Both the position numbers and the translations under genes were made by a program. Source: Phycisphaerales bacterium (GTDB lineage: Bacteria; Planctomycetota; Phycisphaerae; SM23-33; FEN-1343). From it: a stretch of DNA of 64,000 nt. This document shows, piece after piece, positions 1 to 64,000 of the stretch; the first letter of the stretch is position 1, and each line of letters opens with the position of its first letter. The notes below the pieces were generated by a model. That model was given only the letters and a program-made list of their open reading frames with translations, was not told the origin of the DNA and did not search any database. The stretch lies in contig PMYD01000101.1 in NCBI GenBank assembly GCA_003171335.1, positions 6,952 to 70,951 of the forward strand. Reading direction: 5' to 3'.

Positions 1-1029
1 CTGGTGAAGGATGAGGTGACGCCCGATCAGATCGCCGCCATCGTGGCCAAGTGGACGGGCATTCCGGTGGATAAGCTCCTGGAAGGCGAGCGCGACAAGC
101 TGCTGAAGATGGAAGAGCGGCTGCGCCAGCGCATCGTGGGCCAGGATGACGCCCTGCGGGCCGTCAGCGACGCTGTGCGGCGCAGCCGCGCAGCCCTGGG
201 CGACCCGCGGCGGCCCATCGGCAGTTTCCTCTTCCTTGGACCCACCGGCGTGGGCAAGACCGAGCTGTGCAAGGCCCTGGCCGAGCTGCTGTTTGAGTCC
301 GAGGACGCCATGGTCCGCATCGACATGAGCGAGTTCATGGAGCCGCACTCGGTGGCTCGGCTGATCGGCGCCCCGCCCGGGTACGTGGGCTACGAAGAGG
401 GCGGCCGGCTGACGGAGGCGGTCCGCCGCCGGCCGTATTGCGTGGTGCTTTTTGATGAAATCGAGAAGGCCCACCGCGATGTGTTCAACGTGCTGCTCCA
501 GGTGCTCGATGATGGCCGGCTGACCGATGGCCAGGGCCGCACGGTGAGCTTCAAGAACACGATTATTGTGATGACCTCGAATATCGCCTCCGCCGTCATC
601 CGCGAGCTGGGCGAGAGCAAAGCCGAGGAATGGGAAATCGAGGCGCGGCTGCAGGATGCGTTAAAGCAGCAGTTCCGCCCGGAGTTCCTGAACCGGATCG
701 ACGAGATCATCATCTTCCACACCTTGAGCAAGGCGGACCTGGAAGGCATCGTGAAGATCCAGCTTCGCCAGCTCAAGGCGCGGCTGGCGGAGCGGCAGAT
801 CGAGCTGGAGGTGACCCAGGCGGCCCGCGATCTGCTGGCCGAGCAGGGCTACGACCCGACGTTCGGCGCCCGGCCGCTCAAGCGCGTTATCCAGCAGCAA
901 CTGGAGAACCCGCTGGCCAGGGACATCCTGGCCGGGAAGATCACCGAGCACAGCCGCGTGGCGGTGGGCGTGCGTGGCAAGAGTTTCACGTTCGACGTGC
1001 AGCCGGCCGACGTGGCCCAGGCGGTTTAG
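1..1029 (+). CDS. clpB: ClpB chaperone, C-terminal AAA+ D2 domain (5' end lies outside the window)
   Basis: The ORF is open from the window edge. It carries a Walker A motif ([10 protein letters not shown]), the sensor/arginine region and the ClpB C-terminal D2-small domain. Confidence 0.9.
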
Positions 1030-1098
1030 ACTGGAAGGCGGTCGCACGCGGGCCGGCCGGCTCGCGCGGCGGCGGAAACTCGCCGGGACAGAGGTGCT

Positions 1099-1752
1099 TT
1101 ACCGGCGGCGCCGCAACGTGACCAGGCCCAGCACCAGTAATGCCGCGGTGGCAGGCTCTGGCGTGGAGTAGGTATCGATCACGAGTTCATCAAGAAGAAT
1201 GTTGCCGCCGATCTTCAGCGTTTCGCTGCCGGGGCTGGGCCAGATGTCTATTTCGAAGGTGCTATGGTACCATCCGGTCGCCAGCAGGGGCAGCGGGTCG
1301 GTCTGGGCGAAAGACGTGCCTATGGAGAAGCCCTCGACGGGCGTGCTGGCCGTCAGCGCGGGAAAGCCGCCTGTCAGCGAGGGCAGCCAGGTCATCTGCA
1401 CCCACAGGCGCTTCTCGGGCCGGGGGGTGGGATCATCGATGACGGGCACCGTAATGTAGCCCCCGTTGGTAAGATCCCAGATACCATTGGAGTTGGCATC
1501 AGTGGCCAGCCACGGGGTGTCCAGCGATGGGGCCGGATGAATGGTTGCAGGCAGCCAAGCGTATATGTTCTTTCCGCCATCGGGCGATGGATTCAGGTCG
1601 CTGCTGGAGAACTCCCACATTTGGTAGGTGTTGTCGGCGTGCTCCGGGTAGTACCACGGTGGGCGATTGACATCATCAGCGCGCACGAAGCCTGGGAATA
1701 AGGCGATCAGGGCTGCAAGCATAATGGAAGCACAACATGCGAGCCTGGTCAC
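1099..1752 (-). CDS. Secreted protein with a PEP-CTERM sorting signal
   Basis: It has an N-terminal signal peptide. The C-terminus reads PEPATAALLVLGLVTLRRRR, i.e. PEP motif, TM helix and Arg cluster. Confidence 0.7.
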   Translation of the reverse strand: MTRLACCASIMLAALIALFPGFVRADDVNRPPWYYPEHADNTYQMWEFSSSDLNPSPDGGKNIYAWLPATIHPAPSLDTPWLATDANSNGIWDLTNGGYITVPVIDDPTPRPEKRLWVQMTWLPSLTGGFPALTASTPVEGFSIGTSFAQTDPLPLLATGWYHSTFEIDIWPSPGSETLKIGGNILLDELVIDTYSTPEPATAALLVLGLVTLRRRR

Positions 1753-2121
1753 AGCGATTTACTCCTCCATACTGCACTCCGGGGCACGTGGCCTCGGGGT
1801 CTGTTCCACCCATCCCTGCCTTTGCTGCGCGGCGGCCGAAGCATGCGTGGGTCCATACGGGCACCGTGGCCGGCTTCGATGTATTGCAGTCTTGACTTTT
1901 CCTCCGGATCGCCGCAGAGCCAAACGAGCAAAATCGAGCAATTCCAGTATACACCTAAGTTTATAGGTGTCAAGGATTAACTTGTAATGCGTAAGTTGTT
2001 TACCTTAATGGGTTTGCCGCAGATAGTCCTGCGGCAATTCGTGCTGTTGGAGTTGAGATGGGCAAAAAGATCACCCAGGCCAACTGCGGAATTTCCGCAG
2101 TTGATTTGCGGCAGCGGGCCG

Positions 2122-2280
2122 CCACTTCATCTCCGAGATGAAGTGAATCTTTGCGTGTCTTCACCTCATCTCGGAGATGACGTGAATCTTTGCGTGCCTT
2201 CACTTCATCTCGGAGATGACGTGAATCTCTGCGGTAGCGGGCATTCACTTCTTGACGGTCAAGAAGTGAATCTTACTGGC
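2122..2280. repeat. Tandem array of four ~38-bp units, each a palindrome of type TTCACTTCATCTC-GG-AGATGAAGTGAA (the last unit is the variant TTCACTTCTTGAC-GG-TCAAGAAGTGAA)
   Basis: The repeats can be read directly from the sequence. They lie ~220 bp upstream of the lipoprotein gene at 2496, and the ORF that spans them is judged spurious. Confidence 0.8.
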
Positions 2281-2495
2281 CGGCCCACCGGATCGAAAGG
2301 CGGCGATTCGGGGTCGGTTCTTGTTTTGGAGCGTCGTTTGGCGCGATTCTTTGTTGTCTGGCGGAGCCTAATTCGAGACAATTGCGATAGATGGAAAGAG
2401 TTGGCCGCGCCCGCCGGACCTGCGGCCGCACGGAGGACGACGGCCGCAACTCAGGACCAGACGCACCGCAGTAGTGTGCCTCCAGAGGAGTTACG

Positions 2496-3233
2496 ATGAA
2501 ATCCGTGTCCCTTTTCCTGGCTTTGGCCCTCTGGGGCTGCCTGCTGGCAGGCTGCGGCCAGCCCAGCCGCGATCCTGCCAACCCGGCCCAGCAGGTGGTG
2601 ATGGATGCCGCCAGCCGCAACGGCGGCGCCAAGCAACTCATGGACATCTCCAGCATCAGCGGCACGGCCTTGGTGAAGGTGTACGATGCCAACGGCCAGA
2701 GCACCATTCGGGGCCAGCAGTTTACCGCCTATCCGCGCTGGGGCATCATCCAGGCCAGCGGCCGCGTGGGCGAGGGCTCTTGGCACGCGTATGTGATGTT
2801 GTCCAAAGTGGGCCTGGTCACCACCAGCCTGGACGCCAGCCTCACCAGCGCCCAGAAGCAGCAGATCGAAAATTACCTGCGGCTGATCCTCCACCGCCTG
2901 CGCGGGCCATTGAACCTGCTCGACGGCGGGGAGACACCGGGAGCCGTGACGACGGTTTTTGTAGCCAGCCGGGCCATGCGTCGTGTCGAAGCCACGGGCC
3001 GCGCCGAGCTGGCCAAGGCGTACTTTTTTGACGAGCGCTATCACGACCTGCGACTCATCACCGATGGCAAGGATACCCCGCCGGCCAGCGGCACCGTCAC
3101 CGTGTTGACCAACGAGCGGGTGGACGGGCTCCTGCTGCCGGTGGAGATGGAAGTGGTCGACGCCGGCCGGGACTGCCTCATCGGCACCCACACGCGGATG
3201 TCGGTGCAGCTCAAGGATGTGCGCGTGAAATGA
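2496..3233 (+). CDS. Hypothetical lipoprotein
   Basis: It has a signal peptide with an LAGC lipobox. A GGAG-like RBS lies upstream and the stop overlaps the next start (ATGA). Confidence 0.6.
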   Translation: MKSVSLFLALALWGCLLAGCGQPSRDPANPAQQVVMDAASRNGGAKQLMDISSISGTALVKVYDANGQSTIRGQQFTAYPRWGIIQASGRVGEGSWHAYVMLSKVGLVTTSLDASLTSAQKQQIENYLRLILHRLRGPLNLLDGGETPGAVTTVFVASRAMRRVEATGRAELAKAYFFDERYHDLRLITDGKDTPPASGTVTVLTNERVDGLLLPVEMEVVDAGRDCLIGTHTRMSVQLKDVRVK

Positions 3234-4030
3234 GCAGCCGCCACGCGGGCAGGAAGTTGCCCCGACGGCCGGAGCGCCGAGACGTGAGCAAGGACATCAC
3301 ATCCATTCTGAACGGCTGGGATTTCGAGCCCGGCAAGATCAGCGTCCGCAAGATCGTCGGCCTGGACAAGCAGCCTAAGATCCAGTTGCGGCTGGACCTG
3401 GGGCTGTTGCAGATGGAGGTGGTCGGCCGGCCCGACGGCCAGCGGCCGCACGGCTGCGAGAGCCTGCTGGACTACCACCGCCAGCGGCTGGAGGGCCGCC
3501 GGGATGCCGATGCCTTCGAGCTGTCGCCGCGCGAGTGCGAGGGCCTGCGGGCCGAGGCGATGATGTACTACCACCGCTACCTGTGCGAGTTCGCTCTGGA
3601 GGAATACGACGCGGTCCTCCGCGACGCGCAGCGCAACCTCGATGTGCTGGAGCTGTGCCGCCGGCACGCCCGCACCGATGCCGACCGCGTGGCCATGGAG
3701 CAGTACCAGCCCTATATCCTCATGATGCACACCCGCGCCAAGGCCATGAGCGCGTTGAAAAACGACGACTTTGCCGCCGCCCGCCACGCCGTGCAGGAGG
3801 GGTTGGCGCGGATGCGCAGCTTCGGCGAGGAGGTCAGCCAACTCGAGGCGATCGAGAACTCGCCGGAGGTGGCCGTGCTGCGCTCGCTGCTGGAGGAGAT
3901 CGACCAGCGCGAGCCTTTAGACCCGATCCGGGCCATCGAGGCCTCCCTCGCCCAGGCGCTGGCCGATGAACGCTATGAAGATGCAGCCAAAATCCGCGAT
4001 CAACTGCGGCTGCTGCGGGGCGGGAAGTGA
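3230..4030 (+). CDS. Hypothetical protein with a C-terminal UVR (UvrB/UvrC-like) motif
   Basis: It is translationally coupled to the lipoprotein gene. The C-terminus reads ERYEDAAKIRDQLRLL, which is typical of the UVR domain. Confidence 0.55.
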   Translation: MSSRHAGRKLPRRPERRDVSKDITSILNGWDFEPGKISVRKIVGLDKQPKIQLRLDLGLLQMEVVGRPDGQRPHGCESLLDYHRQRLEGRRDADAFELSPRECEGLRAEAMMYYHRYLCEFALEEYDAVLRDAQRNLDVLELCRRHARTDADRVAMEQYQPYILMMHTRAKAMSALKNDDFAAARHAVQEGLARMRSFGEEVSQLEAIENSPEVAVLRSLLEEIDQREPLDPIRAIEASLAQALADERYEDAAKIRDQLRLLRGGK

Positions 4031-4147
4031 ACCATCGGTGATTATTGATTTGCGATTGAAGAGGATCAGCCCCTGATCAATTCGTTCCGCTGTCAGGATC
4101 CGGAACCGGTGACTATGGCACATCGTTTCTCTTCCTGCTATCATGCC

Positions 4148-4252
4148 ACCGGTACGCTAGGGGCGCCCATGAGGGCTGAGACGGCCGGCGGCCGGTACCC
4201 TTGGAACCTGATCAGCAACCCGGAACGGGGCTGCGTAGGGAAGCGACCGAAT
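4148..4252 (+). promoter_or_regulatory. TPP riboswitch (THI element) aptamer
   Basis: The conserved THI-box elements are present in order: GGGGCGCCC, GGCUGAGA, a P3 hairpin, UACCC, GAACCUGAUC and GCGUAGGGAA. Confidence 0.85.
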
Positions 4253-4296
4253 GTGACACGTTGCCCGCCGGCCATGCGGCCGGCGGCGAGTTGGAA

Positions 4297-4330
4297 AACG
4301 CCGGCCCCGAGACCGGCGTTTTTGCTTTTG
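4297..4330 (+). terminator. Intrinsic terminator serving as the riboswitch expression platform
   Basis: The stem ACGCCGG/CCGGCGT is followed by UUUUUGCUUUU. It lies 45 nt downstream of the aptamer and 40 nt upstream of the GNAT start. Confidence 0.6.
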
Positions 4331-4371
4331 AAGGCCGCTGCCGGCAGGCGTGAGGAAAGGGAGCCGACGCG

Positions 4372-4911
4372 ATGAGAATCGACGTGGTGCGTGAGCCCGA
4401 TGTGCCGCCGGCCATCGATGCGGCCATCATGCGCCTCCAGCAGCGGGCGTTCCCCAAGACCGAGTCCTTCGCCCGGTCGCGGTACTACACGCATACAGCG
4501 CGGCAGGGCGATTTTCGCGTGCTGGCGTGGCTGGACGAGGCGCCGGTGGGGCAGGTTGTGGTCATGTGGGCCAACGCTCGCGCGGGCGCGCAAAATCTCC
4601 GCCTGGCGGGGCTGGGCAATGTGTGCTCCGACCCCGATCATCGCAAGGAGCACGCGGCCTCGGCCTGCATCGAGCGGGCGCTGGAACTGGCCCGCCAGGA
4701 GGATGGCGATGGCGCGCTACTGTTTTGCGGGGCCAGCCTGGAAAAATTTTACGCCCGGTTCGGCTTTGAGATTGTGTCAAACGAGGTCTTCTTCACGCAC
4801 CCCGACGGCACCATCTTCCGCCGCAACCACCGTGACATCCGCATGGGCCTGATGCTGAAGGACCAGCCCTGGCCGGCGGGGGATCTGTATCTGGATACGG
4901 AAGACTTTTGA
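4372..4911 (+). CDS. GNAT family N-acetyltransferase
   Basis: The protein has the acetyl-CoA binding fold pattern (RLAGLGNV...HRKEHAASACIERALELA) and ends in FYARFGFE. Confidence 0.75.
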   Translation: MRIDVVREPDVPPAIDAAIMRLQQRAFPKTESFARSRYYTHTARQGDFRVLAWLDEAPVGQVVVMWANARAGAQNLRLAGLGNVCSDPDHRKEHAASACIERALELARQEDGDGALLFCGASLEKFYARFGFEIVSNEVFFTHPDGTIFRRNHRDIRMGLMLKDQPWPAGDLYLDTEDF

Positions 4912-4913
4912 GG

Positions 4914-5042
4914 GATTGCAAATTGCCAATTGCAAATTGCCAATTAAACGGCCGGAAGAACGCGCCGCTTGGAACGCGGGTCTTTCCCGCCGTTTCCGGC
5001 CGTTTCTTCAATTTGCAATTTGCAATTTGCAATTCGCAATCC
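4914..5042. repeat. ~130-bp hairpin element with heptad-repeat arms (ATTGCAA/ATTGCCA x4 opposite AATTTGC x4) and an inner GC-rich palindrome (AAACGGCCGGAA...TTCCGGCCGTTT)
   Basis: This is an inverted-repeat structure read directly from the sequence. A second family member lies at 34778-34889. Confidence 0.8.
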
Positions 5043-5083
5043 GAAGGGGCAAGACCTGGCTCGGCGGACCGGACCCCCATCAA

Positions 5084-5796
5084 ATGAAGATCTCCCACCC
5101 CATCGCGATCAAAACCCTCAGCCTGCTGGCGGCGTGGGTGCTGCGCCTGTGGCTGGGGACGCTGGAGTTCCGCTTCGCCCTGGATGATCCTGGCCTCAAC
5201 CCGGCACACCTGCGGCGGCGGGGGCTGTACATGTTCTGGCACGAGGCGCTGCTGATGCCCGCCTACACGCACAGCCACCGGGGCTTTACGATTCTTACGA
5301 GTACGCATCGCGATGGCGAACTGATCACGCAGATCGTCCGCATGCTGCGCGGCCGCGCCGTTCGCGGCTCCAGCACGCGCGGCGGTGCGGCGGCCGTCCT
5401 GGGTATGATGCGCCGAGCCCGGACGCAGCACCTGGCCATCACGCCGGATGGCCCGCGCGGGCCGCGAAGGCAGATGCAGGCCGGCGCGATTTACCTGGCC
5501 AGCCGCGGGCGACTGCCGCTCATCCCGCTGGGCATCTCGGTCGCAAGAGCCTGGCGGGTAAGAAGCTGGGACCGCACGATTTTGCCGCGGCCGGGCAGCG
5601 AGTGCTGCTATGTGCTGGGCCGGGCCATCGAGGTGCCGCACGAGGCCGACCGCCAGGAGCTGGAGCGATACCGCCAGCTCGCCCAGCAGGCCCTGGATGA
5701 TGCGCAGGAGCGGGCCGAGCGGCTGGCCGCCGGGCAGGGATCCGAGCCGCGACTGTGGACGTTAGCCCAAGTGAACGCTCCGGCAGGAGAGAAGTC

Positions 5797-5800
<4 letters not shown>
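5084..5800 (+). CDS. DUF374 / lysophospholipid-acyltransferase-like protein
   Basis: The protein matches the DUF374 pattern ([31 protein letters not shown]...ITPDGPRGP). Its stop overlaps the thiC start. Confidence 0.6.
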
Positions 5801-7131
<1,331 letters not shown>

Positions 7132-7266
7132 CCGGACGGGGGGTTGCGTGGGCCTGCAATGGAGGGGTACAACCTAGAAATCGGGGTGCCGGCGGCGGAG
7201 CGCTTGTTCCTGGCGCGGCCGCGCGGCACATCGTTGGAGTGTCGGGCAAAGCGAAAGGGATTGCCG

Positions 7267-8298
7267 ATGTCGCCAGCGCGGAGACACGCGGTCTGCTTTG
7301 TGGGCGTTGTAGCCATCCTCTCATCTATGATCCTGCCGGGGCGGCCTTGTGCGGCCGCTGGGGTCGCCGGCATGGACCTGCCGACGGGGGACCTGGATTG
7401 GGCGCTGCGGGATATTATCGATGAGGCGTTCGCACCGGTGCAGTCCACCTCCGACAGCATGCTCGAATTGGCCAAGACAGCCCTGGCGGAAGTTCCCAGC
7501 CTGGCGGCGGCCACAGGCGAGGCCTCGCCCCAGGAAAGCGCCCCCTTCGGCCTGGAGTACACCCCCTGGCGGGAGCGGCGGGGGCCGGCGTATCCCGATG
7601 ACAAGTGGCGCAGCGTGGGCCGCGATTTGCAGGAGTTGCCCGAAACGCTCTGGGATGACACGAAGCACGCCTTCACCGATCCCATCGTACTGGGCGGTTT
7701 CGGCGTGGCCGCGGTGGCCGGCGTGGTGCTGAATCTGCACGTCGACGCCACCATCGCCAGCCGCACGGAGCACGGCAAGCCGCATTTGGAACGGTGGGAG
7801 GACCACCTGGCCAACGACTGGCTGGGCAACCCGGCCGACCATTTCCCCTTGGCGGCGGGGCTCTACACCATCGGGTTGGTCACCGAGGACACCAAGCTGT
7901 ACGAGACCTCCAAGGCCCTGTTCAACGCGCTGACCATCAACGGCGTGACCAACCTGGCGGCCAAGTACGCCGTCAACAATCACAGCCCCGATGGCCACAG
8001 TTACGCCTGGCCCAGCGGCCACACCTCCTCCAGCTTCACCTTCGCCACGGTGCTGGCCGAGTCGTACGGGCCCTGCGTGGGCGTGCCGGCCCTGGCCTTC
8101 GCCACGTTTGTGGGCTACGAGCGTATCGACTCCCGTCGCCACCAGTTCAGCGATGTGATCAGCGGCATGATCATGGGCATCGTCGTGGGGCACAGCGTCG
8201 CCCAGAACCACATGACGCGGATCATGGGCATGGAGGTCGAGCCGACGGTCAGCCCCGAAACGCAGAGCGTGGGCGTTTCGCTGGTCAAGCGGTGGTAA
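7267..8298 (+). CDS. PAP2-superfamily phosphatase, membrane or secreted
   Basis: It has an N-terminal hydrophobic segment. The PAP2 signature motifs PSGH and SRRHQFSD (SRxxxxxHxxxD) are present. Confidence 0.7.
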   Translation: MSPARRHAVCFVGVVAILSSMILPGRPCAAAGVAGMDLPTGDLDWALRDIIDEAFAPVQSTSDSMLELAKTALAEVPSLAAATGEASPQESAPFGLEYTPWRERRGPAYPDDKWRSVGRDLQELPETLWDDTKHAFTDPIVLGGFGVAAVAGVVLNLHVDATIASRTEHGKPHLERWEDHLANDWLGNPADHFPLAAGLYTIGLVTEDTKLYETSKALFNALTINGVTNLAAKYAVNNHSPDGHSYAWPSGHTSSSFTFATVLAESYGPCVGVPALAFATFVGYERIDSRRHQFSDVISGMIMGIVVGHSVAQNHMTRIMGMEVEPTVSPETQSVGVSLVKRW

Positions 8299-8302
8299 GC
8301 GC

Positions 8303-8509
8303 GTGAGTGACTATCGAATCCAGCGTGTGGTTCGCAAGCTGACGGTGGCCCAGGCCGAGCAGGCCGACCGCGAGTTCTGGCGCCGGCAGACGCCCATTGC
8401 CAGGATCGAGGCCGCAACGCTGCTCTGGAATCTCTATTACGGACTGGACGATGAAACTACCCCCCGACCTCCGAGAGTTCTTACAGTTACTCGGCGAAAA
8501 CTCAGTTGA
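8303..8509 (+). CDS. Small hypothetical protein (68 aa, GTG start)
   Basis: The ORF lies directly after the PAP2 stop. It overlaps the next gene in another frame, and its coding status is uncertain. Confidence 0.25.
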   Translation: MSDYRIQRVVRKLTVAQAEQADREFWRRQTPIARIEAATLLWNLYYGLDDETTPRPPRVLTVTRRKLS

Positions 8510-8894
8510 GTACGCCATCGTAGGCGGGTGGGCCGTCTCGCGCCATGGCTACCCCCGATTTACGGGCGACTTGGATATCCTCGTCCGTCCGACAGCGCAA
8601 AACGCTCGCCGCTTGATTGCCGCTTTGGCCGCATTCGGGTTCGCATCCGTCGGCTTAACGGAAACGGATTTTACGAACCCGGGGGTCGTGGTTCAGCTCG
8701 GCGTGCCGCCTGCACGCATTGATCTAATAACCTCGCTGACTGGCGTAAGCACAGACCAGGTATTTGAGCATTGCGTGCAGGACAAGGACGAGGAGCAGGA
8801 AACCCGGCTGTTCTTCATCAGCAAAGAAGACCTGATCGCCAACAAACGTGCCACGGGCCGCCCCCAAGACTTGGCGGACCTCGATCACTTGTGA
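8451..8894 (+). CDS. Putative minimal nucleotidyltransferase-fold protein
   Basis: It has a GG...GDLDILV motif resembling hG[GS]-x-DhD of the Pol-beta nucleotidyltransferase fold. It is a ~148 aa standalone protein. Confidence 0.4.
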   Translation: MKLPPDLREFLQLLGENSVEYAIVGGWAVSRHGYPRFTGDLDILVRPTAQNARRLIAALAAFGFASVGLTETDFTNPGVVVQLGVPPARIDLITSLTGVSTDQVFEHCVQDKDEEQETRLFFISKEDLIANKRATGRPQDLADLDHL

Positions 8895-8943
8895 TTTGAA
8901 AGGTGCTTCGCGGCGCACCAGAGGCAATGCCTTGACGAAGAAA

Positions 8944-8988
8944 CCGATTAACGGATCAACCGATTAACGAATTAACGATTTAACGGAC
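8944..8988. repeat. Tandem TTAACG-containing repeats (CCGATTAACGGAT...CGATTAACGAATTAACGATTTAACGG) immediately upstream of the GH27 gene
   Basis: The repeats can be read directly. The 13-mer CCGATTAACGGAT recurs at 63868-63880. Confidence 0.6.
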
Positions 8989-9000
8989 CAACCACCCCCC

Positions 9001-10290
9001 ATGAGTAACCGCCATATTGCCCCCACGCCTCCTTTGGGCTGGAACAGTTACGACAGCTACGGCTGCGCCATCAACGAGCAGGAATTCCGCGCCACGGTCG
9101 ATGTCATGGCCGAAAAGCTGCTGCCGGCCGGGTATCGCTACGCCTGCATCGACGGCATGTGGGCCTTCGAGCCCGAGGCCATGGGGCCGACCATGTGGAA
9201 GCCCGAGGCGCAGCCGCACATGGATGCGTACGGCCGGCTGGTCCCTTCGCCGCGGCGATTCCCCTCGGCCAAGGAAGGCTCCTTCGCCCCGCTGGCGGAC
9301 TATGTGCACAGCAAGGGCCTGAAGTTCGGCATCCACGTGATGCGCGGGGTGCCGCGCAAGGCCGTCGATCGCCGCCTGCCTGTGCTGGGCACGCGTTTCA
9401 CCACCGAGGACATCGCCGACAAAAACAGCACCTCCGACTGGGACAACACCATGTACGGCCTGAACACGCGCCACGCCGGCGCGCAGGCGTGCTACGACTC
9501 CATCCTGGCCCTGTACGCCCAGTGGGGCGTGGATTTCATCAAGGCCGACGACATGGGCACGCCCTACGCGGCGGCGGAGATCGAGCTTTTCGCCAGCGCC
9601 GTGGAGCGATGCGGCCGACCGATCGTGCTGAGCCTGTCCCCCGGCGTGTGGCTGGATGACATCCTGCGCGCCTGGCCGCACGTGGCCCAGCACTGCCAGA
9701 TGTGGCGGATCACCGCGGACATGTGGGATAGCTGGCCGTGCATCAAGCAGCTCTTCCCGCTGTGCGCCGCCTGGTCCGGCGCCATCGGCGAAAACTCCTG
9801 GCCGGATGCGGACATGCTGCCCTACGGCCGGCTGAGCCTCAAATCGGCCAAGACGCCCGGCGGGCGGCCCACGCGGCTGACGAACGATGAGATTCGCAGC
9901 CATTTCAGCCTGCTGTGCATGTGCCGCAGCCCGCTCCTGATGGGCGGCGACCTGCTGAGCCTGGATGACTTCACGCTGTCGGTGCTGACGGATGCGGAGG
10001 TCCTGGCGGTCAATCAGCACAGCCGGCAAAACCGCATGGTGTTCAGCAACGTCAGCGGGCTGGAGGGCTGGACGGCCCGCATGGACGATGGCGACGTCGT
10101 CGTGGCCTTCTTCAACATGGCCGACACGCCGCAGGAATACACGTCGAAACTGCGCTGGCTGCGGATCGAAGAGGGCCATTACGCCGTGCGCGACCTGTGG
10201 GAGAAGAAAGACCTGCCGCCGATCGAGGAGAGGATTTCAGGGATGTTGGCGCCGCACGCGTGCGTGATGTGTCGATTGAAGAAGATTTAA
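9001..10290 (+). CDS. Glycoside hydrolase family 27-like (alpha-galactosidase/alpha-N-acetylgalactosaminidase-like)
   Basis: The protein reads TPPLGWNSYD near the N-terminus and WGVDFIKAD in the catalytic region, and has the TIM-barrel pattern of GH27. Confidence 0.7.
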   Translation: MSNRHIAPTPPLGWNSYDSYGCAINEQEFRATVDVMAEKLLPAGYRYACIDGMWAFEPEAMGPTMWKPEAQPHMDAYGRLVPSPRRFPSAKEGSFAPLADYVHSKGLKFGIHVMRGVPRKAVDRRLPVLGTRFTTEDIADKNSTSDWDNTMYGLNTRHAGAQACYDSILALYAQWGVDFIKADDMGTPYAAAEIELFASAVERCGRPIVLSLSPGVWLDDILRAWPHVAQHCQMWRITADMWDSWPCIKQLFPLCAAWSGAIGENSWPDADMLPYGRLSLKSAKTPGGRPTRLTNDEIRSHFSLLCMCRSPLLMGGDLLSLDDFTLSVLTDAEVLAVNQHSRQNRMVFSNVSGLEGWTARMDDGDVVVAFFNMADTPQEYTSKLRWLRIEEGHYAVRDLWEKKDLPPIEERISGMLAPHACVMCRLKKI

Positions 10291-10296
10291 CTGCTC

Positions 10297-11289
10297 TTAC
10301 TCGTGTATCTCGACCACATCTTTGTCATGCAGCGGTTCGCTGCGATTGGCTTGCTGGCCCGGGTGGCGGCCGTCGCCCCAGATGCGGGCGAACTTGAGCC
10401 GCTCGGGCAAGTCGCGGTGGATGGCGCGGGCCAGGTCGGCCAGGGTCGAGCCGACCGGCAGCGTGAAGGGCGCCGAGCCATCGGGTTTTTGCCCCGGCCG
10501 CTTGGTATAGACGCGAATCACGTTCAAGAGCCGCCAGATGTGGCCGGCCAGGTCCTTAAAGCCGCGTTTTTCCTGGCAGTCCACGGGGCAGACGGTCAGC
10601 TTGCAGCCCAGAAGCTCGGCAAACGCGGACAGTTCCGCGGCATCGTTCATCTTCGTGTGCGTCAGGATAATCAGCCCGGGCTTGCCGGTGCGGCCCTGGG
10701 CGGCGATCTGTGCGGCGGGCAGGTCGAATAACTCCATTTGCCGCTGGCTAAGCAGGCTCAGCATGGTTTGCACCTGGTCGAGGCTGTCGGGGCTGCTTTC
10801 ATCGGCCACGATCGCCACCACGCCGGTGAGGCGCAGCAGGTTCACCAGGCCGCCGTCGATGTGGTCGGCGGTGATCGGCGGCGTGTCCACCAGTTCGATC
10901 TGGGTATCTTCCCAGTGCCACATGCCCGGTACGGGGTGGCTGGTGGAAAAGGGAAACTCCGCCACCTTGACCGGCGCGGTGGTGACGGCGGCGACGACGG
11001 AACTCTTGCCCGTGTTGGGCAGGCCCACCAGGACCACCTGGCCCGCGCCGCCGGGGGGCAGATGGTAGGGGTCGACATGCTGGCTGGCCCCGTGCGGGGC
11101 GCCGGAGGTCATGTCCTTCCGCAGGGCGCTGATCTTGCGTTTCAGGTCCGACTGGAGCTTCTCCGACGCCTTGTGCTTGGGGATCAGCCGCAGCATCTCC
11201 TGGAGCGCATCGAGCTGATCCGCCGGCGTGGTGGCCGCACGATACCGGGCATCAGCCTTCTCGTATTCGGGCGTGGCGTTGACGGCCAT
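10297..11289 (-). CDS. Obg/DRG-like GTPase with a C-terminal TGS domain
   Basis: It has a G1 motif (GLPNTGKSS) and a C-terminal TGS-like segment (IRVYTKRPG...DVVEIHE). The start was chosen downstream of a low-complexity GC-rich extension, and a TATAAT box sits just upstream. Confidence 0.65.
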   Translation of the reverse strand: MAVNATPEYEKADARYRAATTPADQLDALQEMLRLIPKHKASEKLQSDLKRKISALRKDMTSGAPHGASQHVDPYHLPPGGAGQVVLVGLPNTGKSSVVAAVTTAPVKVAEFPFSTSHPVPGMWHWEDTQIELVDTPPITADHIDGGLVNLLRLTGVVAIVADESSPDSLDQVQTMLSLLSQRQMELFDLPAAQIAAQGRTGKPGLIILTHTKMNDAAELSAFAELLGCKLTVCPVDCQEKRGFKDLAGHIWRLLNVIRVYTKRPGQKPDGSAPFTLPVGSTLADLARAIHRDLPERLKFARIWGDGRHPGQQANRSEPLHDKDVVEIHE

Positions 11290-11511
11290 AGCGGCAATTA
11301 TACCCGGCGTGCGTGCCGCCCCTCCAGATTCCGGGGACGCCAATACTTGCATTTTGCCCCGGGCTAAGGTAAAACTCCTAAAGTCGCACGGGTATCGGGG
11401 TTGCTCAATTCGCCCCAGAGCAGAAAGTGTCGTATAGTTCAAGTGGAGGCGTTGGAAAGGGCGGATGCCACACGCATAGTCTTTTCCCGCGGTCCCTCCA
11501 TAGGATTCAAC

Positions 11512-11835
11512 GTGAAGAAACTTTTCATGCTCCTGGTGCTGTGCCTGGTGGGCCTGGGCGGCTATCAGCTTGGCCGTCAGCCCGGCAGCCCCGACGTGGT
11601 CGGGCATCTGCAAGGCCAGGCCGCGCGGGTCGATTGGCAGGCCGTCGGCCACAAGGCCAACGATGCCTTCGGCGTAGCACGCCAGCACCTTTCCTCCTGG
11701 GCCGACAGCCGCCAGCCGGCCGCCGCGCCCGCGCGCGATGTCGTGTCCAACACGCCGGCCAGTCCTTCCGCCTCCGCCGTCGGCACTGCCCATCAAGGGC
11801 TGCCCAAGCCGGAAGATTTCCCGCAGTGCTGGTGA
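11512..11835 (+). CDS. Hypothetical small exported or membrane protein
   Basis: It has a GTG start with an AGGA RBS and an N-terminal hydrophobic helix (KKLFMLLVLCLVGLGG). Confidence 0.3.
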   Translation: MKKLFMLLVLCLVGLGGYQLGRQPGSPDVVGHLQGQAARVDWQAVGHKANDAFGVARQHLSSWADSRQPAAAPARDVVSNTPASPSASAVGTAHQGLPKPEDFPQCW

Positions 11836-11858
11836 AGGGCGGCCGTCGCAGTCAGCTC

Positions 11859-11901
11859 GTCAATTAGTCAATTGGTCAATTAGTCACCGTGTCAATTAGA
11901 C
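11859..11901. repeat. Tandem octamer repeats GTCAATT(A/G)G x4
   Basis: The repeats can be read directly. They lie in the convergent intergenic region. Confidence 0.6.
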
Positions 11902-11951
11902 TTGTCCACGTGCAGAGTTGATGAATTGACGAATGGACTCGCTGGCCCTGC

Positions 11952-13157
11952 TCACCCCGCCTTGGCCAGCGTGATCGTCAGCGTGGCGGTCTTGATCTTG
12001 TTGGCGGCCGGATCCTCGACGGTCACCTTCAGCGTATAGGTGCCGGCCGGCAGCGTGGGGGAGAGCGTCAGCGGGCGCGTGAGGAAAAAGTCCGTGCGGC
12101 GGTTGGCGGAGATGTCGGATACATCCTTGTCCGCCTGGGTCAGCACGGCCTGGCCCTGATCGTCGTACAGCACGTGCTGCACGTTGAGATAGGTGCGAAA
12201 AACCCCACCCTCCTGCTTGACCGTGAAATTCCGCAACTCGCAGTACACGTACATGTAGTGCGACTGGCCGGCGGTGAATTTGGGCTCGGTAACCTCCTGG
12301 TAGACGCCGAAGCTGTCGATCCGCGTGCACAGCTTGATCGTGGGGATCTCCAGGTCGGCCACGCGCATCAGTTCCTGCCGCAGCACGTCCAGGGCCATCA
12401 GCCGCTTGCCGGCCTCCTCGGGGCTGGGGGGGCCACCCTTGTGGTCGCGGATGAAGATCATCATCCGCAGGAGCGCCGCGACCGTCTGGTTCTCCTGCTC
12501 CGACAGGCCGGGCACGGGTTGGAGGGCCTCCTCGTCGTGATGCCCCGCCAAGAGCAGCAGCCGGGCCTTGAGCTGGAGGTCCAGGTCATCGGGGCTCTTG
12601 GCCGCCATGGCCTGGACGTAGGCTGAATCCAGGTAACTGGCCATCACCTGTGAGGCGGCGTTGGGGTCCTTCGCGTCGGCGGCCGCGTGGCCGGCCGGGG
12701 CAGTCGTGGGCCTGGCGGACGCTACGGCCGGTGCGGTTGCCGCCAGGGCCGACGCCTCGGATGGAGAAACGAGGACGCCGGGGGCCGACAGGATTGGGGG
12801 GGCAGCGCGCACAGGGCCACCAAGCGGGTTGCGCTGGGCGGCGGGCGTGTAATCCTGCTGATCGAAAGGTAGCAGCGGCACGGGCCGCGGCCGCACCATC
12901 AGCGCGGGCGCGCGGGCGGCGGCCGCCTGCTCCTGGGGCGAAGGGTTGGGCCGATTGGCCAGCACCTGCTCTAACTGGCGGGTGTATTCGCGCAGCCGCT
13001 CATCGGCGTAGTCGCTCTCCACGAGTGGATGCGGATACGCCTGGGCCGTCAGCTCACTGTTGGCCGTGGGACGTGGGGCAATGGCATCACAGCCCGCAAG
13101 GCTGCAAAGCCAGCCCGCCAGCAGCAGCGCACCATGGCAGCGGTGCATCGTGACCAT
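11952..13157 (-). CDS. Hypothetical lipoprotein
   Basis: It has a signal peptide with an LAGC lipobox. No recognisable domain was found. Confidence 0.6.
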   Translation of the reverse strand: MVTMHRCHGALLLAGWLCSLAGCDAIAPRPTANSELTAQAYPHPLVESDYADERLREYTRQLEQVLANRPNPSPQEQAAAARAPALMVRPRPVPLLPFDQQDYTPAAQRNPLGGPVRAAPPILSAPGVLVSPSEASALAATAPAVASARPTTAPAGHAAADAKDPNAASQVMASYLDSAYVQAMAAKSPDDLDLQLKARLLLLAGHHDEEALQPVPGLSEQENQTVAALLRMMIFIRDHKGGPPSPEEAGKRLMALDVLRQELMRVADLEIPTIKLCTRIDSFGVYQEVTEPKFTAGQSHYMYVYCELRNFTVKQEGGVFRTYLNVQHVLYDDQGQAVLTQADKDVSDISANRRTDFFLTRPLTLSPTLPAGTYTLKVTVEDPAANKIKTATLTITLAKAG

Positions 13158-13277
13158 CCCTGGCTCTTTTTCGGCGGCTCAGCCACCGGACTTCCTTGCA
13201 CGTATCGGATGCGTGGCTGAAGGTTAATAAGCGAATTTCGCCTGCGGCGGGAGCTTTGTCAAGGCCACCGTGCGCAA

Positions 13278-13359
13278 TTGAAATCATTTCAAGTGTAAAC
13301 CGTTTACACTTGCAGCTTACAGCTTACCCAGCTTACCACTTCCAACTTAGTTGGAAGTG
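13278..13359. promoter_or_regulatory. Cluster of palindromes upstream of the lipoprotein gene
   Basis: The cluster contains TTGAAATcATTTCAA, GTGTAAACcGTTTACAC, (AGCTTAC)x3 and the 23-bp perfect palindrome CACTTCCAACTTaGTTGGAAGTG. Confidence 0.5.
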
Positions 13360-13416
13360 AATTGCTCTAAGCGTTACATTCTTCGCCCTAATGATGACGA
13401 ACGTAACACTTAAACC

Positions 13417-14367
13417 CTAACACAGGCTGACCACCAGTGATTGAAGCGTGGCTTTGCCATCGCGGCCGGTCTTGATCGCCAGGTCGGCCCGGATGAGCTT
13501 GCGGAAGTCCTCGGCGATCTGGTCGAGGCTCTTGCGTGCCAGCAGCCGCCGCATGAGCGACTGGCCGGGGCCGAAGACTTTGGCCTCCTGGAAGGCCTGG
13601 TATTCGCCGCGGCCGGCCGCGATGAGGTGCTTCGCTTTGAGCACCCGCCGCAGGTGCCAGCCGAGCATGCCCAGCAGGCGGTATTCCTCGCCGCTCTGCA
13701 CCAGCACCATATCCAGGATCTCCAGGGCCTTTCGGGCGTTGCCTTCCATCAGGGCATCGGTCAGCGTGAATGGATTGACGGCGGCGGTGGCCACGACGAC
13801 CGCGCTGACATCCTCAGCCGTGATGACCGCGCGGCCCAGGGTGTAGAGGACAAGTTTTTCCAGTTCGGACGCCGCCCGCGCGCGATCAAGCCCCAGCCAC
13901 TCCACCATCAATTGCACGGCCGCCGGCTCGATTTGCCGCCCAGATTCCTTGGCGCGGTCGCGGATGAACTGGCTAATGGCGCCGGCGTCGGGCGTGCGGC
14001 ATTCCAGGGCCTGGCCGATTTTGGCCACGATCTTGTACAGCCGCTCGCCGGTGCGAAATGTCTTGAGCATCAGGATCAGCGTGCCCGAGGGGGCGGGGGC
14101 TTCCAGGTATTTCTCCAGCGACAGGCGGTGGCTGGAGACGAAGCTGTCGGCGGGGTCCACGATGACCACCCGGCGGTCGCCCAGGAACGGCAGCGTCCGC
14201 AGGTCATCCAGCACGGCGGCCAGCTCTGGCTCGGCGTCGTATCGGCTGACGCAGAGCTGCGCATCGGCCGCTCCCAGAACCTCGGCGGTCACCGCCAGGC
14301 GGTTCTGCTCGCGCAGAAACTCGTCCGGGCCGTAGATGACGTAAATCGGTTTGGGCTGGCCGCTCAT
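13417..14367 (-). CDS. holA: DNA polymerase III delta subunit
   Basis: It has the characteristic N-terminus (PIYVIYGPDEFL) and a full-length delta-subunit pattern. Confidence 0.8.
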   Translation of the reverse strand: MSGQPKPIYVIYGPDEFLREQNRLAVTAEVLGAADAQLCVSRYDAEPELAAVLDDLRTLPFLGDRRVVIVDPADSFVSSHRLSLEKYLEAPAPSGTLILMLKTFRTGERLYKIVAKIGQALECRTPDAGAISQFIRDRAKESGRQIEPAAVQLMVEWLGLDRARAASELEKLVLYTLGRAVITAEDVSAVVVATAAVNPFTLTDALMEGNARKALEILDMVLVQSGEEYRLLGMLGWHLRRVLKAKHLIAAGRGEYQAFQEAKVFGPGQSLMRRLLARKSLDQIAEDFRKLIRADLAIKTGRDGKATLQSLVVSLC

Positions 14368-14407
14368 GGCCGGTCATTTTGACACCGGCGATAGGGCGTG
14401 TAAAGGA

Positions 14408-14509
14408 GGCTATAGGTTTTAGGCTGTAGGCTATAGGAACTGCTGGAAAAGAAAAGTCATCCACACCTTCCGACCGTTTCTACAGCCTACAGTCTAAAGC
14501 CTACAGCCT
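14408..14509. repeat. Inverted-repeat element GGCTATAGGTTTTAGGCTGTAGGCTATAGG...CTACAGCCTACAGTCTAAAGCCTACAGCC
   Basis: The inverted repeats can be read directly. A homologous element lies at 59328-59469. Confidence 0.75.
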
Positions 14510-15877
14510 CTTCTCTCCTCGCTTTTCGTGAAGGACCTGCATGGCCGCTACCCGGCGGTCCAGCACGTGCCAGAGCAGGGCGAAGAAGAGCGTGCCGAAG
14601 ATCGCGGCCATGGCGTTTTCGAGGAAAACGGCCAGGCTGCCGCCAACAGGGCCGGCCAGCGCCTTGGCGGCTTCGAGCAGCGCAGCGCACCCAACCGCCA
14701 GGGCCGCGCCCGCCAGCATGCGGTACCGCAGCCGCCAGGGCCGGCGCAGGCTGATGTAGAAGGTCAAGGTCGCACTGACGGCGGCGGCCATGGCCCAGCG
14801 CCGCAGCGTGGCGTAGTAGGCCCAGGCGTGCTCATGGCTGTACAGGCCCCACAGCGGCCAGCGGGTCTGCCCGCCTGAACTGCTCCAGGACAGGCACGAC
14901 AGCATGAAGATCAGCGATGTGGCGCAAAACAGCGCGCTGGCCGGCAGCGTAAGAGGCTGGCGATGCAGCGCCGGGGCCAGTGCGGCCGCGCCGAAACTCG
15001 CCCCCGCCGCCACCAGCACGGCCGCCAGGCTGACCGCCTCGGCCGGCACGAAGAGCCGGAGCAGCTCAATTGCCAGTGCCAGCATCGTCACCGCCGTTGC
15101 ACAGACGAAGGCGCCGCGCCGGCTGATTTCCTTGGGGCCCGTGGCCATCGTCAACAGCAGCGTCAACGCCGCAAAGCTGCCCGCCCGGCGCAGCACCCAC
15201 TGATGCCAGGGCGCCAGCGCCAAGCCGGCCGGGATGGACCATTTGACGCCATGCCACTGCACCGCCGCCACGGCCCAGGCGGGCCTGACCCGCCAGGCGA
15301 TGGCCGCCAGCAGCGCTGTCGCCAGCAGCACCGCGGCCAGGAGGGCGTGGCGATTCCGCAGGTAGAGCGCCAGGCGCCGGGCGACCCGGAGGGCGGGTTT
15401 GATCGCGATGGCGGCGAGAATCGCCCCCAGCAGGCCCCCGGCCGTGTTCATGGTGACATCCTGTAGGTCCGAGACCCGTCCGACGACAAAAAGCTGCATC
15501 GTCTCGATCGCCACGCTCACGCCAAACGCCATCGCGACGGCCAGCGGAACAAGCAGCCAGCTTCGCCGCTGGCCGTGCCAGGCGGCCACGACCAGCGCGC
15601 CCAGCGGGATAAAGAGCAGCACATTCTTCTGGCCATCGCTTGTGTGGATCGCCCCGAGACATTCCCGCATCGACGGCGCCAGCGCCTCGCGCCATTGCTG
15701 GCGAACGCGCGCGGGGGTGAAGTTCAGTGTCAGCGGCATCCAGCCGGCATATAACAGCAGTGCGGCGTAGGCCAGCAGGGCCAGCTTGCAGGTCTTGCGA
15801 TGCATGAGCGCACTTTCTTCCCCGCCGGCATCCCTGCGGCGATAATCCGCGCGACTAATGAGCAACTCCGGCCGCAC
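14501..15877 (-). CDS. VanZ-family polytopic membrane protein
   Basis: It has many TM helices and a VanZ-like N-terminal motif (ETMQLFVVGRVSDLQDVTMNTAGG). Confidence 0.5.
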   Translation of the reverse strand: MRPELLISRADYRRRDAGGEESALMHRKTCKLALLAYAALLLYAGWMPLTLNFTPARVRQQWREALAPSMRECLGAIHTSDGQKNVLLFIPLGALVVAAWHGQRRSWLLVPLAVAMAFGVSVAIETMQLFVVGRVSDLQDVTMNTAGGLLGAILAAIAIKPALRVARRLALYLRNRHALLAAVLLATALLAAIAWRVRPAWAVAAVQWHGVKWSIPAGLALAPWHQWVLRRAGSFAALTLLLTMATGPKEISRRGAFVCATAVTMLALAIELLRLFVPAEAVSLAAVLVAAGASFGAAALAPALHRQPLTLPASALFCATSLIFMLSCLSWSSSGGQTRWPLWGLYSHEHAWAYYATLRRWAMAAAVSATLTFYISLRRPWRLRYRMLAGAALAVGCAALLEAAKALAGPVGGSLAVFLENAMAAIFGTLFFALLWHVLDRRVAAMQVLHEKRGEKRL

Positions 15878-16033
15878 GGCGGCTATTTCCCTGCCTCTAA
15901 GGACAATACACTACGGCGTTTACCCCGGCAAGTGATGCATCTTGACCCACAGGATTGATGTCTCCCTTCCGGCAAGCCTGCCTTTCGGGAGCCGTGAGCG
16001 ACATTTGTTTCTGGCATGGCCTATGTTGTTGTC

Positions 16034-16222
16034 GTGTAACAGGCCCCGGCTTCAGCCGGGGTGATAGATACGCTGCAGGCACATGAGCCCGTTTCAACGG
16101 GCTTGTATTTGTTGGCTTTAGCCATAGCAGATGCCTCAAGGCACGACCCCAAGCCCGTTGAAACGGGCTGAATCTCTGGGCAGACCGCTTAACCCCGGCT
16201 GAAGCCGGGGCCTGTTACACCA
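16034..16222. repeat. ~190-bp symmetric element: GTGTAACAGG + hairpin CCCCGGCTtcaGCCGGGG + hairpin GCCCGTTtcaACGGGC, then the mirror-image copies
   Basis: The nested inverted repeats can be read directly. They lie in the divergent promoter region upstream of the ThyA-like operon. Confidence 0.7.
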
Positions 16223-16369
16223 CAAGACAACCTCGCCAGAAAATAAGGTCGCTCACCGGGGCCTGTCGGCTCATCGCCTCTGTAGACCGCCAGCCGCCTT
16301 TTGACTATATTGCGGACAACGCGCGAGGTTCCGGCGCCAGACAAGACTCCCGGGTGCGGAAGGAAGGGC

Positions 16370-17212
16370 ATGATCACTGTCCATATCGTCGAGCCGACGT
16401 TGCCCATGGCCTGGGAGAAGGCGGTCATCGCCTGCTGGGAGACGGGTGAGTCGTTCCGCACCGAGTACGACCGACCCGGCGACCCGGCCAGCCGCGATGT
16501 GACCGTGATGATCCGCGTGACACAGCCGTTCTCCGAGCCGCGGATTCACCGCGCCTTCCCCGGCGGCCTGGATGACCTGGAGAAGTACCGTAGCGAGGTG
16601 CTTTTCGGCGTGCACGATCACTGGGTGGACCCGGCCGCCGGCAAATGGGAGTACACGTATCACCAGCGGCTGTTTGCCTACGAGGTGCCCGGCGTGGGCC
16701 AGTTCGACCAGATCGCCGGCGTGGTAGCCAAGCTCAAATCCGCCGGCCACACGCGCCGCGCGCAGGCGGTCACCTGGCAGGTGTGGAACGACATGAACAT
16801 CGCCGATCCCTCCTGCCTCCAGCGGCTGTGGTTCCGTATTTCCGGCGGCCACCTGCACATGAACGTGCACATGCGTTCCAACGACGCCTACAAGGCGGCA
16901 TTCATGAACATGTACGCCTTCACCGAGCTTCAGCGCGAGGTGGCCGGCCAGGTGGGCGTCGAGGTGGGCGAGTACGTGCATATCGCCGACTCGTTCCACA
17001 TTTACGGCAGCTATTTCAAGGATTTCGAAGGTTTTCTCAGCACGGTCCGCACGCGCAGCGCCGCCGAGCGGGTCTTCACCAGCGACTTCGCCCGCGATTT
17101 CTTCATTGAGGGCTGCGATGTGCTGCTGGCCGAGAACGACATGCCCGAGGCGAAAAAGGCGCGCGTGCGACAGCGCAAAGAACAGTTGCAGGGGAAAGGA
17201 GCAACTGTATGA
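16370..17212 (+). CDS. Divergent thymidylate-synthase (ThyA) family pyrimidine C5-methylase or hydroxymethylase
   Basis: The catalytic Cys is in PSCLQ (compare ThyA PCH). The RS.D motif (HMRSNDAY), the D.H.Y motif (ADSFHIYGSY) and SRRA..W-like TRRAQAVTW are present. Confidence 0.75.
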   Translation: MITVHIVEPTLPMAWEKAVIACWETGESFRTEYDRPGDPASRDVTVMIRVTQPFSEPRIHRAFPGGLDDLEKYRSEVLFGVHDHWVDPAAGKWEYTYHQRLFAYEVPGVGQFDQIAGVVAKLKSAGHTRRAQAVTWQVWNDMNIADPSCLQRLWFRISGGHLHMNVHMRSNDAYKAAFMNMYAFTELQREVAGQVGVEVGEYVHIADSFHIYGSYFKDFEGFLSTVRTRSAAERVFTSDFARDFFIEGCDVLLAENDMPEAKKARVRQRKEQLQGKGATV

Positions 17213-18018
17213 AATCGATGGCGGGGATCGGTCTAGCCCAGGTGCAGGCCGTGTACGATGGGGCCGAAGGCCGGCTGTGGGAATTGATCATGGGGGAGCA
17301 GATTCACATCGGCGGCTTCGCCTCGTCCATGGATCTGGCGAAGAAGGCCTCCATCTCCGCCGGCAGCCGCGGAGTGGATCTGTGCTGCTGCCTGGGCGCC
17401 GGCATGCGGTTCCTCGTTCGTTTCTGCGGCGTGGCCGCCATGCAGGGCGTGGATGCCACGCCCACCGTCGTGAACCTCGGCCGCCAGCGCGTGGGAGCCG
17501 AGGGGCTGGCCGACCGCATTCAATTCATCCAGTCCGATGCCTGCCGCACGGGCCTGCCGGCCGCGGCGGCCGATTTCGTCTGGGGCGAGGATGCCTGGTG
17601 CTACGTGGTCGATAAGCCCGCCCTCATCGCCGAGGCGGCCAGGCTCATCAAGCCCGGCGGCACGATCGCCTTCACCGACTGGGTGGAAGGCCCTAAGCCC
17701 ATGAGCGATGCGGACGCGGCGCGATATCTGGCCTTCATGAAGTTCCCCAACGTGCTGAGCCTGGGCGAGTACAGCGACCTGCTGAAGCGCAGCGGCTGCC
17801 AGGTGGTTTGCGCCGAGGATACCGGTCGTTTCGCCGCCGCGGTCGATCTGTACCTGGACATGCTGAACCGCCAGTTGACGTACGATGCGCTGAAGATCAT
17901 CGGCTTTGACATGCCGCTCATGCAGGCCATGGGCGGGGAAATGGAGTTCCTCCGGCAACTCGCGCACGAGGGCAAGATTTCCCAGGGCCTGTTCGTCGCC
18001 CGCAAGAAGGTTTTTTAG
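17209..18018 (+). CDS. Class I SAM-dependent methyltransferase
   Basis: Motif I reads VDLCCCLGAGMRF. The start overlaps the stop of the upstream gene (ATGA). Confidence 0.8.
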   Translation: MKSMAGIGLAQVQAVYDGAEGRLWELIMGEQIHIGGFASSMDLAKKASISAGSRGVDLCCCLGAGMRFLVRFCGVAAMQGVDATPTVVNLGRQRVGAEGLADRIQFIQSDACRTGLPAAAADFVWGEDAWCYVVDKPALIAEAARLIKPGGTIAFTDWVEGPKPMSDADAARYLAFMKFPNVLSLGEYSDLLKRSGCQVVCAEDTGRFAAAVDLYLDMLNRQLTYDALKIIGFDMPLMQAMGGEMEFLRQLAHEGKISQGLFVARKKVF

Positions 18019-18042
18019 TAGTCAAGGACGGCCGGCCCGCCT

Positions 18043-19044
18043 ATGAAAACCGTCGCCTACAGTTGCCCGTTCGTGCCGCCGGAGTGGATCGCGGCGCATG
18101 GGCTGCGCCCGCGGCTGCTGGTGCCCGCCTCGTTAGGCACCGGTGCCGAGAGCGGGCCGACGGCGGGCCTGTGCGCCTTCGCCCGTGCGGCGGCGCAGGC
18201 GGCGGTGGAGGATGGGGCCATCGACGCGTACGTGGCCACATCGCTGTGCGATCAGCGCCGGCGGGCCACGGAGCTGGCCGCACGACACAGCAAGAAACCG
18301 GTCTTCATGCTGCACGTGCCGGCGGCCTGCCGCGCGCCAGGCGCCGAGGCGATGTACATCGCCGAACTTCAGCGGCTGGGCCGGTTCCTGGTTCGCCTGG
18401 GCGGAAAAGAGCCCTCGCGGGATGAGTTGATCCTGGCAATGCGCCGCTACAGCGTGGCCCGCGCTTCGCTGGCCGCCACATCGGCGACGATACCCGCCCG
18501 CCAGGCGGCCGAGGCGTACTGGAACCTGTGCGAAAACGGGCCCGCGGGCGATGCCCCGCCCTGGCTGTGGGCAGTGCAGCGTGAAGGCAAACCGAAGCCC
18601 CCGGGCGTGCCGATTCTTCTTTTGGGCGGGCCGTTGACGCGCGAGGGCCTGGTCGTGCTCGACTGCATCGAGCAGGCCGGCGGGTGCGTAGTCGTCAACG
18701 CGACGGAGAACGGGCCGGCCACGGCGGCCGCGCCGCTACCGCCCGTCCACACCAAGGCCTCCGGGGCGCAATTCCTGATGCGGACGTACTATCGCCACAT
18801 TCCCCACCCCTTCAGCCGGCCCAACGACTGGCTGTATGAATGGCTGGCGGCAACGCTGACAAAGTGTCACGCCCGCGGCATCTTGTTCATCCGGCATGTC
18901 TGGTGCGACCTGTGGCACGCGGAACTGGCGCGGCTGAAAGCCTGCTCGCCCGTGCCCGTGGTGGATCTGGACCTGGCCGCCGGCGACGATACGGCCGCAC
19001 GGGTCGGCGGCAGGGTGCAGGCGCTGATGGAGATGCTGGCATGA
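18043..19044 (+). CDS. 2-hydroxyacyl-CoA dehydratase / benzoyl-CoA reductase family subunit (HgdA/BcrB-like)
   Basis: It has the N-terminal KTVAYSCPFVPPEWIAAHG family signature and multiple Cys residues. Confidence 0.75.
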   Translation: MKTVAYSCPFVPPEWIAAHGLRPRLLVPASLGTGAESGPTAGLCAFARAAAQAAVEDGAIDAYVATSLCDQRRRATELAARHSKKPVFMLHVPAACRAPGAEAMYIAELQRLGRFLVRLGGKEPSRDELILAMRRYSVARASLAATSATIPARQAAEAYWNLCENGPAGDAPPWLWAVQREGKPKPPGVPILLLGGPLTREGLVVLDCIEQAGGCVVVNATENGPATAAAPLPPVHTKASGAQFLMRTYYRHIPHPFSRPNDWLYEWLAATLTKCHARGILFIRHVWCDLWHAELARLKACSPVPVVDLDLAAGDDTAARVGGRVQALMEMLA

Positions 19045-20423
19045 GCCCCGCGCCTGCCCAAATCACCCTGGGCCAGTGGGACGAGCGCTACGCCGCCTTG
19101 CGGGCCGAGGGCCTTCGGGAGCCCTCCTACGGCGGGCCGCTGTCGCGGCATCTGGCCGATGGCGACCGCCGGCTGAGCTGCCTTCGTTTCGACAATTCGC
19201 CGGCGGCGCTGCGGCTGTGGAATTTCCTGCTGAGCGAGGAGGACCGGCTGTTCGCCGCCCGCCGAGAGGGTAAGACCATCATCGGCACGATGAAGGACCT
19301 CGGTACAGTCCCCATTATGGCCTACGCCCTGGAAGACACCGTCGCCTTCTACCCCGACGGCGCCTGGTGGCAGCCCTGCGTGATGGAGCTGAGCGACGGC
19401 CTGCTGGCGCGGGCCGACGCGATGGGGATCGACGAGTCCTTCTGCCCCGTGCGGGCCATGCTGGGGGCCTTTGAAACCGGCGAGCATTTTCCCGCCCCTG
19501 ACCTGCTGACGTGCAGTGTCGGGGCGACCTGCGATGATTTTTCCGCCATCGCGCAGCGGCTTTCCGCCACGGGTTTTCCCATCCTCTGGTGGGAGATTCC
19601 GCCGCGCCGGCCGTGCGACCCGGGCGAAGCGGCCATCCGCCTGCCGGGCGGCCGGCGGGTGTCACGCAGCCAGGTGGCATTCGTGACCGGCCAGATGCAG
19701 CATCTGGCCTGGGCCATCGGCCAAACCTGCGGGAAGCGCCTGCGGCGCCGGCATCTGGCCCAGAGCATTCACCAGGCCAATCGCGTGCGCGGGTTGCTGG
19801 GCGAGCTGCGCGAGGAGGCGTATCGCGCGGCGGCCGCGCCGCTGGGGGCGATGGAGATGCTGGTGGCCGAGATGCTGGCGATCCATTATTGTTCGGATCG
19901 TGACGAAACAGTGGCCGTGCTGGAGGATTTGCTGGCGGAGGTCCGCCGCCGCGTGGCCGCCGGGACAGGCGTTCTGGAGGCCGCCGCCGCGCGGGTGTAC
20001 TGGGTGAACCCCGTGGCCGACCTGCGGGCGATGAACCTGCTGGAAGAGTGCGGCGGCCGCGTGTGTGGCACGGATTACATGTTCGGCCACGCGCTGGCGA
20101 GAATTCCGACGAACGTGCCGCCGCTGGAGGCTTTGGCGCGCATGGCACTGGCCGACCCGATGGTTGGCCCGGCCGGGCAGCGGGCCGAGGATATCTGCGC
20201 CGACATGGCCGCCGCGGGCGCCGAGGCGGCGGTGATCTCGCGCATCCCCGGCGCGAGCCACTGCGCCACTGAGGGAGCGGTCATCGCCGAGGAAATTCGC
20301 GGGCGACTGGCGCTGCCCGTCGTAGAAATCGAAGTGCCGCCGGTGATCGACGCCGTGATGGCCAGCCTGAAGACGCGGCTATCGGCACTGGTGGAGCGGG
20401 TGAAGGAGAGGCGCGAGCGATGA
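19041..20423 (+). CDS. 2-hydroxyacyl-CoA dehydratase / benzoyl-CoA reductase family subunit (HgdB/BcrC-like)
   Basis: The GKTIIGTMKDLGTVP...FCPVRAM family pattern is present. The start overlaps the upstream stop. Confidence 0.75.
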   Translation: MSPAPAQITLGQWDERYAALRAEGLREPSYGGPLSRHLADGDRRLSCLRFDNSPAALRLWNFLLSEEDRLFAARREGKTIIGTMKDLGTVPIMAYALEDTVAFYPDGAWWQPCVMELSDGLLARADAMGIDESFCPVRAMLGAFETGEHFPAPDLLTCSVGATCDDFSAIAQRLSATGFPILWWEIPPRRPCDPGEAAIRLPGGRRVSRSQVAFVTGQMQHLAWAIGQTCGKRLRRRHLAQSIHQANRVRGLLGELREEAYRAAAAPLGAMEMLVAEMLAIHYCSDRDETVAVLEDLLAEVRRRVAAGTGVLEAAAARVYWVNPVADLRAMNLLEECGGRVCGTDYMFGHALARIPTNVPPLEALARMALADPMVGPAGQRAEDICADMAAAGAEAAVISRIPGASHCATEGAVIAEEIRGRLALPVVEIEVPPVIDAVMASLKTRLSALVERVKERRER

Positions 20424-21214
20424 TGTTTGCGGGTGTGGATGCCGGATCGCGGGCGATCAAGATCGTCCTTTTGGGGACGGAGGGCCGCATCGCCGCGCGC
20501 GGCCAGGTCGATCAAGCCGTGCGGCAGGGCGAACTGGCCGAGTCGCTGTACGAGGCGCTGCTGGACGAGGCCGGCGCAGCGCGCAAAGACGTCGCCGGCG
20601 TCGTGGCCACCGGCTATGCCCGCCAGGGCGTGACCTTTGCCACGCGGACGGTGACGGAAATCACCTGCCACGCGCGCGGCGTGCATCACCTGCTGCCTGA
20701 GGCGCGCTGCGTGGTGGAAGTGGGGGGGCAGGACTCCAAGCTGCTGCACCTGGAGGCCGATGGCGCCGTCCGCGATTTTTCCATGAATGATCGTTGCGCC
20801 GCCGGCACCGGCCGCTTTCTGGAGATGCTGGCCGCTCGCCTGGAGGTGCCGCTGGCGGACCTCGGCGCCCTGGCGAGCCAGAGCCAGGCGGCCGCGCCCA
20901 TCAGCAGCATGTGCGTGGTCTTCGCCGAGACGGAGATCATCGGTCTTTTGGCCGCCGGGCGAAGCTGCCCGGACATCGTCGCCGGCGTGCAGTCGGCGAT
21001 TGCCGCACGCGTGGCCGCCATGGCCGGCCGCACGCTGGCCGGCCCGGTCGTCTTTACCGGCGGGGTGGCGCTGGTGGGGGGCATGGCGGGCGCGATGGAG
21101 ACCACGCTCAAGTGTGCCGTGACCATCGCCCCCGACCCCCAGTTCACCGGCGCGCTGGGTGCGGCGATTCTGGCCCGCGCGGCAGCCCGCCGAGCTGAGG
21201 GGGGCAAGCCGTGA
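20420..21214 (+). CDS. CoA-substrate-specific enzyme activase (HgdC/BadF/BcrAD ATPase family)
   Basis: It has the ASKHA-fold activase pattern (MFAGVDAGSRAIKIVLL...CAAGTGRFLE). Confidence 0.85.
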   Translation: MMFAGVDAGSRAIKIVLLGTEGRIAARGQVDQAVRQGELAESLYEALLDEAGAARKDVAGVVATGYARQGVTFATRTVTEITCHARGVHHLLPEARCVVEVGGQDSKLLHLEADGAVRDFSMNDRCAAGTGRFLEMLAARLEVPLADLGALASQSQAAAPISSMCVVFAETEIIGLLAAGRSCPDIVAGVQSAIAARVAAMAGRTLAGPVVFTGGVALVGGMAGAMETTLKCAVTIAPDPQFTGALGAAILARAAARRAEGGKP

Positions 21215-21843
21215 ATCACATCAATGGCGACTCGGCCATCAAGGCCGTGATCTTCGACCTGGGCGGCGTGCTCATTTCCATCCATCACGAGCGGGCGATT
21301 CGCACCTGGTCGCGGTGCTGCGGGGCCAGCGAGCAGGAGATCCTCGACCTCTACCGACGCGACACGCTGTACAAACTCGTGGAAAGCGGGCGGATGCCCA
21401 TCGAGGAGTATCACCGCCACGTGGTTAAGCAGCTCGGGTGCGAAATGTCGCTGGAGGCGTTCGTCGAGGGCTGGAACCTGATGATCGGTGAGCCGCTAGC
21501 CGGCATCGAATCCCTGCTGGACAAGCTCGCCCCGAAGGTTCGGCTGCTGCTCTTAAGCAACACAAATGCCCCGCACGCAGAGGTCTTCCGCACCGCGCTG
21601 GCCGGCTTCCTGGGCCGCTTCGAGCGTCTCTTCTACTCGCACGAGATGGCCACCCGCAAACCCGAGCCGGCCATCTATCGCCAGGTGCTGGAGTACCTGG
21701 AGTTGCCCGGCGCACAGGTGGCTTTTGTCGACGACCGGGCCGAGAACATCGCCGGCGCCGAAGTCGTCGGCATGCGCGGTGTGCTGAGCAAGACGATGGA
21801 CCAGACGGCGGCGGGGTTGGCCGAGTTCGGGCTGGGGGTCTAG
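21211..21843 (+). CDS. HAD-superfamily hydrolase (subfamily IA)
   Basis: HAD motif I reads VIFDLGGVL. The downstream HAD motifs are present and the start overlaps the upstream stop. Confidence 0.8.
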   Translation: MNHINGDSAIKAVIFDLGGVLISIHHERAIRTWSRCCGASEQEILDLYRRDTLYKLVESGRMPIEEYHRHVVKQLGCEMSLEAFVEGWNLMIGEPLAGIESLLDKLAPKVRLLLLSNTNAPHAEVFRTALAGFLGRFERLFYSHEMATRKPEPAIYRQVLEYLELPGAQVAFVDDRAENIAGAEVVGMRGVLSKTMDQTAAGLAEFGLGV

Positions 21844-21864
21844 AAAGCCTGACAAACAAAAACC

Positions 21865-21954
21865 GGGTGCCGTGACTGCGTCGTTTGCAGCCACGCCGAA
21901 TGGGATGATCCCTTCCCAGACGCGTGGTTGCACAAAGACGCAACCACGGCACCC
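21865..21954. repeat. ~90-bp double-hairpin element with GGGTGCCGTG terminal inverted repeats
   Basis: The structure is GGGTGCCGTGACTGCG..GCAGCCACG ... CGTGGTTGCAcaaagacGCAACCACGGCACCC. A homologous element lies at 61457-61546. Confidence 0.7.
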
Positions 21955-22017
21955 GACCTAGAGTCTACAGCTCTCGTCTTCTTGGGGACACACCTTGTGT
22001 CCCGATTATTTGCTCCC

Positions 22018-23352
22018 TCAGCCCTTGGGGGCGGATTGGCTGGCCGCCGGCGCCGCCGCGCCCTTGAATTCATACGCGCCGATATCCCAGCCCTTGCCCT
22101 GCGGGCGGGGCGTGCCTTCGATATCGACCGGCACTTCTTTCAGTTCAATCCCCGCGTCGATGGCGGGCGAGCCGGCCTTGAGGTGGTAGTCCTTCTTGGC
22201 CATATCCACGAACTGCGGGTTGGCGCCGACGCAGTTGTTGCTGACCGTGATGTTCTCGCCCTCGGGCACCGTCATGGCCTCGCCGGTGACGCCGAAGACG
22301 ATGTTGTTGCAGATCCGGTTATTCCGCGTGACGGGCTTGTCGCTCTTGACGCAGAAGATGCCGCTGCGGCCGCCGACGATGGTGTTGTTGGCGATCAGCG
22401 AGTCCTTGGTGATGAGATTGATGTCCGTGTAGTCATCCACCAGCACGTTGTTGCGGATGATGTTGTGCTCGCCGGGCGACCAGAGCAGGATGCCCGAGCC
22501 GCCGGGATGCACCTTCTGGCTGGAGCCGTGGAAGAACATCTTGCCGCAATTGGTGATGACGTTGTTCTCAATCAGCGTGTTGCTGATCGTGTCGGTTTCC
22601 TTCTCGCCCTGCGTGTACAGGTGCATGCCGTACGAGCACTCGTGCACGCGGTTGCCGCGGAAGACCATGTTGTTGCCGCTCATGTACCAGGCGTAGCCGG
22701 AGGGCGGGTAGCCCAGGTCGTAGATGTGGTTTTCGATGAACTCGATGTTGTCGCCATTGCCGGTGAAGCCCAGGCCCAGGATATGGTGCACCGTCAGGTG
22801 GCGGAAGACCAGGTGGCTGTGGCTCTTGTCGTGCTGCGGCGGCATGGCCGGCGGGTTGATGCGCACGCCGTCGCGATATCGCTGGTTGGGATCCTTGGCC
22901 AGCTCGGCGGCGATCTTCTTCCAGGCCTCCACATCGTCGGGTTTGTTCAGATCGAGCTTGCGCCATTCCTCGATCTTGGGGTTGGAGTCGGTCACTTCGA
23001 GGTTCTCGAAGACGAGGTAGCGGCACGTGCCGATCAGGTGAATCGCGTGCATGCCGCCGCCGGGGTAGCGGTCGATCACCACGTGCTCCTTCTCGGGCGC
23101 CTTGATCGTGATGAACTTCTCAGCGGCGCCCTGGAGATTGCGCACCTCAAACGGCGCATAGGTGCCCGCGTGGATGATCAGCGTATCGCCGGGCTTGAGT
23201 TGGCCGATGCCGTGGGCGATTGTGTTGAAGGGTTTATCCTTCGTGCCCGCGTTGTCGTCCGTGCCGGCGGTGGCAACGTGGTACTCCGCCGCCTGTGCGG
23301 CCGCGGCGAAAAGGAGGACCAGAACTGCGATGGGCGCCCACGTTCGCTTCAT
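22018..23352 (-). CDS. Secreted right-handed parallel beta-helix protein (pectate-lyase-like fold)
   Basis: It has a signal peptide (MKRTWAPIAVLVLLFAAAAQA) and repeated NNxI/V beta-helix rungs. Confidence 0.7.
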   Translation of the reverse strand: MKRTWAPIAVLVLLFAAAAQAAEYHVATAGTDDNAGTKDKPFNTIAHGIGQLKPGDTLIIHAGTYAPFEVRNLQGAAEKFITIKAPEKEHVVIDRYPGGGMHAIHLIGTCRYLVFENLEVTDSNPKIEEWRKLDLNKPDDVEAWKKIAAELAKDPNQRYRDGVRINPPAMPPQHDKSHSHLVFRHLTVHHILGLGFTGNGDNIEFIENHIYDLGYPPSGYAWYMSGNNMVFRGNRVHECSYGMHLYTQGEKETDTISNTLIENNVITNCGKMFFHGSSQKVHPGGSGILLWSPGEHNIIRNNVLVDDYTDINLITKDSLIANNTIVGGRSGIFCVKSDKPVTRNNRICNNIVFGVTGEAMTVPEGENITVSNNCVGANPQFVDMAKKDYHLKAGSPAIDAGIELKEVPVDIEGTPRPQGKGWDIGAYEFKGAAAPAASQSAPKG

Positions 23353-23616
23353 GACATTGCTCCTTCGTGCCCCAGGCCCGTAAAGACTTCCGTGTGAACT
23401 GCAAGCTGACACCCTTGTTATAGCCGCCCGCCGGCCGCTCGTCCAGTGCCTGGCGGGGCGGCCCCGGAAGGGGTCTGCATTCCACGTAATTTCTGATTTC
23501 CCAAAATTATCAACACAAAACAACAGGGTGTGTTAAAATACACCCATGCCGCCGGGACGGTAGCCGGCTGCCCTATCCGATACTCGATGTACGATGGACT
23601 GGGAGGCTCCTAGCTC

Positions 23617-23651
23617 GGCGGCCGGACCCCTCGACGGCCGCCCTTTTTTTT
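23617..23651 (+). terminator. Orphan rho-independent terminator
   Basis: It has an 8-bp GC stem (GGCGGCCG...CGGCCGCC) followed by a run of 8 T. There is no plus-strand CDS upstream. Confidence 0.6.
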
Positions 23652-24193
23652 CCTCCGCGAATTTCGGGAGTAGCCACTTGGCTCAATTCACTTCTTGATC
23701 TGTCGCATTCATGGTGGCTGCGATCTCGCTGCGGCATCTCAATCCCTCGGTTTTTTGTGCTTAGGCTCTTTTCCATAAGCACTTAATCGCTGCCAGAGGT
23801 CATCAAAAGGCCTCTTTTCAGGTATAACTTCTTTTAGTGTAATTGCTTAAACGTAACTCCTTTACCAGTAAGGCCGCATGCAAAAGTGCATAATGCTTAA
23901 GATGCATATTGCCCATTTTCACAGATTCGAGAGGCATTTCCTCCGAAAGGCAACTCAAAGCGAAGGATGCTCGAGTAGTTGTTTTGTTCCACTTCAAAAG
24001 TATATCGCCTGAATGGTTCATGGATCGTCTGGATGATTAATATATCCTACAAATCCACAATGTCAAGTAAATTCTTCACAAAACCACACATATTTTTTCG
24101 ACGTCCTGGCGCGAATTCGGCCATGCCAGGGCCGAGTTGGGTCTGGAAGCCACGTTGCGACCGCCGGGGAGACCGAGAAAGATGGCGAACAAA

Positions 24194-24433
24194 GGTTCCT
24201 GACCCCAATGGCCCTAAGATAAGCGTAACCTATTGCCAGACAATTTCTTATGGCACGAATCACGAGAATAATCGTTATCTTGTCCGCGGCAGGCATTCGG
24301 GAATCCAAGGGATTCCTAATGTTCCGTGACGCGGGCATCCGGGTGCCCGTCTCAACCCAACACGAAAAAATATCGTATTCACTTACTATCACAGACGTTG
24401 CGCCTTAACTTAGGGCCATTGGTTCCTGACCCC
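24194..24433. mobile_element. MITE-like insertion with 12-bp terminal inverted repeats (AATGGCCCTAAG / CTTAGGGCCATT) flanked by 13-bp direct repeats (GGTTCCTGACCCC)
   Basis: The repeats can be read directly. The element sits inside a ~1 kb AT-rich non-coding island. Confidence 0.45.
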
Positions 24434-24562
24434 TTTTCCCCTTTTCCCCCCTTTGTTTTCCTTTGTTTTTCTATGGCAGCGGAGGGTACGGCGTCTTCCG
24501 GGGTGCCGCGATCACTTGGATCACAGCACCCCGGAATTGCCCGGGCTCTCAAGGGTCGCGGC

Positions 24563-27424
24563 TTACAGGGCGGGCACCGTAATGGTGCTCGCGTTGATGG
24601 TCACCGAACCGTCTGAGTTTGAACCGCCCAGAAGCCGGCCCTCCACCACGGACCCGGTGTTAACCGTGATCGTCACTGCGGCAAGGATATTGCCCATGAA
24701 GATCGTGGTCGTATCGAGGGTCGCTGAAGTCCCGACCTGCCAGAAGATATTGCCGGCCTTGGCGCCGCCGGCCAGGACCACCTGGGCGCCGGGCCCCGTG
24801 GTGAGTGTGGACCCCATTTTGAAGATGAAGATCGCATTGGGGTCGCCCTGGGCGTCAAGGGTCACGATGTTGCCGGGGCCTGCCCCGGAGATCAATACCG
24901 AGGTCGAGTTCGTGTATAGGCCGGGGGTGAAGGTCAGCCCGCCCATGTTGCCGGGCAGACTTACTGAACTAACTGAACGGCTTACCGCATCGTTATACGC
25001 GGCCAACAGATCGGCCTGGGCCGTTATGATCGCCTGATCATCGACGTGGATGGTCCCGTTGACCTGCGCCGGCGGGATTCCCTGTGCACTTCCCGGGTTC
25101 AGCCCGACATCTCCGTTGATCTGGGTAGGACCAGTGCTAGTGATCGAAGCGGTAGCCATCACCGCGAAGGCGCCGGCCGACCCAAGGTTGATGGTCGCTT
25201 GCTCCATCTGCGTTCCGGTCGTAAATGTCCACACCTTGTCGCTTGCCAGCGGATTGCCGGCCAGGTCCTTTACCCCGCTGATCCCGCCGGCGATCGTAGC
25301 GGTAAATGTGGTGTCGGTGGCGAGATTGCTCGATGGTGTAAAGGTTGCAATCTTGCTTAGTGCATCATAGTTCACCGTCCCCGTCACAGGGGTATTGCCG
25401 GGCCCTGTCACCGTGAAGTTAGCGGTCGTGATGGTCAGCGGGTCCATCGACTCGCTGAAGGTCCCGGCGACCGTCTTATTGATGGCCACGTCGGTTTGGA
25501 GATCGTCGGGGTTGGTGGAGGTCACTGTGGGGGCGGTGGCGTCCGAGGTCGCCCCAGTTGTAAACGTCCAGGTGAAGTTGCTGGCCAGTGGGTTCCCCGC
25601 CAGGTCCTTGGCCCCGGTGGTTACGGTGGCCGTAAACGTGGTGTCGGGCGCGAGGGCGCTTGTGGGCGTGAAGGCCATTGTGGCGCCCACGCAAGTCACA
25701 GTGCCGATAACAGGAACCAGGCCGGGCGCTGTCACCGTCACGCTCGCTGCGGTGATCGTCAGCGGGTCCATGGCTTCGCTGAAGGTCGCCGCGACCTTCT
25801 GGTTCAGAGCGACGTCCGTTGCGTTATCTGCTGGGTCCGTGGAAAGCACTGTGGGGACGGTGGCGTCCGAAGTCGCCCCGGTCATGAAGCTCCAGACGAA
25901 GTTGTCAGCCAGTGGATTCCCAGCCAGGTCCTCGGCGCCGGTGGTGATCGTCACGGTGAAGAGGGTATTGGGCGCGAGGGTGCTTGTGGGCGTGAAGGCC
26001 ATTGTGGCGCCCACGCAAGTCACAGTCCCTATAACAGGAACCAAGCCGGGTCCTGTCACCGTCACGCTCGCTGCGGTGATCGTCAGCGGGTCCATCGCCT
26101 CGCTGAAGATGGCCGCGATCTTCTTATTGCGGGCCACTCCCGTGGCGCCGTTCAGAGGGTCTGTGGAACTCACTGTGGGGGCGGTGATGTCCGTGGTCTC
26201 CCCGGTAGTAAACGTCCAGGTGAAGTTGCTGGCCAAGGCGTTGCCCGCCAAGTCCTCGGCCCCGGTGGTTACGGTGGCCGTAAAGGTGGTGTCGGTCGCA
26301 AGGCTGCTGGTGGGTGTGAACGTGGCTGTGGTGCCGACGTACGTCACCGTGCCTATCACCGGCGTGGACTCCGGCCCGGTCACCGTGAAGCTCGTCGTGG
26401 TGATGGTCAGCGGGTCCATCGGCTCGCTGAAGGTCGCCGCGATCTTCTGGTTCAGAGCGACGTCCGTTGCATTACTTGCTGGGGCCGTGAAACTCACCGT
26501 GGGGGCGGTGGTATCCGGGATCGGGGTGTTCGATTCGAAATTCACGATCCGAAATTGCGAGTTCCTGATGTACGTGCTGGCGTCGAAGTTGAGGAGTGTG
26601 TCGTACCCCCGCCCGCCGTCGAAACGCACTCTATTGGAAAATACAGCGCGGGTGCCGGTCTGGCCGGTCACGCCGAACTGGAGAGTGTCGTCGCCGGCGC
26701 CCAACCAGATCCATACAGGCCCGTAGAACAGGGTGGGCGGGCTTAGGGGGCCGCCGTGGGATCCGATCTGAACGATGTCCGCACCCTGTCCGGTATACAG
26801 TCGCACCGCGCCGTGGAAGATCGAGTTGTCGACCGTGAAGATATCGGACCACCTCCCACCGACGATTTTGGTGTTCCGCTGGACTTCCACCGATCGCAGG
26901 GCGACATTCTCCACGCCAGAGCCAGGCCCGATCCTCAGATCCTTGCCGACCGTGGTATTGGCGATCGTGGTGGTGGTACTATTGTGGATATTAAGACTTC
27001 TCGCGACCTGCACGTTGTTGAGCGTGAGGATATTGGCACCCTTCTGGCCGTCGACCGAAACGTTGCCCGGAAGGCTCAGGCTGCTCATGGTCACGCTGTC
27101 GGCCCCGGCACCCATTCGGATGTCGACGCCGCGCGTTACGCCGCTCAGGATGACCGGATTGGCCTGGTTGTTGATGGCTGTGCCGCTGGCCCCGGAGATG
27201 CGCACCTGGTCGGCGTTCAGCCCGCTTTGATCCAGGACAATGACGTTCGCCGCGGCGTCACCCCGGATATTCAGGTTTCCATGCATTACCGAAGCAAGCA
27301 CGGTCCCGGATAGCAATACCCGGGGCTCGAGGGCTTCAATGGACGGACACGCCGGAGCCTTCTCGCGTTCGATGTCATGCTTTGAAGATATGCTTCGCCC
27401 CAGATGTCGCAGTGCGCGTTTCAT
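24563..27424 (-). CDS. Large secreted adhesin-like protein: N-terminal beta-helix region, 5-6 tandem Ig-like (Big_5/SbsA-like) domains and a C-terminal ice-binding-like (DUF3494) domain
   Basis: The signal peptide is MKRALRHLG... The ~100-aa repeats read TAPTV..TDP..ATDVA.N..I...FSE.MDP.TIT. The C-terminus reads INLGSAGAFAVMA...NGDVGLNPG. The full ORF extends to 27493 from a TTG start. Confidence 0.8.
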   Translation of the reverse strand: MKRALRHLGRSISSKHDIEREKAPACPSIEALEPRVLLSGTVLASVMHGNLNIRGDAAANVIVLDQSGLNADQVRISGASGTAINNQANPVILSGVTRGVDIRMGAGADSVTMSSLSLPGNVSVDGQKGANILTLNNVQVARSLNIHNSTTTTIANTTVGKDLRIGPGSGVENVALRSVEVQRNTKIVGGRWSDIFTVDNSIFHGAVRLYTGQGADIVQIGSHGGPLSPPTLFYGPVWIWLGAGDDTLQFGVTGQTGTRAVFSNRVRFDGGRGYDTLLNFDASTYIRNSQFRIVNFESNTPIPDTTAPTVSFTAPASNATDVALNQKIAATFSEPMDPLTITTTSFTVTGPESTPVIGTVTYVGTTATFTPTSSLATDTTFTATVTTGAEDLAGNALASNFTWTFTTGETTDITAPTVSSTDPLNGATGVARNKKIAAIFSEAMDPLTITAASVTVTGPGLVPVIGTVTCVGATMAFTPTSTLAPNTLFTVTITTGAEDLAGNPLADNFVWSFMTGATSDATVPTVLSTDPADNATDVALNQKVAATFSEAMDPLTITAASVTVTAPGLVPVIGTVTCVGATMAFTPTSALAPDTTFTATVTTGAKDLAGNPLASNFTWTFTTGATSDATAPTVTSTNPDDLQTDVAINKTVAGTFSESMDPLTITTANFTVTGPGNTPVTGTVNYDALSKIATFTPSSNLATDTTFTATIAGGISGVKDLAGNPLASDKVWTFTTGTQMEQATINLGSAGAFAVMATASITSTGPTQINGDVGLNPGSAQGIPPAQVNGTIHVDDQAIITAQADLLAAYNDAVSRSVSSVSLPGNMGGLTFTPGLYTNSTSVLISGAGPGNIVTLDAQGDPNAIFIFKMGSTLTTGPGAQVVLAGGAKAGNIFWQVGTSATLDTTTIFMGNILAAVTITVNTGSVVEGRLLGGSNSDGSVTINASTITVPAL

Positions 27425-27496
27425 GGGAAACTCCTTTAAAAGGTTATAAGGAACAACACTTTGGGCTTCCCCACGAACGGTGGGCGCGCCCAAAGT

Positions 27497-27672
27497 AGTT
27501 AGTTTCGGCTCGCCTCAAACGCTTCGGGGCTGACGTAGTCTAGCGAACTGTGCAACCGTTGGCGATTGTAAAAGACCTCGATGTGCTCAAAAATCGAGGG
27601 GAGTTCGAGGGACACCATACTTATCTCTTGACGCGTGGAGCGTGCGCGAATAACTTTCCAGCATGCCAGGCT
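27497..27672 (-). pseudogene. Remnant of an IS3-family transposase OrfB C-terminus
   Basis: The minus-strand translation reads ...[30 protein letters not shown], the canonical rve-domain C-terminal motif. The frame is interrupted upstream. Confidence 0.55.
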
Positions 27673-27806
27673 TCATGCCGGCTGCGGCTTTGCCATGCTT
27701 CGTCGGCATGCATCGGCGATGCGACTGGCATCGCCTGCTTCGGCCTCCCTGCCTGGCTTGTCCTCGCTCGGCCTGAATCGCTACATTCGCGCTGAAGAAG
27801 GCTAAG

Positions 27807-27842
27807 TGTTACAGTCTCTGCAAAGTGACGACGAGTGTAACA
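27807..27842. promoter_or_regulatory. Inverted repeat AAGTGTTACA-N16-TGTAACACTT upstream of the MerR gene promoter
   Basis: The inverted repeat can be read directly. A TTGACA -35 lies at ~27889 and an A/T-rich -10 at ~27912. Confidence 0.4.
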
Positions 27843-27921
27843 CTTAACTTGCCTTCGGGCCGCTGCGGAAAAAAATCCAAAAAAAGCTGTTGACAGACTG
27901 AATTGGATTTATTTATACATT

Positions 27922-28311
27922 TTGCACAACGTCCAATATATCCAGGTGACCATCATGCAAACATTTGAGCATTCGCCCGAACATCGCGCCAGCCTGTCAT
28001 CTGCGGCTCAGCTTGTGGGCTTTGCTTCCGATGCCGGCGGAGAAGTTGCATTGGCCGGCGGCCGGCCGATCCCGCCCAAGCTGTATCGCATCGGGGAAGT
28101 CGTCGATTACTCGGGCTTGAGCCGCCAGACGATCCACAATTACACGACCATGGGCCTGCTGCACGAGTCGCGTTGGACGCGTGGCGGGCACCGGCTGTAC
28201 GACGAGTCGGTCTTTGCACGTCTGGACCACATCACGCGGATGAAGCAGTTGCAGAAGACAATGCAGGAAATCCGCCAGTTTTTCGCGCAGGCGGACACGC
28301 AGGCCGTTTAG
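27922..28311 (+). CDS. MerR-family transcriptional regulator
   Basis: It has a MerR-type HTH (LYRIGEVVDYSGLSRQTIHNYTTMGLL). Confidence 0.75.
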   Translation: MHNVQYIQVTIMQTFEHSPEHRASLSSAAQLVGFASDAGGEVALAGGRPIPPKLYRIGEVVDYSGLSRQTIHNYTTMGLLHESRWTRGGHRLYDESVFARLDHITRMKQLQKTMQEIRQFFAQADTQAV

Positions 28312-28359
28312 CCGGCCGCGGGTGGCGGCGGACAGGAGGTCCGCCGCAAAGAGGTCAGG

Positions 28360-30876
28360 ATGACCGATGCACAGAAAAATGCGCCGCGGGCGTTCAGCCT
28401 GGCTGGCAAATGGCAGATGCCGCTGCTGATGGTCAGCCTGGTCGCCTGCGGCCTGGCCTTCTGGCACTGGATCGCCTCCGCCCCCAAGGAATCCTGGGAC
28501 GACCGCTTCGCCGCCGTCCAGCAGGCGGCCGAGTCCTACAAGGGCACCGACTTCGCCCCCATCGAACAGGCCGCACTCAAGGTGTTTGAGGAAATCCGCA
28601 AGGATGTCCCTCAAAACCGCGCCGCCGAGTGCGAAGGCCGGGCGTACCTGCTGCTGGGCGATATCCGCTGGCGGAGCATGACGGCCAACAACGATTGGAG
28701 CCGTGGCCAGTTCGAGGCGCTCGAACGCCACTACCGCTTCGCGCTGGAAGTCTGCGGCCAGCCGGCCACGCCCGAGCGAGCCGAGCGGCTGGGCCGCGCG
28801 TGCGAGGAACTGGGCCAGCCGGCCAAGGCCGTGCAATGGTACAACCGGGCGGTGGCGAAGGATGCCGCCCGGCGCGCCCGGCTGGACCGCCGGGTGATCG
28901 AGATGGCCCTGCGCGACCGCTCGATGACGGGGGAAGATCTGCTGGCCCGGCTGAAAGTGTACCTGCGGGCCGAGGGGCTGGATGGCGACTCTTACGGCTG
29001 GGCCCTGGATCGCGCCATCGACATCCTGCTGGAGATGAAGCGCCCCGACCGCGCCGACGAGCTGCTGGCGGCCGAGCGCATCGAGGTGGCGGCGCATGGC
29101 GAGGCCGCGCCCGTGCTGCGGCACGTGGAATATCAGCAGGCCCGGATCTGGGCTCGGCGCGGCTGGACGGAGCAGGCCGATAACCATCTCATCCAGCTCA
29201 TTCCGCAGGTGCCGCCCACCACGCCGCTGTATTCCAAGGCCTGCCTGCTTCGCGGGCAGTTGATTCGCCAGGATAATCCCATGGAAGCGGAGGAGCTGTT
29301 CCGCAACGTCCTGGCGCACAGCCCGCGGACGCCCCTGGCGGTGGCCGCCAGCGAAGGCCTGGCCTGCGCGTATGCCGATCAGCACGAGTACGACAAGGCC
29401 CTGAGCCAGTATTCCCAGGCCCTGGAAGGCCTGCTGGAGCAGCGCGACAACCCGTATGTGAACCTGGCCGATCTACGGCGCTCGCTGATCGCCAATCACC
29501 AGTTGTTGATGGAGGCCGGCCGGCCGGCCGACGCCCTGGGATTCGTCATCGCCGAGAAGAAATTGTTCGAGCTTCCCAGCCCGCCCTTCGCCGCCGCAGA
29601 GCACATGGAGATGTTCGAACGCTTGGGCGCCACCCACCTGGCGCTCGCTGCACAGGCCGCCGAGGCGCTGGCCAAGGCCACTGCCGGCGGGGCCGCTGCC
29701 GCCGAGATGGATGTGCTGGCCGGCAAGCGCGTGGATCACCTGGTGGAGGCGGGAAAGGTTTTCCGCCAGCGGGCCAAACTGGCCGAGCGGATCGACGTGC
29801 GGCTGTACGGCTCGAGCCTGTGGCAGGCGGCCGACGCCTTCTACCGGGCCGGCAAGCGCGAGGAGACGATCTCGACGCTTGAGGCCTTCATCGCCAGCCA
29901 GCCCGCCGACACGCGTGTGCCCGAGGCACGCTTCCTGCTGGGCCAGGCACTCCAGGCCAGCGGCAAGTACGACGAGGCCATCGCGGTCTACGACGAGAAT
30001 CTCAAGGTCTCCCAGCCGCCCGGGCGGCACGCCAAGGCGGTTGAGGGACTCATCCCCATGGCCATGTGCTATGTGGCCAAGGGCAAGAATTCGTATCCCA
30101 AGGCCGAAGAGATCCTGGTGAGCATCATCGACGGCGAGGGCAAGGTTTTCACGCCCGATTCCGAGCAGTACCACAGCGCGCTGTATGCCCTGGGCTGGCT
30201 GTGCCATCGCCAGGAGAAGTGGCCGCAGGCCCAGAAGGTGCTGGGCGAGGCCATTCAGCGCTCCCCCGGCAAACTGCTGACGACGGTGGATGGCGATTGT
30301 GCCGTGCAGCGCGAGCGATTCTGCCGGGCCACGCGGGCGATGTTCCTGACGGCCGACAGCTACCACTGCTCGGCCCGCGAGTTGGCGCGCTCGGCGCAGC
30401 AGGAGACCAAACAGCGCGTGCGCCGACAGCAGGAGGAGGCCCGCGATGAGCAGCTCGCCCGGGCGGATGAGTTGTTTGCCCAGGTGATCAGCCGCGTGGA
30501 GCAACTGGATGAGCCGCGCAGCGAACTGGATGAGACGTACCGCCGCAACAGCTATTTCTCCCGCGGCGACTGCCAGTTCGAGCTGAAGAATTACGAGCAG
30601 GCGCTCCAGCGTTACGAGGAGGCCGTCTTCCACTTCCAGACGCAGCCGGCGGCGCTGGGGGGGCTCATGCAGCAGTACAACTGCTATGTGGCGCTGGGCA
30701 AGCCCGGCGAGGCCCGCGTGGCCATCGAGCGCGCCCGCCAGCTTCGAAAGCAGATCCCCGATGCGGCCTTTGAAGGCCCCGATGCCGCCAATACGCCGCA
30801 GTCCTGGGACCAGTGGTTCGACACCGTGGAAAGAATGAACCCTGCCGTGAGCCAAGAGCCAGAGGAGCTGAAATGA
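28360..30876 (+). CDS. TPR-repeat protein with an N-terminal TM helix
   Basis: It contains multiple tetratricopeptide-like repeats. Its stop overlaps the start of the FlgN-like gene. Confidence 0.7.
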   Translation: MTDAQKNAPRAFSLAGKWQMPLLMVSLVACGLAFWHWIASAPKESWDDRFAAVQQAAESYKGTDFAPIEQAALKVFEEIRKDVPQNRAAECEGRAYLLLGDIRWRSMTANNDWSRGQFEALERHYRFALEVCGQPATPERAERLGRACEELGQPAKAVQWYNRAVAKDAARRARLDRRVIEMALRDRSMTGEDLLARLKVYLRAEGLDGDSYGWALDRAIDILLEMKRPDRADELLAAERIEVAAHGEAAPVLRHVEYQQARIWARRGWTEQADNHLIQLIPQVPPTTPLYSKACLLRGQLIRQDNPMEAEELFRNVLAHSPRTPLAVAASEGLACAYADQHEYDKALSQYSQALEGLLEQRDNPYVNLADLRRSLIANHQLLMEAGRPADALGFVIAEKKLFELPSPPFAAAEHMEMFERLGATHLALAAQAAEALAKATAGGAAAAEMDVLAGKRVDHLVEAGKVFRQRAKLAERIDVRLYGSSLWQAADAFYRAGKREETISTLEAFIASQPADTRVPEARFLLGQALQASGKYDEAIAVYDENLKVSQPPGRHAKAVEGLIPMAMCYVAKGKNSYPKAEEILVSIIDGEGKVFTPDSEQYHSALYALGWLCHRQEKWPQAQKVLGEAIQRSPGKLLTTVDGDCAVQRERFCRATRAMFLTADSYHCSARELARSAQQETKQRVRRQQEEARDEQLARADELFAQVISRVEQLDEPRSELDETYRRNSYFSRGDCQFELKNYEQALQRYEEAVFHFQTQPAALGGLMQQYNCYVALGKPGEARVAIERARQLRKQIPDAAFEGPDAANTPQSWDQWFDTVERMNPAVSQEPEELK

Positions 30877-31355
30877 CCGACTCGGTGATGAGCCAGGGCC
30901 AGCGCCTGATCGAACTGCTGACGCAGCAGCGCGATATCTACCGGGAGCTGCGCCAGCTCGCCGACCTCCAGCGGCAGGCCATCGACGGCGAAAACAGCGG
31001 CCACCTGTTGCGAATTCTGGGCGACCGCCAGCGGCTGATCAATCACCTAACCGAGGTGAACACCGAGCTGGAGCCCTTCCGCAGCCGCTGGGACCAGATT
31101 CGCCAGGGCATCGACCCGGCCGGCCGGCAGATTGTGGGCGAGCTGGTCGAGGAGGTGCAGGCGCTCCTGAAAGGAATTCTCGAACTGGATGAGAGCGACT
31201 GCGATGCGCTGAAGCGCCGCACGCGCAGCTGCCGCGACCAGGCGGCCGCACTGGCGGTCGGCCAGCGGGTGAACGCGGCCTATGCCGCCCGGCAATACCA
31301 ATACGCCGCGCCGCGCTACATCGATCGCACCGCCGGCGGGGAGGATCGGCGATGA
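30873..31355 (+). CDS. FlgN-like flagellar chaperone (putative)
   Basis: Its size and pattern (LIELLTQQRDIYRELRQLADLQRQAIDGENSGHLLRILGDRQRLINHLTEVNTELEPF) resemble FlgN. It is coupled to the downstream kinase. Confidence 0.4.
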   Translation: MTDSVMSQGQRLIELLTQQRDIYRELRQLADLQRQAIDGENSGHLLRILGDRQRLINHLTEVNTELEPFRSRWDQIRQGIDPAGRQIVGELVEEVQALLKGILELDESDCDALKRRTRSCRDQAAALAVGQRVNAAYAARQYQYAAPRYIDRTAGGEDRR

Positions 31356-32275
31356 CCGCCGCCTCCACCCTGCTGGCGGCCCCGGCGGCCGAGCCCATCA
31401 GCCAGACCCAACTGGCCGGCGCCATCGCGGCGTACACGCAGATCACGCAGCGGCTGCAGGAGTCGCACGACCGGCTGGCGCGCGAGGTGGCGCGCCTGCG
31501 GGCGGAGCTGGAAAGCAAGAATCGCGAGCTGGAGCGGCGCAGCCGCCTGGCGGCGCTGGGGCAGATGGCCGCCGGCATGGCGCACGAAATCCGCAATCCG
31601 CTGGGCGGCATCGCGCTGTACGCGTCGCTGCTGGCCAGCCGGCTGATGCAGGATGCCGAAGGCGCCGCCATCGCCACGCGCATCGCCACCGGCGTCGACC
31701 GGCTCAACGCCCTGGTGAACGACATCCTGGCCTTTGCCGGGGAGATCCAGCCGCAAAAGCGGCCCATTCTCCTGTCCGCGGTGCTGGGCGAGGCGCACGA
31801 ACTGGCCCGCGGCCGGCTCGAGGCGGCCGGCACGCGGCTGAGCATTCGCTGCGAGTGTGATGTCGAATTCCAGGGCGATGCCCACCTGCTGGTGCGGGCC
31901 ATCGCCAACCTGCTCTTTAACGCGTGCGACGCGGCGGGGGAGGGCGTCGTGGCGATCACGGCCGCACAGGTCGGCGGCGAGCTGGAGATTAGCGTCGCCG
32001 ACAGCGGGCCGGGCGTGCCGGCGGAGCTGCTGGACCGGATTTTCAACCCCTTCTTCACCACCAAGGATCGCGGCACGGGGCTGGGGCTGGCCATCGTGCA
32101 TCGCATTGTCGAAAGCCACGGCGGCCGCATCGCCGTGCGCAACGCCCCCGATGGGCAGGAGCCCGGCGGGGCGCATTTTGTCATCCGTTTGCCGACGGGG
32201 GCCGCCCAGGGCGCCGGCACGGGGAATGAAAGTGCGGGCCTCGGCGCGGCGGCAGGTTTTTCAGCAGGAGCGTAA
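31352..32275 (+). CDS. Cytoplasmic sensor histidine kinase (FlrB/FleS-like)
   Basis: It has the HisKA H-box (MAHEIRNPL) and an HATPase_c G-box (GTGLGLAIV), with no TM segments. Confidence 0.8.
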   Translation: MTAASTLLAAPAAEPISQTQLAGAIAAYTQITQRLQESHDRLAREVARLRAELESKNRELERRSRLAALGQMAAGMAHEIRNPLGGIALYASLLASRLMQDAEGAAIATRIATGVDRLNALVNDILAFAGEIQPQKRPILLSAVLGEAHELARGRLEAAGTRLSIRCECDVEFQGDAHLLVRAIANLLFNACDAAGEGVVAITAAQVGGELEISVADSGPGVPAELLDRIFNPFFTTKDRGTGLGLAIVHRIVESHGGRIAVRNAPDGQEPGGAHFVIRLPTGAAQGAGTGNESAGLGAAAGFSAGA

Positions 32276-32278
32276 GCA

Positions 32279-33658
32279 ATGGCGCGTGTGTGCGTGGTTG
32301 ATGATAACGACATGATGCGGGACTCGCTGGCGGCCACGCTGGCGGCGGCGCAGCACGAGGTGACCACGTTCCCCTCGGCTCAGGACATGCTCTCGGCAGC
32401 GACGGAGAGCTTCGACCTGGTCATCACGGACCTGAAGATGCCGCGCATGGACGGTGTGGCCTTCCTCCAGAAGCTGCGCCAAAACGGCGTGGAGACGCCG
32501 GTGATTCTCATGACCGCCTACGGCACCATCCACTCGGCGGTCCAGGCCATGCGGCTGGGTGCGTTCGACTATATCACCAAGCCGTTCGACGGCCCGGCCA
32601 TCGAGGCCCTGGTCGATCGGGCCGTGGCCCACGGCAGGCTGCAGCGCGAAAACGAGGTGCTCAAGGCCGAGCTGTCGGAAAAGCCCGCGCCCAGCCAGTT
32701 GATCGGCATCTCGGAGGCCATGGCCGAGATCAGCAAGCGGATCGCCCAGGTGGCCAACAGCCAGGTGACGGTGCTGATTGTTGGCGAGAGCGGCACGGGC
32801 AAGGAGGTCATCGCCCGGGCCATTCACGCCGCCTCCGGCCGGCGGGAAAAGCCCATGCTGGCGGTCAATTGCGCCGCGTTGAGTCGGGGGCTGCTGGAGA
32901 GCGAGCTGTTCGGTCACGAAAAGGGCGCCTTCACCGGCGCCGACCGGCTGCGCCGCGGGCGCTTCGAGCTGGCCGATGACGGCACGCTGCTGCTGGATGA
33001 GATCAGCGAGATGGACCTGAACCTGCAGGCCAAGCTGCTGCGGGTGCTCCAGGAGAAGACCTTCGAGCGCGTCGGCTCGAGCATCACCCGCCGGGCGAAC
33101 GTGCGGGTGATCGTCACGACCAACCGCGACTTGAAGGTGTGGGTGGCCCAGCGTCGCTTCCGGGCGGACCTTTACTACCGGCTCAACGTGGTGCCCATCA
33201 CGGTGCCGCCGCTGCGGCAGCGCGTGGCGGATATCGAGCCGCTGGCGGAGTACTTCAATTTCCAGGTCGCCCAGCGCGAAGGGCGCTCGGCCAAGCGGCT
33301 GGAGGAGTCGGCGCTGGAGGCGCTGCGGCGCTATTCCTGGCCCGGCAATGTCCGTGAGCTTCAGAACATCGTGGAGCGCGCCAACGTGCTGGCGGAAGGG
33401 CCGGTCATACGGGGCTCCAGCCTGTCGCCCTGGTTGGATGGCTCGCTGGCCCCCGAGGCGGGCGAAACCGCCGCCGCCCCGCTGGCCGATGGCCGGCTGA
33501 TGGAAGAGATGGAAAAGCGCCTGATCTATCAAACGCTGGACCGCTTCGGCGGCCATCGCGCCCGCACCGCGCGGGCCTTGGGCATCGGCATTCGCACGCT
33601 GGGCATGAAGCTGAAGAACTACCGCCAGGTAGAACTGGCCATGATGCCGGGAGCCTGA
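32279..33658 (+). CDS. Sigma-54-dependent response regulator (NtrC/FlrC/FleR family)
   Basis: It has a REC domain, an AAA+ domain with GAFTGA and a C-terminal HTH. Confidence 0.9.
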   Translation: MARVCVVDDNDMMRDSLAATLAAAQHEVTTFPSAQDMLSAATESFDLVITDLKMPRMDGVAFLQKLRQNGVETPVILMTAYGTIHSAVQAMRLGAFDYITKPFDGPAIEALVDRAVAHGRLQRENEVLKAELSEKPAPSQLIGISEAMAEISKRIAQVANSQVTVLIVGESGTGKEVIARAIHAASGRREKPMLAVNCAALSRGLLESELFGHEKGAFTGADRLRRGRFELADDGTLLLDEISEMDLNLQAKLLRVLQEKTFERVGSSITRRANVRVIVTTNRDLKVWVAQRRFRADLYYRLNVVPITVPPLRQRVADIEPLAEYFNFQVAQREGRSAKRLEESALEALRRYSWPGNVRELQNIVERANVLAEGPVIRGSSLSPWLDGSLAPEAGETAAAPLADGRLMEEMEKRLIYQTLDRFGGHRARTARALGIGIRTLGMKLKNYRQVELAMMPGA

Positions 33659-33863
33659 ATCAGGTTTCACTTCCGACTAAGTCGGAAGTGGGATAACGGG
33701 CGAATTAGGCAAGATAGGTAAGGACGTTATGCGGCAAGAACTGCTGGACAAGCGCAGAAATTGCGCGGGCACGACGAAGCCCCGAAAAAGAGGCACTGAG
33801 GCGTAGGTGCGTAAGATGCCAAGTACAAACAGCTTAACAGCAAATCTGCGGCCCTGCCTTGCG

Positions 33864-33879
33864 TGGCACAGCCGTTGTT
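33864..33879 (+). promoter_or_regulatory. Sigma-54 promoter candidate TGGCAC-N5-TTGT upstream of flgB
   Basis: The -24 GG and -12 TG spacing is exact, ~45 bp upstream of the flgB start and adjacent to the sigma-54 activator. Confidence 0.5.
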
Positions 33880-33924
33880 TAACGTTCTGGCGGCGCGCAG
33901 CGCGCGCCAATTGAGGATTGGGCG

Positions 33925-34353
33925 ATGGATTTCTTCGGGCTGCTGTTTGACAACTCGTCGCTGCCGGTGCTGGGCGATGTGATGGCCTTCACCGAGCAGC
34001 GTCAGGCGGTGTTGGCGGATGATGTGGCCAACAGCAACACGCCCTTCTTCCGCCAGCGCGACTTGCCGGTGGATGAGTTCACGACAGCGCTGGATGAGGC
34101 GATCCAGCATCGCGATGTGACGTCCCCGCACCGGTATCAGCCGCGCTCGACGCGGAATGTGAGCTTCAATCCGCGGCTGTCGGTGAAGACGCAGGAAATC
34201 GGCGGCCTGATGAACTACTACGACGGGGCCGACCGCAGCCTGGAGCATATTCAAAACGAACTGTTGAAAAATGCCATCATGCACGAGACGGCGGCCAGGC
34301 TTTTCAGCCACCAGAGTCAAATGCTGACGGTGGCCATTCAGGAACGCGTGTAA
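33925..34353 (+). CDS. flgB: Flagellar basal-body rod protein FlgB
   Basis: It shows the FlgB N-terminal pattern. Confidence 0.9.
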   Translation: MDFFGLLFDNSSLPVLGDVMAFTEQRQAVLADDVANSNTPFFRQRDLPVDEFTTALDEAIQHRDVTSPHRYQPRSTRNVSFNPRLSVKTQEIGGLMNYYDGADRSLEHIQNELLKNAIMHETAARLFSHQSQMLTVAIQERV

Positions 34354-34370
34354 GCGGAGCAAGGTGAACC

Positions 34371-34775
34371 ATGTTCAACACGTTTGATGTGTCGGTCAGC
34401 GGGATGGTGGCCAGCCGGATCTGGTTTGACACCAGCGCCGCCAACCAGGCCAACATGTTCACGACGGAAGATCAGGACGGCAACCCCTGCGTTTACAAGC
34501 GCCGCTATCCGACTTTCAAAGTCGCCCAGGACGGCCAGGGCGTGCAGGTCGCCAGTATCGAGACTGACGAGGACAGCGTCCGCTGGAAACATGAACCCGG
34601 TAACCCGGACGCTGTAAAGACCGGTCCCTATAAGGGCTACGTCCAAATTCCCAAAGTGGACCTGCACACTGAAATTACCAATTCGATGGTCGCCGAACGG
34701 GCCTATGAGGCCAACCTGACGGCGCTCCAGATAAGCAAGCAGATGATCAGTTCGGACCTGAGGATCTTGGGATAG
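34371..34775 (+). CDS. flgC: Flagellar basal-body rod protein FlgC
   Basis: It has the FlgC pattern and the C-terminal ANLTALQ rod motif. Confidence 0.9.
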   Translation: MFNTFDVSVSGMVASRIWFDTSAANQANMFTTEDQDGNPCVYKRRYPTFKVAQDGQGVQVASIETDEDSVRWKHEPGNPDAVKTGPYKGYVQIPKVDLHTEITNSMVAERAYEANLTALQISKQMISSDLRILG

Positions 34776-34777
34776 AG

Positions 34778-34889
34778 GAATTTCAAGTTGCAGATTTCAA
34801 ATTTCAAATTTGAAGAAAGAACCAGGCTCTCTCTGCCGAGCGGAGCTGGTTCCCCAAATTTGCAATCTGCAATTGGCAATTTGCAATCC
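34778..34889. repeat. Second heptad-repeat hairpin element (ATTTCAA/TTGCAAT arms, inner GAACCAG..CTGGTTC palindrome) between flgC and fliE
   Basis: It can be read directly and is the same family as 4914-5042. Confidence 0.75.
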
Positions 34890-34897
34890 CCCGGGGT

Positions 34898-35212
34898 TTG
34901 ACCATGACACAAATCAACTTGACGACCATTCCGGACCTTGGCCGGCTCGGGCCGGTCGATCCGGCGCAGAAGCAGGCGGGAACCCCTTCGGCCGGCGGAT
35001 TCGCCGATGTGCTGAAGAAGAGCCTCGACGAGGTCAACCAGCTCCAACTGGATGCGGAAAAAGCCGTCAACGCCCTGGCGACGGGCAAGAACGATAACGT
35101 CGCCGAGGTGATGACGGCCGTGCAGAAGGCGGACCTGGCGTTCAAAACCATGCTCCAGATCCGCAACAAGCTGCTGGATGCGTACAACCAGGTGCAGCAG
35201 ATGAGGATTTAG
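34898..35212 (+). CDS. fliE: Flagellar hook-basal body protein FliE
   Basis: Its size, position and C-terminal pattern match FliE. Confidence 0.8.
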   Translation: MTMTQINLTTIPDLGRLGPVDPAQKQAGTPSAGGFADVLKKSLDEVNQLQLDAEKAVNALATGKNDNVAEVMTAVQKADLAFKTMLQIRNKLLDAYNQVQQMRI

Positions 35213-35269
35213 CGGCCGTTCGTGCCGGCGCGGAGACGCCGGCGGGCGTAGGTCACGGAGGACCGACAG

Positions 35270-36877
35270 GTGCGATTCATCCGGGCGTACATCGAGCAGA
35301 TCAAGCGGCTGTGGGTTGCGCTGAGCGGTTCGGCGCGGCTGGCGCTGCTGCTGCTGGTGGTACTGGTGGCCGTCACGCTGGTGTGGCTGGTGGCCGTCAT
35401 CGGCGCCCGGCCGCACAGTGTGGCCGTCTTCAACACGACGCTGTCGGATGAGCAGAGCGGGGCGGCCCAGCAACTGCTGCATCGCGAGAAGATCGACGTC
35501 ACCCTCGTCAACGGCCTGCTCATGGTGCCCTCCGAACGGCGCGATGATGCCATCGCGCTATTGGCCTCACAGAGCATTCTGCCTGCCGACCCGGCCAGCG
35601 AACTCGATAGCCAGGTGCGCCAGTCGTCGATGTGGCGCACGGAGCCGGAGAACCAGCGGCTGTGGCAGCAGCTTCGCCAGGAGCAGCTTTCGCGCTGGAT
35701 CGCCAAGTTCCCCGGCGTGCGCACGGCACAGGTGATCCTGGAGCCCGGCCACGCCCGCCAACTGGGCACGCCGGCCGTCACACCCACCGCCAGCGTGTGC
35801 CTGACCTTGAAGCCGGGCGGTTCGATGAGCCGCCAGCTCGTCAAGGCCATCGCCGAGCAGGTCTCCGGCTGCGTGGGCAGCATGAAGTCTTCCGACGTTC
35901 GCATCGTCGCCGACGGCCGACCCTACCGGGCCAAAGATGAGCAGGCCGCCGATGGCGAAATGATGGAGCTGGTGGCCGAGCAGGAGCGGCGATTTGAGAC
36001 GAAGATCCAGGACCTGCTGCGGATCGACGGCCTGCTGGTGGGGGTCTATGTCGAGCCCGACCCGGTCCGCACGCGGCACACGGAGGAAACCAAGTACCAG
36101 GAGCCCGTGCAGGCCCCAGCCAATAAGGTGACGGAAGAATCCACGCAGACGGCCCGCAGGACGGCCGCCGAGCCGGGCGTCATGACCAACACGGGCACCC
36201 CGCGCATCGCCGCCAATACCGGCGGGGAAAGCTCGATGGAGAAAACCGAAACCGCCACGGACAGCCGCTTCCCCTTCAAGCACACCATCGAGGAGGCGGT
36301 CGGCTGTTTTGTCAAGAGCGTGTCGGTCTCGGTGAACGTGCCGCGCGATTACCTGCTCGCCGCCGTCAAGAAGATCAAGGGCGACAAAGTTGAACCCTCC
36401 GAGGCGGAAGTGGCGGCGGAGCTGTCCAAGATTGATGACCTGGTCCGAGGCCTCATCAAGGCCCCGCCGGCCGATCCTGCCCGGCCCGACAACCAGGTGG
36501 TGGTGAAGTACTACGTGGGCGCACCGGCGGTGGCGGCGCAGGAAGTGGCGTACGCCGGCGTGCACTTGGCCTTCGGCAGCTACGGCAAGGAGGCCGTGCT
36601 GGCGGGCCTGGCGGTGCTCGCGCTGGTGATGGTGCTGATGTTCGCCCGTCGGCGGGCGCCCTCGCCGCCGCTGCTGGAGCCCCCGACGATGGAAGAGAAG
36701 ATCAGCCTCGAGGACGCCGTCGGGGCTATCGAGGGCCAGGAAGGCGCTCTGGAAGGCCTGGAACTGGACGATGAGGCGGTGCGCTTCCAGAAAGTCGTCG
36801 AGCAGATCGGCGAGATGGTCCGCGAGAAGCCCGATGCGGCCAGCAACCTCATCCAGCGATGGATCGACGCGAAGTAG
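35270..36877 (+). CDS. fliF: Flagellar MS-ring protein FliF
   Basis: It has the FliF pattern with N- and C-terminal TM segments. Confidence 0.9.
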   Translation: MRFIRAYIEQIKRLWVALSGSARLALLLLVVLVAVTLVWLVAVIGARPHSVAVFNTTLSDEQSGAAQQLLHREKIDVTLVNGLLMVPSERRDDAIALLASQSILPADPASELDSQVRQSSMWRTEPENQRLWQQLRQEQLSRWIAKFPGVRTAQVILEPGHARQLGTPAVTPTASVCLTLKPGGSMSRQLVKAIAEQVSGCVGSMKSSDVRIVADGRPYRAKDEQAADGEMMELVAEQERRFETKIQDLLRIDGLLVGVYVEPDPVRTRHTEETKYQEPVQAPANKVTEESTQTARRTAAEPGVMTNTGTPRIAANTGGESSMEKTETATDSRFPFKHTIEEAVGCFVKSVSVSVNVPRDYLLAAVKKIKGDKVEPSEAEVAAELSKIDDLVRGLIKAPPADPARPDNQVVVKYYVGAPAVAAQEVAYAGVHLAFGSYGKEAVLAGLAVLALVMVLMFARRRAPSPPLLEPPTMEEKISLEDAVGAIEGQEGALEGLELDDEAVRFQKVVEQIGEMVREKPDAASNLIQRWIDAK

Positions 36878-36892
36878 CGAGCAGGAGACGGT

Positions 36893-37912
36893 ATGGCCGG
36901 CGAGGAACTAGCGCAGTTGACGGGCATCCGCAAGGCGGCCATTTTCCTGCTGTCGGTGGGGCAGGAGACCGCGACGGAGATTCTCCGTCGGCTGGAGCCC
37001 GAGAAGGTGGAGGAGGTGTCGCGCGAGATCGCCGCGCTTCAGGGCGTGGGCACCACGCAGCGCGACGCTGTGCTCACCGAGTTCTACCACCTGGCGCTGG
37101 CCTCCAACTACATGGAAGAGGGCGGCCTGGCGTACGCGACGGCGCTCTTGCGGCGCAGCCTGCCTGATGATGCCGCCAAGAAGGTCATCGGCCAGGTCAC
37201 GCAAGCCATCAAGCGCAGCCCCTTCAGCTTCCTCCAGAAGGCCGATGGCGAAAACCTGCTGACGTTCATCCAGGATGAGCACCCCCAGACCATCGCCATG
37301 ATCCTGTGCTACCTGCCCTCCGATAAGGCCTCGGAGGTGCTGGCGGGGTTGCCCTCGGCCAAGCAGATCGAAGTCGTCAAGCGCGTGGCCAACATGGAGC
37401 AGACCAACCCCGCGGTCATCCGCGAGGTGGAGCAGGGGCTGGAACATCGGCTTTCGGCGATCGTCAACCAGAGCTTCGAGAAGGTCGGCGGCGTCAACAC
37501 CGTGGCCGAGATGCTCAACCTGGCCGACCGCGCGACGGAAAAGGCCATCCTGGAAGGCTTGGAGGCCGAGGATCCCGAGCTGGTCGAGTCCATCCGGCGG
37601 CTGATGTTCGTGTTCGAGGACATCCTGCAGGTTCAGGACCGCGGCATCCAGTCGGTTTTGAAGGAGGTCGAGAACGACGAGCTAGCGCTGGCGTTGAAGA
37701 CGGCCAGCGAGGAACTGAAGGAAAAGCTGTTCCGCAACATGTCCGACCGCGCCGCCGACCTGATCCGCGAGGAAATGGAGTACATGGGCCCGGTGCGCGT
37801 CAGCGATGTGGAGGCGGCCCAGCAGAAGATCGTGGACGTCGTGCGGCGGCTGGAAGATGCCGGCGAGATCGTCATCGCCGGCCGCGGCGGCGACAACGAC
37901 ATCGTCGAATAG
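36893..37912 (+). CDS. fliG: Flagellar motor switch protein FliG
   Basis: It shows the FliG pattern. Confidence 0.9.
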   Translation: MAGEELAQLTGIRKAAIFLLSVGQETATEILRRLEPEKVEEVSREIAALQGVGTTQRDAVLTEFYHLALASNYMEEGGLAYATALLRRSLPDDAAKKVIGQVTQAIKRSPFSFLQKADGENLLTFIQDEHPQTIAMILCYLPSDKASEVLAGLPSAKQIEVVKRVANMEQTNPAVIREVEQGLEHRLSAIVNQSFEKVGGVNTVAEMLNLADRATEKAILEGLEAEDPELVESIRRLMFVFEDILQVQDRGIQSVLKEVENDELALALKTASEELKEKLFRNMSDRAADLIREEMEYMGPVRVSDVEAAQQKIVDVVRRLEDAGEIVIAGRGGDNDIVE

Positions 37913-37957
37913 CGGGATGGCTTGGTGGCACAGGCTTTCGGCTTGTGACTGTGAAAT

Positions 37958-38722
37958 ATGAATCGCGTGATCAAACAAGATGGCTCGGCACGGGCGGCCC
38001 CGGTGGGCCGGCTGGCGGCGTTGAATGTCGCCAATTTCGCCGAGCAGGCGCAGCGGATGATCCTGGAAGCCCGCGCGCAGGCCACCGAAATGCTCGACCG
38101 CGCGCGCGAAAAGGCCGCCCTGGTCGCCGCCGAGACCCAGGTCCAGGCGGAGGTTCTGCGCCGTCAGGCGCACGATCAGGGACTCGCCGCCGGCAGCGAA
38201 GAAGGCTACGCCAAGGGGCTGGCGCAGGGCCAGGCGGATGGGGCGGAGAAAGCGTTCCAGGAGGCCATGAGCCTGTTTAACCGGCAGACCGAGGACTTGC
38301 GCAAGCTGCTCTCGCAAAGCGTCAGCCGGCTGGATGAGGCCCGCGAGCAGGTGCTGCGGCAGGCCCGGGCGGACCTGCTGGAACTTTCGCTGACGATTGC
38401 CGAACGCATTACCGGCGTCCGCGCCCGCGGCGATATCGAGACGGCCCAAACCAACCTGGCCAAGGCCATTGAAATGGTGGCCTGCCGCTCGCAGGTGCAG
38501 ATCCGCGTCTGTCCCGCCCAGCTCAACCAGCTTACCGAGTACGCCAAGGGCTTTCTGGAAGGGATGGGCATGAGCGAATCCACCAGTTTTCTGGCGGATG
38601 AGTCGCTCGCCCCCGGCGATGTGGTGCTCCAAAGCCGCAACGGCCAGGTGGACGCCCGCGTGCAGACGCAACTTTCCAACATCATCAAGGCCATCACCGG
38701 CCGCGAGGAGGCTGTGGCGTGA
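37958..38722 (+). CDS. fliH: Flagellar assembly protein FliH
   Basis: Its position and its coiled-coil/FliH-like pattern support the call. Confidence 0.7.
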   Translation: MNRVIKQDGSARAAPVGRLAALNVANFAEQAQRMILEARAQATEMLDRAREKAALVAAETQVQAEVLRRQAHDQGLAAGSEEGYAKGLAQGQADGAEKAFQEAMSLFNRQTEDLRKLLSQSVSRLDEAREQVLRQARADLLELSLTIAERITGVRARGDIETAQTNLAKAIEMVACRSQVQIRVCPAQLNQLTEYAKGFLEGMGMSESTSFLADESLAPGDVVLQSRNGQVDARVQTQLSNIIKAITGREEAVA

Positions 38723-40050
38723 GTTTCCTGGCTCCGTACATCCAGATCGCGCGGCGGGCCCTGCCGGTGGGCGTGACCGGGCGCGTGACGGGCGTGCGCG
38801 GGCTGACGGTGCAGGCGTCGGATTTTGGCGTGCCGGTAGGCGCCACCTGCCGCATCCGCCGCAACGGGCAGAACATTGAAGGACGGGTCATCGGCTTTGC
38901 CGAGGAGAGCACGCTGGTGATGCCCATGGGGTCGACCGCCGGCATCGGTCGCGGCGACCGCATCGAGCTGACGGCCGGCGAGCAGGCCATCAGCGTGGGC
39001 CCCGGCATGCTGGGCCGCGTGCTGAACGCCTTCGCCCAGCCGATTGATGAGGCCGGGCCGATGAAGACCGAGTCGCGCCGGCCCATCTGGCCCGAGCCGA
39101 TCGATCCGCTGGAGCGCCAGCGCATCTCCGAACCCATCGGCACGGGCATCCGCGCCATCGACGCCTTGATGACCGTGGGCCGCGGCCAGCGCATCAGCAT
39201 TCTCTCGGGCCCGGGCGTGGGCAAGAGTGTGCTGATGGGCATGATCAGCCGCTACACCTCCGCCGACGTGACGGTCATCGCCCTGGTGGGCGAGCGCGGC
39301 CGCGAGGTGCGCGATTTCATCGAGCGCGACCTGGGCACGGAGGGCATGCGCAAGGCCGTGGTGGTCGTGGCTACGGGCGATGAGCCGCCGCTGGTGCGCG
39401 TGCAGGCCGGGGCCGTGGCGACGGCCATTGCCGAGTACTTCCGCGACCAGGGCGGCCACGTGCTGCTGCTGATGGACTCGCTGACCCGCTTGGCTATGGC
39501 CCAGCGCCAGATCGGCCTGGTGGCGGGCGAACCGCCTACGACCAAGGGCTACACGCCCAGCGTTTTCAACCTGCTGCCCGAACTGCTCGAGCGCAGCGGG
39601 CGCATTGGGAGCGGGTCGATCACCGGCTTTTACACCGTGCTGGTCGAAGGCGACGACATGACCGAGCCCATCGCCGATGCCGTGCGGAGCATCACCGATG
39701 GGCATCTGTGGCTCAGCCGCGCCTTGGCCAATCGGGGGCATTACCCCGCGATCGACATTCTGGAGAGCGTCAGCCGCGTGATGATCGATGTGACAGATGG
39801 CGCGCACCTGGCCGCCGCACGCGAGATTCAGCGCAGTATGGCCACGTACCGAGATATCGAGGACCTGGTGAACCTGGGGGCGTATTCCCCCGGCTCCAAT
39901 CCCGAGGCGGACCAGGCCATCAAGGCCCATCCGCTGGTGGATGAATTCCTGCGGCAGACGATCGGGCAGGGCTGCCGGTTTTCCGAGGCCCGCGCATCGC
40001 TGCTTCACCTGGCCGAGCGAACCCGCCGCCTGGTTCCGCACCGGCAGTAG
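38719..40050 (+). CDS. fliI: Flagellum-specific ATPase FliI
   Basis: It has a Walker A motif (GPGVGKS) and the F1-like ATPase pattern. Confidence 0.95.
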   Translation: MSFLAPYIQIARRALPVGVTGRVTGVRGLTVQASDFGVPVGATCRIRRNGQNIEGRVIGFAEESTLVMPMGSTAGIGRGDRIELTAGEQAISVGPGMLGRVLNAFAQPIDEAGPMKTESRRPIWPEPIDPLERQRISEPIGTGIRAIDALMTVGRGQRISILSGPGVGKSVLMGMISRYTSADVTVIALVGERGREVRDFIERDLGTEGMRKAVVVVATGDEPPLVRVQAGAVATAIAEYFRDQGGHVLLLMDSLTRLAMAQRQIGLVAGEPPTTKGYTPSVFNLLPELLERSGRIGSGSITGFYTVLVEGDDMTEPIADAVRSITDGHLWLSRALANRGHYPAIDILESVSRVMIDVTDGAHLAAAREIQRSMATYRDIEDLVNLGAYSPGSNPEADQAIKAHPLVDEFLRQTIGQGCRFSEARASLLHLAERTRRLVPHRQ

Positions 40051-40214
40051 AGGCTAGAGGCGGCGAGGAACGGCCGCAGAAGAACAGGCGTGCAGTTGAG
40101 TCGAGAGAAACAGGAAAGGCGAGGTTTGAAAATGACTGAGGCGCAGAGAAAAGCGGGACATTCCTCCTCTCCCGCCGTACCTGCAGCCTCCAGTCTCCAG
40201 CCTCCAGCCTAGCC

Positions 40215-40679
40215 ATGGCAAAAGCCTTCAAATTTCGAGCCGAGCCCGTGCTAAAGATCCGGCAGCGCGCCGAGCAGGCGGCCATGCGGCGCCTGGCGGA
40301 GGCGCGAAGCCGGGTGACGGGCATTGAGCAGGAGCTCACTCGCCTGCGCGGCCTGCTGGCGCAGCAGGACCAGCTCGTGCGGCAGGAAATGCTCACCCGC
40401 CGCGTGGATGTGCAGTACATCAGCCTGTACCGGCGGCACGTCATGGCGCTGCACCGGCGGATCGTCGAGCAGGACGGCAAGCTGCGCGCTGCCGCACTGG
40501 AATTCCAGCAGGCTCGCGGGGCGGCCCTTCAGGCCCGCCGGCACCGCCGGGTGCTCGGCACGCTGAAGGACAAGCTGTACGCCCGCTACCGCGCCGAGGC
40601 CGACCGGCTCGAGCGGCGGCAGATGGACGAAGTGGGTTCGATCGCCCATGCGCGCCGCTTGGCGCTGGAGGAGAACTAA
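40215..40679 (+). CDS. fliJ: Flagellar export protein FliJ
   Basis: It has the FliJ coiled-coil pattern and lies after fliI. Confidence 0.6.
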   Translation: MAKAFKFRAEPVLKIRQRAEQAAMRRLAEARSRVTGIEQELTRLRGLLAQQDQLVRQEMLTRRVDVQYISLYRRHVMALHRRIVEQDGKLRAAALEFQQARGAALQARRHRRVLGTLKDKLYARYRAEADRLERRQMDEVGSIAHARRLALEEN

Positions 40680-40682
40680 CCC

Positions 40683-41300
40683 ATGCTGCGCGGCATTTAC
40701 AACGGCCTGGCGCTGGTGTGCATGGTGGTGGCGCTCTCGGTGGCCATCGTCGTGCTGACCCTGTCGACCAAGGGCCGGCTCAGCGCCGAGAACCGCGCAG
40801 CCATGGCCCGCATGCTGCGCGGCGAGCCCCTCGCCGCCGAAGCGCCCACCTCGCGTCCGGCGGCAACGCAGCCGGCCCAGAGGCGCGATGTGTCGGAGCA
40901 GGTGACGCGCAACCAGGAGATGGCCGAGATGGACAACCTGGTGCTGCAGCGCCACCTGGAGGAACTGAACCATCAGCGCCTCCAACTGGAAGCGCTTCAG
41001 CGGCAGGTGGCCCAGGAGCGGGCCTCGCTGCGGGAGGAACGGCTGGCCTGGGCTCGCGCCATCGACGCCGCCCAGCAGGATAAGCACGGCGAGGCCTTCG
41101 CCCGGCAGCTCAAGCTGTTCGAATCACTGGCGTCCAAGCAGGTCAAGGACATCCTGATGGACATGAACGAAGACCTGGCGGCGAATTACCTGAGCGCCAT
41201 GAAACGCGAAATGGCGGCCGACGTCATGTCGCGCTTCAAGAACCCCCAGGAGCGGCAGTTCCTCGACCACGTGCTGGAGCGGATGCGCAAATCGTCCTGA
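40683..41300 (+). CDS. Hypothetical flagellar-operon protein (positional analogue of Bacillus ylxF)
   Basis: It has an N-terminal TM helix and a coiled coil. No confident family assignment was possible. Confidence 0.4.
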   Translation: MLRGIYNGLALVCMVVALSVAIVVLTLSTKGRLSAENRAAMARMLRGEPLAAEAPTSRPAATQPAQRRDVSEQVTRNQEMAEMDNLVLQRHLEELNHQRLQLEALQRQVAQERASLREERLAWARAIDAAQQDKHGEAFARQLKLFESLASKQVKDILMDMNEDLAANYLSAMKREMAADVMSRFKNPQERQFLDHVLERMRKSS

Positions 41301-41313
41301 TTAGAGGTCGCCC

Positions 41314-42885
41314 ATGCTGGTAGACATGATTAAACAGCTTGCCCCCACGTTGGCGCCGCCGGCGGCCGTCGGCGGCGGTGCGGCCACGCTGAAAGAGTCG
41401 GTGTTCGACAAGCTCTTCAACTCGCCGCCGCCCAAGCCCGCGCCGCGGCGTGCGGCCGCCACGGATGACCATTCGCACGATGGCCGTCCCGAGGTTGGCA
41501 GCGGGTGGCAAACCGCCGATGCCGGCAAGGATGGCGGCGCCAATGCGGCGGCCCCCGTCTCCAGCTCGACCGGCGGGGGGCACCATCAGCCGCACAAGGA
41601 TAACGGCAAAGAGAGCGACAAATCCGCGGCTGCTGCTAAACCGACCGCCGACGCCTCCGTCGATTCGGCCTCGCCATCCGGCTCGGCCGACACCTCCGCA
41701 GCGGCCACCAGCGATGCGGCCGCTGCCGCCAAGGGGTCTGCGGCTGGGGGACCAGAATTGGCCCAGGCCTCCCAAACCGCCACCAGCCAGACCCAGGTCC
41801 TCACCGCCGCCCAAACGAACGAGACGGTGGCAAAACTGACTGGCAGTGAAGCGGAGAAGTCCTCTTCAACAAGTTCCACATCGGCTCCGGCTGACACGTC
41901 GGCAAAGCCTGAGGTGGCCTTACAGGCAGGCAAGCAGGAATCTGCCGCGGTGGGGACTACGGACATCTCGAAAGGCTTGGATGTTTCGACCACTGCCGCC
42001 TCCGATTCCGCTTCGCTCATCCCAGCGAAAACCGAGGCCGGCAGGGCGGTTGCTACGGCCGAAACGACCAAGGCCGCAAGGACGGAGAAGCCTTCAGCCG
42101 CCACGGCCAAATCTTCCGGGACCCAGGCGAAGTCCCAGGCAAACCTCGCCGAGCCGGCCACGCCCGAGCCGGCGCAGGCGAATCGCTCGCGGTCGGTAAT
42201 GCACGGACGGTCGGATGAATCCGTCCGCGACCAGGCCGATCAAACAAACGCCCCGGCCGACCAGTCCGCACCGGCGGATCCGGCCACCGGGCAAGCTGCC
42301 ACGTCGCATGCGACATCCGACATGACCGGCTCGGCCGCACGCGACGGCTTGTTAAGCATTCAGGGTGGCCCTGCGGCTCAAGCCGGCCAGACACACAATC
42401 AGACCGCCCAGACTGCCGCACAGAATGCCGCCGCGGCCGCGGCTTTGCCGCCGGGTCTTGAGCCGGATGTGGATCAGCTGGCCGCCCGGACCGTGCGCTG
42501 GCAGAACCTGGGCGTGCTGGACCAGGGGGGGACGGCGCGAATTCGGCTGTCCCCGCCGGAACTGGGCAGCGTGCAGGTGGCGCTCCAGACCGTGGACAAC
42601 GTGGTGCACGTGCAGTTGACGGTGGAAAGCGAATCCGTCCGCCAGCTCCTGCAAAGCCACAGCGACCGGCTGGTGCAGAGCCTGCAATCGCACGGGCTGA
42701 CGGCGGCCAACGTGCAGGTGTCGATCGAAACGCCCTCGGGCCGTCTGAACGAGCAGGACACGCGCGATGGCGGCCAGGGGCAAGGCCAGGGCCAGGACCC
42801 GCAGGACACCGGCCAGCAGCCCCGTCAGGGCGGCCGGGATGAAACATTCCAGCAGCGCCAGGAAGAATTGAACCTCACTGCCTAG
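41314..42885 (+). CDS. fliK: Flagellar hook-length control protein FliK
   Basis: A low-complexity N-terminal region is followed by a C-terminal Flg_hook domain (RIRLSPPELGSVQVAL). Confidence 0.75.
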   Translation: MLVDMIKQLAPTLAPPAAVGGGAATLKESVFDKLFNSPPPKPAPRRAAATDDHSHDGRPEVGSGWQTADAGKDGGANAAAPVSSSTGGGHHQPHKDNGKESDKSAAAAKPTADASVDSASPSGSADTSAAATSDAAAAAKGSAAGGPELAQASQTATSQTQVLTAAQTNETVAKLTGSEAEKSSSTSSTSAPADTSAKPEVALQAGKQESAAVGTTDISKGLDVSTTAASDSASLIPAKTEAGRAVATAETTKAARTEKPSAATAKSSGTQAKSQANLAEPATPEPAQANRSRSVMHGRSDESVRDQADQTNAPADQSAPADPATGQAATSHATSDMTGSAARDGLLSIQGGPAAQAGQTHNQTAQTAAQNAAAAAALPPGLEPDVDQLAARTVRWQNLGVLDQGGTARIRLSPPELGSVQVALQTVDNVVHVQLTVESESVRQLLQSHSDRLVQSLQSHGLTAANVQVSIETPSGRLNEQDTRDGGQGQGQGQDPQDTGQQPRQGGRDETFQQRQEELNLTA

Positions 42886-42901
42886 ATAAAGGAGACACGA
42901 T

Positions 42902-43387
42902 ATGAGTGTCAGCGCCCTCAGCAGTAGCATGACCGCGGCGGATACTTCGACCGCGGCGACCAGTGGAAGCGGCAAGGGTATCGATTCACTGAATTCGGCC
43001 GATTTCCTGAACCTGCTCGTCGCCGAGCTTGGCAACCAGGACCCCTTCCAGCCCATGACCAACCAGGACCTGATGAATGAAGTTGGCTCGATCCGCAACC
43101 TCCAGATGAATGACACGCTGAACCAGTCGCTCCAGAATCTCACGATGCAGGACAACATGGCCGCCGCCTCGAACATGATCGGTCAGACTGTCGTCGGCAC
43201 GGTGGCCGCCGCGGGCGCCAACAGCACGGCCACCACGGTTACCGGCATCGTGACCGGTGTTCAGATTTCCAACAGCCAGGTGCAGCTTGCACTGGATAAC
43301 GGCACGCTGTTGAGCATGAGCAATGTAACCCAGGTGGGTTCGGTGCCCACCGCCACGGATGGCTCAACCACCGGACAGACAGGCTGA
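42902..43387 (+). CDS. flgD: Flagellar hook assembly/capping protein FlgD
   Basis: The protein shows the FlgD signature DFLNLLVAELGNQDPFQPM. Confidence 0.85.
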   Translation: MSVSALSSSMTAADTSTAATSGSGKGIDSLNSADFLNLLVAELGNQDPFQPMTNQDLMNEVGSIRNLQMNDTLNQSLQNLTMQDNMAAASNMIGQTVVGTVAAAGANSTATTVTGIVTGVQISNSQVQLALDNGTLLSMSNVTQVGSVPTATDGSTTGQTG

Positions 43388-43394
43388 TTCGGCC

Positions 43395-43802
43395 ATGGCA
43401 ACGCCCGTCCAACCAAACTCGGGGTTTTCGGCGGCCATCGGGCAAACGGCCAAGCCCGGCCGGTCGGCCGGCGTGCAGGCCCAGCCGGCCGCGCCCGGCG
43501 GCGCCAGTTTTGCCGACACCCTGGCCAAGGCCGCCGAAGCACACCGCCTGAAGTTCAGCGCGCACGCCCAGAAGCGACTGGCCAGTCGCGACATCGCCAT
43601 GGACGACGGCAAGCTTGGCCGGCTGTCGCAGGCGATCGATCAGGCCGCGGCCAGGGGCGCCCGCGACAGCCTCATGCTCATGGATGACCTGGGGCTGATC
43701 GTCAACGTCCCCAGCCGCACGGTGGTGACCGCCATGAACGCCGGCGGCATGGAGCACGGAGTGATTACCAACATCGATTCGACCGTCATTATCCGCTCGT
43801 AG
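43395..43802 (+). CDS. Flagellar operon protein (TIGR02530-like) between flgD and flgE
   Basis: Its position and size are as in the Bacillus and spirochaete operons. Confidence 0.45.
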   Translation: MATPVQPNSGFSAAIGQTAKPGRSAGVQAQPAAPGGASFADTLAKAAEAHRLKFSAHAQKRLASRDIAMDDGKLGRLSQAIDQAAARGARDSLMLMDDLGLIVNVPSRTVVTAMNAGGMEHGVITNIDSTVIIRS

Positions 43803-43895
43803 CGGGACAACCAGTGGGGTGGATCCCGGCCGCGGCCGGGAAGCCCCGGGGCCGCCGATCGACTGACGCGGCCCACTTGTGCAAGGAGTCACACG

Positions 43896-45575
43896 ATGCC
43901 GTTAACAACCGCTCTGTACACGGGGCTCAGCGGCCTGACCGTCAACCAGGTCGCGCTGGACGTCATTGGCAACAACATTTCCAACGTCAACACGTACGCC
44001 TTCAAGGGCTCGCGGCCGCTGTTCGATCCGGAGTTCTCCCAGACCTACAACATGGGCTCCGCGCCGGGCGCCGTTTACGGCGGCAGCAACCCGTACCAGA
44101 AGGGCTTAGGCGCTGTCACCAGCGGCATCCAACGGGATTTCGGCCAGGGCAACATCAAGCCCACGAAGGCAGGCGACATGGCCATCCAGGGCGATGGCAT
44201 GTTCGTCCTGGATGGGCCCCAGCGGTCCTACACGCGTAACGGGGCGTTTCAAGTGAATTCGGCGGAGTATTTGGTGTCCGGCGATGGGAACTACCTCCTG
44301 GGTTACGGCGTGGACAAAAACTTCAATGTTATTCCCGGCAAGCTGCAACGGATTCAGATTCCCAAAGACATGGTCATCGTCCAGCCTACCAGCGAAATGC
44401 AATTACAAGGCGACCTGAATCCTTCAGGCATTGTGGCGACCCAAGGCACCGTCCTGCAATCGACGGCCATCCAGATGAGTGATGGGTCCGCTGTGCTGGA
44501 TACCAGTCACTTGGTGGACCTGCTCAATGCCAGCGGCCTGCAAATGTTCAATGTCGGCGACACCCTCACGTTGTCCGCCGATCGGGGCGGAAACACTGCC
44601 CCCACGCAGACAATGGTCGTCAGTGACACCACCTCGGTGGGCGATCTGATGAACATGATGGCCGGCAACATGGGCGTCAACACGGATCCCAGCCTCCCCA
44701 AACCGGGCGGGTGCGGTATTCAGGACCTGGGCAACGGGCAATATGCCATGGTCATTACAGGCAACGTTGGCGCAGCCAACGCGCTAAAGGTTGATTCCTT
44801 GACCAGCAGTTTTTCGACCGTGGGTATTCCCAGCTTCTCTCAGACGCAGGCGGCCGTTGGCGAAAGCGTCGAAACGACCCAAAGTGTATACGACTCTTTG
44901 GGCAACAAAGTTGCGCTGGACCTGACCTTCGTCTACCAATCGAAGAATGCGGCCGGCGGTACGACCTGGCGGTTTTTTGCCAACAGTCCTGACAACAGCG
45001 GCGGCTCCAGTATGGTCGGCACGGGCACGGCCAACTTCGATGCCAAGGGGAATTTCATTAACTCCACTGGGGGCACCGTCTCAATCAACCGCTCCGGATC
45101 GGGCGCCTTGAGCCCCCTGGATATCAGTCTCAATATGGACCTGGTTCAAGCCGTGAGTCCCGAGAATAGTTCGGCGACTAGCACTATGACCGCGCTATCG
45201 CAGGACGGTTACGCTGCTGGCACATTTGACACTTACAGTGTGAGTGGTGATGGCATGATCGAGGCGGCCTTTTCCAACGGGCAGAAGCGCACGCTGGGCC
45301 AGGTCGCCTTGGCCACCTTCGGCAATTACGCCGGCCTCATCGACGCGGGCAACAACACCTTTGTACCTGGTCCCGACAGCGGCGATGCGACCATAGGAAC
45401 CCCGACCAACAACGGTGCGGGCGTGATCAAGGACGGCTCCCTCGAGACCTCCAACGTGGATATCTCCACGGAATTCGTGGACCTGATTACGACCAGCGCC
45501 GGCTTTTCCGCCTCCAGCCGGGTCATCACCACGGCCAACACGCTGCTGACCGACCTGCTGTCGATCATGCGGTAG
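43896..45575 (+). CDS. flgE: Flagellar hook protein FlgE
   Basis: It has the FlgE N- and C-terminal conserved segments. Confidence 0.9.
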   Translation: MPLTTALYTGLSGLTVNQVALDVIGNNISNVNTYAFKGSRPLFDPEFSQTYNMGSAPGAVYGGSNPYQKGLGAVTSGIQRDFGQGNIKPTKAGDMAIQGDGMFVLDGPQRSYTRNGAFQVNSAEYLVSGDGNYLLGYGVDKNFNVIPGKLQRIQIPKDMVIVQPTSEMQLQGDLNPSGIVATQGTVLQSTAIQMSDGSAVLDTSHLVDLLNASGLQMFNVGDTLTLSADRGGNTAPTQTMVVSDTTSVGDLMNMMAGNMGVNTDPSLPKPGGCGIQDLGNGQYAMVITGNVGAANALKVDSLTSSFSTVGIPSFSQTQAAVGESVETTQSVYDSLGNKVALDLTFVYQSKNAAGGTTWRFFANSPDNSGGSSMVGTGTANFDAKGNFINSTGGTVSINRSGSGALSPLDISLNMDLVQAVSPENSSATSTMTALSQDGYAAGTFDTYSVSGDGMIEAAFSNGQKRTLGQVALATFGNYAGLIDAGNNTFVPGPDSGDATIGTPTNNGAGVIKDGSLETSNVDISTEFVDLITTSAGFSASSRVITTANTLLTDLLSIMR

Positions 45576-45647
45576 CGCGTGGGGTTGGTGGAAGAAGGCT
45601 GCGGCGGCGGTCGCACGGGAAGAACGAACAAGAGAAGGCGATTGGAC

Positions 45648-45872
45648 ATGATTACGGTCACCCGGCTCAACAGCCAGGCGCTGGTCATCAACGCGGAGCT
45701 GATCAAATTCATCGAGCACACTCCGGACACGATGATCACGCTGACCACGGGCGAGCGGATCATGGTCCGCGAGACGGTGAAGGAAGTGGTGGCCCGGGCG
45801 ATCCAGTACGGCCGGCAGGTGCGGGCGTTCTGGAGCGTCCCGGTGGATGGTCCGCTGGGCCCGCCGGAGTAG
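45648..45872 (+). CDS. flbD: Flagellar protein FlbD
   Basis: The protein reads MITVTRLNSQALVINAELIKFIEHTPDTMITLTTGERIMVRE, which matches FlbD. Confidence 0.75.
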   Translation: MITVTRLNSQALVINAELIKFIEHTPDTMITLTTGERIMVRETVKEVVARAIQYGRQVRAFWSVPVDGPLGPPE

Positions 45873-45922
45873 GGCGCTTCAGCGCCAGGCGGGCCGGTTG
45901 GCCGAATTCGGGCCGGCAAATA

Positions 45923-45930
45923 GCCGATAA
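45923..45930 (+). promoter_or_regulatory. Sigma-28-type -10 element GCCGATAA upstream of motA
   Basis: It is an exact match to the FliA -10 consensus, 54 bp upstream of the motA start. The -35 element is weak. Confidence 0.35.
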
Positions 45931-45983
45931 GGAAGGAATGAAGGCGGCAAACCGGCGCGGCGGGTCCGCGCAAGGAGGCGGCT

Positions 45984-46751
45984 TTGGATATTGCGTCTGT
46001 CATCGGCCTGGTCATGGGCCTGGCCATCCTGCTGTACACGGCCTGCAGTGGTGGCGAACCGGGGTTTTTCGTGGATTACCCCGCCATCGCCCTGATTCTG
46101 GGCGGTACGGCCGCCGCCGTGTGTCTGAGCTTCCCCATGAAGGCGGTGCTGGGCGCCGGGAAGGTGATCAAGCAGGCTTTTTTTAACAAAGCCCCCAATT
46201 TCACGAAGGTCATTGCCGACATGGTCAGTTACGCCGAGGTGGCCCGGCGCGACGGCATTTTGAGCCTGGAGAACATGACCAAGGACATCAAGGATGAGTT
46301 CGTGGTCAAGGGCATCCAGATGGCGGTCGACGGGCTGGACCCGGAGGTGATCGAGCAGATCCTTCACAGCGAGCTGGAGTGCATGGCCGAGCGGCACGTG
46401 CGGGCCAAGGGCTTGATGGATGCATACGTGAAGTACGGCCCGGCGTACGGCATGATCGGCACACTGTTCGGCCTGGCGGAAATGTTCAAGAACGTCGATG
46501 ACCCCAAGAAGATCGGCCCGGGCATGGCCGTGGCCCTGCTGGCGACGCTGTACGGCTGCATCGTGGCCAACGTGTTGGCCGGCCCGATCGGAGATAAGCT
46601 CAGCCGCCTGAGCGATGATGAGCAGCTCGCCAAGCAGATCGTCATTCGCGGCATCATGAGTATCCAGAGCGGCGACAACCCGCGCATCGTCGAGCAGAAG
46701 CTCAAGAGCTTCCTGCCACCCAAGCTGAGGGCCTCGATGGCGCCGGCATAG
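45984..46751 (+). CDS. motA: Flagellar motor stator protein MotA
   Basis: It shows the MotA/TolQ/ExbB pattern. Confidence 0.9.
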   Translation: MDIASVIGLVMGLAILLYTACSGGEPGFFVDYPAIALILGGTAAAVCLSFPMKAVLGAGKVIKQAFFNKAPNFTKVIADMVSYAEVARRDGILSLENMTKDIKDEFVVKGIQMAVDGLDPEVIEQILHSELECMAERHVRAKGLMDAYVKYGPAYGMIGTLFGLAEMFKNVDDPKKIGPGMAVALLATLYGCIVANVLAGPIGDKLSRLSDDEQLAKQIVIRGIMSIQSGDNPRIVEQKLKSFLPPKLRASMAPA

Positions 46752-46797
46752 CAGGCGAAAAGACATTCGGACAGACATGGGAGCACAGGTATTGTCC

Positions 46798-46926
46798 CCA
46801 CAGGAGCGAAATCTTCGCTCCTGTGGGAAGACCACAATGGGTCGTGGTGTGGCGTCAGGCCCTGCACAACGACTCCGGAGTTTCCGGAGTCAGTATGTGT
46901 AACAGGGGCGAAACTTTCGCCCCTGA
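46798..46926. promoter_or_regulatory. Two strong hairpins between motA and motB: CCCACAGGAGCGAAatcTTCGCTCCTGTGGG and GTGTAACAGGGGCGAAActTTCGCCCCTG
   Basis: The perfect 14-bp and 11-bp stems can be read directly. Confidence 0.6.
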
Positions 46927-46983
46927 AGACGCGGCATCAGTCATCAAACGAATTCGTTCTACAGACGCTCATAGAGGTTCGCC

Positions 46984-47763
46984 ATGGCCAAACAGCATAA
47001 GGAAGTCGGGCACAACATCGGCCCCTGGCTGCTGACCTACGCCGACATGGTGACGCTGATGTTGGGCTGCTTCGTCATGCTGGCCTCGATGAGCGAGCCG
47101 GTGAAGAAGGATTCCGAGCGGTATCGCCAGGCGGTGCAGAGCATTCAGCGCGCCTTCGGCCTGCCGGGCTGGTTCGGCAATACCACCGGGCAGCAAGGCA
47201 GCAAGGTGACCGCCGAGCAGTTGGTCGAAGCCGTGGCGGCCAAGGCCGAGGAACTGGCGGCCACCCACAGCAACGAGAAGGGCCTGCCCGGCCGCGACTC
47301 GGCCGTCAAGACAATGTATGTTGGCCCACAATACGCCATTGGCGGGGCCGTGCCTTTTGACGAGAATTCCGCCGTCCTGTCGGACAGCGCCAAGAACGAC
47401 CTGCGAAAAATCGTCGACCAGATCCGCGGGCTGACGATGAAGGTGGAGATTGTCGGGCACACCTCCAAGGTGCCGCTGCCCAAGGGGTCGCCGTATCGCG
47501 ACCACTGGGATCTTTCCTCTGCGCGGGCTCGGGCCGTTCTGGACTGGCTTTCCGACCCGACGCAGGGCGGCATCGCCTCCAACCGGCTGCGCCTGTGCGC
47601 GTGCGGCTCCACTCAGCCGCTGCGCGATCCGGCCTATAACCGCACCGACTGGACGTTTAACGATCGTGTCGAGGTCCTGCTCACCGAGGCCCTGGTGAGC
47701 GACTACGAGGAAGTGGCCGCGCCGATGAGTACCGCTTGGGACGGCACCGCCGCTTCCAACTGA
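46984..47763 (+). CDS. motB: Flagellar motor protein MotB (OmpA-like)
   Basis: It has an N-terminal TM segment with LLTYADMVTLMLGCF and a C-terminal OmpA domain. Confidence 0.9.
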   Translation: MAKQHKEVGHNIGPWLLTYADMVTLMLGCFVMLASMSEPVKKDSERYRQAVQSIQRAFGLPGWFGNTTGQQGSKVTAEQLVEAVAAKAEELAATHSNEKGLPGRDSAVKTMYVGPQYAIGGAVPFDENSAVLSDSAKNDLRKIVDQIRGLTMKVEIVGHTSKVPLPKGSPYRDHWDLSSARARAVLDWLSDPTQGGIASNRLRLCACGSTQPLRDPAYNRTDWTFNDRVEVLLTEALVSDYEEVAAPMSTAWDGTAASN

Positions 47764-47775
47764 CAGGAGTCGATT

Positions 47776-48303
47776 ATGGCAGAAGAAACCAAGAAACCCG
47801 CCCCGTCGCCGGCCGAGAAGACCACGGAGACCCCCAAACGCAAGCCGCCGCTGCGGTCGATCCTGATTCTGGTGGTCATTATGGTGGTCGAGGCGGGCAT
47901 CTTCGGCGGGCTGATGCTGGCCATGCGGCCCAAGGATGCCGGCGGCGCCGAGCGTGAGCACCCGCTGCCCACCCAGCCGGTCGATACGAGCGTGGAGATC
48001 AAGCTGGATCAGTTCCGCGCCCCCAATTTCCAGACCGGGGCGACGGTTTTTTATGATCTGAGCATTCACCTGAAGGTGGACCTGGTGAGCAAGGAACTGG
48101 TCAGCGGCCTGATCGACAAGCACAAGGCGATGCTGGGCGATCGGCTGCGGGCGATCGTAGCCGAGGCCGAACCGCGGTACTTCTCCGAGACCCAGTTGAC
48201 GACCCTCAAGGGCCGAATCCAGGCCATGATGGATTCGGTGATCGGCGAGGGGATGGTCAAGGAGGTGCTGATTCCCGAGTGCATGCCGTTCAAGGCGCCT
48301 TGA
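47776..48303 (+). CDS. fliL: Flagellar basal-body-associated protein FliL
   Basis: It has a single TM segment plus a FliL-like domain, and lies after motB. Confidence 0.7.
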   Translation: MAEETKKPAPSPAEKTTETPKRKPPLRSILILVVIMVVEAGIFGGLMLAMRPKDAGGAEREHPLPTQPVDTSVEIKLDQFRAPNFQTGATVFYDLSIHLKVDLVSKELVSGLIDKHKAMLGDRLRAIVAEAEPRYFSETQLTTLKGRIQAMMDSVIGEGMVKEVLIPECMPFKAP

Positions 48304-48307
48304 GAAC

Positions 48308-48328
48308 AACCGTAACAATGTTACGGTT
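48308..48328. promoter_or_regulatory. Perfect 21-bp palindrome AACCGTAACAaTGTTACGGTT directly after the fliL stop
   Basis: The palindrome can be read directly. Confidence 0.5.
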
Positions 48329-48645
48329 GAGATTTCCCGAGAGACTCCGGGCAGGTGTCGGGGAGCAGAGCTGCCGGCACACAGGCCACAACATATAGTG
48401 GTGCGGCCCGGCTCCTGCACAATGGACACCGGAAATCCTGATATGGCCGCGTGGGAATCATCAAGCTTGAGTTGGCGGCAACTGGAAACGGTTTCCATGT
48501 CCGCGATCCGTTACGGCAGGCGTGCCAAAATTCTGTTTCGTCGCCCTTTTTTTCGTGAAGTTTTACGGCGTCGCCGTTACATTCTGTGATGTTGAGACAA
48601 GTCACCTCCTGCAGTCAAGGATGACGACAGAAGGCGAGGTCAAGG

Positions 48646-49089
48646 ATGACCGAAAAAACAGATTCCCCCATCGCATCGGCTGCCGTTGCGGCCGTCGCCA
48701 ATGCGCCCTCCACTCTCTCTTCCGATGGCGCCTCTGCCGCCCCCGCTGATTCCGCCGGTGCGGCCGCCGCGCCGTCGGAGGGCGCCGGTCTGGAGATACC
48801 CGAAGTCAAGGTCGCCGATGCGGCGACCGGCGGCGACGCGGCCGGCGATAAAGCGCTGGACATGCTGGGCGACGTGGAACTGGACGTGAAGGTCGAGCTG
48901 GGCCGTTGCCAGATGCTCGTGGGCGATGTGTTGCGCCTGCAGGAAGGCGACGTCGTCGAGCTGGACAAACTCGCCGGCGATCCGGTGGACGTGTACGTGA
49001 ACGAACGGTTGGTGGCGCGCGGCGAGGTGCTCGTGGTGAACGAGAACTTCTGCGTGCGCGTTAACCAGATTGTGGCGAAGGAAGATTGA
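48646..49089 (+). CDS. fliN: Flagellar motor switch protein FliN
   Basis: It has the C-terminal SpoA/FliN domain ([24 protein letters not shown]). Confidence 0.9.
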
Positions 49090-49262
49090 GGCTGCAGGCT
49101 GCAGGCTTGAGGCGTGTAGTTGGCCGTTCCCTTCAATAACACTGCAGTGCCCGGTCCGAAAGAACGCAAAAAAGAGGCGGCGATTTCCCAGCCTCAAACC
49201 TGTTTCAGCCCCGGTGGGCCCCGCTCTCAAGCTCGCCGCGGCAGGTTTCGGAGAAGGACGAG

Positions 49263-50117
49263 ATGAAGGCAGGTCGTGGCCAATTTGTGGTCGCGATGGT
49301 TCTTGCGCTGGCCGCTGTCGCGCGCGCCCAGGCAATTGCGCCCAATGCTCCCACGGGCAGCGCAGATGTGACGGCGGCCGGATCGAGTTCTCCTGCGGCC
49401 CTCGGGGATGTGCCGGCCGGTTCACCCTCTTCAAGCGGCCAGATGGCGCCCGCCTCGCCGGTGCCATCTGGCGCTTTGCTGGCCGCACCGGTCGCCTCAC
49501 AAACCGGGGATTCCGACCGCTCGGGCAGCGAAGAAGGTCAACGCATTGGCCACCGCGGCACGGGCGGGCACACCAGTGGAAGTCAGCCGGCTTCGCACGC
49601 GCCGGATGATGGCTCCATGTGGTGGCGGACGCTCGGGGCCCTGGTTCTTGTGGTGGCGCTTATCTTTGGCCTGCGGTGGGTGCTTCGCCGCACTTCGCGT
49701 CTGCGTTCGGCGGGCGGCGGTGGGCAGGTGATCGAGGTCCTCAGCCGGACCAGCATTTCCCCGCGCCAAAGTCTGTTGCTGGTCCGTGTGGGCCAGAGTT
49801 TGCTGGTGGTGGGGGCGGGCGAGACGCTGACAACGCTGGCGCAGATCGACGACCCGACGCAGGTGGCGGAACTCTTAGGCAGCATCGAGCAGGCGCGTGC
49901 CAATTCCCTGACCAACACCTTCGCCCGTGCCCTGGGCCAGTGGCGCACCTCCAGTGTCGACTTTGCCGCCCAGAGCATGGATTCCGAAGCCGCCGCCCAG
50001 ACGCCCGATGATGCCACCGGCGCGCCGCGCACGGCTGCCGGGGGCGCGGCCGAGCGGCTGCGCGGCATGGCCGAAAAGGTTCGGGAAGTCGGCAAAAATC
50101 TGCGGGGGCGGCCATGA
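49263..50117 (+). CDS. fliO: Flagellar biosynthesis protein FliO/FliZ-like
   Basis: It has a signal peptide and a TM segment followed by the FliO-like segment (VIEVLSRTSISPRQSLLLVRVGQSLLVVG). Its stop overlaps the fliP start. Confidence 0.6.
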   Translation: MKAGRGQFVVAMVLALAAVARAQAIAPNAPTGSADVTAAGSSSPAALGDVPAGSPSSSGQMAPASPVPSGALLAAPVASQTGDSDRSGSEEGQRIGHRGTGGHTSGSQPASHAPDDGSMWWRTLGALVLVVALIFGLRWVLRRTSRLRSAGGGGQVIEVLSRTSISPRQSLLLVRVGQSLLVVGAGETLTTLAQIDDPTQVAELLGSIEQARANSLTNTFARALGQWRTSSVDFAAQSMDSEAAAQTPDDATGAPRTAAGGAAERLRGMAEKVREVGKNLRGRP

Positions 50118-51001
50118 AGCGCCTCTGCACAATCGCATGTCTCGCTGTGCTGCTGAGCACAGAACCGGCCCTGGCGCAGCGCGCCACGCCGGCGGCGCGC
50201 TCGGCGGCCCGCGCGAATGCCGCGGTTTCCAACGTGCCCTTGGCGCCCATGATCGATCCGCCGGCCGGCACGGACCTGGATCCCACCACCTCGGCCCCCC
50301 GCGCGGGCGGGCTTGATTTGCAGGCCCAGCTCCAGGCCGCCGTCTCCCCCCAGCGGACGACCTCCACCGTGCAAGTGCTGCTGCTCTTGACCGTGCTGAC
50401 GCTGGTGCCGTCGATCCTGGTGCTGATGACCAGCTTCACGCGAATCGTCGTGGTGCTGAGCCTGTTGCGCCAGGCGATGGCGACCCAGCAGCTCCCGCCC
50501 AACCAGGTACTGCTGGGGTTGGCGCTGTTCATGACCTTCGTGGTGATGGCGCCGGTGTACAACAAGGTGCACGCCTCGGCCATCGTTCCTTATACCGAAG
50601 GCAAACTGACGCAGGCCGGGGCGATGCACGCCGCCGAGGGGCATATCCGCGACTTCATGATCGGCCAGGTCGAGGCCGGCGGCAACACCGACGACGTGTA
50701 CCTGTTCCTCGATGAGCAGACGGCCAGCCGGCCCAGCTTGGTGTGGGCCGACGTGCCGACCCTGACGCTCATTCCGGCTTTCGTGGTAAGCGAGTTGAAA
50801 ATTGCATTCTTGATGGGATTCCGCATTTACCTGCCGTTCCTGATCATTGACATGGTGATCGCCTCGGTGCTGATCAGCATGGGCATGCTCATGCTGCCGC
50901 CGGTGCTGATCAGCCTGCCGTTCAAACTGCTGCTGTTTGTGCTGGTGGACGGCTGGCACCTGGTGGTGCGGACGCTGATGATGAGTTTTGGCCCGTCCTG
51001 A
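50114..51001 (+). CDS. fliP: Flagellar export apparatus protein FliP
   Basis: It shows the FliP pattern. Confidence 0.95.
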   Translation: MKRLCTIACLAVLLSTEPALAQRATPAARSAARANAAVSNVPLAPMIDPPAGTDLDPTTSAPRAGGLDLQAQLQAAVSPQRTTSTVQVLLLLTVLTLVPSILVLMTSFTRIVVVLSLLRQAMATQQLPPNQVLLGLALFMTFVVMAPVYNKVHASAIVPYTEGKLTQAGAMHAAEGHIRDFMIGQVEAGGNTDDVYLFLDEQTASRPSLVWADVPTLTLIPAFVVSELKIAFLMGFRIYLPFLIIDMVIASVLISMGMLMLPPVLISLPFKLLLFVLVDGWHLVVRTLMMSFGPS

Positions 51002-51014
51002 AAGGACGTTTCGG

Positions 51015-51272
51015 ATGGATATGTCGCAAGCGGTCGACCTGGCGCGGCAAAGCGTGCTGCTGCTGCTGGTGATTTCCGCCCCCACGCTGGCCGTGGGCAT
51101 GGCGGTGGGCCTGGTGATTAGCGTTCTGCAGGCGGTCACGCAGGTGCAGGAGCAGACGCTGAGTTTCGTGCCCAAGATCGTGGCCATGGTCCTGGCGGCG
51201 GTGGTGACCGCCTCCTGGGCCGGAGAAAAACTGCTGGAATTCGCGCGTGACATGTTTGGGACGATGCCGTGA
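51015..51272 (+). CDS. fliQ: Flagellar export apparatus protein FliQ
   Basis: It shows the FliQ pattern. Confidence 0.9.
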   Translation: MDMSQAVDLARQSVLLLLVISAPTLAVGMAVGLVISVLQAVTQVQEQTLSFVPKIVAMVLAAVVTASWAGEKLLEFARDMFGTMP

Positions 51273-51290
51273 AAGGATTGATGGGCCGAC

Positions 51291-52055
51291 ATGTTCGACC
51301 TGGCACCGTATTTCGTCTGGGCGCCGACGCTGATGCTGGTCATTGCGCGCGTCTCGGGCATCTTTATGACGGCCCCGCTGCTGTCCAACTCTTGGATTCC
51401 CACGACGGTCAAGGCGTTGCTGAGCATCGTCGTGGGCCTGGCGGTGACGGCCCGGCTGGCCGCACCGGTCGCGCCGCCGGCGGATTGGGCCGCGCTGGTG
51501 ATGGGCATGGGCGGGGAGCTGCTGATCGGCGCCACCATCGGTTTTGCGACCAACCTGTTGTTCGGGGCGATGGAAATGGCTGGCGAGCAGATCGGCCAGC
51601 AGATGGGCATCTCGCTGGCCGAGGTGTTCAACCCGCTGTCCGAAACGAACACGAACGTCGTCGGCCAGTTGCTCAACCTGACGGGCCTGGCGATCTTCCT
51701 GCTGATCGGCGGGCACCGGACCATGCTGGGCGGCCTGCTGGACACGTTTCATTCGGTGCCGCTGCTGAAAGTGACCCTGCCGGCGGGATTGATGGATGTC
51801 ATGGTCGCGTTGATGACGGCCGCGCTGGTGCTGTCCATGAAGGTGGCGGCCCCGGTGCTGGTGGTCATGCTGCTGGTGTCGATGGCCATGGGCCTCATCC
51901 AGCGGACGATGCCGCAACTCAATATTCTGTCCGTCGGTTTCCAGGTGCGTGCGGCGGTGGCCGCGGGGGTGCTGGCGCTGGGCGTGGCCGCGCTGGGTCC
52001 GTTGATCCAGCAGGCGTGGTCCGGGGCGTCGGAATTGATTGCGTCACTGTTTTAA
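51291..52055 (+). CDS. fliR: Flagellar export apparatus protein FliR
   Basis: It shows the FliR pattern. Confidence 0.9.
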   Translation: MFDLAPYFVWAPTLMLVIARVSGIFMTAPLLSNSWIPTTVKALLSIVVGLAVTARLAAPVAPPADWAALVMGMGGELLIGATIGFATNLLFGAMEMAGEQIGQQMGISLAEVFNPLSETNTNVVGQLLNLTGLAIFLLIGGHRTMLGGLLDTFHSVPLLKVTLPAGLMDVMVALMTAALVLSMKVAAPVLVVMLLVSMAMGLIQRTMPQLNILSVGFQVRAAVAAGVLALGVAALGPLIQQAWSGASELIASLF

Positions 52056-52431
52056 ACTGGGCAAGACTGGAGGACGTAACGAACACAGGCGAGTGAACCC
52101 CTGCCGTTTCGAGGACGGAAGTGTGAGATGGCAAAACGGTGTATCAAGGTCGGCACGGGCAGGTCGCTTTTCGCGAACCGGCCGCGGCTGGGCCGCCGAG
52201 GGCTGCGGGGTCAGCCGGCGACGATGTCGCTGAAGCCCCCGGCCGGAAAGGTGCCGCCCCAGGGCCTGGAACTGGATGTGCAGGAAGCGACGGTGATTTC
52301 CGACGCACAGGATTCCACTGTCCAGGGGCCGACCTGAGGCAAATCGGCAGTCGCAAATGAGTGAAGTGAGTTGACGTTGCCGGGCAGTCGCGGCGTCGGC
52401 GGCGGTTTGAGGTACGCAAGAAGAAGGCCCC

Positions 52432-53526
52432 ATGGCTAGCGAGGATCAAGGCGAAAGGACAGAAGCGCCAACCGAGCGGCGGCGACAGGAGTCGCGGCAG
52501 CAGGGTCAGGTGGCGCGCAGCACGGACTTGACCTCCGCCGTGATTCTCATGGGTGTGCTGGGCGCACTGTACATGCTGGGCACGCGGATGTTCGGCGAAA
52601 TGGCCTCCGTGATGCACCGGCTGCTGGATGGCGGTTCGGCCGCCGCGGACCTGACGGATGCCGCGGCGACGGTCAAGCGCTGCCTGGTGGACCTGGGCGT
52701 GATCCTCGCCCCGTTGATGCTGACGGCGGTGGTGCTGGCGGTGCTGAGCAACCTGATTCAGGTTGGCATGCAGGTGACCACCGAGCCGTTGAAGCCCGAC
52801 CTGGGCAAGCTCAATCCGCTGGCGGGGCTGGAGCGGATGTTCTCCCGCCGATCGCTCATTCGCCTGGTGATGAGCCTGGGCAAGGTGGCCCTGGTGGCGC
52901 TGGTGGCGTACGTGACCATTGCCGCCCGGATGGACGCGATTCTGGCGGCCAGCGCCCTGGGCTACCAGCGGCTGGCCTCGACGGCGGCGTCGATGGTCGG
53001 CGCGCTGGGTTTGCGCATCGGCGCGGTGCTGCTGGTGCTGGCGCTGCTGGACTACCTCTTCCAGCGCTGGCAGCACGAGCAGGAGCTGCGCATGACCCGC
53101 CAGGAACTCCGGGAAGACCTCAAGCGCATGGAAGGCGACCCGCAGATCCGGGCCCGCCGCCAGCGCATCGCCCGGCAACTGGCCATGCAGCGGATGAGCC
53201 GCCAGGTGCCCAAGGCCACGGTCGTCGTGACCAATCCGACGCACTTGGCCGTGGCGCTGCAATATAAGCAGGGCATGCAGGCCCCCCGGGTGTTGGCCAA
53301 AGGCGCTGACTACATGGCCATTCGCATCAAGCAGATCGCCGCCGGCGCCGGCGTGCCCATCGTGGAACGCCGCCCGCTGGCCCAGGCGTTGTACAAAGCC
53401 TGCCGCATCGGCGACGAAATTCCCGTCAACCTGTACCAGGCGGTGGCAGAGGTGCTGGCATACGTGTACGAACTGGCGCGGCACCGCCGGCCCAGACCCA
53501 GGCCCGTCGAGGTAGGACAGGGATAA
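52432..53526 (+). CDS. flhB: Flagellar export apparatus protein FlhB
   Basis: It has the FlhB pattern, with an NPTH autocleavage motif present (TNPTHLAVAL). Confidence 0.9.
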   Translation: MASEDQGERTEAPTERRRQESRQQGQVARSTDLTSAVILMGVLGALYMLGTRMFGEMASVMHRLLDGGSAAADLTDAAATVKRCLVDLGVILAPLMLTAVVLAVLSNLIQVGMQVTTEPLKPDLGKLNPLAGLERMFSRRSLIRLVMSLGKVALVALVAYVTIAARMDAILAASALGYQRLASTAASMVGALGLRIGAVLLVLALLDYLFQRWQHEQELRMTRQELREDLKRMEGDPQIRARRQRIARQLAMQRMSRQVPKATVVVTNPTHLAVALQYKQGMQAPRVLAKGADYMAIRIKQIAAGAGVPIVERRPLAQALYKACRIGDEIPVNLYQAVAEVLAYVYELARHRRPRPRPVEVGQG

Positions 53527-53548
53527 GGAACAGGCTCAACGAGTCTGA

Positions 53549-55654
53549 TTGGATATGGCCCGAGCACTGGTGATCACAAGCCGGATCCTGAGCACGCTGC
53601 AGAAGCAGCGGGGACTGATATTCCCGCTGGCCTCGGCCATGCTCATTTTCGTGATCCTGGTGCCCCTGCCGGTCGTGCTGCTGAATCTCCTGCTGATCGC
53701 CAATATCACGCTGGCCGCGGTGATCCTGCTGACGACGATCTACGTGAGCAGCCCGCTGGAGTTCAGCGTCTTTCCCAGCCTGCTGCTGGGCACGACGCTG
53801 TTCCGCCTGGTGCTCAACGTGGCCACCACGCGGCTCATTTTGACGGCCGGCGATAACGGACGGGGCGTCGGCGAGGCCATCAATGCCGCCGGCGGGGTGG
53901 TTCGCGTCTTCAGCGAGATGGTGGCCGGCGGCTCGCTGGCGGTCGGCATGATCATCTTCATCATTCTGGTGGTCATCCAGTTCGTGGTGATCACCAAGGG
54001 TGCCACGCGCATCAGCGAAGTGGCCGCCCGCTTCACCTTGGACGGTATGCCTGGCAAGCAGATGGCCATCGACGCCGACCTGAACGCCGGGCTCATCAAC
54101 GATGTCGAGGCCCGCCGTCGCCGCGACGCCATCAGCCGCGAGGCCGACTTCTACGGGGCCATGGACGGTGCCTCCAAGTTCGTCCGCGGCGACGCCATTG
54201 CCGGCATCGTCATCATCCTGGTGAACATCGTCGGCGGCCTGGCCGTGGGCATGCTGCAGTACGGTTGGTCCATCGGCGACAGCGCCCACCTGTTCACGCG
54301 CCTGACGATCGGCGATGGGCTGGTCAGCCAGATTCCCGCGTTCATCATTTCGATCGGTGCCGGCCTGATCGTCACACGCTCCACGGCCCGCACCAACCTG
54401 GGCGAGGAGTTGCTGTCGCAGTTGACGGCCCGGCCGATCGCGCTGGTTATCGCCGCCTTCTTCCTGCTGACGCTGATGGTGACGGGCCTGCCGCGCATTC
54501 CCCTGCTGCTGATGGCGACGGCGCTGGGCGGCATGGCGTACGTCATCACCCAGGGCCAGAAAAAGCAGGTCGCCACGGTGGCCGCCGAGGCGGCCAGGAA
54601 CGCCCGCCCCAAGGAGAGCGGCAAGGTCGAGGAGATGCTGGGCGTGGACCCGATGCAACTGGAGGTCGGCTATGGCCTGGTGCGCCTGGTCGACACCTCC
54701 CAGGGCGGCGACCTGCTGGAGCGGATCGCCAATCTCCGCCGGCAGATCGCCACGGAAATGGGCCTGCTCGTGCCGCCGATCCGCATCCGCGACAACATGC
54801 AGCTCGAGGCGAACACGTACGTGCTGAAGATCCGCGATGTGCAGGTGGCCCGCGGCCAGGTCGTCCCGGGCCAGTACCTGGCGATGGACAGCGGTGCCGC
54901 CACGGGCCGCCTGCTGGGCGAGGCCACCAAGGAGCCGGCCTTCGGCCTGCCGGCGGTGTGGATCAGCCCCGACCAGAAAGACCGCGCCGAGATGCTCAAT
55001 TACACGGTCGTCGACGCCACCACCGTGCTGGCCACGCACCTGACGGAAATCATTCGCCAGCACGGCCATCGCCTGCTGACGCGCGAGCAGGTCAACCGGC
55101 TGCTGGAGACGATGAAAGAGAAGTCGCCGCACCTGGTGCAGGAAGTGATCCCCGACCTGGTCAAGCCGGGCCAGCTCCAGAAAGTGCTGGGAAACCTGCT
55201 CCGCGAGCGCGTGCCTATCCGCGACCTGGAGACCATTTTAGAGACGCTGGGCGACTGGATCGGCCGCACGGACGATCTGGACGTGCTGACGGAGTACGTG
55301 CGCCACGCCCTGGCCCGCACCATCTGCCAGCAGTACCGCGATGGCGAGGGCAGATTGTGGTGCGTCACGCTGGACCCGGGGATGGAGGACACGATCAACG
55401 CCCACATCGAGCGTTCCGAGCGCGGCACGATGATGACCATCCCGCCGCAGGTGGCCCGCGATCTGGTGCAGTCCATCGCCGAGCAGCTTCAGCGGCTGGT
55501 GGCGGGGGGGCATCCGCCGGTGGTGCTTTGCTCGCCGCCGGTGCGCGCCCCCGTGCGGCGGCTGCTGGAGCCCTCGCTGCCCAACGTGGCGGTGCTGGGA
55601 TACAACGAGATTGACGGCGTGCAGGTGGAGTCGATGTCCATGGTGACAACGTGA
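53549..55654 (+). CDS. flhA: Flagellar export apparatus protein FlhA
   Basis: It shows the FlhA pattern. Confidence 0.95.
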   Translation: MDMARALVITSRILSTLQKQRGLIFPLASAMLIFVILVPLPVVLLNLLLIANITLAAVILLTTIYVSSPLEFSVFPSLLLGTTLFRLVLNVATTRLILTAGDNGRGVGEAINAAGGVVRVFSEMVAGGSLAVGMIIFIILVVIQFVVITKGATRISEVAARFTLDGMPGKQMAIDADLNAGLINDVEARRRRDAISREADFYGAMDGASKFVRGDAIAGIVIILVNIVGGLAVGMLQYGWSIGDSAHLFTRLTIGDGLVSQIPAFIISIGAGLIVTRSTARTNLGEELLSQLTARPIALVIAAFFLLTLMVTGLPRIPLLLMATALGGMAYVITQGQKKQVATVAAEAARNARPKESGKVEEMLGVDPMQLEVGYGLVRLVDTSQGGDLLERIANLRRQIATEMGLLVPPIRIRDNMQLEANTYVLKIRDVQVARGQVVPGQYLAMDSGAATGRLLGEATKEPAFGLPAVWISPDQKDRAEMLNYTVVDATTVLATHLTEIIRQHGHRLLTREQVNRLLETMKEKSPHLVQEVIPDLVKPGQLQKVLGNLLRERVPIRDLETILETLGDWIGRTDDLDVLTEYVRHALARTICQQYRDGEGRLWCVTLDPGMEDTINAHIERSERGTMMTIPPQVARDLVQSIAEQLQRLVAGGHPPVVLCSPPVRAPVRRLLEPSLPNVAVLGYNEIDGVQVESMSMVTT

Positions 55655-55679
55655 GTGGTAAAGCGCGGCCTTTTCGAGG

Positions 55680-57023
55680 GTGTCCATGAAATTGAAAACC
55701 TATCAAGCCTGTTCGATGGCCGAGGCCTTGGCCGCGGTGAAGCGCGACCTGGGCCGCGATGCGGTGATCCTGCACACCCGCCATTTCCGCAAAGGCGGCC
55801 TGCTGGGGCTGGGCGGCCGGCAGATGTGGGAGATCACGGCCTCGCAGAATGTCAACGTGCCCGCCCGGCCGCTGCGAAATGCGGATGCGGCCGCGGGCGG
55901 CGCCAAGGCCATACCGGCGCCCAAGGCCGCGGCCAGCTTGAGAAAGTCGGCATCCAACAGCGCCGTTGCGGTCATCGACGGCCCGGACCTGGCGCCGCTG
56001 CTGGAGGAGGAGCCGCCCCTCCGTGCGCGCGTGCCCGCACGGCCGACCCTAACGCGCCTCGCCGCGCCACCCGGCGCGAAGCGCGCCATCCCTGCGGCCG
56101 CCAAGGCCGCGGCGCCGGCCGGCACGCTGCCCCCCAGCGCGATCGTTCTGGCCGAGCAGCTCGGCAAGCTGACGGGCATGGTCGAAAAGCTGCTGCGCCG
56201 CCAGGAAGCCCCCGATGCGCCGCCCGCGCCCGAAGAGCTGTTCGAGGTGTATCTCAATCTGCTTCAGCAGGACGTGGCCGAGGATATTGCCCGCGAGCTG
56301 GTGCAGAAGCTGCGCAGCGAGCTGACGCCCCAGCAACTGGCCAATCGCGCCGCGATCACCGAGCGGCTGCTGGACTCCATCGCCTCCATGATCCCCACGC
56401 AGGTGCCCGTCACGGGCAACGTGGGCCGGCCGCGGGTTATCGTGCTGATCGGCCCCACAGGCGTGGGCAAGACCACCACGATCGCCAAGCTGGCGGCCAA
56501 CCTGAAGCTGCGGCAGAACCAGCACGTGGGCCTCATCACGGTGGACACGTATCGAATCGCCGCCGTCGAGCAGCTCCGCACGTATGCGCAGATCATCCAC
56601 GTGCCGCTGTCGGTCGTGATGTCGCCGGAGGAGCTGTCCAGCGCCATCGAGGACATGGCCGACATGGATGTGATCCTCGTGGACACCGCCGGCCGCAGCC
56701 AGCGCAACGGCGAGCGGCTGGATGAGCTCAAGCGGTTTCTGGCCGCCGCGAGGGCCGACGAGGTGCACCTGGTGCTCTCCACGACGGCCAACCAGAAGAA
56801 TCTTCAGTCGGCGATCGAGCGGTTCGGCGCCCTCGGGGCCGACCGGCTGATCTTAACGAAGCTTGACGAGGCCGTTTCTTTCGGGATGATCTTGAATATT
56901 GTCCGGCGCATGGACGCCGCACTGAGTTTCGTGACGACAGGCCAGGATGTGCCGGACGACATTGAAGTCGGCGAGGGCCGCAAGCTGGCCCAGCGGATCG
57001 TGGGAGGGACGTGCGGATGTTGA
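55680..57023 (+). CDS. flhF: Flagellar biosynthesis GTPase FlhF (SRP-like)
   Basis: It has an SRP54-type G domain ([20 protein letters not shown]). Confidence 0.85.
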   Translation: MSMKLKTYQACSMAEALAAVKRDLGRDAVILHTRHFRKGGLLGLGGRQMWEITASQNVNVPARPLRNADAAAGGAKAIPAPKAAASLRKSASNSAVAVIDGPDLAPLLEEEPPLRARVPARPTLTRLAAPPGAKRAIPAAAKAAAPAGTLPPSAIVLAEQLGKLTGMVEKLLRRQEAPDAPPAPEELFEVYLNLLQQDVAEDIARELVQKLRSELTPQQLANRAAITERLLDSIASMIPTQVPVTGNVGRPRVIVLIGPTGVGKTTTIAKLAANLKLRQNQHVGLITVDTYRIAAVEQLRTYAQIIHVPLSVVMSPEELSSAIEDMADMDVILVDTAGRSQRNGERLDELKRFLAAARADEVHLVLSTTANQKNLQSAIERFGALGADRLILTKLDEAVSFGMILNIVRRMDAALSFVTTGQDVPDDIEVGEGRKLAQRIVGGTCGC

Positions 57024-57862
57024 AGGACCAGGCAAGCAAACTCCGGGCCCTGATGCGCGAGGCCCGGCAGACGCATACTATCGCCGTCACCAGCGGCAAG
57101 GGCGGCGTGGGCAAGTCAAACGTGGCCTTGAACCTGGCGGTGCTGCTCTCGGCGGCGGGCAATCGCGTGGCGCTGCTGGATGCGGACCTGGGGCTGGCCA
57201 ACCTGGACGTGCTGGTCGATGTGCCCACGCGCGTGAATCTGGCGCACGTGGTGGCCGGCCAGCGCAGCCTGCGCGATGTGGTGGTCGACCTGCCCTGCGG
57301 CGTGCAACTCGTGCCGGGCGCCTCGGGCCTGGCGCGAATGGCCGACCTGAATGAGTTCCAGCGCTCCAAGCTGGTGCAGGACCTGGGCAGCCTGGAGGAG
57401 GAGAACGACATCATCGTCGTGGACACGGGCGCCGGCATCGGCCGCAACGTGATCACCTTCGCCTCCACGGCCGACACCGTGCTGGTGGTCACGACGCCCG
57501 AGCCCACGAGCATCACGGATGCGTACGCCGTCATCAAGGTGCTCATTCGCCAGGGCTTTGCCGGCCGGCTGAACCTGCTGGTCAATTTCGCCGCCGATCG
57601 CAACGAGGCGCGCTCGGCGTTCAGCCGCGTGGCTTCCGTCGCCCGGCAGTTCCTGGCGGCCGAGGTGTTCGACGCCGGCTACGTGCTGACGGATCCGAAG
57701 GTGCCGGCCGCCGTGCGCCGCCGCCAGCCCTGGGTGCTGGCGTATCCGCGCTGTCCGGCCAGCCGGTGTCTGGCGGCGCTGGCGACCAAGCTGTGCCGCA
57801 AGGATGGGCTGTTGACGCAGCGCGAGGGATTCTTCCGCCGCGTGGCCAATTGGTTGGCCTAG
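57011..57862 (+). CDS. flhG: Flagellar number regulator FlhG/FleN (MinD-like ATPase)
   Basis: It has a deviant Walker A motif (SGKGGVGKS). Confidence 0.85.
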   Translation: MRMLKDQASKLRALMREARQTHTIAVTSGKGGVGKSNVALNLAVLLSAAGNRVALLDADLGLANLDVLVDVPTRVNLAHVVAGQRSLRDVVVDLPCGVQLVPGASGLARMADLNEFQRSKLVQDLGSLEEENDIIVVDTGAGIGRNVITFASTADTVLVVTTPEPTSITDAYAVIKVLIRQGFAGRLNLLVNFAADRNEARSAFSRVASVARQFLAAEVFDAGYVLTDPKVPAAVRRRQPWVLAYPRCPASRCLAALATKLCRKDGLLTQREGFFRRVANWLA

Positions 57863-58028
57863 AGCCTGCGGCAGAGCGGCGGCAACTCGAGAAGATGGTT
57901 TTTACGCTATTAAGGTGTAGACCTCAGCTTGCTACCCGGCAACTTGGGGTATGATGTAGCGTGCTGGAACAGTTCGGCGCCTGGCTCACGGATCGGGCCG
58001 GCCGCATGGACGCGAAAACGAGACACGG

Positions 58029-58466
58029 ATGATCACACGTTTGACTGCCGCCATCGTCGCTTTGCTCGCCTTCGCCGGGATGATCCTGGCGGGACTGGCG
58101 GCCGGCAATCCTTTTGAAACCATCCTGTATCGCGCGCTGATCGGGCTGGTCGTCGGCCTGGCCGTGGGGCACATCGCCGGCGTGCTGGCCCGCAAGATCG
58201 TGCACGAACACTTTACCACGCTCATCGAGCGCGATACCGAAACGGAACTCACCGCCGCAGGCGTCCCCGCGGTCGAGGCGGCCCCGGTGGAAATGGCCGC
58301 GGCCCAGCCGGCGGCGGCGACCGTACCCGCCGGCACGGTAACCCAAAAAGAAGTCGCGCCGGATGTTGCTCAAGAGCCCGCCTCCGACGGCCGACAAAAG
58401 GAACGCCTGACCCGGGAACGGACGCTGTCCATGCGCGCGGCCCGGGAGATGCAGAATCAGTTGTAG
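58029..58466 (+). CDS. Hypothetical small membrane protein
   Basis: It has two predicted TM helices and no recognised domain. Confidence 0.35.
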   Translation: MITRLTAAIVALLAFAGMILAGLAAGNPFETILYRALIGLVVGLAVGHIAGVLARKIVHEHFTTLIERDTETELTAAGVPAVEAAPVEMAAAQPAAATVPAGTVTQKEVAPDVAQEPASDGRQKERLTRERTLSMRAAREMQNQL

Positions 58467-58537
58467 CAACAGCGCCTCATGCGGATGGTTCGTTAACGGA
58501 TTTGTAGCACCGGCAGCACCATGGAAGGAGCCTTTCG

Positions 58538-59326
58538 ATGACCGGTCGAACCTCGACGCTGGCGGCGGAGGAAGTGGCTGAGCTGTGGAAGACTTACAAG
58601 TCCGGCCCAAGCCAAGCCCTTCGAAATGAGCTGATGGAGCACTACCTGCCCGTCGTGAAATACACGGCCGATCGCCTGTATGCCAAGCTGCCCGACGAGG
58701 TCGACAAGGATGATCTCATCTCGGCCGGCGTCTTCGGGCTGATTGACGCGATCAAGTCGTTCGACCTGGAGCGCGGGGTCAAATTCGAGACGTACTGCGT
58801 GCCGCGCATCCGCGGCGCCATTCTCGATGAGCTGCGCAGCATGGACTGGGTGCCGCGGCTGGTCCGCAGCCGCGCGCACAAGCTGGATGGCGCCATGCGC
58901 CATCTGGAGATGGAGCTGGGCCGCCGGCCGACGGAGGATGAACTCTCCAAGCGCCTGGCCATACCGCTGCCCGAAATGCGCAAGCTCCAGCGCGATGCCC
59001 ATGCGGTCGGGCTCATCAGCCTCAATCGCAAGTGGTTCGAGACGGACAGCCACAAGGATGTCCGCGAGATCGACATGCTGGAAGACAAGCGGGTGGAAAA
59101 CCCGCTGATCAAGGCCCAGGGCAAGGATGTGCGCGAACTCATCACCCGCGGGCTGAATCGCGCCGAGCGGCTCATCGTCATCCTGTACTACTACGAGCAG
59201 ATGACCATGAAGGAGATCGGCGAGACGCTGGATTTGTCGGAATCGCGCGTCAGCCAGATGCACTCGGCGATCCTGGAGCGCCTCAAGGTGCAGCTCACCG
59301 AACGGCAGAAGGAGCTGAATGCGTGA
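58538..59326 (+). CDS. fliA: Flagellar sigma factor FliA (sigma-28)
   Basis: It has sigma-70 region 2 and a region 4 HTH (LDLSESRVSQMHSAILERLK). Confidence 0.9.
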   Translation: MTGRTSTLAAEEVAELWKTYKSGPSQALRNELMEHYLPVVKYTADRLYAKLPDEVDKDDLISAGVFGLIDAIKSFDLERGVKFETYCVPRIRGAILDELRSMDWVPRLVRSRAHKLDGAMRHLEMELGRRPTEDELSKRLAIPLPEMRKLQRDAHAVGLISLNRKWFETDSHKDVREIDMLEDKRVENPLIKAQGKDVRELITRGLNRAERLIVILYYYEQMTMKEIGETLDLSESRVSQMHSAILERLKVQLTERQKELNA

Positions 59327-59327
59327 G

Positions 59328-59469
59328 GGGGCTATAGGCTTTAGGCTGTAGGCTATAGGCTGTAGTCTCGAAGTCGAAGGCTTGACTCGAAAACTCGGCG
59401 GCCTCGGTCGATATGAAATAGACTCACAAGCGGATCCCTACAGCCTAAAGCCTAGAGCCCACAGCCTAT
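59328..59469. repeat. Second TAGGCTGTAGGCTATAGG inverted-repeat element (GGGCTATAGGCTTTAGGCTGTAGGCTATAGGCTGTAG ... CTACAGCCTAAAGCCTAGAGCCCACAGCCTAT)
   Basis: It can be read directly and fills the fliA-downstream intergenic region exactly. Confidence 0.75.
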
Positions 59470-59857
59470 GAGCCAGATATCCGGCCCCGTTTCCAGCATC
59501 GCGCAGGCGCCGATCACGCAGAAGGATCAGGCCGCCCGCCAGGATGGCGCCCGCGAGACCTCCGAGCGCGCTGTCGCCCGCCAGCAGCGTCTCAAATCCG
59601 AGAATCGCGAATTCGTCGAAACCATGGCCGAAGCCGCCGGCCTGAAGGTTAATCCCGATTCCAGCCACGATGCCGACGCCCGCCGCCGCAAGCGCTTTTC
59701 GCTGATGAGCCAGAAGGACAAGCCGGCCGGCCAGGCGGAGTCGACGGGCGGCGAAGCGGACGAGAAATCGCGCGCACACGCCGCCGCACTCCTTTCTGAT
59801 CCGGATCATCGCGATGGCCCCACGCCGCCGCCGTGCATCATCGACGTTAAGGCGTGA
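59468..59857 (+). CDS. Hypothetical disordered protein downstream of fliA
   Basis: It has an ATG within the repeat arm and a low-complexity sequence. It is not clearly FlgM. Confidence 0.35.
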   Translation: MSQISGPVSSIAQAPITQKDQAARQDGARETSERAVARQQRLKSENREFVETMAEAAGLKVNPDSSHDADARRRKRFSLMSQKDKPAGQAESTGGEADEKSRAHAAALLSDPDHRDGPTPPPCIIDVKA

Positions 59858-59881
59858 ACGCAGGGGCCGGCGTTACAGCCT

Positions 59882-60022
59882 GAGGTGGCATGCCCTCACG
59901 GACGGGGCGAAGCCCCGGACGAGTGGGCATGGGCGCTGTGGGCGAGCCCCTTTTTCGGACGGCCCATGCCCACCCGGCTCGGCCGCCTTGGCGGCCTTCG
60001 TCGTGAGGGCATGCCACCTCGC
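59882..60022. promoter_or_regulatory. Nested long hairpin: outer GAGGTGGCATGCCCTCACG...CGTGAGGGCATGCCACCTC, inner TGGGCATGGGC...GCCCATGCCCA with a TTTTT run
   Basis: It can be read directly, and is a probable terminator or structured RNA upstream of argG. Confidence 0.5.
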
Positions 60023-60195
60023 GATTCTGCCCCCACGCCACCTGCCTCCGCCAATCTGGCGTGACTGCATTGCTTCCCGGCCCGCCTTTTTTGTTTTCCG
60101 CCGGCCGCCTGGGGATTAGAATTCCTCGTTTCACCCATTGCCTTGGCCGCCGGTTGGACTGTTGACCCGCGGCGATCTTGAGAGGAGATCGTTCG

Positions 60196-61434
<1,239 letters not shown>

Positions 61435-61456
61435 CGGGGCGCGCCGGCGACTAGAA

Positions 61457-61546
61457 AAACTGAAACGGGTGCCGTGGTTGCGTTCTTCTGCAACCACGCG
61501 TTTGGGAAGATTCCTCCCCCTACGCGTGGCTGCAAACGGATGTAGC
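61457..61546. repeat. Second GGGTGCCGTG double-hairpin element
   Basis: The sequence is GGGTGCCGTGGTTGCGttcttcTGCAACCACGCG ... CGCGTGGCTGCAaacggatgTAGCCACGGAACCC. It is ~80% identical to 21865-21954. Confidence 0.7.
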
Positions 61547-61809
61547 CACGGAACCCGGCCATCTTGGTTGGGTTCTCTGCGGCGCGTGCGCCAATGGGTC
61601 ACAGCGAAGCTGGCGATATTTCACGAGTGGCTCGCCCTGGGGGAGGCCCAAACATGACCTTCATGCAAGAACCTCCAAGGCACCCGGATCGTTTTTTTAT
61701 TGCGAGCGTCCTGTAATATTCAGCCGCGTTAAACGACTGACTGTGAGAACGCGAGTGCAGGGAACTAAGCAAGCGACCTTGGCCGATGGCTGAAATGGGA
61801 GGCAGAGCG

Positions 61810-62661
61810 ATGCGTACTGTCTGTTTGATCTTCGCGGTATGTTCATTGGCAGCAGGATGTGCTGCTCCCGCGCCGGCTCGAAGGCCGGCCGAGGTTATAA
61901 TCGTCGGAACCATCCACGCCGGACACTTGCATTCGTCCCTGTACACTCCCGAGGTGCTGCGGCAGATCGTCGTCGAGCTCAAGCCAGATGCCATCGTTCA
62001 CGAACTCCCACTGTCGCAGTGGGACGTCGCATCTGGGCGGCCTCTCCAAAGGGAGTATCCCGCAAGTGACACGGGTCCGGGCTGCCCTGAGAACTGGGCG
62101 GGCGATCAAGCCGCACAGTTGCTCCACATCCGACAAATCCCGTTCGACCGGCCTGATCGGCAGGAGCATTTTAAGGCAACTATGTATTTTGAGCGTGAGC
62201 GCACAGCTTTTGGCGCGCTGGATGCGCGGCGCGAGGAATTGCGAAGCGGCAAGATTGACAAGCCGGCGGCAGCCATTCTCTCAGAGTTCTTCTCTCAGAT
62301 TCTTGAGGCCGAGGTCAAGCTGGACAAGTGCAGCCCAAGGGAGATCAACTGCCAGGCCTATGACCAGGTGATTCGCACCAAAAGCGATATACGGCAAGCT
62401 CTCGTTGAGGAGGTCCTCGCCGACGCGGACAGCACTGCTCTACAGGATATGCGTTTCTTTGACAGGGATTGGCAAGAACGCAACGAGATCATGGCCTCAA
62501 ACATTCTGCGAGCAGCGAGCCAGCATCCTGGCGGACGCCTGGTTGTGCTTACCGGGGCCGCCCACAGATACATCCTTCGCGATCTCTTGATTTCGCATGC
62601 GGACGTGAGGCTTCGTGAGTATTGGGAAGTGGCTGATTTTGATTCGGCAAAAGCCAGGTAG
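61810..62661 (+). CDS. Lipoprotein, TraB/GumN-family-like (putative)
   Basis: It has a signal peptide with an AAGC lipobox and a GGGAGG RBS. The IIVGTIHAGH segment resembles TraB/GumN. Confidence 0.4.
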   Translation: MRTVCLIFAVCSLAAGCAAPAPARRPAEVIIVGTIHAGHLHSSLYTPEVLRQIVVELKPDAIVHELPLSQWDVASGRPLQREYPASDTGPGCPENWAGDQAAQLLHIRQIPFDRPDRQEHFKATMYFERERTAFGALDARREELRSGKIDKPAAAILSEFFSQILEAEVKLDKCSPREINCQAYDQVIRTKSDIRQALVEEVLADADSTALQDMRFFDRDWQERNEIMASNILRAASQHPGGRLVVLTGAAHRYILRDLLISHADVRLREYWEVADFDSAKAR

Positions 62662-62893
62662 TCGGTAATGCCATGAAGGGCTGCCTCCAGAGCCTATCTT
62701 CTGAGGTGGTTCCTTAACCCAAGCGAGAGGAAGGGGACAGCCATGAAGAAGGATCTGACTTTTACAGCGGCGGGTGTGGACCTCTGTTACCACTTCAGTC
62801 GAGTCGCGCTAGTGGAGGCTTGCGGCAATTTGGTGCGGCGCGAGCCGGTTGGAGCCGGGTGCCGGCACCCGAACGTTCCGGCCAGAACCCGCC

Positions 62894-63784
62894 CTAAAAC
62901 TCCACGCCGGCCTCGTGCCCCTCGACCTTGACGATGGCCTGTGTGCCTTTGCGGCCGTACCCGGCGGCAGCGACGGCGGCGTAGCGCTCGCGGGCCAGCG
63001 ACAGCGTGGGCAGCTCGAGATTCATGGCGGCCGCCTCGCGCAGGGCGATGGTCATGTCCTTGATGTAGTGCTCGATGATGAACCCAGGCTCCCAATCGCC
63101 GGCGATGATGCGCGGGCCCAGGCGGTTTAGCACGGGCGAGCCGGCGGCGCCATTGCCCACCAGTTCCAGCACCGTGGGCAGGTCCAGGCCGGCTTTCTTC
63201 GCGTAGGTGAACGCCTCGGCCATGGAGGTCATGATGCCGGCGACGAGGATCTGATTGACCATCTTGGTGTGCTGGCCCGCGCCGGCGGGGCCGACGTAGC
63301 GAACGGTCTTGCCCATCGCCTCCAGCAGCAGCCGGGCACGCTCGAAATCCTCGCGGTCGCCGCCGGCCATGATGGAAAGCGTGGCGTTGCGGGCGCCCTG
63401 GTCGCCGCCGGTGACGGGGGCATCGAGACTGCCGACGTTCTTGGCGCGTGCGGCCTGGTAAATCTTCCGCGCCAACGCCGGCTCGCTGGTGGTCAGGTCG
63501 ATGAGGATTGTTCCCGGCGCCGCGGCCGAGAGCACGCCATTTTCGCCCAGGATGACGGATTCGACATCCGAGGGAAAACCGACCATCGAGAACACCACCT
63601 CCGCGCCCCGGGCTGCCGCCGCCGGGCTGTCGCACCAGACGGCGCCGCCCTCGATCAGGTTCTGCGTTTTTTCCCGCGTGCGATTGAAAACCCGCAGGCT
63701 GTAGCCGGCCTTCTGGAGATGGCCGGCCATAGGCCCGCCCATGATGCCCGTGCCGATGAAGCCGATTTTCGCAGCCTTATTCAT
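62894..63784 (-). CDS. NAD(P)-dependent 3-hydroxyisobutyrate dehydrogenase family oxidoreductase (GarR/MmsB-like)
   Basis: It has an N-terminal Rossmann motif (IGFIGTGIMGGPMA) and the family-wide pattern. Confidence 0.85.
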   Translation of the reverse strand: MNKAAKIGFIGTGIMGGPMAGHLQKAGYSLRVFNRTREKTQNLIEGGAVWCDSPAAAARGAEVVFSMVGFPSDVESVILGENGVLSAAAPGTILIDLTTSEPALARKIYQAARAKNVGSLDAPVTGGDQGARNATLSIMAGGDREDFERARLLLEAMGKTVRYVGPAGAGQHTKMVNQILVAGIMTSMAEAFTYAKKAGLDLPTVLELVGNGAAGSPVLNRLGPRIIAGDWEPGFIIEHYIKDMTIALREAAAMNLELPTLSLARERYAAVAAAGYGRKGTQAIVKVEGHEAGVEF

Positions 63785-63934
63785 GCGGATAGTCTCCTTT
63801 GGACCCGTCGAAGCGACGTAGGAGAAGAATAAGCAGCGCCAAGTCAAACGGACACTGCATGCAAAACCCGATTAACGGATTAACCACTTCCAGAACAGAC
63901 TAGAAATCATCCAACCGCCGCCCACCGGCCACGG

Positions 63935-64000
63935 TCACCCTTTGCGGTGCGTGGGCAGCTTGCGTGATTTGAGCAGGCCCTTGGCCTCGCCCACCAGGTA
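63935..64000 (-). CDS. 3' end of an unidentified minus-strand gene (partial; the rest lies beyond the window edge)
   Basis: The open frame ends ...YLVGEAKGLLKSRKLPTHRKG* with its stop at 63935-63937. Confidence 0.3.
   Translation of the reverse strand, partial: YLVGEAKGLLKSRKLPTHRKG

Follow-up and report, generated by a model that had tools for sequence, protein, structure and literature searches.

Intercistronic mRNA hairpins include the REP element between malE and malF, the RNase III sites of phage T7, and REPs that lie at most 15 nt from a stop codon and stall ribosomes. Rickettsia palindromic elements (RPEs) are 100 to 150 bp long, have a conserved sequence, and can sit in frame in genes and be translated. 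Eukaryotic foldback (FB) transposons carry long inverted arms made of short tandem repeats, with variable arm lengths and middle sections, and some encode a transposase. RPEs are also mentioned alongside the REP, BIME and REPIN elements, which are extragenic palindromes, often arranged as inverted doublets around a variable spacer and linked to RAYT transposases (PMC3733652). REPs are transcribed, and REP hairpins stabilize the upstream mRNA (PMC3733652).

Among the periodic repeats in the intergenic DNA of prokaryotes, tandem heptamers are the most frequent type, as found with SPADE (bioRxiv 10.1101/309039). Intergenic heptameric repeats were described in Xanthomonas (GGGAATC) and Nostoc (GGGGAYT) by Rehm et al. 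(2015), with 70 to 75 convergent inverted pairs per Xanthomonas genome (PMC4692102). The same paper cites Mrazek (2007) for the over-representation of heptamers, and also cites the STRR heptamers of the cyanobacterium Calothrix (PMC4692102). In addition, TAACTGA arrays occur in Beggiatoaceae, Cyanobacteria, and Bacteroidetes (MacGregor 2015; PMC4679880).

The element studied here, locus 1, occupies positions 4912-5042 of the window, the 64,000-nucleotide stretch of DNA analyzed, and consists of (ATTGCMA)x4.4, a unique GC-rich core, and (CAATTYG)x4.6. The left (5', A-rich) arm (4912-4945, plus strand) has a GGG clamp followed by 4.4 copies of ATTGCAA/ATTGCCA (GGGATTGCAAATTGCCAATTGCAAATTGCCAATT). 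TRF resolves positions 4915-4945 as 4.4 copies at period 7 and also as 2.2 copies at period 14 with a 100% match. In the core (4946-5005, plus strand), AAACGGCCGGAA (4946-4957) and TTCCGGCCGTTT (4994-5005) form a perfect inverted repeat of 12 bp that surrounds small apical hairpins. The right (3', T-rich) arm (5006-5042, plus strand) comprises CTT, 4.6 copies of CAATTTG (5009-5040; TRF period 7), and a CC clamp ending at 5042. An inverted-repeat search pairs 4913-4948 with 5007-5042 over 36 nt at 89% complementarity. As RNA, the element folds at -68.9 kcal/mol, compared to -43.6 +/- 4.0 for shuffled sequences (z -6.3; 0 of 200 shuffles as good), and as DNA at -48.3 kcal/mol (z -7.9). The core alone reaches a z of -2.0. 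The hairpin with 7-bp-periodic arms and the inner perfect palindrome of the preliminary description are both real. It is well supported that locus 1 is an inverted pair of tandem heptanucleotide arrays closed on a unique GC-rich core. Allowing up to two mismatches, TTGCAAWTTGCAA has 13 matches in the window versus 1.03 expected, 12 of them inside loci 1 and 2. Rfam matches around locus 1 (E up to 10) are at chance level only, with E values of at least 0.47, and the whole window contains nothing at gathering scores besides a TPP riboswitch, so that the element fits no Rfam family.

Four paired heptad hairpins of two unit types (A and B) are found in the window, together with solo and half-decayed arrays. 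Nine tandem arrays have period 7, compared to zero to two at each other period from 4 to 12, and all of them lie in gaps of the gene map. The second Type-A hairpin, locus 2 (34777-34890, plus strand), is located between flgC (PF06429) and fliE (PF02049). A second copy had been reported at this junction, and it does exist with the architecture of locus 1, its left arm being degenerate and its right arm reading ATTTGCAATCTGCAATTGGCAATTTGCAAT. Its arms are 76% complementary over 41 nt, and taken alone it does not fold significantly (z -1.7). The region including the hairpin is base-identical in three independent assemblies and is thus not an assembly artefact; the same-species contigs are identical at locus 2, and no others were found for the same species. 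The family extends beyond these two loci, to which it had initially been limited. Two Type-B hairpins with the unit GGCTRTA share the architecture of Type A. One, (AGGCTRT)n ... (AYAGCCT)n at 14403-14512 (no strand assigned; z -7.7), separates a VanZ-like gene from holA, which are both encoded on the minus strand. The other, at 59327-59469 (plus strand; z -3.9), separates a gene of the sigma-70 family (FliA-like) from a hypothetical gene. The array at 14403-14512 contains the stop codon (TAG) of the upstream gene, and the right arm at 59327-59469 abuts the ATG of the downstream gene at 59468. A pyrimidine-rich array of the CCTCCAG type (40179-40212, plus strand) stops 2 nt short of the fliJ start codon. 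It represents the 3' arm of a fliI-fliJ pair that has decayed, and a 12-nt remnant of the 5' arm (40051-40063) follows the fliI stop codon. A solo purine-rich AGGCTGC array (49086-49117, plus strand) begins at the fliN stop codon.

The elements belong to the intergenic heptamer repeats already known from bacteria, of which they are the planctomycete version. Locus 1 displays the hallmarks of heptameric SSRs, namely head-to-tail 7-nt units, an excess of period 7, a site kept with unit variation, and convergent pairing. Shared with the Xanthomonas and Nostoc repeats are the 7-nt unit in about four copies or more, the intergenic position, the strong over-representation of period 7, the occurrence as single arrays or convergent inverted pairs, and a site that is kept among related species at variable length. 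However, our elements have AT-rich TTGCAAA or GGCTRTA units, which cannot form G-quadruplexes, their host belongs to the Planctomycetota, and the pairs enclose a unique GC-rich core. Moreover, the co-directional bias, purine-to-pyrimidine rule, and in-frame copies discussed below are apparently not described for those repeats (PMC4692102). Like the STRR and TAACTGA arrays, the elements are intergenic tandem heptamers, often a few nucleotides from a start codon, with one unit occurring across distant phyla. Arrays of AACTGAT, a rotation of TAACTGA, were also present among the related loci that we examined. The elements differ from TAACTGA, which is rich in stop codons, in that TTGCAAA has none, and from the TAACTGA arrays of Maribeggiatoa, which, with 169 direct sets to one indirect, are direct almost without exception (PMC4679880). 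We found no literature specific to the TTGCAAA unit or to planctomycete heptamer repeats. The label 'novel' in the preliminary description cannot be kept for the kind of element, since intergenic tandem heptamers and convergent pairs have already been described (bioRxiv 10.1101/309039; PMC4692102).

The proposed likeness to REP/BIME/ERIC elements holds by analogy only. As in REP, BIME, and REPIN elements, the sequences are palindromic and mostly 3' of coding regions, and some copies sit in replication/repair genes. In contrast to the conserved, 20- to 40-nt imperfect palindrome of REPs with its GTAG or CGTC tag, they have tandem arms of variable length and no conserved core; Type A lacks the tag, and Type B contains GTAG just within each repeat unit. 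Scanning 40 predicted genes of the window (of about 56 in total) against Pfam detected no RAYT or other transposase. Unlike RPEs, the elements have microsatellite-type arms, and all copies in the window are intergenic. With FB transposons, they share long inverted arms composed of short tandem repeats, arm lengths that vary among copies, and a middle section that is variable or unrelated. FB transposons are eukaryotic and far larger, while mobility of the bacterial elements is only putative. With intercistronic mRNA hairpins, locus 1 has in common a long stem between cistrons, a few nucleotides past the upstream stop codon, a likeness that would be functional only.

The suggestion that locus 1 lies inside an operon is plausible. 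A TPP riboswitch (4149-4258, plus strand; Rfam RF00059, 57.3 bits, above the gathering score) heads the hairpin-bearing transcription unit. It is followed by a GNAT acetyltransferase gene (4372-4911, plus strand; PF13527, E 6e-11) with its TGA stop codon at 4909-4911, the hairpin, and a DUF374 or lysophospholipid-acyltransferase-like gene (5084-5800, plus strand; PF04028, E 2e-22), which overlaps the thiC ORF (5755-7131; PF01964, E 6e-175). This order, TPP riboswitch-GNAT-hairpin-DUF374-thiC, is kept in four genomes (the window, L127, L129, and L130), with the riboswitch 5' of GNAT in all four as the sole TPP match found. The stem base lies 1 to 2 nt past the GNAT stop codon, and the stem ends 41 nt short of the DUF374 start codon. 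A simple scan revealed no promoter-like site between the hairpin and DUF374. As locus 1 is located between the TPP riboswitch and thiC, it must be read through.

Comparison with relatives reveals retention of sites together with turnover and loss. At the GNAT-DUF374 junction, where the adjacent protein is 74 to 78% identical, all four genomes have a heptad element and three an intact hairpin; L129 has a decayed left arm and lacks the hairpin. The orthologous right arms read CAATTTG in the window, CAATTGG/CAATTTG in L127, CAATCCG in L129, and a mixed array in L130, which gives a CAATNNG array at three loci with the C, A, A, T, and G of the unit invariant. A metagenome scan with the DUF374 protein returned five loci (40 to 53% identity); in the three that were inspected (L122-L124; 47 to 53% identity), no element is present 5' of DUF374 and the upstream region differs. 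The element is also found at the sigma-hypothetical junction in two of two genomes (L127 ortholog at 8473-8620), with five versus three units between the orthologs. It occurs at flgC-fliE in three of three, one with the left arm alone (in L160, the left arm is present and there is no right arm), and at fliI-fliJ in two of two, with an intact pair in L159 at 15769-15934. Both genomes compared carry an element 5' of holA, its arm sequences being unrelated. Between the window and L159, the start-proximal arms are identical at about 30 of 31 positions at flgC-fliE and 29 of 31 at fliI-fliJ, by our own count from the alignments. Whole-arm alignments give 0.79 and 0.83, respectively, and the flanking coding DNA is 54 to 80% identical. 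Within this lineage, the stop codon lies 0 to 4 nt from the stem base; as a general rule, stop-codon adjacency was rejected, because distances are widely spread in the larger set.

Other sites differ in occupancy. The flhA-flhF and flhB-flhA junctions carry elements in L127 and none in the window, and some junctions have a heptad or other short-repeat hairpin in one genome that is missing in another. The locus 1 arms are closer to the non-orthologous flhA-flhF element of L127 than to their own ortholog, including the ATTGCAA/ATTGCCA alternation. When tested for a flipped element, core similarity between the window and L127 was marginal in both orientations. L129 holds two copies of a different hairpin; their 33-nt arms are almost identical, and their cores resemble each other in part. 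Taken together, these comparisons indicate that the arrays turn over by gain, loss, and homogenization of units, as replication slippage predicts, and that whole elements are likewise gained or lost. As a result, each genome carries its own version of the unit at a shared site.

Searching the species genomes of GTDB for (TTGCAAW)x3 returned at least 118 stretches, mostly from Planctomycetota among the matches listed. In 849 kb around the TTGCAAA arrays of other genomes in this list, 311 arrays have period 7 and at most 34 any other period. Among the same listed matches, an inverted partner lies no more than 250 nt away for 106 of 320 arrays, and the paired arrays place the purine-rich arm 5' and the pyrimidine-rich arm 3' in 52 cases, compared to 4 in the opposite order. 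Based on a crude GC3-based gene call, 38 of 43 pairs among the matches listed lie between co-directional genes, four between divergent, and one between convergent genes, against a background of about 67%, 18%, and 15%, respectively. It is well supported that locus 1 is one copy of a very large heptamer-repeat palindrome family, and that such palindromes fill short co-directional spacers in Planctomycetota and are also present in some other phyla. The earlier proposal of a family is thereby upheld decisively, with further copies in the window and in more than 100 other genome stretches.

An all-against-all blastn of 41 cores showed no shared sequence except array carry-over in L004, and a MITE with a conserved core was rejected on this basis. 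Only 38% of the cores are well structured, which also led us to reject a 'terminator core' within every pair. Arm complementarity is 0.795 with the own partner and 0.786 with arms of unrelated loci, and therefore no pair-specific compensatory evolution is visible; given that arm lengths are uncorrelated as well, snap-back copying of one arm from the other is unsupported. Just three of nine elements fold better as the sense strand than as the antisense strand, and G-U pairs are unbiased, so selection of the sense-strand RNA via G-U pairs was rejected. Solo arrays show no orientation preference relative to their flanking genes.

The preliminary description suggested an mRNA stabilizer, an attenuator, or a protein platform as candidate roles. 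Our best guess, which we put forward tentatively, is that locus 1 is an intercistronic RNA hairpin maintained by slippage, with a non-adaptive repeat nearly as likely. The hairpin would be transcribed within the TPP riboswitch-GNAT-DUF374-thiC unit, where RNA polymerase would pass through it, and the RNA is predicted to fold into a hairpin of about 50 bp in the GNAT-DUF374 spacer. It would then most likely act post-transcriptionally, as a barrier to 3'-exonucleases and/or as an RNase III-type processing site. In this way, it may set the relative stability and translation of the two adjoining cistrons, by analogy with the malE-malF REP and the phage T7 hairpins, while the stem base would bring the upstream stop codon near the downstream start region. 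The excess of period 7, the slippage-like unit changes, site retention, the co-directional spacers, the read-through from TPP riboswitch to thiC, and the stop-codon geometry count in favor of the intercistronic hairpin. Counted against it are the missing sense-strand or G-U signal, the lack of pair-specific complementarity, lost arms, absent sites, the unbiased orientation of solo arrays, and in-frame copies. The latter are heptad elements in frame inside a DnaE-like ORF of another genome (a MAG), where they would encode NCKLQI...NLQFAI peptides, a position in which no intercistronic role is possible.

It is also quite possible that the hairpin is tolerated junk, a by-product of heptamer microsatellites that are renewed by slippage (an origin attributed to Mrazek 2007 as cited in PMC4692102), with opposed arrays flanking a replication stall point. 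The homogenized units within arrays, their changing number among relatives, and the independent behavior of both arms as samples of one array family all agree with this, as do the missing strand and orientation biases, the presence or absence of elements among relatives, and arm decay. The same holds for the many unrelated heptads within one genome, the many heptad arrays in GC-rich viral contigs, and the copies in coding sequence, TTGCAAA being free of stop codons in all six frames. Yet sites are retained across genomes with proteins that are only 63 to 78% identical, start-proximal arms are better conserved than the adjoining coding DNA, and the elements concentrate in short co-directional spacers while hardly ever lying between convergent genes, although junk ought to do no damage there. 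Nor would the strict 52-to-4 polarity follow from slippage by itself. It is conceivable, albeit doubtful, that the palindromes, rather than being passive microsatellites, are made or kept by a process with a built-in direction, with the purine-rich strand running 5' to 3' toward the center. The pairs would then resemble head-to-head fused telomere-like arrays or foldback arms, with arms that are independent samples of one array family, a center of unrelated host-like DNA, and copies that land in frame. Fixed polarity is also expected of terminal repeats, and a small mobile element akin to foldback elements, MITEs, or REPINs, having the arrays as terminal inverted repeats and a transposase encoded elsewhere, would explain the filled and empty sites among relatives. 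Copies share the terminal signature GG(R)GGA-ATTGCAA ... TTGCAAT-TCC(Y)CC, and the affinity of the locus 1 arms to the flhA-flhF element of L127 and the hairpin pair in L129 point in the same direction, while the in-frame copies recall Rickettsia RPEs and intragenic REPs in replication/repair genes (PMC3733652). We nonetheless consider mobility unlikely: the 41 cores have no sequence in common, no transposase or RAYT was seen among the 40 scanned genes, arm lengths and unit variants differ freely among copies, and the unit changes at orthologous sites look like evolution in place. No target-site duplication could be defined, as divergence between the filled and empty flhA-flhF sites obscures the element ends.

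Two further readings assign locus 1 a regulatory role, and both are improbable. In a bidirectional terminator or attenuator, an A/purine-rich arm, a GC-rich stem, and a U/pyrimidine-rich arm would be met in either direction, each 7-nt step of the 3' arm forming a weak RNA-DNA hybrid. The polarity rule is what a two-way terminator needs, co-directional placement suits an internal attenuator, and the GC-rich inner stem of locus 1 is followed by UUUCUUCAAUUUG. However, locus 1 does not have the features of an intrinsic (Rho-independent) terminator, as no T run follows the full stem and a simple terminator scan makes no call. The required read-through to thiC, the low share of structured cores, the G-rich/C-rich arm types without a U tract, and the single pair in 43 between convergent genes, where two-way terminators are expected, make this reading very unlikely. 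Least probable of all is a DNA or RNA platform for a unit-binding protein, for example a nucleoid protein, a flagellar regulator, or a single-strand binder such as S1 or a cold-shock protein on the start-proximal arm. It would fit the arms next to the fliE and fliJ start codons, which are highly conserved irrespective of their partner arms, and parallels the proposal by MacGregor for TAACTGA arrays just upstream of start codons (PMC4679880). TTGCA and TGGCA also resemble halves of sigma-54 promoters, and a sigma-54 activator is encoded upstream of flgB, but the 7-nt GG/GC spacing misfits the -24/-12 arrangement; promoter mimicry by TGGCAA/TTGCAA units was rejected for this wrong spacing, as read from the sequence. 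The diversity of units in one genome argues against a single sequence-specific binding protein, as do, for a platform in general, the presence of elements in more than one regulon and the lack of a preferred orientation of solo arrays.

The window provides a clean example of these elements in a riboswitch-controlled operon and a flagellar gene cluster. Four regularities stand out: a phylum-wide TTGCAAA family in Planctomycetota, the near-absolute purine-to-pyrimidine polarity of paired arrays, the strong preference for short co-directional spacers, and the lasting conservation of sites at which the repeat unit keeps changing. Provided that the hairpins affect operon mRNA, they would form a widespread, unannotated layer of expression control in a phylum that has received little study; if junk, they represent striking self-renewing structured DNA that is able to enter proteins in frame. 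Should the polarity rule hold genome-wide and across phyla, it would offer the first mechanistic handle on the dominance of 7-nt units in prokaryotic intergenic DNA; the Xanthomonas pairs are likewise described as convergent. In that case, the rule would point to a dedicated activity, be it the directional addition of repeats, a foldback-type element that works without a transposase, or slippage at stall sites confined to the nascent strand. Alternatively, it would point to an RNA function that operates in both directions and depends on a pyrimidine-rich 3' arm.

Gene callers should allow for TTGCAAA arrays, which lack stop codons in six frames. As the arrays are open in all of these frames, start codons are called too far upstream, as illustrated by a spurious ORF at 4916-5800.

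Locus 1, at 4912–5042, lies between a GNAT-family acetyltransferase gene and a DUF374 gene, and its left arm, GGGATTGCAAATTGCCAATTGCAAATTGCCAATT, begins one base past the TGA stop codon (4909–4911) of the GNAT gene. TRF reports this arm as period 7 with 4.4 units and also as period 14 with 2.2 units and a 100% match. The core is unique and GC-rich, with the 12 outermost nt at either end forming a perfect inverted repeat (AAACGGCCGGAA, 4946–4957; TTCCGGCCGTTT, 4994–5005), and is followed by the right arm, (CAATTTG)x4.6, at 5009–5040 and a closing CC that reaches 5042. Folding yields a single long imperfect stem, at −68.9 kcal/mol as RNA compared to −43.6 ± 4.0 for shuffled sequences (z = −6.3; 0 of 200 shuffles equal) and −48.3 kcal/mol as DNA (z = −7.9). 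Sequence and RNA fold, the latter a check proposed in the preliminary description, therefore agree with the structure described there, namely heptad arms around a GC-rich core with an inner perfect palindrome, together forming an imperfect hairpin. In the window, 13 near-matches to the heptad motif were found versus 1.03 expected, and 12 of them fall inside locus 1 and the similar element between flgC and fliE (locus 2).

Locus 1 is securely a planctomycete member, in inverted-pair form, of the class of intergenic tandem heptamers. Such repeats are known in Xanthomonas, Nostoc, Calothrix, Beggiatoaceae, and Chloroflexus (PMC4692102, PMC4679880, PMC6749651), and the class has explicitly been called unexplained (bioRxiv 10.1101/309039). 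As a whole, the earlier interpretation stood with respect to the hairpin, its plausible operon context, and the existence of a family; its limitation to two loci and its novelty did not, as the family extends further and the class was already known.

The placement inside an operon is plausible. In the window and in three relatives (L127, L129, and L130), whose DUF374 proteins are 74 to 78% identical to that of the window, a TPP riboswitch is followed in constant order by GNAT, the heptad element, DUF374, and thiC, and the element always starts no more than a few bases from the GNAT stop codon. Across orthologs, the right arm consists of CAATNNG units whose C, A, A, T, and G do not vary, while the middle two bases are, depending on the genome, TT, TG alternating with TT, CC, or mixed. 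Judging from the aligned arrays, this differing homogenization of the unit is concerted evolution, as slippage would give, and the comparison supports maintenance by slippage. L129 no longer has the hairpin (−33 versus about −68 kcal/mol), its left arm having decayed. The DUF374 gene called at this locus is N-terminally truncated (188 amino acids), and the ortholog carries an in-frame TGA at about 9990–10000, where the window has GGG CTG. Three more distant DUF374 loci (about 50% identity; L122 to L124) contain neither the element nor the upstream gene. The TPP riboswitch of the window (4149–4258, + strand) is located about 1.5 kb upstream of thiC, with the GNAT and DUF374 acyltransferase-like genes in between (genes 4372–7131), a combination of genes that is unusual for a TPP regulon.

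The family interpretation gained further copies within the window, including a second heptad type and single arrays. Locus 2 (34777–34890) shares the plan of locus 1, as had been proposed, but with a degenerate left arm, and by itself its fold does not reach significance (z = −1.7). The fetched stretches around flgC are base-identical in the window, an ENA contig (ERZ19970544 c_000000007400, 191 kb), and two JGI contigs, so this region and its hairpin are not an assembly artifact. The names of homologues put the host in Planctomycetota, close to Phycisphaerae. Two hairpins build the locus 1 architecture from another heptad, (GGCTRTA)n ... (TAYAGCC)n (type B): one between a VanZ-like gene and holA (14403–14512; z = −7.7) and one between a sigma-70-family gene and a hypothetical gene (59327–59469; z = −3.9). 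In addition, a single pyrimidine-rich array (CCTCCAG, 40179–40212) ends 2 nt ahead of the fliJ start codon, and a single purine-rich array (AGGCTGC, 49086–49117) starts at the fliN stop codon. A plain self-match scan of the window gave nine arrays of period 7 and zero to two of each other period from 4 to 12, all located in gaps of a GC3-based gene map. The heptads of this genome are all built alike, with a single base added to a palindrome or near-palindrome of 6 nt (TTGCAA+A, CTGCAG+G, CTATAG+G).

Comparison of other orthologous sites shows that elements come and go between relatives. The type B element past the sigma gene is retained in L127 with a lower unit number, and L159 has the complete flgC-fliE element, of which L160 retains just the left arm. 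At fliI-fliJ, L159 has an intact pair, and the window has the right arm with a 12-nt left-arm remnant. By our own counts from the alignments, the start-proximal pyrimidine-rich arms of the window and L159 are identical at about 30 of 31 (flgC-fliE) and 29 of 31 (fliI-fliJ) positions (whole-arm identity, 0.79 and 0.83), compared with 54 to 80% in flanking coding DNA and 55 to 64% in left arms and cores. Upstream of holA, where the window has a heptad hairpin, L129 carries a hairpin with unrelated, GGGATRCA-type arms. It is one of two copies (678–800 and 20386–20533) with near-identical 33-nt arms (AATTAGCAGGGATACAGGGGATGCAAGGGATAA / TTATCCCCTGTATCCCCTGCATCCCTGCTA) and partly similar cores, both of which matched miRNA precursors in Rfam by chance. 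In L127, a TTGCAAA hairpin is present at flhA-flhF, a junction of only 25 nt in the window, and inverted nonamer arrays, (CACAAAGAN)n ... (NTCTTTGTG)n, at flhB-flhA (2330–2560), where the gap in the window is only 22 nt.

The suggested motif search, run with TTGCAAWTTGCAAWTTGCAA across GTDB with one genome per species, matched at least 118 stretches. Among the matches listed, the majority are Planctomycetota metagenome-assembled genomes (Pirellulales, Gemmatales, Thermoguttaceae, Planctomycetaceae, and Phycisphaerae), and the remainder include Anaerolineae, Acidobacteriota/Blastocatellia, Gemmatimonadota, and Bacteroidota. The 849 kb fetched around these listed matches contain 311 period-7 arrays and at most 34 of any other period, with dozens of other heptads, including AACTGAT, which is the TAACTGA unit of Beggiatoaceae (PMC4679880) in another rotation. 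Of 320 arrays, 106 (about one third) have an inverted partner within 250 nt and 48 have a direct one; the median spacer is about 38 nt. Among 28 viral-contig matches, the AT-rich ones are chance palindromes. GC-rich IMG/VR contigs classed as viral (L136, L143, L151, L154, and L156) hold 7 to 12 heptad arrays each, so that either these contigs come from host DNA or the repeats are picked up by phages of these hosts.

Paired arrays follow a polarity rule. Neighboring TTGCAAA-type arrays are ordered (TTGCAAA)n...(TTTGCAA)n in 52 cases and in reverse in 4, three of these with zero spacer; 6 are direct pairs. Of 14 inverted pairs of other heptads tallied, 13 have the purine-rich arm on the 5' side, and the L127 nonamers have the same purine-to-pyrimidine polarity. 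By symmetry, the rule is valid for both strands. Hairpin stability alone does not explain it, because either order would fold equally well. The 'convergent' pairs of Xanthomonas (PMC4692102) agree with this rule. Copies also have common ends, G-rich at 5' and C-rich at 3' (GG(R)GGA-ATTGCAA ... TTGCAAT-TCC(Y)CC). The arms, with a median length of about 42 nt, appear to have been drawn independently from one array family rather than copied from each other, since left and right lengths are uncorrelated (rho = 0.15) and complementarity within pairs (0.795) shows no excess over that with other loci (0.786). Only 38% of cores are notably structured (median z = −0.55); those of the window are (z = −2.0 and −2.9).

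Arrays of TTGCAAA are free of stop codons in all six frames, so open reading frames run through them. For this reason, the longest DUF374 open reading frame (4916–5800, + strand), which begins within the hairpin (MQIANCKLPIK...), is spurious; homology to orthologs points to the ATG at 5084 as the most likely true start. Copies also occur inside genes. In a metagenome-assembled Planctomycetaceae contig (CAVWEY010000002.1; L040, 616–3699), three paired elements and a solo array lie in frame within a DnaE-like open reading frame of 1027 codons (...NCKLQI-x8-NLQFAICNLQ...). This open reading frame aligns along its length with Escherichia coli Pol III alpha (5fku_A, E = 2e-113), and one insert is clear, with about 33 extra residues between two aligned blocks. 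Another locus, L032, likewise has a solo array in frame. These copies recall the RPEs of Rickettsia and the intragenic REPs of replication and repair genes (PMC3733652).

As to function, we tentatively favor an RNA-level intercistronic role, an argument from placement and conservation. By a crude GC3 and open-frame test, 38 of 43 determinable pairs lie between co-directional genes, 4 between divergent and 1 between convergent genes, against a background of about 67, 18, and 15% in the same loci, and flanking coding sequence usually restarts 10 to 40 nt away on either side. This strong preference for short co-directional spacers, with convergent junctions nearly devoid of elements, points to such a role, as do the long retention of sites and the one site that swapped its arm sequence yet keeps a hairpin. 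Locus 1 moreover needs read-through, as the only TPP riboswitch found is upstream of the hairpin and thiC, overlapping DUF374, is downstream; that the element is a terminator is unlikely. A stem of about 50 bp starting at the stop codon would be of the kind that blocks 3'-exonucleases; alternatively, it might be cleaved by RNase III or stall the terminating ribosome. These are established roles of REP and T7 hairpins.

Somewhat doubtful, yet almost as likely as the RNA-level role, is a self-renewing, largely non-adaptive repeat, given the absence of a sense-strand signal and of pair-specific co-evolution, the decayed arms, the gains and losses of elements, and the in-frame copies. There is a low probability that the element is mobile, of a foldback or REPIN-like kind. 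All-against-all comparison of 41 cores found no shared core sequence. A role for a single specific binding protein is unlikely. The polarity rule remains accounted for by none of these five readings and is the most interesting lead. What these results offer toward the open question is a set of concrete regularities that can be tested, not a new kind of system.

Further repeats were observed in the window. The 259-nt gap downstream of holA contains a short CTTACAG-type heptad run (13304–13337) and several small perfect hairpins (13240–13420). Period-8/16 arrays of the ATTAACGA and GTCAATTA types occupy intergenic gaps at 8942–8993, stopping 7 nt ahead of an alpha-galactosidase gene start, and at 11859–11899. 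Two hairpins with the common arm CGGGTGCCGTG(nn)TGCG, just downstream of the ends of an HAD hydrolase gene (21864–21955) and argG (61466–61557), possibly form a REP-like family of their own. A nested palindrome lies in a divergent intergenic region of 423 nt (16029–16225; outer arms 34 nt, 97% complementary; inner arms 20 nt, 100%), and a 743-nt gap holds a 39-nt unit repeated 2.8 times (2123–2270), every unit being a hairpin (CACTTCATCTCCGAGATGAAGTG). Finally, a large protein (24563–27493, − strand) has a C-terminal ice-binding-like domain and four Big_5 Ig-like domains, the latter encoded by a 324-nt tandem repeat at 25397–26511.

Follow-up and report, generated by a model that had tools for sequence, protein, structure and literature searches.

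The closest described systems are those of the REP/BIME/REPIN–RAYT type (REPtrons), known from E. coli and Pseudomonas. Their unit is a short, GC-rich hairpin with a conserved unpaired 5′ tag (GT[AG]G or CGTC), and it recurs in many dispersed, extragenic copies, arranged as inverted doublets from which a long hairpin can form. In REPtrons, the repeats stand inverted on either side of a lone Y1 HUH gene, and gene-less doublets far outnumber the gene. In the TIRtron/TIRYT systems of Di Nocera et al. (2013, PMC3733652), the inverted repeats on either side of the Y1 gene are of a non-GTAG kind. Class 3 TnpA-Y1 enzymes, which occur in Planctomycetes (represented by R. baltica) and Acidobacteria, are accompanied by atypical hairpins (PMC6006769). 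A further clade, TnpA-Y1 subclass 1.2 (Quentin et al. 2018), comprises low-copy proteins of ~148 aa with the motifs DH[IV]H, WQ and Y---Q--HH (Table 1, PMC6006769); it was found largely in Cyanobacteria and Bacteroidetes and was described without terminal secondary structures or REPs (PMC6006769). IS200/IS605 elements such as IS608 and ISDra2 carry subterminal hairpins with a 5′ guide and are modelled as moving as single-stranded DNA, whereas palindromic MITEs (ERIC, Correia and Nezha/Chunjie-type) are small, non-coding, intergenic elements that fold into long hairpins, some of them with short direct repeats at their flanks.

Here, we analysed a 64-kb window, the whole stretch of DNA under study, taken from a 191-kb contig of a metagenome-assembled genome (MAG) of Phycisphaerae (Planctomycetota). 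Upstream of a gene of the thymidylate-synthase family (hereafter ThyA-like), the window contains an imperfect palindrome of ~265 bp (15994–16256). This palindrome is probably a non-autonomous, REPIN/BIME-like mobile element that belongs to a dispersed palindromic family of Phycisphaerae and is mobilized as single-stranded DNA by a Y1 enzyme. Such an assignment would add a REP/REPIN-type system to a poorly studied and mostly uncultured class, and it would tie a Y1 clade described in 2018 as repeat-less to a cognate tagged hairpin. In the literature searched, which is incomplete, we met with neither this family nor REP-like repeats from Phycisphaerae.

Architecture of the palindrome

The ThyA-side palindrome is built from two inverted halves of ~130 nt around a centre near position 16127. 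Three pairs of inverted repeats link the halves: the outer arms (I3, 15994–16015 and 16235–16256; 22 nt, 86% identity), an inner-outer pair (16029–16062 and 16192–16225; 34 nt, 97%) and an inner pair (I2, 16086–16105 and 16150–16169; 20 nt, 100%). The latter two pairs bear out the mirror symmetry noted in a preliminary description of this DNA, with GTGTAACAGG and the hairpins inverted on the right-hand side. That description had the element end at its GTGTAACAGG termini after 190 bp; the third arm pair extends it to ~265 bp and makes the tags subterminal, ~40 nt inside the ends. Once the right half is reverse-complemented and aligned to the left, mean column identity is 83%, and this identity sits almost wholly in short self-complementary blocks, the linkers between them having diverged.

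Read on the forward strand, the left outer arm GTGAGCGACATTTGTTTCTGGC (15994–16015) carries an outer terminal motif that we designate type A. The left tag GTGTAACAGG (16034–16043) forms the unpaired 5′ foot of hairpin 1 (CCCCGGC-TTCA-GCCGGGG, 16044–16061). Linker 1 (16062–16085), which is variable across copies and across both arms, leads to hairpin 2 (AGCCCGT-TTCA-ACGGGCT plus TG, 16086–16105) and a T-rich tail. The centre comprises hairpin 3 (GGC-TTTA-GCC, 16114–16123, as read from the sequence) and hairpin 4 (TGCC-TCAA-GGCA, 16132–16143), both on the forward strand. Their cores, GGC-TTTA-GCC and GCC-TCAA-GGC, differ by a compensatory swap, and together they make an asymmetric centre that gives the window element an orientation. 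The right half carries the same parts on the reverse strand: hairpin 2′ (16150–16169), an inverted copy of hairpin 2; the variable linker 2 (16170–16192); hairpin 1′ (16193–16210), likewise inverted and reading CCCCGGC-TGAA-GCCGGGG on the forward strand; the right tag (16211–16220), where the forward strand reads CCTGTTACAC, the reverse complement of GTGTAACAGG; and the right outer arm (16235–16256), where it reads GCCAGAAAATAAGGTCGCTCAC.

The predicted fold has an energy of approximately −166 kcal/mol on either strand (z ~ −15). An assembly or amplification artefact, or a palindrome arisen by chance, has a negligible probability. The source is a metagenome assembly, and chimeric reads can yield palindromes; however, the palindrome is identical in three independent assemblies (one ENA sample and two JGI samples), which refutes the artefact, more than 100 related modules occur elsewhere, the linkers of the two arms have diverged and no shuffled sequence folds as well.

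We found no credible small ORF within the element, and blastn against 72,556 plasmids returned no match. The Rfam search that the preliminary description had proposed left the element unmatched: with Rfam 15 at the gathering threshold, the whole window yielded only a TPP riboswitch elsewhere. A permissive threshold applied to 15800–16400 gave only spurious miRNA-precursor matches (E ≥ 0.005), and the loci of six relatives gave no match.

The palindrome occupies a variable intergenic site

The element sits in a divergent intergenic region of 490–560 bp, between a VanZ-like gene on the reverse strand (start at 15806 or 15877) and the ThyA-like gene on the forward strand (ATG at 16370), downstream of which come a methyltransferase gene and a pair of HGD-D genes. 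A gap of ~110 nt (16257–16369) separates it from the ThyA-like start codon. To compare this region, we ordered relatives by the identity of their ThyA-like protein. At 97% identity (L003), the intergenic region is identical to that of the window. At 92% (L004), the flanking genes are kept and the length is similar, only the gene-proximal 50–110 bp can be aligned, and the palindrome is missing. The relative at 85% (L005) contains a 310-bp nested palindrome that has only hairpin 2 and the centre GGCTTTAGCC in common with the window. In this palindrome, hairpin 2 shows a compensatory T:A to C:G change, hairpin 3 is kept in the centre, the remaining hairpins are different and GTGTAACAGG is absent; it represents a different branch of the repeat family. 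At 83% (L006), four genes are inserted at the locus, two of them methyltransferase-like (N6_N4), and at 78% (L015, L016 and L018) the intergenic region measures only 240–320 bp and lacks a palindrome.

Because the relatives differ at this locus, with the palindrome present, absent or replaced, sequence comparison identifies it as an insertion into a variable intergenic spot and not as a conserved part of the ThyA promoter. We also attempted a covariation analysis by orthologous alignment at the locus, which comprised only four close relatives and was unalignable beyond the gene-proximal segment. A ACAATACACTACGG-like motif (ACATACRCTAYGG, 15907–15925) lies outside the element, upstream of the insertion; it is conserved upstream of the variable segment in relatives both with and without the element.

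These comparisons bear on the idea that the palindrome is a cis element serving the host at this locus, be it a 5′ leader or small RNA, a bidirectional terminator or insulator between the VanZ-like and ThyA-like genes, or a TGTAACA operator. We regard this as very unlikely. The location in a divergent intergenic region, ~110 nt upstream of a start codon, would suit such a role, as would the stable predicted fold and hairpin 2 with its T-rich tail, which a consensus scan of the forward strand scored as terminator-like; secondary host roles have been assigned to REP elements in other bacteria (PMC3733652, PMC6006769). Against it, the element is missing from relatives at 92% and 78% identity despite the same flanking genes, and it is carried in dozens of unrelated intergenic contexts. 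Moreover, Rfam offers no match, on both strands the symmetry is strictly Watson–Crick, and the tags, 178 bp apart, are too distant for a dimeric operator. Apart from the spacing of the tags, these findings also speak against an RNA, regulatory or structural, dedicated to the ThyA promoter; the preliminary description had entertained an RNA module of this kind. The element is most likely parasitic or domesticated REP/REPIN-type mobile DNA rather than a dedicated regulator of the ThyA operon, and it would influence VanZ or ThyA expression, if at all, only secondarily. Without such an identity, so striking a palindrome could enter annotations as an operator or a regulatory RNA belonging to that operon.

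A dispersed family of tagged hairpin repeats

The key unit of the element is a 28-nt module consisting of the 10-nt tag GTGTAACAGG and an 18-nt hairpin with a 7-bp stem (CCCCSGC-TTYA-GSCGGGG). Its length and composition fall within the REP definition of a short (20–40 nt), GC-rich, imperfect palindrome. Two scans of viral contigs with single-hairpin or tag 17–20-mers gave chance matches only, namely phage terminators and Gly-rich coding repeats. As single modules were too unspecific in these contigs, we turned to composite patterns. With patterns taken from the window element itself, and copy counts biased accordingly, the composite GTGTAACAGGNCCCGGCNNNNGCCGGG matched at least 40 contigs in JGI metagenomes, at least 18 of them from one sample, and a double hairpin-2 core pattern matched at least 22 loci in GTDB genomes. 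The latter loci belong to six MAGs of Phycisphaerae or Planctomycetota and to one labelled Acidobacteria, with MAG binning being uncertain, notably for this single Acidobacteria match. One MAG, CAITIS01, alone contains at least 13 doublets by the restrictive core pattern. The genome-wide count suggested in the preliminary description proved decisive: GTGTAACAGG with a GC hairpin, proposed there as a recurring module, does recur beyond the window, in at least 40 metagenome contigs and several Phycisphaerae MAGs.

With a profile of the 28-nt module, we located 109 occurrences among the fetched loci. Almost all of them pair as a forward module followed by an inverted one, with starts 95–160 nt apart; the 64-kb window contains one such doublet, with starts at 16034 and 16193. 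The tag reads GTGTAACAGG in 90 and GTGTAGCAGG in 14 of the 110 hairpin-followed tags across loci. The intergenic contexts of the copies are co-directional (18), convergent (3) or divergent (3). Judged by these resemblances in sequence, the window element belongs to a dispersed hairpin-repeat family of Phycisphaerae, as one of its gene-less copies.

The family is modular, with the tag and hairpin 1 almost invariant and the cores and outer arms swappable. Three kinds of core occur: the window type, in which hairpin 2 and hairpin 2′ enclose the centre; one perfect hairpin with a 25–30-bp stem, whose arms co-vary between copies; and a non-palindromic core of 240 nt with a tandem array of tag-like 12-mers. 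Conservation is lowest in the outer arms, ~35–50 nt outside each tag, of which there are at least four unrelated types. The window arm (type A, GTGAGCGACNTTTNTTTCTGGC) is found again in L029, L030, L061, L064 and L079. L032, L036, L044 and L047, which resembled one end of an autonomous element, proved to be a gene-less variant of 520–620 bp beside a glutaminyl-tRNA synthetase gene.

Like REPs and REPINs, the family consists of short GC-rich hairpins with a conserved unpaired 5′ tag, arranged in inverted pairs able to form one long hairpin. Its copies are dispersed and extragenic, with at least 13 doublets in one MAG and a single doublet in the 64-kb window. It differs from REP/RAYT systems in its tag, a 10-mer (GTGTAACAGG or GTGTAGCAGG) with the foot CAGG in place of GT[AG]G or CGTC, in its Phycisphaerae hosts and in the 8-bp direct repeats that flank some copies. 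At 145–265 bp, its doublets are also larger than those of REPs, and they are modular in build: they carry additional outer arms, and their cores can be exchanged. Repeated families, often of dimers, are likewise formed by the non-GTAG repeats of TIRtrons and the atypical hairpins of class 3.

Within the window, GTGTAACAGG with at most one mismatch occurs at three sites, with 1.3 expected. The third site, at 46897 between motA and motB, had been described as another copy of the module. The tag there is exact, but an unrelated hairpin (GGGGCGA-AACTT-TCGCCCC) follows, there is no inverted partner, and the site fails the 28-nt profile at up to four mismatches; this combination of tag and hairpin is absent from 85/85 fetched loci. 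TGTAACA is found five times, with 1.2 expected, and two of the five belong to the element itself. The TGTTACA-N22-TGTAACA sequence on the merR side and the palindrome after fliL, both likened to the element in the preliminary description, do exist, but they lack the hairpin module. We count none of these three sites as members of the family.

Local hairpins are the conserved units

Hairpin 1 has a perfect 7/7 stem in 58 of 65 arms that the scan pattern had not selected. At least six stem variants occur, all of them fully complementary: CCCCCGC/GCGGGGG (44 arms) and CCCCGGC/GCCGGGG (9 arms) are the most frequent, and the rest are CCCCTGC/GCAGGGG, CCCCGCC/GGCGGGG, CCACCGC/GCGGTGG and CCCCCGA/TCGGGGG. 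The loop is TTCA in 40 cases and TTTA in 18.

We aligned 16 window-type copies after correcting for orientation, 7 of them having a flipped centre. Their helices are 98–100% paired, hairpin 3 being left out owing to a window-specific indel. The left hairpin 2 is invariant in 16/16 copies and hairpin 4 is 100% paired, while hairpin 3 is kept in most copies of alignment A6. In hairpin 2′, a T:A to C:G change in 6/16 copies keeps the local helix and breaks the pairing with hairpin 2. The local hairpins are what is maintained in the family. Templated mutation inside DNA palindromes could contribute to covariation patterns, and the covariation therefore shows that the hairpins are maintained without telling which force maintains them.

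A Y1 HUH transposase gene lies between inverted modules

In locus L024, inverted modules 800 bp apart enclose an ORF of 183 aa. Its product matches Pfam Y1_Tnp (PF01797, E=3.4e-19) and NCBIfam NF033573 (IS200/IS605 transposase; 58.5 bits against a cutoff of 55), and the HUH motif (HVH) and the catalytic Y-x3-Q of IS608 TnpA are conserved in it (DYVANQ vs QYIENQ). We identified 38 homologues of this protein, some of them labelled RayT by JGI. A Y1 gene is flanked by inverted tag–hairpin modules in 5/5 loci examined (L024, L082, L083, L084 and L086); in L082, L083, L084 and L086, the modules lie within ~25–100 nt of the gene. L083 carries a variant tag in a four-fold tandem array. In L082 and L083, hairpin 2 is placed between the module and the Y1 gene, so that on each side of the gene, from the outside inwards, the unit carries a tag, hairpin 1, a linker and hairpin 2, the right-hand set (hairpins 1′ and 2′) being inverted. 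The window element has this layout minus the gene and therefore looks like a gene-less derivative of such a unit.

Since the module flanks the Y1 gene in 5/5 loci, the Y1 enzyme is the likely reader of tag and hairpin. A TGTAACA-recognising factor, raised in the preliminary description, is plausible in this form, as a Y1 enzyme that would read the tag together with the hairpin on single-stranded DNA.

The Y1 proteins of the family are 140–183 aa long and carry the motifs DH[IV]H/NHVH, WQxGYG and Y-x3-Q-x2-HH (YVxNQKEHH), with H57, H59, W97, Q98, Y117, Q121 and H125 invariant in alignment A4. A profile of 19 homologues matched IS200/IS605 transposases (E ~1e-15); the same profile gave no match to E. 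coli TnpA-REP even at E ≤ 10. By motifs alone, the enzyme matches TnpA-Y1 subclass 1.2, which it also resembles in length (~140–155 aa) and in a gene that is apparently low-copy and not IS-like. Unlike subclass 1.2 as described, the genes here are flanked by genome-repeated tagged hairpins and occur in Planctomycetota. By sequence, the enzyme is no class-2 RAYT, its Y motif being YVxNQKEHH and not YI[HLR][QN]NP. The class 3 motifs W[TA] and YV[VI][AENY]EQ and the class 3 foot CnGA were not seen, and the sequences are different.

In overall organization, the gene-bearing units resemble REPtrons and TIRtrons; as in REPtrons, one Y1 HUH gene stands between inverted repeats and is far outnumbered by gene-less doublets. 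The IS200/IS605 elements provide the closest solved homologues of the enzyme, belong to the same Pfam family and share the subterminal hairpins with a 5′ guide. Their hairpins, however, both lie on one strand, without inverted ends, and the elements are autonomous and multi-copy; here, inverted modules are found in 5/5 gene units, the two ends mirror each other and the gene is missing from almost every copy.

The Y1 protein P0134 is encoded on a contig of 221,561 bp, and contig 001 of CAITIS01 is also 221,561 bp long; this MAG, with its many doublets, thus appears to encode a Y1 enzyme. A tblastn search with the Y1 protein revealed no Y1 gene in the 64-kb window and no further copy in the fetched loci. 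Readings as attC, dif/Xer or retron sequences were set aside: no integrase or reverse transcriptase is nearby, and consensus and size do not fit.

Proposed mobilization of the module

We infer that a Y1 enzyme recognises and mobilises the module, with single-stranded DNA as its substrate. A possible mechanism can be modelled on IS608 TnpA and E. coli TnpA-REP (PMC3479197, PMC6006769). The hairpins would fold whenever the DNA is single-stranded, as it is at a replication fork. The Y1 enzyme would bind hairpin 1, with the 5′ tag serving it as guide or recognition sequence, and would cut and rejoin the single strand. Acting in trans, it could thereby bring gene-less doublets, or copies of them, to new intergenic sites. 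The inverted doublet would offer an identical tag–hairpin on each strand, as in REPINs. Such a link would make the function of the clade testable with one protein and a 28-nt oligonucleotide. Repeats of this kind break metagenome assemblies and can mislead promoter and small-RNA prediction in these genomes.

Flanking direct repeats and the ends of the element

The near-invariant module is subterminal, 35–50 nt inside the ends, while the true ends vary. IS200/IS605 elements insert 3′ of a fixed tetra- or pentanucleotide and make no target duplication; among the copies compared here, we saw no conserved flanking motif at the outer boundaries. In L061 (CTTCTTTT), L066 (CTCTATCG) and L027 (ATTCTTAG), the outer arms are directly bordered by exact direct repeats of 8 bp. 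In a test restricted to the boundaries, repeats of at least 8 nt were present in 5/44 copies, compared with 3.2% of mismatched-flank controls (P ~0.012). When flanks of 120 nt were searched without this restriction, the longest direct repeats were no better than those of the control, and ~85–90% of copies have no flanking duplication. Target duplications are not a known product of Y1 HUH transposition. The 8-bp repeats keep a DDE-MITE reading in play, or hint at an unusual mode of insertion.

On the former reading, the palindrome would be an ordinary MITE that a DDE transposase moves. Its real ends would be the outer arms, 5′-(T)GTGAGCGAC...GTCGCTCAC(A)-3′, flanked by an 8-bp target duplication, and the modules would be internal cargo or sites colonized by REP-like sequences. 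The outer arms are indeed inverted and common to many copies, the excess of 8-bp repeats adjoins them, and the termini of L066 read TGTG...CACA. In being small, non-coding and intergenic and in folding as a long hairpin, the element also resembles palindromic MITEs. Several findings nevertheless make this reading improbable. No DDE transposase with these ends was found among 86 loci, a limited search space, and the sole gene ever seen between modules (5/5 loci) encodes a Y1 transposase. The outer arms, with their unrelated types, are the part of the family that varies most, whereas the conserved core is the inner, subterminal module linked to the Y1 enzyme. This module lies 0–120 nt downstream of 27/28 outer-arm matches (13/14 for type A). 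Most copies lack a duplication, and that of L073 measures 16 bp. The one insertion sequence found, in L041, encodes a transposase of 472 aa assigned to the IS4 family by motif inspection; considered as a partner, it was rejected, as its inverted repeats are unrelated and the IS interrupts a hairpin.

A broader proposal keeps the Y1 enzyme as the mobilizing factor. Subclass 1.2 Y1 enzymes would mobilise a large, modular family of hairpin cassettes in Planctomycetota, and perhaps Acidobacteriota, through the 10-nt tag and hairpin 35–50 nt inside the ends, with 8-bp target duplications. We consider this generalization improbable; if true, it would imply a staggered double-strand insertion chemistry of a kind not known for Y1 transposases. 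The modular architecture and the sporadic 8-bp repeats offer material on the co-evolution of single-strand transposases and their non-autonomous passengers.

Other repeats at the boundaries are less regular. L071 has a 7/8 match, the gene-bearing L084 has a 7-bp repeat and, in the window itself, the left flank CGGGAGCC (15986–15993) faces CGGGGCC (16257–16263) beyond the right outer arm, possibly a decayed target duplication.

Variant forms of the repeat family and the VanZ–ThyA region in relatives

The VanZ–ThyA intergenic region, which holds the window copy of the palindromic repeat family (15994–16256), is a hot spot. In the relative with 92% ThyA identity (L004), this region contains ~600 bp of unrelated sequence with lower GC (2383–2983). 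In the relative with 83% ThyA identity (L006), four genes are inserted (494–2923), two of which are N6_N4 DNA-methyltransferase-like.

Another fetched locus, L041, carries an IS (315–1760) within hairpin 1 of the repeat family, with 21-bp inverted repeats (CTTGTCATTACCCACATCTTT) and a 472-aa transposase of IS4-family appearance, as judged by motif inspection and not database-scored. The loops of the half-hairpins on either side of this IS are oppositely oriented, suggesting that two insertions have recombined. The tag also occurs without a hairpin, as the 12-mer GGCCTGCTACAC, in tandem arrays at L032 (2790–2830), L036 (1287–1420) and L047 (638–690); array size ranges from 1 to ~14 and differs among copies of a 520–620-bp variant element. 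A minimal form of 38 nt (L033, 1428–1465) consists of GTGTAACAGG, a single hairpin and CCTGTTACAC, and looks like a doublet of inverted modules collapsed onto one hairpin. At L022 (1496–1900), the type-A outer arm, the terminal motif found ~35–50 nt outside the tag, stands solo without the module, immediately 5′ of an ORF that resembles the C-terminal portion of tyrosine recombinases.

Other repeats and hairpins in the window

Three GC hairpins (46780–46930) lie in the 223 bp that separate the motA-like gene from the motB-like gene, and two of them take the form ACAGG-RGCGAA-loop-TTCGCY-CCTG. The preliminary description placed a further copy of the module here; the hairpin preceded on its 5′ side by an exact GTGTAACAGG was rejected as a member of the repeat family. 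The palindrome that it reported after fliL (48307–48330) is one of two CAAnnGTAA-N5-TTACnnTTG hairpins, the other lying at 13290–13313, and the two show a compensatory difference (GT/AC versus CC/GG).

AGGCTRT (GGCTATA) heptamer arrays at two loci 45 kb apart (14404–14509 and 59326–59460), arranged as inverted pairs with a spacing of 80–110 nt, are a second palindromic repeat family in the window. Similar heptamer arrays, rich in stop codons, occur in intergenic regions of relatives, for example (GTAGGCA)n in L084, a locus bearing a Y1 transposase gene. CAATTTG/ATTGCAA heptamers likewise form arrays of inverted layout at two loci (4912–5047 and 34784–34890), and related gaattgcg-type arrays are present in two JGI contigs (L024 and L037).

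Another small dispersed repeat is a 44-nt sequence with a hairpin, whose two copies (21912–21955 and 61466–61509; 91% identity) are inverted relative to each other and separated by 39.5 kb. Tandem repetition is seen at 2107–2274, where a 39–45-nt unit occurs in three to four copies, each with the hairpin TTCACTTCATCTC-GGA-GATGAAGTGAA, and within a large minus-strand ORF (24563–27514), where a 324-bp (108-codon) repeat is present in ~3.4 copies (25372–26517). A TPP riboswitch (Rfam RF00059) lies on the plus strand at 4149–4258, scoring 57.3 bits against a gathering threshold of 54.3.

Follow-up and report, generated by a model that had tools for sequence, protein, structure and literature searches.

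An operon from a Phycisphaerales bacterium that probably joins a housekeeping thymidylate synthase gene to a separately conserved Fe-S radical-enzyme cassette

Do six tightly packed genes of a Phycisphaerales bacterium encode one new pathway, or are parts united here that are conserved independently of each other? The window, i.e. the whole stretch of DNA analyzed, comprises 64,000 nucleotides; according to the ORF calls, six co-directional genes on its plus strand are packed into positions 16370-21843, in the order ThyA-family protein, class I SAM methyltransferase, two HGD-D Fe-S subunits, BcrAD/HgdC-type activase and HAD-IA phosphatase. An earlier sequence-only reading had combined them into one modified-pyrimidine pathway. 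Its gene calls, its domain assignments and the tight coupling of the six genes are correct according to ORFs and profile matches, and, as it had supposed, no account of this combination of genes was found in the literature. About 250 related loci were compared in total, and they lead us to a different model, to which we assign a probability of roughly 70%: the operon is a composite and not a single pathway, consisting of a probable housekeeping thymidylate synthase and a reduced, orphan ATP-dependent Fe-S radical-enzyme cassette with a methyltransferase.

Read directly from the sequence, four of the five gene junctions overlap, with ATGA at 17209, 19041 and 20420 and GTGA at 21211; the fifth does not, because 24 nt separate genes 2 and 3. 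The earlier statement that all five junctions overlap or abut thus holds for four, and the ATGA it placed at 21211 has to be replaced by GTGA. The ATG start of gene 1 at 16370 is preceded by GGAAGGAAGG 4 nt upstream and agrees with the N-termini of its homologs. The divergent intergenic region between a VanZ-like gene and gene 1 contains a nested imperfect palindrome (15994-16256, without strand assignment) made of three concentric inverted-repeat pairs (15994-16015/16235-16256, 16029-16062/16192-16225 and 16086-16105/16150-16169), whose two inner pairs of arms are complementary over 34 nt at 97% and over 20 nt at 100%. Within the window its hairpin motif is confined to this region (four matches, i.e. 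two sites on both strands, versus 0.06 expected by chance), and it has no match in Rfam. The symmetric element of 190 bp that had been described at 16034-16222 in the promoter region is thus real, but none of the 171 related loci searched contains it, not even the closest relative (L169); the element is therefore specific to the source genome and not a conserved regulatory component of the operon. A sigma-70-like consensus match (TAGACC-17-TATATT, 16283-16311, plus strand, 59 nt upstream of the start of gene 1) is weak evidence for a promoter, because one site compares with 0.7 expected in shuffled sequences. Downstream, between gene 6 and a convergent beta-helix gene, the probable end of the transcription unit is marked by an inverted repeat (21864-21885/21934-21955) followed by a terminator-like hairpin (21985-22003), which together span 21864-22003 on the plus strand.

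Gene 1 (16370-17212, 280 aa) matches the ThyA family (PF00303 Thymidylat_synt, 62 bits), and its best family model is the methanogen-type thymidylate synthase TIGR03283 (127.7 bits, E = 3.9e-37, residues 8-216). The catalytic motifs had been read as intact, and the alignment bears this out: PSC with C149, R169-S170-N171-D172, H210 and Y212, together with R129-R130 and N180, align to C146, R166/S167/D169, H207, Y209, R126/R127 and N177 of E. coli ThyA. Gene 1 thus has the same catalytic Cys as TIGR03283 and canonical ThyA, and the same Arg, Ser, Asp, Asn, His and Tyr residues for dUMP binding; in contrast to them, it belongs to a bacterial (Phycisphaerae) clade and has a C-terminal extension of about 60 residues. 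This clade is Phycisphaerae-wide and nearest to the methanogen-type ThyA; a literature search yielded no biochemical data on it. Thousands of stand-alone orthologs occur in varied contexts and form a highly conserved family. Between the ThyA of the operon-bearing lineage and stand-alone orthologs identity is 74.2%, compared with 75.7% among the latter, and the lineage-specific changes amount to only three, all conservative. Neither extra divergence nor a change in the active site was seen relative to the stand-alone orthologs, and there was no sign of a second, paralogous ThyA copy dedicated to a pathway. Gene 1 is probably the lineage's own housekeeping thymidylate synthase, standing outside the cassette.

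Another enzyme type has to be considered at this point. None of the thymidylate synthase equivalog models reaches its curated cut-off with gene 1 (174.55 bits for TIGR03283), the first 70 residues of the protein cannot be aligned to canonical ThyA, a His replaces W80 of the E. coli enzyme, and among the top Foldseek hits of the gene 1 AF2 model the CMP/dCMP-modifying enzymes MilA and AfhB, the latter a phage enzyme, match as well as ThyA does. From this it could be argued that gene 1 and its Phycisphaerae-wide family act alone as some other C5 pyrimidine-modifying enzyme, e.g. a hydroxymethylase. We consider this quite improbable, given that the base-specificity position, E. coli 177, is occupied by Asn, which suits dUMP, and not by Asp, that Y94 is retained together with all the aligned catalytic and dUMP-type residues, that the methanogen-type synthase is the best model, and that a very widespread, highly conserved family in varied stand-alone contexts resembles a core gene.

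Genes 2-5, on the other hand, form an independently conserved four-gene cassette of methyltransferase, HgdS, HgdL and activase, which is present in 401 species genomes; neighborhood counts refer to the best 80 of these 401 species-genome loci with gene 4 orthologs, which range over Phycisphaerae, Lentisphaerae, Armatimonadota, Sumerlaeota and others. Its first gene, gene 2 (17209-18018, 269 aa; PF08241/PF13649), encodes a class I SAM-dependent small-molecule methyltransferase and adjoins the HGD-D pair in 56 of 60 cases (best 80 of 401). Among solved structures, gene 2 is closest to the phosphoethanolamine and sarcosine/dimethylglycine N-methyltransferases (PDB 5WP4/5WP5 and 2O57; E = 2e-15 to 2e-12), with which it shares the class I fold and the small-molecule substrate class; similarity is low, and six conserved Cys (C59-61, C112, C131, C197), including a CCC in motif I, are specific to the gene 2 family. 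Gene 3 (18043-19044, 333 aa; PF06050, 101.8 bits) is the small HGD-D subunit HgdS with conserved C8, C44, C69 and C288, and gene 4 (19041-20423, 460 aa; PF06050, 117 bits) the large subunit HgdL with conserved C113, C135, C158, C164, C284, C337, C342 and C408. Gene 5 (20420-21214, 264 aa; PF01869 BcrAD_BadFG, 183 bits) is an ATP-dependent electron-transfer activase of the HgdC/BcrAD type, above the curated cut-off of TIGR00241 (238.7 versus 125.4 bits) and with both cluster-bridging Cys motifs (NDRC126AAGTG and C165VVFAE). Gene 4 orthologs are adjoined by HgdS in 66 of 67 and by the activase in 73 of 76 cases (best 80 of 401).

The AF2 model of gene 4 (pLDDT 85) matches DCCP (6eno), HadB (3o3m), MbdON (9g87) and BzdNO (8s02) about equally well in Foldseek, at 13-18% identity. 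DCCP with DCCP-R from Carboxydothermus hydrogenoformans (PDB 6ENO, 7YYL; NF040772) provides the best sequence and fold match of gene 4 and the same two-component logic, an HgdC-type ATPase with an HGD-D protein and no CoA-activating partner. DCCP, however, is a homodimer with a seven-Cys [8Fe-9S] motif, whereas the cassette has two different subunits that keep only four (HgdS) and about five (HgdL) of the seven Cys positions, with extra conserved Cys, and that reach 49 and 46 bits against the NF040772 cut-off of 350; the window itself contains no DCCP gene.

Source databases label the homologs as 2-hydroxyacyl-CoA dehydratases or class I benzoyl-CoA reductases, and genes 3-5 could be conventional enzymes of this kind with the CoA-activating enzyme encoded elsewhere. 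The (R)-2-hydroxyacyl-CoA dehydratases (HadBC/HadI, HgdAB/HgdC, FldBC/FldI) likewise combine an unequal alpha/beta HGD-D heterodimer with a single activase gene, HadB and the gene 4 model can be superposed (TM 0.73/0.83, rmsd 3.4 Å), both subunits match PF06050, and TIGR00241 is named acyl-CoA dehydratase activase. With class I benzoyl-CoA reductases (BzdNOPQ, MbdONPQ, BcrABCD) the pair shares the HGD-D fold of the catalytic subunits (PDB 8S02, 9G87) and would share ATP-driven low-potential electron transfer. These reductases, in contrast, act on aryl-CoA and possess two distinct ATPase subunits where the cassette has one activase gene, and gene 5 reaches just 134-144 bits with the Bcr/Bzd ATPase-subunit models (cut-offs 313-578 bits). 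Identity to the dehydratases is only 13-15%, and neither subunit matches an NCBIfam dehydratase or reductase equivalog at E<=0.01. As the sequence-only reading had stated for the window, the pair and its own activase lack a CoA partner: no CoA ligase or transferase occurs among the identifiable recurrent neighbor families or Pfam-annotated flanks of the window and the best 80 of 401 loci, where the methyltransferase is the constant partner. A conventional CoA-dependent enzyme is therefore very unlikely, and the substrate of the cassette is probably not an acyl-CoA or other CoA ester.

ThyA is independent of this cassette. In all 83 other loci with ThyA orthologs (58-78% identity), i.e. L003, L004, L171 and 80 metagenome loci (sequence downstream extends for 1 kb or more in 49 of the 80 and for 3 kb or more in 30), the other five genes are not nearby. 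Conversely, ThyA adjoins the cassette in only one of 52 loci and the HAD gene in only one of 68 (best 80 of 401); this single locus, L010, belongs to a close relative of the window, and L169 also carries the HAD gene beside the cassette. The neighborhood is thus not conserved elsewhere for ThyA (no adjacent copy in 51 of 52) or HAD (67 of 68 without). A natural deletion of the cassette core is found in the close relative L170, whose ThyA is intact (84% identity) and whose activase is retained: HgdS and HgdL are gone, and the methyltransferase is a remnant of 58 aa with residues 1-16 fused to 227-266.

Gene 6 (21211-21843, 210 aa; PF00702/HAD-IA) has been added to the cassette only in the lineage of the window. 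Its best named match is the YihX-type HAD-IA phosphatase (alpha-D-glucose-1-phosphate phosphatase; PDB 8PNO, 2B0C), with which it shares the DLG(G/N)V form of motif I (FDLGGV in gene 6); it differs from that type in its score (92 bits versus an equivalog cut-off of 295) and in a cassette linkage confined to the lineage of the window (best 80 of 401). ThyA and HAD, both lineage-specific flankers, could plausibly act on nucleotides.

Because ThyA is an ordinary stand-alone gene and the cassette is separately conserved, a new pyrimidine-modification pathway made from the six genes is unlikely. It could still be proposed for this lineage alone, ThyA and HAD having been recruited after the loss of the double-cubane and selenium genes found beside related cassettes, with C5 (hydroxy)methylation by ThyA followed by radical reduction or dehydration, methylation and dephosphorylation to a nucleoside. 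Several observations are consistent with such a scenario: the window, L169 and L001 share all six genes in one order with overlapping junctions, both flanking genes are restricted to this lineage (best 80 of 401), gene 6 has weak similarity to the pyrimidine 5'-nucleotidase model TIGR01993 (41 bits), and the fold of gene 1 matches CMP/dCMP-modifying enzymes as well as ThyA. We give it only a slight chance, since ThyA is unchanged in its active site, shows no sign of a pathway-dedicated paralog, carries the Asn that suits its normal substrate and was kept in L170 without the core, and since the YihX-like phosphatase lies far below the nucleotidase cut-offs.

Related cassettes elsewhere usually include a double-cubane reductase, a SelD-AhpD fusion and selA/selB; a true DCCP lies inside the cassette of relatives (420 bits versus the cut-off of 350), and the SelD-AhpD fusion flanks the cassette in 43 of 62 cases (best 80 of 401). 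In three loci an in-frame TGA stands at a Cys position of the double-cubane gene within the cassette, and Haft and Gwadz report SelD alongside double-cubane proteins in 955 of 970 cases. Together with the six Cys of gene 2 and its weak matches to ArsM-type selenoprotein families, this could suggest that the cassette handles a selenium or metalloid compound, by reducing or methylating Se or As or by supplying selenide to SelD, and that the window contains a remnant. This appears unlikely, as the selenium genes go with the double-cubane gene rather than with the HgdS/HgdL pair: where the double-cubane gene is present, SelD or SelA lies nearby in 31 of 35 loci, and where it is missing, in none of three (best 80 of 401). 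SelD, SelA and the double-cubane gene are absent near the cassettes of the window, L169 and L001, selA/selB were not found in the window, the methyltransferase, HgdS, HgdL and activase contain no conserved Sec codon, and the nearest solved relatives of gene 2 are small-amine N-methyltransferases and not ArsM.

According to the composite model, the window would hold a reduced version of the cassette without neighboring selenium genes. By analogy with its family, the activase dimer would use ATP hydrolysis to drive a low-potential electron out of its bridging [4Fe-4S] cluster and onto one or more Cys-ligated Fe-S clusters of the HgdS/HgdL pair, and this heterodimer would then reduce or dehydrate a small substrate by radical chemistry. 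The SAM methyltransferase would act on the substrate or product of the pair, and the YihX-like phosphatase may remove a phosphate group from a phosphorylated substrate or product. In a small lineage, ThyA would have come to sit directly upstream of genes 2-5 and to be co-translated with them. Genes 1 and 2 overlap by ATGA in the window and L169 and are separated by 20 nt in L001, so that their co-expression in these three genomes of the lineage is almost certain, which would allow for a functional link specific to the lineage.

Gene 1 of the operon at 16370-21843, a member of the ThyA family, is independent of the four genes that follow it, and these four form one unit. The region holds six open reading frames in the same direction; ORF reading with Pfam and NCBIfam assignment gives, in order, the ThyA-family protein, a SAM methyltransferase, a small and a large HGD-D subunit (HgdS and HgdL, genes 3 and 4), an activase (gene 5) and a HAD protein (gene 6). 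The sequence-only reading was therefore right about the co-directional operon and its families. Its tight coupling of all five junctions needs a small correction: genes 2 and 3 are separated by a 24-nt spacer, so that overlaps, read directly from the junctions, occur at four of five, as ATGA at 17209, 19041 and 20420 and as GTGA, not ATGA, at 21211. A promoter motif is found at 16283-16311 as a consensus match only, and a terminator-like hairpin follows 3' of gene 6, ahead of a convergent beta-helix gene. A search of the operon region against Rfam gave only a sub-threshold chance match.

Judged by its residues and its relatives, gene 1 is a probable true thymidylate synthase with a housekeeping role. 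The protein matches PF00303 with 62.1 bits (gathering threshold 24.3); its best NCBIfam model is the methanogen-type thymidylate synthase TIGR03283 (127.7 bits, below the cut-off of 174.55), while the bacterial-type models TIGR03284/NF0024xx give 48-60 bits, below cut-offs of 108-405. The ThyA motifs on which the sequence-only reading relied are present and align to E. coli catalytic residues: the catalytic and dUMP-ligand positions R129, R130, C149, R169, S170, D172, N180, H210, Y212 and Y97 correspond to E. coli R126', R127', C146, R166, S167, D169, N177, H207, Y209 and Y94. Among 23 homologues, the catalytic Cys and the ligands of the dUMP phosphate and base are invariant. In the dCMP/CMP hydroxymethylases of the T4 gp42 and MilA type, Asp replaces Asn at ThyA position 177, which determines base specificity; gene 1 has Asn180 there, an Asn invariant in the family with Asp absent, and was accordingly rejected as a member of that group. 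It is unlikely that the family has a role other than thymidylate synthase. Such a role would fit the scores below every thymidylate synthase equivalog cut-off, the first ~70 residues, which do not align to canonical ThyA, and a fold search on a predicted model that does not separate gene 1 from CMP/dCMP-modifying relatives (MilA, AfhB and ThyA all at E ~1e-10 to 1e-11 and TM 0.5-0.6, the model's substrate loops having pLDDT <50). Yet the dUMP ligands are kept with Asn rather than Asp, the best model is methanogen-type, and the family is distributed like a core gene – found widely, strongly conserved, and standing alone in differing surroundings – and for these reasons we favor thymidylate synthase. 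Literature searches returned nothing on MJ0757 or on an archaeal-type ThyA of Planctomycetes.

Thousands of homologues of gene 1, at ~75% identity, are found in Phycisphaerae and other Planctomycetota. On three long contigs (L003, L004 and L171; orthologues 75-78% identical) ThyA stands alone amid unrelated genes. A metagenome scan with the ThyA alignment returned more than 555 relatives; near ThyA in the best 80 loci (58-77% identity), homologues of the methyltransferase, HGD-D, activase or HAD genes occur in none, with at least 1 kb of downstream sequence in 49 of these loci and at least 3 kb in 30. A check for conservation of the six-gene neighborhood thus goes against it, ThyA being alone in 80/80 metagenome loci and on the three long contigs. 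Neither a recurrent neighbor nor folA, as in the thyA-folA pairing, accompanies stand-alone ThyA; the sole recurrent cluster is an antisense shadow ORF. Besides the window, only two close relatives have the six-gene arrangement, L169 (ThyA 92% identical) and L001/L010 (83%; one and the same contig); in both, as in the window, a VanZ-like gene precedes it and a beta-helix gene follows. In a third close relative, L170 (ThyA 84% identical), ThyA is intact behind the same VanZ-like gene; the methyltransferase is a 58-aa in-frame deletion remnant (5345-5512, residues 1-16 joined to 227-266), HgdS, HgdL and HAD are lost, and the activase is kept, the 7.3-kb contig ending soon after it. The ThyA proteins of the operon lineage share a mean identity of 74.2% with stand-alone orthologues, which share 75.7% among themselves, and they carry only three lineage-specific substitutions, all conservative and none at a catalytic position. 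Hence there is no sign that ThyA was recruited to a new function.

The conservation of genes 2-5 is of a different kind. Gene 4 has thousands of homologues at 62-70% identity, and a scan restricted to one genome per species found a relative in 401 genomes. Among the best 80 loci, counting those with enough flank, the gene 4 orthologue is adjoined by a small HGD-D subunit in 66/67, by the activase in 73/76 and by the methyltransferase in 56/60, whereas ThyA adjoins it in 1/52 and HAD in 1/68; the sole case for both is L010, the same contig as L001. These counts define genes 2-5 as an independently conserved cassette, with ThyA and HAD as lineage-specific neighbors. Conserved at 60-80% identity, the cassette is present in at least 401 species genomes, which come from anaerobic Planctomycetota and from other phyla; carriers include Phycisphaerae, Sedimentisphaerales, Lentisphaerae, Armatimonadota, Sumerlaeota and Aminicenantes-like MAGs. 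The ThyA-centered modified-pyrimidine pathway of six genes, as first proposed, would have been of a new kind, with ketyl-radical chemistry on a ThyA-modified nucleotide. The counts speak against it, and even as a pathway specific to this lineage it is quite improbable: ThyA is no more diverged than its stand-alone orthologues, and the cassette travels without ThyA and HAD.

The intergenic stretch that separates ThyA from the VanZ-like gene is itself variable. In the window it holds a 260-bp nested palindrome of three inverted-repeat pairs (15994-16256), whose hairpin motif is confined to this element within the window and which has no match in Rfam. At the same position L001 has four inserted genes (7494-9923), two of them N6/N4 DNA methyltransferase ORFs; L169 has neither. 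The symmetric element noticed earlier in the promoter region is therefore real, but none of the related loci has it, not even the 92%-identical L169. Together with the insertions in L001, this makes a local insertion in a variable spot more likely than a regulator of the operon. Further downstream, a stretch of lower GC content (24563-27493, minus strand; 0.59 vs 0.65-0.70) encodes a 976-aa secreted protein with about five Ig-like repeats in tandem, each roughly 95 aa long (motif '...TAPTV.ST.P..GATDVA.N..I.A.FSE.MDP.TIT...').

Gene 2 encodes a class I SAM-dependent methyltransferase (Methyltransf_11/25, 52.1 and 45.1 bits vs 21.2 and 27) that is closest to phosphoethanolamine and sarcosine/dimethylglycine N-methyltransferases and has six family-specific conserved Cys. 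Assignment to ArsM was rejected (NF008823, 27.1 bits vs 263), and ArsM is missing from the PDB matches at E<=0.001. Gene 6 is a YihX-like HAD phosphatase (TIGR01509, HAD-IA, 50.6 bits vs 29.4) with motif I, FDLGGV, at residue 15; as a pyrimidine 5'-nucleotidase it scores 41.4 (TIGR01993), 25.7 (NF006976) and 24.8 bits (TIGR02254) against 142.9, 183 and 159.9, and this candidate was dropped.

HgdS (333 aa) and HgdL (460 aa) match PF06050 over the full length with 101.8 and 117.4 bits, respectively (threshold 28.4). Sequence searches of solved structures give no match for HgdS at E<=0.01, and for HgdL the double-cubane protein only, weakly (E about 1e-5). The AF2 model of HgdL (pLDDT 85, pTM 0.88) resembles four known structures to a similar degree, with sequence identities of 13-18%: DCCP (6ENO), HadB (3O3M, TM 0.73/0.83), MbdON (9G87) and BzdNO (8S02); the predicted structure thus places HgdL in the HGD-D superfamily outside all characterized branches. 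Conserved Cys are present in both subunits (C8, C44, C69 and C288 in HgdS; C113, C135, C158, C164, C284, C337, C342 and C408 in HgdL; about 70-80 orthologues), so both likely bind Fe-S. Their pairing in 66/67 loci suggests a heterodimer. HgdS (window 18043-19044) has changed much more quickly than its partners, with 67% identity to the orthologue in L169, compared with 83-92% for ThyA, methyltransferase and HgdL, and 48% to that in L001, compared with 71-83%. The activase belongs to the HgdC/BcrAD type (TIGR00241, PF01869; 238.7 bits for TIGR00241, cut-off 125.4). Its C126 in NDRCAAGTG and C165 in CVVFAE are presumably, from what is known of HgdC, the ligands that bridge the dimer's [4Fe-4S] cluster.

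The set of genes 3-5 departs from each known system in some respect. A profile alignment keeps 4/7 double-cubane ligand positions in HgdS and about 5/7 in HgdL; the full seven-Cys motif that ligates [8Fe-9S] (Haft and Gwadz, bioRxiv 10.1101/2022.07.06.499078) is complete in neither, and against the double-cubane reductase model NF040772 (cut-off 350) the two score 48.9 and 46.4 bits, while a third HGD-D protein of related cassettes reaches 420. Class I benzoyl-CoA reductase has four subunits including two distinct ATPase subunits, unlike the window with its one activase gene, which scores 134-144 bits on Bcr/Bzd models with cut-offs of 313-578. The 2-hydroxyacyl-CoA dehydratases share the composition of two HGD-D subunits and a single activase, but they differ by their CoA transferase or ligase: neither turns up within the window's operon, in the Pfam-annotated flanking genes of four relatives (L001, L006, L007, L008) or among the identifiable recurrent neighbor families of the cassette. 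A conventional acyl-CoA dehydratase or reductase is thus very doubtful, and the earlier suggestion of a non-CoA substrate agrees with these absences. Literature searches found no curated family or paper that describes the cassette. Lacking a CoA partner and such a description, it is a distinct, uncharacterized branch of ATP-driven Fe-S radical enzymes. Of the initial interpretation, the operon, the orphan radical enzyme and the missing CoA partner hold, and the ThyA-centered pathway does not.

In most genomes, the cassette is larger than in the window, with the order [DUF3034] - methyltransferase - third HGD-D - small HGD-D - large HGD-D - activase - SelD-AhpD-like fusion, and with selA and selB a few kilobases away. 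The third HGD-D gene encodes a true double-cubane reductase with the full 7-Cys motif (NF040772, 420 bits vs 350). The fusion lies directly downstream of the activase in 43/62 loci (L007 12264-13871 and orthologues); its SelD part is a true selenide, water dikinase (TIGR00476, 364 bits vs 125), preceded by a Cys-rich extension at the N-terminus and followed by an AhpD/CMD-like CxxC domain at the C-terminus. The SelD fusions covered by the 2008 GOS paper (PMC2398784), Ndh-SelD and NifS-SelD, do not include it. Furthermore, literature searches found no paper that brings together selenophosphate synthetase, 2-hydroxyacyl-CoA dehydratase and methyltransferase. Selenium genes go with the double-cubane gene: where it is present, SelD or SelA lies close by (31/35 loci), and where it is absent neither does (0/3). 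This tie parallels what Haft and Gwadz reported across genomes, an as yet unexplained co-occurrence of double-cubane proteins and SelD (955/970; bioRxiv 10.1101/2022.07.06.499078).

Other genes recur around the relatives' cassette. Upstream are a lipoprotein-like protein of ~420 aa, a ~172-aa protein and DUF3034 (19 loci each; L007 3682-4929, 5159-5683 and 5984-6907), the first two without a match in Pfam or NCBIfam. Downstream, 14 loci share a Fer4_5 (NapH-like) membrane protein, and ~6 loci have nearby what we take, from reading the sequence, to be a NitT/TauT-like ABC transporter. Three loci without the double-cubane gene (L049, L074, L006) have unrelated neighbors – helicase, photolyase, chloride channel, cytochromes – that give no functional hint.

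Selenocysteine was considered for the cassette proteins. For the methyltransferase, HgdS, HgdL and activase this candidate was discarded, as no conserved in-frame TGA occurs in their orthologues at 88 loci. The relatives' double-cubane protein has a Cys-rich N-terminal extension (MxKCC...DPCxPP...C), in which three loci only, L032, L034 and L046, have an in-frame TGA at a position that is Cys in other orthologues (just upstream of about 7800, 7700 and 7700, respectively, in locus coordinates). Some of the cassette's double-cubane proteins may therefore be unrecognized selenoproteins.

In the window itself, tblastn over the 64 kb detects neither SelD nor SelA nor a third HGD-D gene, and L169 and L001 have no double-cubane gene, SelD or SelA near the cassette; the window thus represents a reduced version without neighboring selenium genes. 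A selenium or metalloid role of the cassette, as its partners in most genomes might suggest, is unlikely, and weaker still for the window copy. The least probable of the alternatives, which we consider a long shot, is that in this small Phycisphaerales lineage a rewired cassette lost its double-cubane and selenium partners and was translationally coupled to ThyA and HAD, the six genes yielding a radical-modified pyrimidine nucleotide or nucleoside; if true, HgdAB-type chemistry on a nucleotide would be seen for the first time.

The most likely reading is instead a composite operon, in which the gene for a probable housekeeping thymidylate synthase comes first and is transcribed together with the cassette. 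If the proteins work like others of the family, the activase would use ATP to drive a low-potential electron into the Fe-S center(s) of HgdS/HgdL, which would carry out a radical reduction or dehydration of a small substrate, probably something other than a CoA ester. The methyltransferase would act on the same metabolite, and the HAD protein may strip a phosphate.

That the six-gene pathway is unlikely on comparative evidence spares a costly wrong lead. Joined to the double-cubane reductase, the SelD-AhpD fusion and selA/selB, the cassette offers a defined place at which to test the unexplained link of double-cubane proteins to selenium that Haft and Gwadz noted; the window provides a natural minimal cassette without neighboring selenium genes, a convenient start for biochemistry.
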